From Tubiluchus corallicola (lineage: Eukaryota > Animalia > Priapulida): DNA of 26,468 nt. Position numbers and translations under genes: made by a program. The DNA lies in NCBI GenBank assembly GCA_030141605.1, contig JAQGDQ010001121.1:1-26468 (forward strand). Direction: 5' to 3'. Shown piece by piece: positions 1 to 26,468 of this stretch. The notes beneath the pieces are model-generated. The model was given only the letters and a program-made list of their open reading frames with translations, was not told where the DNA came from and searched no databases. How positions within the stretch are numbered: the stretch's first letter is position 1; each line of letters opens with the position of its first letter.

Positions 1-157
1 TTCATTTTCCACATTGCATCTTACAATTAACATTAAAATACAGATAATTTTCCATTTGAGTAAATATAAATATAAATATGAATAAATGCAGTATTATCAA
101 GAAATTACAGAATGCGGGATACATGTGCAAATTTCATTACAGAATAATTTTTTGATG

Positions 158-204
158 CATACAGTTTGAGCCTAAAAGCATAGCTTGACAGGCCAAACTG
201 TATG
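158..204 (-). other. LINE 3'-UTR stem-loop
   Basis: catacagtttg (158-168) pairs with caaactgtatg (194-204), with inner GCCT/AGGC and AAGC/GCTT pairs; lies downstream of the ORF2 stop. Confidence 0.7.
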
Positions 205-384
205 TGGAAATCTTAAAAAAAAATGGGGGGGGAGTAGTGAATGAAAGATGAAATGGAGCGAGAACTAAGAAAAACTCTGATCATGGTTACAAAGTGTTCG
301 GTATCCTGTTAAACATAGTCACGTTATATTAAGATTACTGTAGGAAAAAATGCTGGTTATTACCATTATTAAATTGTGTTACTC

Positions 385-2970
385 TTAATACTTTTGAAAT
401 ATTTCTTTTCTGACGGTTTTTTTAAAAGTTAAAAGGGAGTGACTACATTTCGATTTGCGGCTTAGTCTGTTCCATAGGACTGGCCCCATATAGCTAATGA
501 AGTGTTTCGCCATATTTGTTCTACAACGTCTTGGTATATATTCATTATGTCTGGTATTGTATTTTTTTACATTTATCTTGACTGGATTTTCAAAAAAAGT
601 TGGAAATAAGTTGTTGTTGGTTCTATACATGTATATACATCCACTAAAATTAATAACATCATCCAGAAGTAATATTTGACATTGCTTAAAATGTGTAGTA
701 GTAATTGTGCTCCTTTTGTCTAGTTTGAAGATGACACGTAAAAATTTTCGTTGTAAAACTCTTAAAGCATTCTAAATTTGTAGTATAAGTAAAGACCCAT
801 AATGTTGTGCAGTAATTTAAATATGATAATATTAAACTGTTGTATAATGTTAGAAGATGTTCGGTGTTCAGAAAGTTTTTAATATATGAGATGATACCTA
901 TATTTTTTGATATTTTTAATCTGATCATGAATATATATGGTCGCCAGTCTAGATGCTCATTCAGTATTAATCCCAGAAATTTCAGTTCTTTTACACGTGT
1001 AATTCTTTTGTGGTCTATTATTAAATCGTGGTTCGCCTGAATTGGTTTATTTCGGGATCTAAACAGAATGTATTTTGTTTTTGATGAATTTAGTGAAAGT
1101 TTATTTGTTTTGAACCATATAGCTAGATCATGTAGAACTGTATTGATGTAATCAATATTGGTTTCTATTTTATGAAAGCTAAAAAAATGCTTGTATCATC
1201 AGCAAACTGAAATAAATTGTGATTTTTAACACAAAATTTGATGTCATTAATATAAATTAGAAAAAGTAGTGGCCCAAGGACTGAGCCTTGGGGCACGCCA
1301 CATTTGATTGGTGCTACATCTGAAAAAGCGTTATTGTATTTTACTGTCTGAGTGCGCCCTGTTAAATAATTCTTTAGACACATATGAGGCAAACCTCTGA
1401 TACCTTAATAGTACAACTTATTTAGCAGAATGTCATGGTTTACTGTATCAAATGCTTTTGATAGGTCGCAAAATACTCCGTAGGATGTGCCATTTTTTTC
1501 AACAGTATTAATGATATTTTCTATAATTTTTGTTAAGGCCATTTCAGTGGAGCTACCTTTTCTGAAACCAAATTGTTTATTACTCAGAATTCTTTTTTTT
1601 ATTAAATAATGAGATAACTGATTGTAAAAAACTTTTTCTAATATTTTTGAAATAAAAGGCAATAAGGACACTGGTCTATAATTGTTCAGAGACATGGGAT
1701 CATCTGATTTAAACAAAGGAACAATAATTGATTCTTTCAATTTCGTTGGTATTTCACCTGTAAGAAAAGATAAATTAATTAAATATTGCAAAGGTTTAGA
1801 GATGTAGTCGATGGTGTCTATTACGACTTTAGGTAACATTTTGTCCTTACCAGGACCTTTATTCCGATTAAACGATTTACAAGTATTTATTATATCATTT
1901 TCTGTTACTGCACTAATAAAAAAGCTTTGTCGGTAGGTACCTTTAAGATATGTACATGGATTTATGTTTGTGTTTTCAATTTGTTCTGATAATATTGGTC
2001 CAATATTGGCAAAGCAATCATTAAAAGCATTTGCCACCTCTACATTATTTTTAATTAATTTATTGTTTATGAACAACGTAATGGGTCGATTTTGTCTTTC
2101 TTTATGCATAATTTCTTTCATTGTATCCCATGTCTTTTTTATGTTATCTTTAACTGTCATCAATCTATCCCTATAATACTGACATTTTGATGCTTTTATA
2201 ACTGTATTAAGTTCATTTCTATATCGTTTGTATTCTACTTCAGATACGTCATTATTTGTCTTGTTCACCAGAGAACGATACATTTTATTTTTCCGCTTAA
2301 CACTTACTAAAAGTGCTGTAGTGATCCAAGGTTTTTTTGCTACTTGATGACTGTTATTGCTTTTCTGTAGTTTAATATGTTTATTATAAATATCAGAAAG
2401 CTTAGTATGAAATAAATTGTATGCGTCTTCAGTATTAGTTGCAGAATATAAATCTGACCAGTCACATTGATTTAAATCTTGGATAATTTTGTTTTTTATA
2501 TGAACATTATAAATATGTTTGCGCACGTATTCCTTACTGTATGTTTCAATTTTGAGATCAATAATTAGAAAAATTGGGAGGTGATCTGTTATATCTGTTA
2601 GAAAAATACCTGATTTATACTTATAATCTAGTGCATTAGTAAATATATTATCAATTAGTGTTGCTGAATAAGGCGTAATTCTTGTTGGTCTTGTAACAGT
2701 AGGAAACAGATAATTGGTCAGCATTGTGTCTAAAAAGTGTCCGGTTTCGTTCTGAGAAGCGTGGTTTATTAAATTTATATTATAGTCTCCTAGTAAGAAA
2801 ATATGTTTGTTTTGTCTATTAACAATTGCCATAGTGTTCTGTATTTTGTCTGTAAAATGGTTAGGATTTTCACCAGGTGGTCTATATATTACTCCCATTA
2901 TTGTATTTTTATTCTTGCTGCGTAATTCAATGAAAAGTGATTCTATGTCTGGATCATTGATGTGGCATAG
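385..2970 (-). pseudogene. Disrupted LINE ORF2 (endonuclease + reverse transcriptase)
   Basis: ORF 1405-2898 continues in frame through one TAA (LYY*GIRG) into 1165-1392. Frameshifts near 1180 and 760 link the pieces 686-928 and 385-630; the natural stop is at 385. Confidence 0.9.
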
Positions 2971-2971
2971 G

Positions 2972-4790
2972 TTTTACCTAACACTTGAGAACTAAAAATG
3001 AACACAACAGGTAAACAATTAATCCAAGTTTACATAATGAACTGCAGCAGTAGGCGATATGAGAATAAAACACAACTCGCACATTTTGCGCCATTCACAA
3101 AAAGAGAAAACTACAATATGGGAAATCGAAAACATGTGAATGGGACTCAAAAACAACCCACCAGGACCACTACAAACATCAAGGGACATAGTCAAACAAA
3201 TTTCAAACACAGAAACAGATGCAGTGCTCTCACTGCTTCATTCATTACATCATTTCATTCTGAAGCAGTGTCTTCTTTATCATACGATTCACTTCAAATT
3301 TTCAGATTATTTTAATTACTTTTTTTCTTTCACTGTGTGGGACAATCTAACAAGCCCTGCTTTTTGATTGCCGGCAACACATTTACATTTGTAACTAGGT
3401 GAACAGTGTGTGAGGCTATTCTTGTGCAGAAACAATAAAAATTTATTTGTACTATGTTCATTGTAGGCCCTTTCGCCATATATTGTACATGAAACTATTG
3501 TAAATGTGTCATGTTAAATAAATGACTTATGAGAGGGCGATAATGTACCACCAATGATAGTTGGGTATTAAGAATTAAGCCGTGCTTCAAAAAAATATAG
3601 AAGACCGCCACTACCTTGACATTTTGACCATCAATTGCAGTATAAAATTAATATAACGCTCTAATTAAAATGCTAAGTGCAAGGTTGAAGCCAATCCAAT
3701 CACCTCTGCATGCAGTATGGTGAGAGCCAAGCTGGCTTTTGCAATGCTCCACAATTCTAGTACAAAGACAATGACCGGCACACACCACTTGAAGAACTTG
3801 CCAAGTCGTTCACACTGCTAGTTCATTTTCAGAGGGGAATCTCTACGTCTGAACATCATCATCGTCTTAGGTGCTTTCATTATGTAACTGTTGGGCATGG
3901 AGTAGGGCACTAACAGAAGTAGAGCAATAAGTGCACATAGGCTAGTCCAAGTAGGACGTGTAGTACATGGGCTAGCTCAAATAGTATGCATCATATATGG
4001 ACTGCCCAAGTAGGACACCAGACATTTGTAAATTGTCAAGCGCTATATCCACCATTATTATAAAGTTACTTTTTTAATACAAAAGACAGCTATTCTAGTT
4101 TATTTAAAGAACTTCAAGTTTTGTAAATGTCGCTAAAATATAACACGAGTTAAAAATATTTAAGACGAGCAAGTTAGAGGGCAGCTCTGTCTGTCTAAGA
4201 GGGCCCATAATTTCATTAGCATATAGGCCCTAAAGGTTATAATCCAGCCCTGATTACAGAGCGCATCTTAGTTGTGTGGATCAAATCGGTACTGATGTCG
4301 TTTGCAACAGTCGTAAAGCAAAGCCATGGAAATACATGTTGACAGTCGTGTACAAATACGTGTTGACAGTTGTGTACAGATACGTGTTGACAGCCGTGTA
4401 CAGATTTGTTAATTGATAGTTGTGAATGATTATTATCTATGAAAAGTCAAAAGAAAATGTATATACCGTGTGATACATTTGAAAATCATTGATGGCTCAT
4501 TGCTTAACAAAAGCGTCTGTAGCTTTTACTCGATAAATGAATCTGGTTTGGCAGGTTCTTCAAGTTTTAGTTCATGGTTTCTAACACGTTCATTTTTGGA
4601 TATAGTAGTAGTAGTTAAAACAAGAAGTGTGTAGTACGCTTTTAATCTATGTAGCTTGAGATGTACCATCTCTGTTGCTAACATCGGAACATGTTTTTAT
4701 ATACTAATGCCACTGCTTTCTCAAGTCGTCAAATCCAAGCTGTTTTGCAACGTTTGCAAATGGCTACTGTAGGTGGCAGCAGCATTGTAG
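2972..4790. repeat. Segmental duplication block X (paralogue of 22468-24349)
   Basis: Collinear similarity from ttttacctaacacttgagaac onward: 2972-3960 vs 22468-23180 and 4330-4790 vs ~23820-24349, with indels. Confidence 0.9.
4330..4407 (+). repeat. 24-bp minisatellite, ~3 copies (gacagtcgtgtacaaatacgtgtt)
   Basis: Tandem units read directly; the paralogous site has ~8 copies at 23786-23972. Confidence 0.85.
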
Positions 4791-5109
4791 TGAACAGTGG
4801 CTCTATACATGCTGTTTTATTATAATCTCTTCCATTTGTAAACATGATTTAAACTCTCCGTTAAAGCAAGTGAACCACAAACGTTACAACTGCATCTGGG
4901 TTCTTGTAAAATCCGAAGTTTAAATCTGGAAATTCATATTTTTATGTTGATTAATTAGAACTTGGTCATAGTAAAAATAAATTAGTATTGTGCATATAAA
5001 AAAATTTCTGTCCTTTTTTGTTTGAAAATCGAAGTTGAAACCCAAAGACTTAATTACTTATTTTGTTTACAATTTTGTCGTAAAGGACTTATGATTTTAA
5101 TTTTATTCC

Positions 5110-5590
5110 TAGTGGCGGCTCGTGTATAGGTACTGTGGAATTGCAGCACCCCCTGGTTTCACTCAATGTTATCGACAATATTCAACATAATAAGTCTTTT
5201 TTCTTTAGTTGTTTCTTTATACTTGTACGGATTCAAAGCACGTGAGGGTACTTTCTCTAAATGGGCTCAGATATGTGCGCATGCGGTCACGCACACATAT
5301 CTGAGCCCAGGTAGAGAAAGTACTGTCCCTCACCCAGTTTGTTGTCATCTCGTACTTTAAAAGTCATGTACCGACATACTCTTGAACTACGACAATTTAG
5401 GCTATTCGTAAGCAAACAATTTTTTGTTTAGGATTTTATCAAGTTTATGTATAAACTTTCACATGTTTCTTTGCATAAAATACAAATTACAACATAAAAC
5501 TTACACATGCTTGTTTTGTTTTACCCAGTATTTGAACAACTAAAAATTTTCTGAAGCAGCCCCCCCCCTAAGTTTAGCAAGCCGCCATTG
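5110..5590. mobile_element. Putative MITE (non-autonomous DNA transposon)
   Basis: Terminal inverted repeats tagtggcggctcg / caagccgccattg and sub-terminal gcagcNcccc motifs; no clear target-site duplication. Confidence 0.5.
5242..5333. repeat. ~90-bp imperfect palindrome (short hairpin element)
   Basis: gtgaggg-tactttctcta-tgggctcagatatgtg pairs with cacatatctgagccca-tagagaaagta-ccctcac. Confidence 0.85.
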
Positions 5591-5691
5591 TTCCCATAGT
5601 TGATTCCGACAATGTGTTACAGAAACAAGAAAATGTATTATACACAGCACTGACATATAACACTTTTATGATGTCACATTTCATGTCAAAA

Positions 5692-5845
5692 ATTATTTAT
5701 TTATTGAACGAGTTAAAAAACCATTTCATGTTGCACAAAATTTGCACACCTTAGTATAAAAATACATCAAATAAATACATACATAATAACAGTTTTCAAG
5801 AAAAAGAAAGGATGAAGTAAAACTTTTATTTTCCTTCCCTTTTTA
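5692..5845 (-). mobile_element. Possible 3'-end fragment of a LINE/SINE
   Basis: (AATA)n-like tail on the minus strand at ~5692-5705 and an imperfect stem aaaaagaaagga...tccttccctttt; absent from the paralogous region. Confidence 0.3.
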
Positions 5846-6498
5846 GTTGTCATTACTTACGAAGATTTTTACCTTATACCTATTTTACAAAGACAATTGC
5901 TTTAGCAAATGAATATTTTTCTAGTCAAAATAAATACTCCTATTTTTCCAACTCTAACTTCATAAATTGAACCTAAGCTGCAATGTTGGTTGTTGTTCAT
6001 TTGTTCGTCAGTCAGTGGATAAGTCAGCATGCCAGCCAGTTGGTTAATCAAGCAGTCTGCCATAAGTCACTCCATTAGCCAGTTAGTTGGTTTATTTACT
6101 TTTTCTTTGTATTGTCTTTTGTTTATTTACTCATAGATTTAAGTAATCCACGACTAACTGACTGACCAACAGCTAGTGTGTTTTAATGGTTGATGCCGCA
6201 AGTGTTCAAACAGAACATTACAGTCACAGTCAGTAAGTATTTATTTCACTTTGTTTTCTCTTTTGTCCATTGAGTCATTCATTCACATAATTAATGAATA
6301 ACTGACTAAGAGATTTAGTGTTTTAATGGTTGACCAGCAATCATTTAGTTTGTTTTTACAACAGATGACTATCATGATTACAAGGTGCCCCATAAATGCA
6401 TTGACTCAGTACAACTTGACCTGAATGCTTGATTTACACTGAAATGATTAAATTGTAATTTATCTACACCAAGGTTAACATGCTGCCCACTGCCATGT

Positions 6499-7572
6499 CT
6501 ACGCTGTATGAGTGTTCACATGCCTGACAAGATTACTTTTCCAAGAAAACGATTTGTCACATAAGTCACATTTGTGGGGTTTCAATCCAGTGTGAGTGTT
6601 CATGTGCGTGAGAAGATTACTTCGCTGAGCAAATGATTTGTCACACAAGTCACATTTGTGAGGTTTCAATCCAGTGTGAGTGTTCATGTGCGTGAGAAGA
6701 CTATATCTCGCAGAAAATGATTTGTCACATAAGTCACATTTGTGGGGTTTCATTCCAGTATGAGTTTTGATGTGACTGAGAAGATGATCACGGCGAGAAA
6801 ATGATTTGACACATAAGTCACATTTGTGGGGTTTCATTCCAGTGTGAGTGTTCATGTGCTTGAGAAGATTACCTCGCTTAGCAAATGATTTGTCACATAA
6901 GTCACATCTGTGGGGTTTCATTCCAGTATGTGTGTTCATGTGACTGAGAAGATGACCTCGCTGAGAAAATGACTTGTCACATAAGTCACATTTGTGGGGT
7001 TTCATTCCAGCATGAGTGTTCATATGCTTGCAAAGAGTACTTCGGTGAGAAAATGATTTGTCACATAAGTCACATCTGTGGGGCTTCATTCCAGTATGTG
7101 TGTTCATGTGACTGAGAAGATTACCTCGCCGAGAAAATGATTTGTCACATAAATCACATTTGTGAGGTTTCATTCCAGTATGAGTGTTCATGTGGCTGAG
7201 AAGATGACCTTGCTGAGCAAATGATTTGTCACATAAGTCACATTTGTGGGGTTTCAATCCAGTGTGAGTGTTCATGTGCCTGAGAAGATCACCTCGCTGA
7301 GCAAATGATTTTTCACATAAGTCACATTTGTGGGGTTTCATTCCAGTATGAGTGTTCATGTGCGTGAGAAGATGACTTCGCTGAGCAAATGATTTGTCAC
7401 ATAAGTCACATTTGTGGGGCTTCATTCCAGTATGAATGTTCAGGTGCGTGAGAAGATGACTTTGCTGAGAGAATGATTTGTGGCACTGGTCACACCTGTG
7501 AGGTTTCATACCTGTGTAAAGAGTGCTTATAAAGTGTACTTTGATGGCGAAATGATTTCTTGCACTGACCAC
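6499..7572 (-). CDS. C2H2 zinc-finger array protein ZNF-A (12 tandem fingers); terminal coding exon, first in-frame ATG at 7509
   Basis: 12 intact CxxC-x12-HxxxH fingers with TG(M/L)KPH linkers at 84-bp period and no internal stops. The listed start is GTG, so the true 5' boundary is uncertain (ATG 7509 or a splice acceptor at 7511). Confidence 0.9.
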   Translation of the reverse strand: MVSARNHFAIKVHFISTLYTGMKPHRCDQCHKSFSQQSHLLTHLNIHTGMKPHKCDLCDKSFAQRSHLLTHMNTHTGMKPHKCDLCEKSFAQRGDLLRHMNTHTGLKPHKCDLCDKSFAQQGHLLSHMNTHTGMKPHKCDLCDKSFSRRGNLLSHMNTHTGMKPHRCDLCDKSFSHRSTLCKHMNTHAGMKPHKCDLCDKSFSQRGHLLSHMNTHTGMKPHRCDLCDKSFAKRGNLLKHMNTHTGMKPHKCDLCVKSFSRRDHLLSHIKTHTGMKPHKCDLCDKSFSARYSLLTHMNTHTGLKPHKCDLCDKSFAQRSNLLTHMNTHTGLKPHKCDLCDKSFSWKSNLVRHVNTHTA

Positions 7573-7673
7573 AGCTACAAGCTTTAATGGAGTTTTTGCA
7601 TAACTGTGAGACTAGCTTCCCCAAGAGCAGAGATCACAGCTCCGAGACTTCAGTTCAGTGCAGGAGGTGACAC
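7512..7673 (-). other. Degenerate relic zinc fingers downstream of a strong splice acceptor (exon start 7673)
   Basis: Acceptor ttttagttttcctttctttttgatacAG; then TELKSRSCDLCSWGS* in the finger frame and CGQCKKSFRHQSTLYKH in a shifted frame. Same arrangement at 17160-17321. Confidence 0.6.
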
Positions 7674-8149
7674 CTGTATCAAAAAGAAAGGAAAACTAAA
7701 ATTTACAGTTAAAAATGCAACATCCTTATTGAATATCAATATTAAGACTATGTAACAGGTTTAAGATTTAAGAACACCATCTAGAAACATTAGTTTATTG
7801 ACACAAAAGCAATTTGCAATTACAAATATCTACATAAAGAATCTACAATTCTACATTTTTGAATGTTAATAAGTGAAAACGGAGCAAATAGCTAAGAAAT
7901 AATTTCATTTTCTGACCATTTTTTCTCTTTTATCCTTTCTTATTCTTCCTATTTTTGTACTCCTTATACAAAGTCGTGTGCTTACAATAATGCAAGGGTG
8001 GCAATTGTCCCTCTGCCTCCCCCACCCCCTGTTGCTTTTACATGAACTCTAAATTACTAAGCAGAAGTATCAAAATAATCAACCAATAAATTAAGTGAAA
8101 ATTCAGCTTTGGAACTTGATCGTTCACACAGCTGCTTTTACTGACTGGT

Positions 8150-10865
8150 ATAAGGACTGATACGATTTTTTATTCAAGGACTTCCAAATTTTTTATATGT
8201 TTGTGAAGCGATGCAATAGAATTATCATCTGCATAGTTATGTAGATAGCATGAGTCAAAGAATCTGAAACTATCATTCAAATGCAAGTTAAAAAGCAGTG
8301 GTCCAAGAATGTACACTTGAGGCACCCCATTTTTTATTAACTTCCTGGCATTATAACTGCTCTACTTTTATTCTCTGGTATCTATCAAAAAGGAAAAAAA
8401 CCGATCATAAGGAGGCTATTGGGTTACAAGTTATAGAGTACAAGTTTGTTTAGAGGTGGGGAAGGCTATCAAATGCATTAATCAAGTCCATTAATATTGT
8501 ACCTACATAGTGGAGGTGGGGGAGGATATCAAATGCATTAATCAAGTCCATTAATATTGTACCTACATAGTGGAAGTGGGGAAGGCTATCAAATGCATTA
8601 ATCAAGTCCATTAATATTGTACCTACATAGTGGAAGTGGGGAAGGCTATCAAATGCATTAATCAAGTCCATTAATATTGTACCTACATAGTGGAAGTGGG
8701 GAAGGCTATCAAATGCCTTAGTTAAGTACATTAATATTGTACCTACGTAGTGGAGGTGGGGAAGGCTATCAAATGCCTTAGTCAAGTCCATTAATATTGT
8801 ACCTACATAGTGGAGGTGGGGAAGGCTATCAAATGCCTCAGTTAAGTCCATTAATACTGTACCTACATAGTGGAAGTGGGGAAGGCTATCAAATGCCTTA
8901 GTTAACTCCATTAATATTGCACCTACATAGTGGAGGTGGGGAAGGCTATCAAATGCCTTAGTCAAGTCCATTAATATTGTACCTACATAGTGGAGGTGCG
9001 GAAGGCTATCAAATGCCTTAGTTAAGTCCATTAATATTGTACCTACATAGTGGAGGTAGGAAGGCTATCAAATGCCTTAGTTAAGTCCATTAATATTGTA
9101 CCTACATAGTGGAGGTAGGAAGGATATCAAATGCCTCAGTTAAGTCCATTAATATTGTACCTACATAATGGAGGTGGGGAAGGCTATCAAATGCCTTAGT
9201 CAAGTCCATTAATATTGTACCTACATAGTGGAGGTGGGGAAGGCTATCAAATGCCTTAGTCAAGTCCATTAATATTGTACCTACATAGTGGAGGTGGGGA
9301 AGGCTATCAAATGCCTTAGTTAAGTCCATTAATACTGTACCTACATAGTGGAAGTGGGGAAGGCTATCAAATGCCTTAGTTAACTCCATTAATATTGCAC
9401 CTACATAGTGGAGGTGGGGAAGGCTATCAAATGCCTTAGTCAAGTCCATTAATATTGTACCTACATAGTGGAGGTGCGGAAGGCTATCAAATGCCTTAGT
9501 TAAGTCCATTAATATTGTACCTACATAGTGGAGGTGGGGAAGGCTATCAAATGCCTTAGTTAAGTCCATTAATATTGTACCTACATAGTGGAGGTAGGAA
9601 GGATATCAAATGCCTTAGTTAAGTCCATTAATATCGTACCTACATAGTGGAGGTGGGGAAGGCTATCAAATGCCTTAGTTAAGTCCATTAATATCGTACC
9701 TACATAGTGGAGGTGGGGAAGGCTATCAAATGCCTTAGTTAAGTCCATTAATATTGTACCTACATAGTGGAGGTAGGAAGGCTATCAAATGCCTTAGTTA
9801 AGTCCATTAATATTGTACCTACATAGTGGAGGTAGGAAGGCTATCAAATGCCTTAGTTAAGTCCATTAATATTGTACCTACATAGTGGAGGTGGGGGAGG
9901 ATATCAAATGCCTTAGTTAAGTCCATTAATATCGTACCTACATAGTGGAGGTGGGGAAGGCTATCAAATGCCTTAGTTAAGTCCATTAATATCGTACCTA
10001 CATAGTGGAGGTGGGGAAGGCTATCAAATGCCTTAGTTAAGTCCATTAATATCGTACCTACATAGTGGAGGTGGGGAAGGCTATCAAATGCCTTAGTTAA
10101 GTCCATTAATACTGTACCTACATAGTGGAGGTGGGGAAGGCTATCAAATGCCTCAGTTAAGTCCATTAATATTGTACCTACATAGTGGAAGTGGGGAAGG
10201 CTATCAAATGCCTCAGTTAAGTCCATTAATATTGTACCTACATAGTGGAAGTGGGGAAGGCTATCAAATGCCTTAGTCAAGTCCATTAATATTGTACCTA
10301 CATAGTGGAGGTGGGGAAGGCTATCAAATGGCTTAGTCAAGTCCATTAATATTGTACCTACATAGTGGAAGTGGGGAAGGCTATCAAATGCCTTAGTTAA
10401 CTCCATTAATATTGCACCTACATAGTGGAGGTGGGGAAGGCTAACAAATGCCTTAGTCAAGTCCATTAATATTGTACCTACATAGTGGAGGTGGGGGAGG
10501 ATATCAAATGCCTTAGTTAAGTCCATTAATATCGTACCTACATAGTGGAGGTGGGGAAGGCTATCAAATGCCTTAGTTAAGTCCATTAATATTGTACCTA
10601 CATAGTGGAGGTGGGGAAGGACATCAAATGCCTTAGTTAAGTCCATTAATATTGTACCTACATAGTGGAGGTGGGGAAGGCTATCAAATGCCTTAGTTAA
10701 GTCCATTAATATTGTACCTACATAGTGGAGGTGGGGAAGGCTATCAAATGCCTTAGTTAACTCCATTAATATTGTACCTACATAGTGCTTCTGGGCGGGT
10801 GCTTCTCTCCAAACTTCTACTAATTTCAGCAGCGCATCTCGACAGACACGTTTCTGCCCTGACAA
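8150..10865 (-). pseudogene. Decayed LINE reverse-transcriptase fragment (CR1/L2 group) interrupted by its own tandem expansion
   Basis: Before the array: CRDALLKLVEVWREA..QKHYVGTILM. After it: NKLVLY, DRYQRIKV, GVPQVYILGPLLFNLHLND (from 8328) and HNYADDNSI (YADD 8224-8235), with stops and frameshifts. Confidence 0.88.
8453..10787 (-). repeat. 60-bp tandem repeat x39 derived from RT motif A (HYVGTILMDLTKAFDSLPHL)
   Basis: 2335 bp = 39x60 - 5, with five 59-bp units. Plus-strand unit: gaggtggggaaggctatcaaatgccttagttaagtccattaatattgtacctacatagtg. Confidence 0.97.
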
Positions 10866-12825
10866 GCTTGTAACTACTTCGAAATATTATCAATCGCAAA
10901 ACAATGAAAAAATAACTTAGGACTAAAAGCCATACAAAAAATGCAAAGAATTTTTTTGAATTGTTGTGTATGAACGACTAAAAGCATTCGTACGCTCGCA
11001 CAGCATCCACTAATGTCAGCATAAGATGATGTCATTCTTGCACAACCATAGCCGCTTGGTTAGCTGTTTATTTTTTCAATAAAACACGTATTATAGCATC
11101 CGTGAAGGTTATTGAATATTACAATAAGTGTCCTTGTATAGCAAAATATTCCACTAGGTATGAATTTCTAGATATGTGTACATTCCTGTTCTCCTATTCA
11201 ACACGATCATTTTTGGTACCTGTTTCAGTTCTACTTTATTTCTAAGCCAGTGGATGTTGAAAAAACCAAAATTAATATTATGAGAAAATAGCTTCAAAGT
11301 TTGTGTTACAATTTTCAGTAAAGTTGCATAGCAACAGAAGGAGGAGGTTTGGGGGTTTACTATCAAGTATAATTCTCTTTCTTGCAATTCGCATAAAGGT
11401 ATAACCAGTGAACTTATTTTTGATGAATTCTGAGCACTTTACTGCTTACCTCTGCATTCTGTGTTAATTTAAGTAAAGGTAAATCATAATGATTAATTTT
11501 GTCGTATGAGGTTTTAAAATTTGTTTGACTAATTTTACATTTCTTTTTACATAGTTTTAAATATTTTTTCAACTATACTAAATATACTTGCAGAGTAGTT
11601 TTGAAGTATTTCGCCAGGTAACATAATTAATTACAGGTGAGAATATTGCAAGCGTTGGTCTATAATACTAATAAAAATATAATTAAAGCTTGTGGAAATA
11701 ACTATGCCAGTTTTATAAATAATCTGCTATTTAAGTGCATAAGTGCACTCGCTCCAGGGTATCATTTCCAGGTAAACTAACCAACTGCTGTAATTACAGG
11801 TGATACAAACCCAACATTTTATGCCTTTTAAACAAGGCACAACTATAATTAGTTTTGTATAATGGTGAAACTTTAAAATTAAACAAAAACTATCAAACCA
11901 TCTGCCAAAATTGATAAAAATGTCGTAGAAATAATATGTGCCATTATGTGACTTTTCAGTATTGAGTGCAAAATCTGTAATGGTCCCAGGATGATCAACC
12001 CTAACCTAAAAATTATTAAAACTTTACAAAACCCAAAGAAAACTAAATCTCGAAGGAACTATGACGTAAAAAAGCGTAAAAACATTAAATTATTTTCTTA
12101 AGCAGCACCAATGCATATCCTAGTTTATGCCATGACTTTGTTCAACTTTGTGTCAGTAAGCAAATAAGTAAGCATCTTCATCTAACACCTTTTTTTACTT
12201 AAAAACAGTGCACAAAACAATAATATGATTATAATGATTACTGTATTCAAGACATAGTTTTAAACTGACTGGCAATAAGGGAACAAAGAACTAAAGTAAG
12301 GTTATCAAGATCAACCATCCCATGTAAGTAATGTTGTTATTAGACAAATAATAAAAATTTAATCACTAGAATCTGGTCTCAAACAATTTGTCACAGGCCT
12401 TTTTTACAAAGACATACTTACCCTATTAAGATATAGGGACCTAGAATTGAACTCGGAACCCTTCTCAATAATGCCTCAAAGCAATTGTTTGTTGATGCAT
12501 CTAATGGTTGGCCCTCGCGGGTATTTTGCAGTTTAGGCGGTTCTTTTTTAGCGTCTTCCCTGACTGCCCAAATCAAAGGTATCGCTAAAACCAGTTCTCC
12601 AATAAAAAGATGTGTCGTTTATCTACACACTGACTAAAGAAAATGAAAATATGCCGCACATTAAATAACGTTTTTTTAAAGTAGGTGTCAGCGTAGCGAA
12701 AACGAACAAAAATTAGGCATTTTACCGAAATATTTTCACTTTCGAGTCTCCAGAATGTAACTATTTTAATCTATCACTCTGCACCACAGCACAGAAACAA
12801 GCAATAAATTAATAAAAAAAGTGTG

Positions 12826-12905
12826 ACTTACCTAACCTCCGCCATTTGCGGATTCTGTGTTTAGGTGCTTATTGACTTTACTGTGCTGCTTGTGGCGTCA
12901 TCTCA
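12826..12905 (-). promoter_or_regulatory. Candidate first exon and promoter of ZNF-A
   Basis: Minus strand cgcaaATGGCGGAGGTTAG|GTAAGT: YY1/Kozak-like AAATGGCGG, perfect splice donor (GT at 12831-12830), CRE-like TGACGCCA at 12893-12900. Confidence 0.5.
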
Positions 12906-13597
12906 TGTGCAAATTTGTAATTATATTCCTACGCACGACCACATTGTATATCCTACAATCTAGATAAAGCAAATGCACAATACATGCACTAAACCAACAA
13001 AATTATTAGAGTGCTTCTACTTTAACGTTATTATTATTATTAATGTTATTATTATTACCTTTACTTTATCAAATTGTTCCAGTCCAATATGTAAAAAAAA
13101 ACAAAGATTTACAGGCTACAGTTAGTTACATGGCAATTAACAAGGTAGAATAAAAATGGCTTTATCTGCAATTGGCATACAATCAGACTGTCACCACAAC
13201 GACAAGACTCAGGACTAGTGCTTTGACTTATAAAACACTGTTTATATTTTATGTATGTACCATTTAATTATCGTGAAATACAGCGATTTTATCCAACTCC
13301 ATGATCCCACTAAGTAACAAGAATTTAAGATAAATGTAATTTCAACAATGTTTTCAACCCGTCCTGTTGAGTCATTCGCACATGGAGCAGTTTAAATGAT
13401 TTTGCTAACTAAAGAATTGATTCTACAATTACAATGGCACAACAAATTGCTTATATGTTTAAATTGTTATAAACTAACACAACTACAGCGTGTTTTGCAT
13501 ACTGAAAATTCTAAGAAGCAGATCTGCTGTACTGAGGATTAATGGTGACAAGGAATCACAGAAACAACGAAATGCATCATACATCGTACTGACACAT

Positions 13598-13721
13598 GTA
13601 TAATATTTATTTTTATGACATTAGATTAAATTTTGAGATTAGATTAGATTTATTGACAAGTATAATATTTATTTTTATGATATTAGATTAAATTTTGATA
13701 TTAGATTAGATTTATAGACAA
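13598..13721 (+). repeat. 62-bp direct duplication containing (TTAGA)n
   Basis: gtataatatttatttttatga.attagattaaattttga.attagattagattt occurs at 13598 and 13660. Confidence 0.8.
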
Positions 13722-13868
13722 ATAACTACAAGAGCAAAAGGTAAGAATTAGCAAAGAGGAAATTAGTCCAGCAAGACAATAAATGAAAATATTTAATAGA
13801 GTCCTTGTTAATATCGTTAAAAATAGTCTTGTTTCTGACAAATGCAGTTTTTTCCCCAATGACATAGC

Positions 13869-14108
13869 ACTTGCTCTTCATCTTGAACTGTACCATGTGC
13901 ACCCAGTGCACAGTCACAGACGTGTGCATGTCGTAGCCTCTGCCTCTACTTGCTCTTCATCTTGAACTGCCCATATGGACCCAGTGCACAGTCACAGACG
14001 TGTGCATGTCATAGCCTCTGCCTCCACTTGTTTTTCATCTTGAACTGCACTGTATGGACCCAGTGCACAGTCACAGATGGGTGTATGTTGCAGCCTCTGC
14101 CTCCTACT
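13869..14108 (+). repeat. ~79-bp tandem repeat x3
   Basis: acttgctcttcatcttgaactg...cccagtgcacagtcacaga...gcctctgcctc starts at 13869, 13948 and 14026. Confidence 0.85.
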
Positions 14109-14285
14109 TTTAATTTCTACAAGAAATATGTGAGCTCTGCAATGAGGTCCATTCTGATAACCTGATAACCAATGATAACCTGCTCCTATCCATTCTGATA
14201 TACCAGGTGTAGTCATTGATTATAGTTGATAGGACATAAGTGAAGGATTCATTGTTCTATAAGTTACAAAGCAGCTTTTTTCAGC

Positions 14286-14783
14286 TGTAAAGACACGTTT
14301 AAATGATTTGGCTTGTCTACATCCACAGGATTATCAGCTAGAGACAAAAAGTTGTCCGTTTAATAACTCATGGGAGTGTTGGTTTCGCGACATTGTTCTA
14401 TTGTACTAATTATAATATCGTGTTGTTGTGTTTTGTTTTGTCTTGGAAGGCTCGTATAGAAAGCCAGAAAACATGTCGTCAAATTAAACTAGTTTCATAT
14501 GCGAGAATTCTACAAGCCAAAAGTATGAAGGAACGCGAAATGTTTACAGTAAATATGATAATCTGTAAATGTGAAAGTGCATCTGAGAATACGAGGCTAC
14601 AAGACAATGCATGCACTACTACTATCTCTTGTGGCCAGCTCTGCCTTATATATCAGTGCCAAAGAACAATCTAGAAATAGAAAGTTCTCGAAACTTTTAC
14701 AAGAAGATTGTTCTACTATACTATAGAGCATTCTACAATATTCTATTTAATTCTAGTGGATCTCCACAACACGTGTTTATTCA
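14286..14783 (-). mobile_element. Possible solo LTR carrying a heat-shock element and TATA box
   Basis: TG...CA ends with an imperfect inverted repeat (tgtaaagacacgt / acgtgtttattca), clustered TTCTA/TAGAA motifs, TATATAA (14652-14646) and downstream ATTAAA (14364-14359) on the minus strand; no TSD found. Confidence 0.4.
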
Positions 14784-14980
14784 TGTTTTCCATCAGTTTC
14801 TTTAGATATTTTTGTAGTTGAAATTTAACCCATGCAAGGGGAGATGGTATATCCCTTTTCCCTATTGGCAAGGACAAAACGCAAAGTTACAACTCTGTGA
14901 ATGTTTAATACAATATGCTTTTTAGAAAGTTTGTGCAATACAAGCCAGTAAAATAACAGTAAAATAATGAAAGTTTTGCA

Positions 14981-15380
14981 TCAATGTTGCACCAACACAT
15001 GTCCTGCAAATGCATTAAAATAAGTCAATGTTGCACCAACACATGTCCTGCAAATACATTAAAATAAGTCAATGTTCCACCAACACATGTCCTGCAAATA
15101 CATTAAAATAAGTCAATGTTGCACCAACACATGTCCTGCAAATACATTAAAATAAGTCAATGTTGCACCAACACACGTCCTGCAAATACATTAAAATAAG
15201 TCAATGTTGCACCAACACATATCCTGCAAATGCATTAAAATAAGTCAATGTTGCACCAACACATGACCTGCAAATACATTAAAATAAGTCAATGTTGCAC
15301 CAACACATATCCTGCAAATACACTAAAATAAGTCAATGTTGCACCGACACATGTACTGCAAATACATTAAAATAAGTCAA
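14981..15380 (+). repeat. 44-bp minisatellite x9
   Basis: Unit tcaatgttgcaccaacacatgtcctgcaaatacattaaaataag, few substitutions between copies. Confidence 0.95.
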
Positions 15381-15554
15381 ACAGTTTCACAAAGTTTCAC
15401 AATATATTCCTTCATTATGAACATTACTTTGACCCTTTGCCTTTAGCAGACGAATACTTCTCCAACTAAAATTAACATACATATTTTTCAAATCCTAACC
15501 CTAATTTCACAAACTGAACCTAAGCTTCAATGTTGGCTTGTTGTTCCTTTGTTC

Positions 15555-15800
15555 ATCAGCCAGCTAGCCACTGAACTAGTCAACCAGCCAGTCAGTCAGT
15601 TAGTCAATCAGTAAGTCAGAGTCAGTTATTCACACCACCAGCCAGCCAACAAGCAAGTCACTCAGTTTGTCAGTAAGTCAGAAAGTCAGTTATTCACACC
15701 ACCAGCCAGCCAACCAGCCAGTCAGTCAGTTAGTCAATCAGTTCGTCAGTAAGTCGGTTATTCACTCCAACAGTCAGTTAAATAGTTTGCTAGTCAGTAA
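15555..15800 (+). repeat. Degenerate (AGTC/AGCC)n low-complexity tract 3' of ZNF-B
   Basis: Runs of agtc/agcc/agtt; a shorter related tract lies at ~6005-6090. Confidence 0.7.
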
Positions 15801-16062
15801 GTATTTATTTCACTTTGTTTTCTCTTTTTTCCATTGAGTCACTCATTCACATAATTAATGAATAACTGACTAAGCGGTTTAGTGTTTTAATGGTTGACCA
15901 GCAATCGTTTAGTTTGTTTTCACAACAGATGACCATCATGATTACAAGGTGCCCCATAAATGCATTGACTCAGTACAACTTGACCTGAATGCTTGATTTA
16001 CACTGAAATGATTAAATTGTAATTTATCTACACCAAGGTTAACATGCTGCCCACTGCCATGT

Positions 16063-17220
16063 CTATGCTGTATGAGTGTTCATGTGCCTGACAAGATTGC
16101 TTTTCCAAGAAAACGATTTGTCACATAAGTCACATTTGTGGGGTTTCAATCCAGTGTGAGTGTTCATGTGCGTGAGAAGATTACTTCGCTGAGAAAATGA
16201 TTTGTCACATAAGTCACATTTGTGAGGTTTCATTCCAGTATGAGTGTTCATGTGCACGAGAAGATTACCTCGTAGAGAAAATGATTTGTCACATAAGTCA
16301 CATTTGTGGGGTTTCATTCCAGCATGAGTGTTCATGTGCCTGAGAAGACTACCTCGCTCAGAAAATGATTTGTCACATAAGTCACATTTGTGAGGTTTCA
16401 TTCCAGTATGAGTGTTCATGTGCCCGCGAAGATGATCACGGCGAGAAAATGATTTGACACATAAGTCACATTTGTGGGGTTTCAATCCAGTATGAGTGTT
16501 TGTGTGACTGAGAAGATTACCTCTCTGAGAAAATGCTTTGTCACATACGTCACATTTGTAAGGTTTCATTCCAGTATGAGTGTTCATGTGCCTGAGAAGA
16601 CTATCTCGCTCAGAAAATGATCTGTCACATAAGTCACATTTGTGGGGTTTCATTCCAGTATGAGTGTTCATGTGATTGAGAAGATGGCCTCGCTGAGAAA
16701 ATGATTTGTCACATAAGTCACATTTGTGGGGTTTCATTCCAGTATGAGTGTTCATGTGAGTGACAAGATGACCTTGCTGAGAAAATGATTTGTCACATAA
16801 GTCACATTTGTGGGGTTTCAATCCAGTATGAGTGTTCTTGTGCGTGAGAAGATTACCTCGCTGAGAAAACGATTTGTCACATATGCCACATTTGTGGGGC
16901 TTCATTCCAGTATGAGTGTTCTTGTGCTTGAGAAGATCACCTCGCTGAGAAAATGATTTGTCACATAAGTCACATTTGTGGGGTTTCATTCCAGTATGAG
17001 TGTTCATGTGCGTGACAAGATTACCTCGCTGAGAAAATGACTTGTCACATAAGTCACATTTGTGGGGCTTCATTCCAGTATGAGTGTTCAGGTGCACGAG
17101 AAGATGACTTTGCTGAGAGAACGATTTGTGGCACTGGTCACACCTGTGAGGTTTCATACCTGTGTAAAGAGTGCTTATAAAGAGTACTTTGATGGCAAAA
17201 TGATTTCTTGCACTGACCAC
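16063..17220 (-). CDS. C2H2 zinc-finger array protein ZNF-B (13 tandem fingers), paralogue of ZNF-A; first in-frame ATG at 17157
   Basis: 13 intact fingers with TG(M/L)KPH linkers; flanks 15795-16063 and 17157-17640 are nearly identical to 6230-6499 and 7509-8000. Confidence 0.9.
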   Translation of the reverse strand: MVSARNHFAIKVLFISTLYTGMKPHRCDQCHKSFSQQSHLLVHLNTHTGMKPHKCDLCDKSFSQRGNLVTHMNTHTGMKPHKCDLCDKSFSQRGDLLKHKNTHTGMKPHKCGICDKSFSQRGNLLTHKNTHTGLKPHKCDLCDKSFSQQGHLVTHMNTHTGMKPHKCDLCDKSFSQRGHLLNHMNTHTGMKPHKCDLCDRSFSERDSLLRHMNTHTGMKPYKCDVCDKAFSQRGNLLSHTNTHTGLKPHKCDLCVKSFSRRDHLRGHMNTHTGMKPHKCDLCDKSFSERGSLLRHMNTHAGMKPHKCDLCDKSFSLRGNLLVHMNTHTGMKPHKCDLCDKSFSQRSNLLTHMNTHTGLKPHKCDLCDKSFSWKSNLVRHMNTHTA

Positions 17221-17606
17221 AGCTACAAGCTTTAAAGGCGTTTTTGCATAACTGTGAGACTAGCTTCCCCAAGAGCAGACATCACAGCTGCGAGACTTCA
17301 GTTCAGTGAAGGAGGCGACACCTGTATCAAAAAGAAAAGAAAACTAAAATTTACAGTTAAAAATGCAATATCCTTATTGAATATCATTATTAAGACTATG
17401 TAACAGGTTTAAGATTTAAGAACACCATCTAGAAACATTAGTTTATTGACACAAAACCAATTTGCAGTTACAAATATCTACATATAGAATCTACAATACT
17501 ACATTTTTGAATGTTAATAAGTAAAGCAAATAGCTAAGAATTAATTTCATTTTCTGACCATTTTTTCTCTTTTATCCTTTTGTATTTCTTCCTATTTTTG
17601 TACTCC

Positions 17607-19322
17607 TTATAAAAAGTCATGTGCTTACAATAATGCAAGGGTGGCAATTGTCCCTCTGCCTCCCCCACCCCCTGTTATACAAAGTCGGTGTGCTTACAAT
17701 AATGCAAGGGTAGCAATTGTCCCTCTGTCTCCCTCACCCCCTGTTATGCAAAGTCGGTGTGCTCACAATAATGCAAGGGGGGCAATTTCCCTCTGCCTCC
17801 CCCACTCCCTGTTATACAAAGTCTGTGTGCTTAAATAATGCAAGGGCGGCAATTGTCCCTCTGCCTCCCTCACCCCCTGTTATACAAAGTCTGTGTGCTT
17901 ACAATAATGCAAAGGTGGCAATTGTCCCTCTGCCTCCCCCACCCCCTGTTACACAAAGCTAGTGTGCTTACAATAATGCAAGGGTGGCAATTGTCCCTCT
18001 GCCTCCCCACCCCCTGTTATACAAAGTCGTGTGCTTATAATAATGCAAGGGTGGCAATTGTCCCTCTGCCTCTCTCACCCCCTGTTATACAAAGCTGGCG
18101 TGCTTATAATAATGCAAGGGTGGCAATTGTCCCTCTGCCTCCCCACCCCCTGTTATACAAAGTCGTGTGCTTATAATAATGCAAGGGTGGCAATTGTCCC
18201 TCTGCCTCCCCACCCCCTGTTATACAAAGTCGTGTGCTTATAATAATGCAAAGGTGGCAATTGTCCCTCTGCCTCCCCCACCCCCTGTTACACAAAGCTA
18301 GTGTGCTTACAATAATGCAAGGGTGGCAATTGTCCCTCTGCCTCCCCCACCCCGTGTTATACAAAGTCGGTGTGCTTATAATAATGCAAGGGTGGCAATT
18401 GTCCCTCTGCCTCTCTCACCCCCTGTTATACAAAGCTGGTGTGCTTACAATAATGCAAGGGTGGCAATTGTCCCTCTGCCTCCCCCACCTCCTGTTACAC
18501 AAAGCTGGCGTGCTTATAATAATGCAAGGGTGGCAATTGTCCCTCTGCCTCCCCCACCCCGTGTTATACAAAGTCGGTGTGCTTATAATAATGCAAGGGG
18601 GGCAAATGTCACTCTGCCTCCCCCACCTCCTGTTACACAAAGCTGGCGTGCTTATAATAATGCAAGGGTGGCAATTGTCCCTCTGCCTCCCCCACCCCGT
18701 GTTATACAAAGTCATGTGCTTATAATAATGCAAGGGTGGCAATTGTCCCTCTGCCTACCCCACCTCCTGTTACACAAAGCTGGCGTGCTTATAATAATGC
18801 AAGGGGGGCAAATGTCACTCTGCCTCCCCCACCTCCTGTTACACAAAGCTGGCGTGCTTATAATAATGCAAGGGTGACAATTGTCCCTCTGCCTCCCCCA
18901 CCCCGTGTTATACAAAGTCGGTGTGCTTACAATAATGCAAGGGGGGCAATTGTCCCTCTGCCTCCCCCACCCTGTGTTATACAAAGTCGGTGTGCTTACA
19001 ATAATGCAAGGGTGGCAATTGTCCCTCTGCCTCCCCCACCCCGTGTTATACAAAGTCGGTGTGCTTATAATAATGCAAGGGTGGCAATTGTCCCTCTGCC
19101 TCCCCCACTCCCTGTTATTCAAAGTCGGTGTGCTTACAATAATGCAAGACTGGCAATTGTCCCTCTGCCTCCGCCACACCCTGTTATACAAAGCTGGTGT
19201 GCTTACAATAATGCAAGGGTGGCAATTGTTCCTCTGCCTCCCCCACCCCCTGTTATACAAAGCTGGTGTGCTTACAATAATGCAAGGGTGGCAATTGTCC
19301 CTCTGCCTGCCCCACCCCTGTT
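17607..19322 (+). repeat. 69-bp (67-69) minisatellite x25
   Basis: Unit ttatacaaagtcggtgtgcttacaataatgcaagggtggcaattgtccctctgcctcccccaccccctg; a single monomer sits at the paralogous site 7964-8033. Confidence 0.95.
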
Positions 19323-20130
19323 GCTTTTACATAAACTCCAAATTAGTTTCTTAGGCAGCACCAACGCATACCCTAGTTTATGCCATGACTTTGTTCAACT
19401 GTGTCAGTAAGTAAATAAGCACCTCCATTTAACACCTTTTTTACTTAAAAACAATAATATGATTATAACGATTAGTGTATTCAAGACATAGTTTTAAACT
19501 GAATGGCAAAGAACTAAAGTAAAGGTTACCAAGGTCAACCATCCTGTGTAAGTAATGCTGTTATTAGACAAATAACGAAATTTCTTCACTATGAACTATG
19601 AATTTTATTCCACACATCAAAATACCATATTGTACACATTAATAAACAATAAATAAAATAATTTGAGTAGTGTGAGGTGAGTGTACGGCCATACGGTCAT
19701 TAACACACTCACCTTACTTAAATGAAATGAAAAAAATTATTAAAGTTATGCGTGCTTTTGTAGATGACTTAATGAAATTGATGCAATAAAGTAAATGATG
19801 TAATAATAGCAAGGAAACATAAGAAAAACATAATATGGAATTACGATTTTGATATAGGCTGCGATGAATGAATAATTTCATTTAAATTGATTTATACCTT
19901 TTACTAATAAAGTAACAAAGGTCGTAATGATACCTATTAGTAAAAGAAAAACATTAGTGCAAAAAGACACAAGTGCACAAAAGAGAAAAAACCTCTGGTT
20001 TTCTATGCCAATGAATATTTACTAAGTAAAAATATCTTATATTGTTTGGTAGCTATTTTTAAAGACGGAGAGGAGATGATTGTATTGGGTACACTATTCC
20101 ACAAAATAACTCCATTGTGCAGTAAGGTAT

Positions 20131-21463
20131 TTAAGCCATACGCTGTGTTAAATTGTGTCTGAAAATAGTGTCCCATACTGGAAAAATCGGGGCATGTTTA
20201 TTAAGGGTGGTTTCAAATGATTCCAAGAAATGGGAAAAAGTATTATTTACATTAAGTTGACTATTGAAAATATTAGAAAGTGAATGTCCCAAATCGCTCA
20301 GAAAATTCGCAGGAATAAATCTGTTAGTATCTCTTAATTGTATTTGAGACTTACTTTTGCTTGCATAGGAAGAGTTAAAAATTGCAAAGATAGGCAGATG
20401 GTCAGCCACTTCATACTGAATGATGCCAGCAGTGATGGGATTTTGAAACTCATTAGTATAAATATGATCAATTAAGGTTTGTGAGTTGTTAGTAATGCGA
20501 GTTGGTTGAGTGATAACCGGATGAAACCTATTTGAGAACAACATAGTTGGCAACTGAAGAAATGTCTTCGTGTTGAAGTAAATTAATATTCATGTCCCCG
20601 CAAATAAAAGCTGTCCTACCTGACGAATTGATAAAGTTTAAGATCTTTTCCATTTCTTCATTAAAGTGACTGACAGATTTGTTGGTGTGCCTGTACACGA
20701 CGCCAAATAGTATAGGTGCTTTATTTCTTGAAGTTTTTATCTTGACCCATAAATCCTCTACAGCTATTCTGCTAACAGTGTGAGGTAAGTTGGATGTATA
20801 TTTTTCGCAGTTAAACTGAATTTCATTAATAACTTTAAATTCAAGATTTTTTTTAATATATAGACCTACCCCACCTGCAGCAGTAAGCGAATCTTTTCTA
20901 AGAAAAATATACTCTGGTATGTTATAGAAAAAGGGGGTATTTTCATGTAATCTTGTTTCTGTAATAGCTATGATGTCCGGAGGATTTTGAAAATGATCCA
21001 CTGTTTCAAGCACCTCACCAAAATAGCGGCCAAGACTGCATGTATTCATGTGCACAAAGCAAAAATCATTTGTATTGTTTTTTAATTTGGTGTCATGTTT
21101 TAGCGCATCTAAAGAATAATACTTACTAGAGTACTGTACTATATAATTATCTGGATCTTGAGAATCTTCACATATGGGTGGCGGCAATGAAGAAAGATTA
21201 GTATAAGTAGATAAGCTTATAGTAGAAACATTCGTGCTGAAAATAGTTGAGAAGTCCTCTTCATCGCAGCCCTGAAATGGAAGTAAAATGTTAATACAGT
21301 TTATACAGTAGTAAGGCTCACTACTATTGCCTAAATTACGAAATTCTAAAAGGGACAACGTTGAACATTTTAAGTGTCTCCAACAGAGACAAATATTACA
21401 TTGAATAGCACATTGAGTCGGCTTGCATTCGTGGTTACAAAACAAACAAGGAAATTTTGCCAT
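20131..21463 (-). pseudogene. LINE ORF2 N-terminal part: PHD finger (C4HC3) + APE endonuclease, one frameshift near 20540
   Basis: CLFC...CNIC..WRHLKC...YYCINC; DIIAITETRL, GGVGLYIK, GVVYRH, CGDMNINLL, PTRIT..TLIDHIYT, ADHLP, KHAP. Confidence 0.88.
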
Positions 21464-21508
21464 GAAGGACTTGAATTAAGTTTCAAAGATATTAAAATAT
21501 GAGACGGC

Positions 21509-22107
21509 CTATATATCAGTCAGGTCTTGCTCACAGTCTATCGTAAGTTTCTGGCTATTATCAGTGGCTCGCAGAAAAATCCCGCCGTTGACAGTCCAAA
21601 TGTGTGCAAAGTTGTGTTGCTTTTTGTAGTTGAGCGCTATCCGAAAGAGTTCACGTCGTCTCGGTGTCAGTGATTCACTAATGTAGATTTTACTGTCTGT
21701 ATAGCGAGAATAATCCAAGGTCGATGTGTTCCCTGCTCTCTTTCTCTCTCTGTACATTGTATCACGTTTGTCACGTTGGGTAAATATCGCAATAATTTTA
21801 GGGTAACCCTTTCTTGGCTTAGGGAGCCTGTGGGAGATACTAATTTCTTCTGGTGATACTGCAATTCCCATATTGCGGGCAACACTAAGAACTATTGCAT
21901 TTGTATTTTCGTGTTCAATTACCGGAGTTCCCGATATTTCGAGGCAGTCCCGACGACTGTACTGATCAAGTTTGTCGATCTCAATTGCATTTGTCTGTGC
22001 CAGTTTTTGTAGCTTGCTAACTGTTGCTTTAAGCGAGTTGTTTTCTGTTTTAAGTCTGGCAATGTCTTGATTGGCTGCATCAAGCTCAGATATTGAAACT
22101 GAGACTG
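21509..22107 (-). pseudogene. LINE ORF1 (coiled coil + RRM-like + C-terminal domain), 5'-truncated
   Basis: The frame of ORF 21509-21871 stays open upstream: SELDAANQDIARLKTENNSLKATVSKLQK...IDKLDQYSRRDCLEISGTP. Confidence 0.85.
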
Positions 22108-22450
22108 AATAAGATTAAAGTTAAAGAAAACTACAAGAATGAGTTTAAGGATCAGTTTGTGGGGAAGATGATGACACTACTGAACATATGCTTAAATGTG
22201 GAGAATGGAAAAAATTTTGAACTCAGATATATTAATGAACAGTGAAAAGGAAAGATTGCTAGAAATTAGAAATCTAGTGAACGAATGCATGGAATACAGG
22301 ATAGAGACAAACAAAGACATTAAACTGGGAAAAGACAGCTAAAAGAGCAGCGTTAGAGAAAAATAGACCTATAATAGTGTCCGCCTCTGATATGTGGACA
22401 GAGTCGAGTATCGCAATCGCAAAACAAACAAGGTTGTACTGAAAAAAATG
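22108..22450 (+). mobile_element. 3' fragment of a different LINE with a C-terminal CCHC knuckle remnant
   Basis: IKVKENYKN then (frameshifted) CGEDDDTTEHMLKC at 22158-22199, matching the C-x(7-8)-H-x3-C end of LINE ORF2 knuckles. Confidence 0.5.
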
Positions 22451-23368
22451 CAGAGAAATGTACAAGATTTTACCTAACACTTGAGAACCAAAAAAGAACA
22501 CAACAGGTAAACAATTCCAAACACAGAAACAAATAGAGTGCTCTCACCATAGCGCTCATACATTTTGCACCATTAGCAAAAAGTGAAACTACAATATGGG
22601 AAATCAGAAACATGAGAAAGGGACACAGAGAATGAACCCACCAGGACCACTACAAACATCGAGGGACATAGTCAAATAAATGTAAAACACAGAAACAGGT
22701 AGAGTGCTCTCATCAATTCATTCATTACATCATTACATCATTTCATTCTAAAGCACTAAATGTTTTCTTTATCATACGATTCACTTCAAATTTTCAGATT
22801 ATATATGCCCGCAACACATTTACATTTGTATATAGATGAGCTGTGTGTGAGGCTTTTCTTGCGCAGAAATAATAAAAACTTATTTGTATTATGAAACTAT
22901 TGTAAATGTGTAATGTGAAATAAATAACTTATGAGAGTATGGTGAGAGCCAAGCTGGCTTTTGCGATGCTCCCCAATTCTAGTACAAACACAATGAAGAA
23001 TGCACACACCACTTGAAGAAATTGCCAAATCGTTCACACTTGCTAGTTCACTTTCAGATCTACGTCTGAACATCATCATCATCTTAGGTGCTTCCGTTAT
23101 GCATACGTTGGGCGTGGAGTAGGGCACTAGCCGAAATAGGGCAATTGGTGCACATAGGCTAGCCCAAGTAGGACGCCTAGTGGATTCCTAACTGTGTACA
23201 AGTGAACAAAGGAAATGAGCACTATTTGGAATTTAAACAACCTCATGCTTTTTTATGGAGTGACAGTCCATGTGAACTACTGAAATCTTTCATTTGTGAA
23301 TCTAATGTTAATTGATTTAAAGTTTTCCTCTACGGGTTTAAGACAATAATTTCTATTTTGCTTTGCCC

Positions 23369-23630
23369 GATTCAAGTTAATAAATTAAGGATAGTTTAGT
23401 TTAGTTTTAGTTTATTTATTTACACTTTGCAATAATTTATTTATTCTCGATAATTTCTGTTCTCTAATCCAAGTACATCAGTGTTACCTGATTCAAGTTA
23501 ATAAATTAAGGATAGTTTAGTTTCGTTTTAGTTTATTTATTTACACTTTGCAATAATTTATTTATACTTGATAATTTCTGTTCTCTAATCCAAGTACATC
23601 AGTGTTAATTGATTCCAGTTAAGAAATTAA
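23369..23630 (+). repeat. 121-bp tandem duplication (~2.2 copies)
   Basis: gattcaagttaataaattaa starts at 23369, 23490 and (partial) 23611. Confidence 0.9.
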
Positions 23631-23785
23631 ACTTGAAAGGTATGTAATCTTGTTTATCATTTTATTGAACTTGATAAACTTGTGGCATTTTTAGTGACGG
23701 CTTGTAGATAAGATTAGTGGGGTCACTGCTTCAGTAAATTGTTACAAGTGAATCCCACAGTTCCGTGCAAGGATTCAAAGCTACG

Positions 23786-23972
23786 CACAGTCGTGTACAG
23801 ATACGTGCTGACAGTCATGTACAAATACATGTTGACAGTCGTGCACAGAAACGTGTTGACAGTCGTGTACAAATACGTGTTGACAGTCGTGTACAGATAC
23901 GTGTTGACAGTCCTGTACAAATACGTGTTCATAGTCATGTACAAATACGTGTTGACAGTCATGTACAGATTT
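23786..23972 (+). repeat. 24-bp minisatellite x8
   Basis: Unit gacagtcgtgtacaaatacgtgtt; accounts for the repetitive ORFs at 23723-24001. Confidence 0.92.
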
Positions 23973-24374
23973 GTAAATTGATACTTGTGAATGATTGTTA
24001 ACTATGAGAAGTCAAAGGAAAATGTATATACCGTGTGATGTGTTTGAAAACATTGATGGCCCATTGCTTAACAAAAGCATCTGTAGCTTTTACTCGATAA
24101 ATGAATCTGGTTTGGCAGGTGCTTCAAGTTTTAGTTCATGGTTTTTAACAAGTTCATTTTTGGATATTGTAGCAGTAGTTAATATAAGAAGTGTGTAATA
24201 CGCTTTTAATCTATATAGCTTGAGATGTACGATCTCTGTTGCTAACATCGGGACATGTTTTTTATATACTAATCCCACTGCTTTCTCAAAAAGAAGGTGT
24301 TTTGCAACGTTTGCAAACGGCTACTGTAGATGGCAGCCACATTGTAGTTTTTTTATTATTATTATCAATAATAG

Positions 24375-25090
24375 TAGTTCAGGTTCAGCAACCGAGACGA
24401 GCACACGTGTTTCAGGTTGCTCTATAAACTCAAACTGTATACTATATCGTACAGTAAAATAGAGTAAATTTAAATGTACAGGAAATATGCACTAAATGTT
24501 TGCGGGTTTTATTATGACAACTGGAAGTAATTGCCAAAAAGATATTCTATGATATTAACTACGTCTATGGTGTTGCTGGAAGAACTGATTTAATACAAGG
24601 AGTAACGTGTACTTGTCTGAATGATGTCGTCTGCTGAAGAAGGCAAGCTTATTATAGATGATGAGCAAATTGCGAATGAAATTAATAACTTAGAAATGAA
24701 CTCAAAAGTCAAGAAACGCTACAGTCTCAAGAAATTCTGCATGCGTGCATTAGTTATAAATTCAGTAATTCCGAAAGTCACAATCAAGCAAGTGAAAGAA
24801 GATGTCAACGAGATGCGTGAAGAAATTAAACAACTACAACAAAAGACGAATGACTTAGAACAATATAGTAGGAGATGCAGCGTTAGATTCTTTGATGTGC
24901 CAGAGCATAATGACGAGATCTTAAGTTGGATCACATTAATAAAAGCGGAATTGAAAGATGCCACACACATCTTACAGATCGTACAGGGAAGGTCAGTGGA
25001 AGGAAACACAGAACAATCTTTTGTAAATTGATTAGTTATGACTACAAACGAGATGCGAAACGATTAGTGGATGCGTGCATGAGGCACTAA
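24375..25090 (+). mobile_element. 5' fragment of another LINE (5' UTR + decayed ORF1)
   Basis: Coiled coil followed by DLEQYSRRCSVRFFDVPE in ORF 24621-25031; a shifted frame continues RTGKVSGRKHRTIFCKLISYDYKR. Confidence 0.7.
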
Positions 25091-25094
25091 AATG

Positions 25095-25420
25095 TACTGC
25101 GCATGTGTTTCATGCTCATATACAGCATATACAACATATATACAGTGTGTATATTCGTATGTAACAAGCACTCATGTTTTGGATGAGTGGCTGTACAGGT
25201 GCATGCATGCGTGTATGTATGTAGTGTTATATGTGTATATATACGAACATCTGGACACATGTATGTTATGTATCTAAATAAAAGTATGTGTTGGTATGAC
25301 TGGGTTAATGTGTGTGTGCACGCATCTATGGATGTTGGCAAGCCATATATGTGTACGCAAATATAGTTCTTTTGAACTGTGCACTCGTTCATGTATTAGA
25401 ATGTACTAATATATATATCA
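25095..25420 (+). repeat. Degenerate (TATG/TG)n purine-pyrimidine microsatellite
   Basis: Alternating tatg/tgtg/cata runs. Confidence 0.7.
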
Positions 25421-26468
25421 AGTATGCATCTTTCACTAGTTAAGAAAATTTCAGTGCTTATAGTTAGGCATTTACTTTAAATATATAACCAGTAATTTAT
25501 TGACCTAGCAAACGATATTGCACAATTTTGATAAATATAATCTAATTGTAAGAACAGTAATATTATGACTTTTTAATCTTGTGATCTATACGTGCTGCTT
25601 ATAAATTGCTTAGCTAGGAAGCCAAACTAATTGGTTTAATTAAAGAATTCGTTTTCCTTTCTTGTTTTTTTTCTTTTATCAAAGATGATTTTAATGAGAT
25701 CTGATAAAATTAAGATTGCATCTTAAAACTAACTAAATATTAGGCCTTTATTTCCTAATTATACTTACTTAAATAAGAGAGTATGCTAAATTTATAAACT
25801 TTTACTAAACTATTTTATGTTTACTGCCTATTCATAGACTATCATTATCATAACTCCCAACTTGAAAACACTGTTGATTTTAAGTTACATACCTAAACCC
25901 AAGAGAACTAAAATTTGATATACTGCGTGACTTCTCGTTGCCGTCCTCGTATAAACACATTACAACTACTCAATTTTCTTTTTGCTTTTTTTCATCTTTT
26001 TCTTTGCTTGTTTCTTTTTTTATGATTTTGAATTTAACATCTTTTATCTATTTTGAGACTACTGTCATTTTTTGCATTATTTTATTTACTGCAAGAAAAT
26101 TTTCCTCACCATTTTTAGTTTTTGTTGAGCTTCAAAATTGACTGTTGTTAAATACATCGCCATGATTTTCGTTTGTTGTTTGTGTTTTTATTCTGAACCC
26201 GTTTTACACTTACTTATTTCTCTGTTATCTTGGAAAGGTGCCTGCCTTGTGGGACCGGGTTTACAGTTTAACGTCAGTGGCTCGAATCTATGCCTTTTTT
26301 TGTTCAAATCAAACTTTGTACTGATCAGAGAATGTTACAGCATATGAGTTGAAAGAAGCGCTAGGTAAATTAGGTAGCACTTGAAAATTGTAGTTTTGTT
26401 CATTCAAAGAGATTAATGTGCTGACTAAAGTGCATAACAAGCTAGTAAAAAATATTAGACTTAATGCA

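What the first reader, a model, noticed from the sequence alone, without database searches (positions are those of the whole stretch)
8453..10787. 39-copy satellite amplified in place from the catalytic motif A of a LINE reverse transcriptase, upstream of a zinc-finger exon
Seen: the 60-bp unit translates to HYVGTILMDLTKAFDSLPHL. The flanks supply the RT sequence before it (DALLKLVEVWREA) and after it (GVPQ..LGPLLFN, YADDN), so the array grew inside an RT relic. Units are near-identical while the flanking RT is riddled with stops. Known: xxDLxKAFD is RT motif A (domain 3), which carries a catalytic Asp and is among the most conserved LINE segments. Inference: the expansion post-dates decay of the element. 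Lying in the probable intron of a ZNF gene, it could act as a multimerised TE bait (small-RNA source, or a decoy/feedback binding array for TE-targeting zinc fingers). It may equally be a neutral minisatellite birth.
Basis: partly seen in the sequence, partly recalled or inferred. Interest (0 to 1): 0.85.

Follow-up and report, generated by a model that had tools for sequence, protein, structure and literature searches.

The report
Minisatellite born inside dead LINE fragment
Thirty-nine head-to-tail copies of a 60-base piece of a dead jumping gene's copying enzyme sit exactly where that piece belongs in the broken gene, next to a zinc-finger gene; it is likely a functionless repeat expansion of a well-known kind, and the sister gene copy next door has an unrelated repeat expanded in the matching region.

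Summary
8453-10787 is 39 units of 60 bp (five of 59 bp), in register inside an about 0.5-kb decayed fragment of a LINE reverse transcriptase; the unit covers motif A. Public read contigs bridge one junction, show about the expected unit depth, and show the unit as a closed loop in a second sample, so it is not an assembly artefact. Function is not supported. Unit variants look neutral (6 synonymous of 19 substitutions; catalytic Asp lost in 5 of 39). The paralogous zinc-finger unit next door lacks this fragment and has amplified an unrelated 69-bp unit 25 times; non-coding tandem repeats fill 21% of the window. A random unit from this relic would hold a catalytic Asp 26% of the time. Both large arrays sit on G-tracts, a likely seed. 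One weak lead remains: a crude code predicts that neighbour ZNF-B fingers 7-10 fit the unit, but 3 of 71 unrelated ZNFs do as well and the site is intact in only 20 of 39 units. TE-derived minisatellites are well described, and this scan noted the same thing six times in other genomes. Ordinary.

The parts
8453..10787 (-). Minisatellite, 39 units (34 x 60 bp, 5 x 59 bp), 22 unit types; unit = 20 codons over RT motif A
   Evidence: junction at 8452/8453 bridged by contigs in X1 and X2
10788..10886 (-). RT relic, part upstream of motif A; open frame with short deletions against intact relatives
   Evidence: tblastn to P0013, P0066, P0076 and others, best E 2e-8; X2 contig identical over 10762-11075
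8173..8452 (-). RT relic, part downstream of motif A, with the GVPQ and YADD motifs; stops, deletions and a frame break
   Evidence: Pfam RVT_1 E 7e-6; 1455 phmmer hits at E<=0.001; tblastn
8100..8172 (-). Probable further decayed RT sequence (KFQ-like motif in another frame)
   Evidence: by eye against intact relatives; not significant in tblastn
8057..12086 (.). 4.03-kb segment present in ZNF unit A and absent from paralog B; holds the relic and the array; the same 6 bp at both ends
6499..7511 (-). ZNF-A: open exon of 12 C2H2 fingers, downstream of the array on the same strand as the relic
7964..8033 (.). Single copy, in unit A, of the 69-bp unit that is amplified in unit B
17607..19322 (.). 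Parallel 25 x 69-bp G-tract minisatellite in the matching region of paralog B; no RT-like reading seen
16063..17159 (-). ZNF-B: paralogous open exon of 13 C2H2 fingers
12827..12845 (-). Candidate first-exon end (ATG followed by a GT donor-like site) that would make the array intronic in ZNF-A; untested
   Evidence: motif scan; inference

Best explanation
The array is 39 tandem copies of 20 codons of a decayed LINE reverse-transcriptase fragment, lying in register between the flanking codons, and it likely arose by one local duplication followed by neutral stepwise expansion, with no function. Step 1 (shown): a LINE fragment sits upstream of the finger exon in one unit of a duplicated ZNF family and has decayed. 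Step 2 (inferred): a 60-bp stretch was duplicated without flanking microhomology; its G-tract, among the most G-skewed spots of this AT-rich region, likely favoured the event or the later instability. Step 3 (pattern shown, mechanism inferred): the array grew and turned over by local copying such as unequal exchange or conversion, which leaves similar neighbours, a repeated three-unit block and a divergent end. That the unit covers motif A is likely chance plus detection bias: conserved motifs are the parts of a dead LINE that stay recognisable.
For: In-register flanks. Neighbouring units differ less than shuffled orders (2.66 vs 3.35 +/- 0.17; 0 of 5000 shuffles), units 22-24 recur as 30-32, and units 36-39 form a divergent end. 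Of 19 distinct substitutions 6 are synonymous against 21-27% expected (p 0.2-0.4); 5 of 39 units are frameshifted, 34 of 39 keep the Asp and 24 of 39 keep DLxKAFD. Paralog B lacks the segment and carries an unrelated 25 x 69-bp array whose unit is single in A. Eleven non-coding tandem arrays cover 5576 of 26468 bases. A random 60-bp window of the 512-bp relic holds the motif A Asp 13% of the time, a catalytic Asp 26%, and an Asp or GVPQ 36%. The two longest arrays have the two highest G4Hunter scores of the 11 (2.08 and 1.28; the other nine 0.08-0.92); 2.4% of 337 bins reach 1.0 (post hoc p about 0.02). Ten of 150 RT hits in public data carry internal tandem copies of RT motifs, e.g. P0014 and P0012 (phmmer favours repeats, and some may be assembly errors). 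In human, 7276 of 31472 minisatellites are TE-derived, 601 of them L1-associated, and only 6% show a known initiation signature (PMC3389668).
Against: A crude recalled recognition code gives ZNF-B fingers 7-10 a top match in the unit's G-tract: 0 of 150 base shuffles, 0.6% of 336 local bins, 0 of 300 finger-order shuffles and 0.7% of 1000 random draws from the pooled A+B fingers reach it. The unit occurs unchanged as a closed loop in a second sample from another study, which shows persistence across samples, though no more than a shared allele needs. The unit's G4Hunter score (1.0-1.3) is borderline, and nine shorter arrays in the window have no G-tract. No genome or RNA data were at hand to test uniqueness or expression.
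Confidence: 0.86

Rival explanations
1. The array is a multimerised binding platform for a zinc-finger protein of this cluster (ZNF-B fingers 7-10 are the candidate) that normally targets the LINE's motif A region, so it acts as a decoy or as a feedback or heterochromatin-nucleating element on ZNF-A.
For: Crude code match of ZNF-B to a 12-bp G-rich site in the unit. Metazoan ZNFs are predicted to bind TEs in octopus, weevil, sea urchin and zebrafish, and KZNFs also target satellites and other ZNF genes (PMC10547256, passages).
Against: Three of 71 unrelated ZNF proteins score as high on the unit, and 5 of 71 rank it in the top 1% of bins; two ZNFs and several window sizes were tried. The unrelated 69-bp unit scores as high with both ZNFs (13.2 and 13.8). 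The host ZNF-A shows no match (top 6-21%). The site is intact in 20 of 39 units and holds 29 of 75 unit-level differences in 20% of the unit (5 of the 29 are a double count at the 1-bp deletion). The code is recalled and approximate. Binding alone would not show selection.
Confidence: 0.05
2. The array is a small-RNA source: read through in ZNF-A pre-mRNA, it yields many copies of LINE-matching RNA that guide silencing.
For: It would be transcribed if it is intronic (inference); piRNA sources made of TE fragments are established (recalled).
Against: The relic lies sense to ZNF-A (both on the minus strand), so intronic RNA would not be antisense to the LINE. The array is direct, with no inverted pair in the window and no fold beyond shuffles (z 0.76 and 0.07). 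No close LINE copy showed up among the contigs laid at 80% identity over the RT core (tables cut), so a live target is not evident.
Confidence: 0.03
3. The duplication was made at insertion time, or in the active LINE family, by reverse-transcriptase slippage, and only the later growth is post-decay; the array could then be older than its homogeneity suggests.
For: PMC3389668 suggests that retrotransposition can start TE-derived repeats. A second, about 8% diverged version of the relic also runs into the unit on both sides, and its unit number could not be read.
Against: An in-frame duplication of motif A would likely cripple an active RT (inference). Summed unit depth in X1 and X2 is about 180-240 times the depth of the window-type flank, against 193 simulated for one 39-unit array, which leaves little room for many array-bearing copies (rough, since contig depth is not a copy number).
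Confidence: 0.05
4. The array is an assembly artefact or its length is badly inflated.
For: No contig spans the array; the upstream junction contig has only 26-27 letters inside the array, under the tool's 31-letter rule.
Against: The downstream junction is bridged (X2 8229-8512 with 0 differences; X1 8145-8496), a 60-bp 'goes back' joint is seen in X1, depth fits about 39 units, 22 ordered unit types exist, and X4 holds a 90-letter closed loop of the unit. X1-X3 may be the source sample, so only X4 is independent.
Confidence: 0.01

Closest known systems
TE-derived minisatellites of the human genome (Ahmed and Liang 2012, PMC3389668; parts 1-3 of 4 of the text read)
   Same: A 20-100 bp piece of a TE duplicated in place and grown by local copying; most lack flanking direct repeats or a truncated last unit, as here.
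   Different: Most human cases have 2-3 units and many come from Alu or LTR sequence; this has 39 units from ORF2 of an invertebrate LINE. Its mean unit identity (94%) is just under their 95% filter, which was measured differently.
Satellites derived from LINE ORF2: PROsat (Phodopus), Pvc20 (harbour seal), chicken HinfI/CR1 (as listed in review PMC9659126, passages only)
   Same: Tandem DNA that contains LINE ORF2 sequence.
   Different: Those are named satellite families; here one short array still lies in register in its parent copy.
G-rich unstable minisatellites (human CEB1; hypervariable minisatellite core)
   Same: A G-skewed tract in each unit; nine letters match the start of the human core and recombination sequences listed in PMC9069542 (passages). 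G4-dependent instability of CEB1 is reported (PMC2673046, listing and abstract start only).
   Different: The unit is only about 40% GC with a borderline G4 score; nothing shows G4 formation or hypermutability here, and the match to the human core is post hoc.
TE-targeting tandem C2H2 ZNF families (Wells et al. 2023, PMC10547256; passages)
   Same: Lineage-specific tandem ZNF paralogs with variable contact residues (best database identity 28-54%), amid LINE relics.
   Different: No effector domain, target or feedback element is shown for these two genes.

Membership tests
TE-derived minisatellite | Head-to-tail unit of 10-100 bp in many copies | tested here: met
   60 bp x 39
TE-derived minisatellite | Unit homologous to, and overlapping, a TE | tested here: met
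   Flank-unit-flank colinear with intact LINE ORF2 proteins
TE-derived minisatellite | Growth by local copying (neighbours most alike) | tested here: met
   0 of 5000 order shuffles as alike; repeated three-unit block
TE-derived minisatellite | Copy-number polymorphism (VNTR) | not testable with these tools
   Only contigs, none spanning the array
Direct-repeat (Haber and Louis) or slipped-strand initiation | 5-20 bp direct repeats at the edges, or a truncated terminal unit | tested here: not met
   No shared letters at either edge; 39.0 whole units. A small deletion next to the last unit may have erased a signature.
Non-LTR (LINE) reverse transcriptase relic | Motifs A, B' and C (YADD) in order at LINE spacing | tested here: met
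Non-LTR (LINE) reverse transcriptase relic | Clade (CR1, L2, Crack or Daphne group) | not tested
   No named clade references at hand; the CR1/L2-group label is recalled from the look of endonuclease-RT relatives P0013 and P0049. One cluster member is named from Hydractinia.
Coding tandem repeat | Frame kept and synonymous excess | tested here: not met
   5 of 39 units frameshifted; 6 of 19 substitutions synonymous
ZNF decoy or feedback array | Site for the resident ZNF, conserved across units | tested here: inconclusive
   Weak predicted match for ZNF-B, none for ZNF-A; site intact in 20 of 39 units
Small-RNA source locus | Small RNAs mapping to the array, antisense to live TE copies | not testable with these tools
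   No small-RNA data; relic is sense to the host gene

The most novel reading that the evidence does not exclude
A zinc-finger cluster has gained, inside one member, a 39-fold amplified copy of the LINE motif that a neighbouring member (ZNF-B, fingers 7-10) recognises, so the array titrates that protein or draws silencing onto the cluster: a TE-bait feedback element in an invertebrate. The G-tract arrays in both paralogs would then be repeated, selected gains of ZNF landing pads.
Probability: 0.04. Interest if true: 0.65.

Novelty: new member of a known kind. Interest (0 to 1): 0.17.

Why it matters
As it stands it is a clean, traceable example of minisatellite birth inside a transposon, with a built-in control: the sister gene unit amplified a different G-tract unit in the matching region. 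That is useful for studying what seeds minisatellites, and it warns gene predictors, since the array yields 167-355-residue false ORFs. It would matter more only if a cluster ZNF bound the array with a regulatory effect.

Tried and rejected
No whole genome is held, so genome-wide uniqueness could not be tested by BLAST. Homolog search with upstream flank plus one unit against longer proteins: 24 candidates, none scored; weak evidence only. ZNF-A homolog search gave only generic ZNFs at 28-54% identity and no N-terminal exon or lineage. No RNA holder was listed for 5900-12400, which says nothing about expression. X4 has no cover over the unique RT flanks and X5 next to none; holes prove nothing. 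Rfam: 0 matches. RNA folding of a two-unit stretch on both strands: not beyond shuffles. The sigma-70 scan is irrelevant to a eukaryote and was not used. Pfam hits on the array ORF (Erythro-docking and others, 0-1 passing stretches) are repeat-summing artefacts. The intact-looking LINE at 1-2973 is not the parent: tblastx gave one 22-residue match at E 4e-6 and the self-BLASTN no DNA match. Direct splicing of the candidate first exon to either candidate acceptor (7673 or 7511) gives a stop or the wrong frame (read), so the gene model is unresolved. A paper search for a satellite decoy in a ZNF intron with autoregulation returned one irrelevant review; some searches found reviews of TE-derived repeats and one unrelated paper; no search was made for an array of RT motif A as such, and supplements (such as the list of 7276 repeats) were not opened.

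Full report
Observation. Tandem Repeats Finder places a period-60 array of 39.0 copies at 8453-10787. Split into units, 34 are 60 bp and 5 are 59 bp; the minus strand of the majority unit reads HYVGTILMDLTKAFDSLPHL. There are 22 unit types, the mean pairwise difference is 5.6% and the mean distance to the majority is 3.2%. The downstream flank 8173-8352 hits Pfam RVT_1 at E 7e-6, under the gathering score, and finds 1455 proteins at E<=0.001 among 1.84 billion. With the array interior masked, full-length endonuclease-RT proteins from that search align in order to upstream flank plus first unit, last unit plus downstream flank, and the GVPQ-YADD stretch (for P0013: 599-645, 627-678, 688-739). 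P0076 aligns through DLSKAFD to solved R2 reverse transcriptases. The array therefore replaces one 20-codon stretch, in register, in a relic of about 0.5 kb. The downstream flank has three stops, short deletions and frame breaks; the upstream flank is open but has short deletions. I did not test the clade; CR1/L2 group is a recalled label.

Is it real? No genome is held. Six runs were listed, three from one sample that may be the source. An X2 contig is identical over 8229-8512 and an X1 contig covers 8145-8496, so the downstream junction is bridged; X1 also shows a 60-bp go-back joint. An X2 contig is identical over 10762-11075, with 26-27 letters inside the array, short of the 31-letter rule. 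Summed depth over the unit is about 180-240 times that of the window-type flank contig; a de Bruijn simulation of the window's own array predicts 193 in the middle bin. Contig depth is not a copy number, so this says only that the order of size is right and that many more such arrays in the genome are unlikely. X4, from another sample and study, holds a 90-letter contig of period 60 with no differences, a closed loop of the unit.

Context. The window holds two paralogous C2H2 units on the minus strand, with 12 and 13 fingers in open frames, 95-97% alike around the finger exons. Database relatives are generic ZNFs at 28-54% identity. Unit A has a 4.03-kb segment (8057-12086) that B lacks, with the same six letters at both ends; the relic and the array lie inside it. 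B instead has 25 copies of a 69-bp unit that is single in A. Depth over that 69-bp unit is several times what B's array alone would give, so other family members likely have it amplified too. Eleven non-coding tandem arrays fill 21% of the window. Contigs show further versions of this region: at least one relic copy about 8% diverged that runs into the unit on both sides, and one copy whose sequence matching 8118-8147 (27 of 30 letters, compared by eye) joins 11040, so it lacks the RT core. An intronic position is plausible, given a candidate ATG and donor at 12845-12827, but direct splicing does not give the finger frame and no RNA could test it.

Timing. The diverged relic copy shows no listed indel at the short deletions beside the array (the tables are cut), so these lesions likely predate a split of about 8%, deeper than the spread among units. 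This fits growth after decay, but turnover keeps arrays homogeneous at any age and the unit number in the second copy is unknown.

Mechanism. Neighbouring units are more alike than in any of 5000 shuffled orders, units 22-24 recur as 30-32, and the last four units form a divergent end: the pattern of local unequal exchange or conversion. The edges show no microhomology and no truncated unit, like most TE-derived repeats in PMC3389668. Of 19 distinct substitutions 6 are synonymous against 21-27% expected by chance (one of the 13 others is tied to the 1-bp deletion), five units are frameshifted, and five have lost the Asp: no coding constraint. Landing on a catalytic motif is unsurprising: 13% for motif A, 26% for a catalytic Asp and 36% with GVPQ, before the bias that conserved motifs are what a reader recognises. 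Ten of the 150 RT hits carry internal tandem copies of RT motifs, though the search favours repeats. A possible seed is base skew: the two long arrays have the two highest G4Hunter scores of the 11 arrays, and only 2.4% of 337 bins reach 1.0 (post hoc p about 0.02). Nine letters match the start of the human hypervariable core listed in PMC9069542. G4-driven instability is reported for CEB1 (PMC2673046, listing only). This step is inference, and the score is borderline.

Function. The relic is sense to ZNF-A, the window has no inverted repeat of 40 bp or more, a two-unit RNA folds no better than shuffles, and Rfam finds nothing. One result runs against my reading. With a crude recalled recognition code, ZNF-B fingers 7-10 fit a 12-bp site in the unit's G-tract better than 150 of 150 base shuffles, 300 of 300 finger-order shuffles, 99.3% of 1000 pooled-finger draws and 99.4% of 336 local bins. 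But 3 of 71 unrelated ZNFs (those with 8 or more fingers among 120 fetched) score as high, two proteins and four window sizes were tried, the unrelated 69-bp unit scores as high with both proteins, ZNF-A shows no match, and the site is intact in 20 of 39 units and more variable than the rest. ZNFs of other invertebrates are predicted to bind TEs (PMC10547256, passages), so I keep this as a low-probability lead.

Comparison and verdict. TE-derived minisatellites make up 23% of human minisatellites (PMC3389668), ORF2-derived satellites are listed in PMC9659126, and PMC12628747 reviews tandemisation of TE segments (passages). This scan's own unchecked notes list six arrays born from LINE RT motifs in other genomes; I had stated my reading before seeing them. 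The finding is a new member of a known kind, most likely neutral (0.86). Interest 0.17.

Noticed in passing
window 17607-19322 and 7964-8033: A 69-bp G-tract unit is single in ZNF unit A and 25-fold in unit B; read-contig depth suggests further arrays of it in other paralogs.
   Followed up: partly
window 7512-7673 and 17160-17321: Just before both finger exons lies a decayed finger-like stretch (C-x2-C ... H-x3-H in another frame) with a stop and frame break shared by A and B. Two acceptor-like sites flank it, and the second also reads as a donor.
   Followed up: partly
window 6499-7511 and 16063-17159: The finger arrays are 84-bp tandem repeats, 86-87% alike, with variation concentrated at contact positions; the first finger (except position 6) and the last two are shared between A and B while the middle ones differ.
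   Followed up: partly
window 1-2973: A second LINE on the minus strand, 5'-truncated in the endonuclease, with a 522-residue open stretch, a break at motif A and further open pieces; younger-looking than the relic and not its parent.
   Followed up: partly
window 20131-22114: 5' part of a third LINE in unit B: ORF1-like frame (Baculo_FP_2nd hit, E 3e-10) and a PHD-like plus endonuclease frame; another ORF1-like frame at 24621-25031 on the plus strand.
   Followed up: no
window 2969-4791 and 22465-24348: Duplicated blocks at 78-90% identity, with a 24-bp repeat in 3 versus 7.5 copies, suggest a third ZNF unit beyond the window start; a 52-codon minus-strand frame (read by eye, about 4520-4680) is open in both copies.
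   Followed up: no
window 10883-10987: A short dispersed-repeat fragment matched by several unrelated contigs in X2 and X4 marks the upstream limit of the RT relic.
   Followed up: no
proteins P0014, P0012, P0080, P0001: Database ORFs made of tandem copies of LINE RT motif B' (P0014, about 59-residue spacing; P0012, 32) or of the whole RT (P0001, 5 copies): independent RT-derived tandem repeats or assembly errors.
   Followed up: partly
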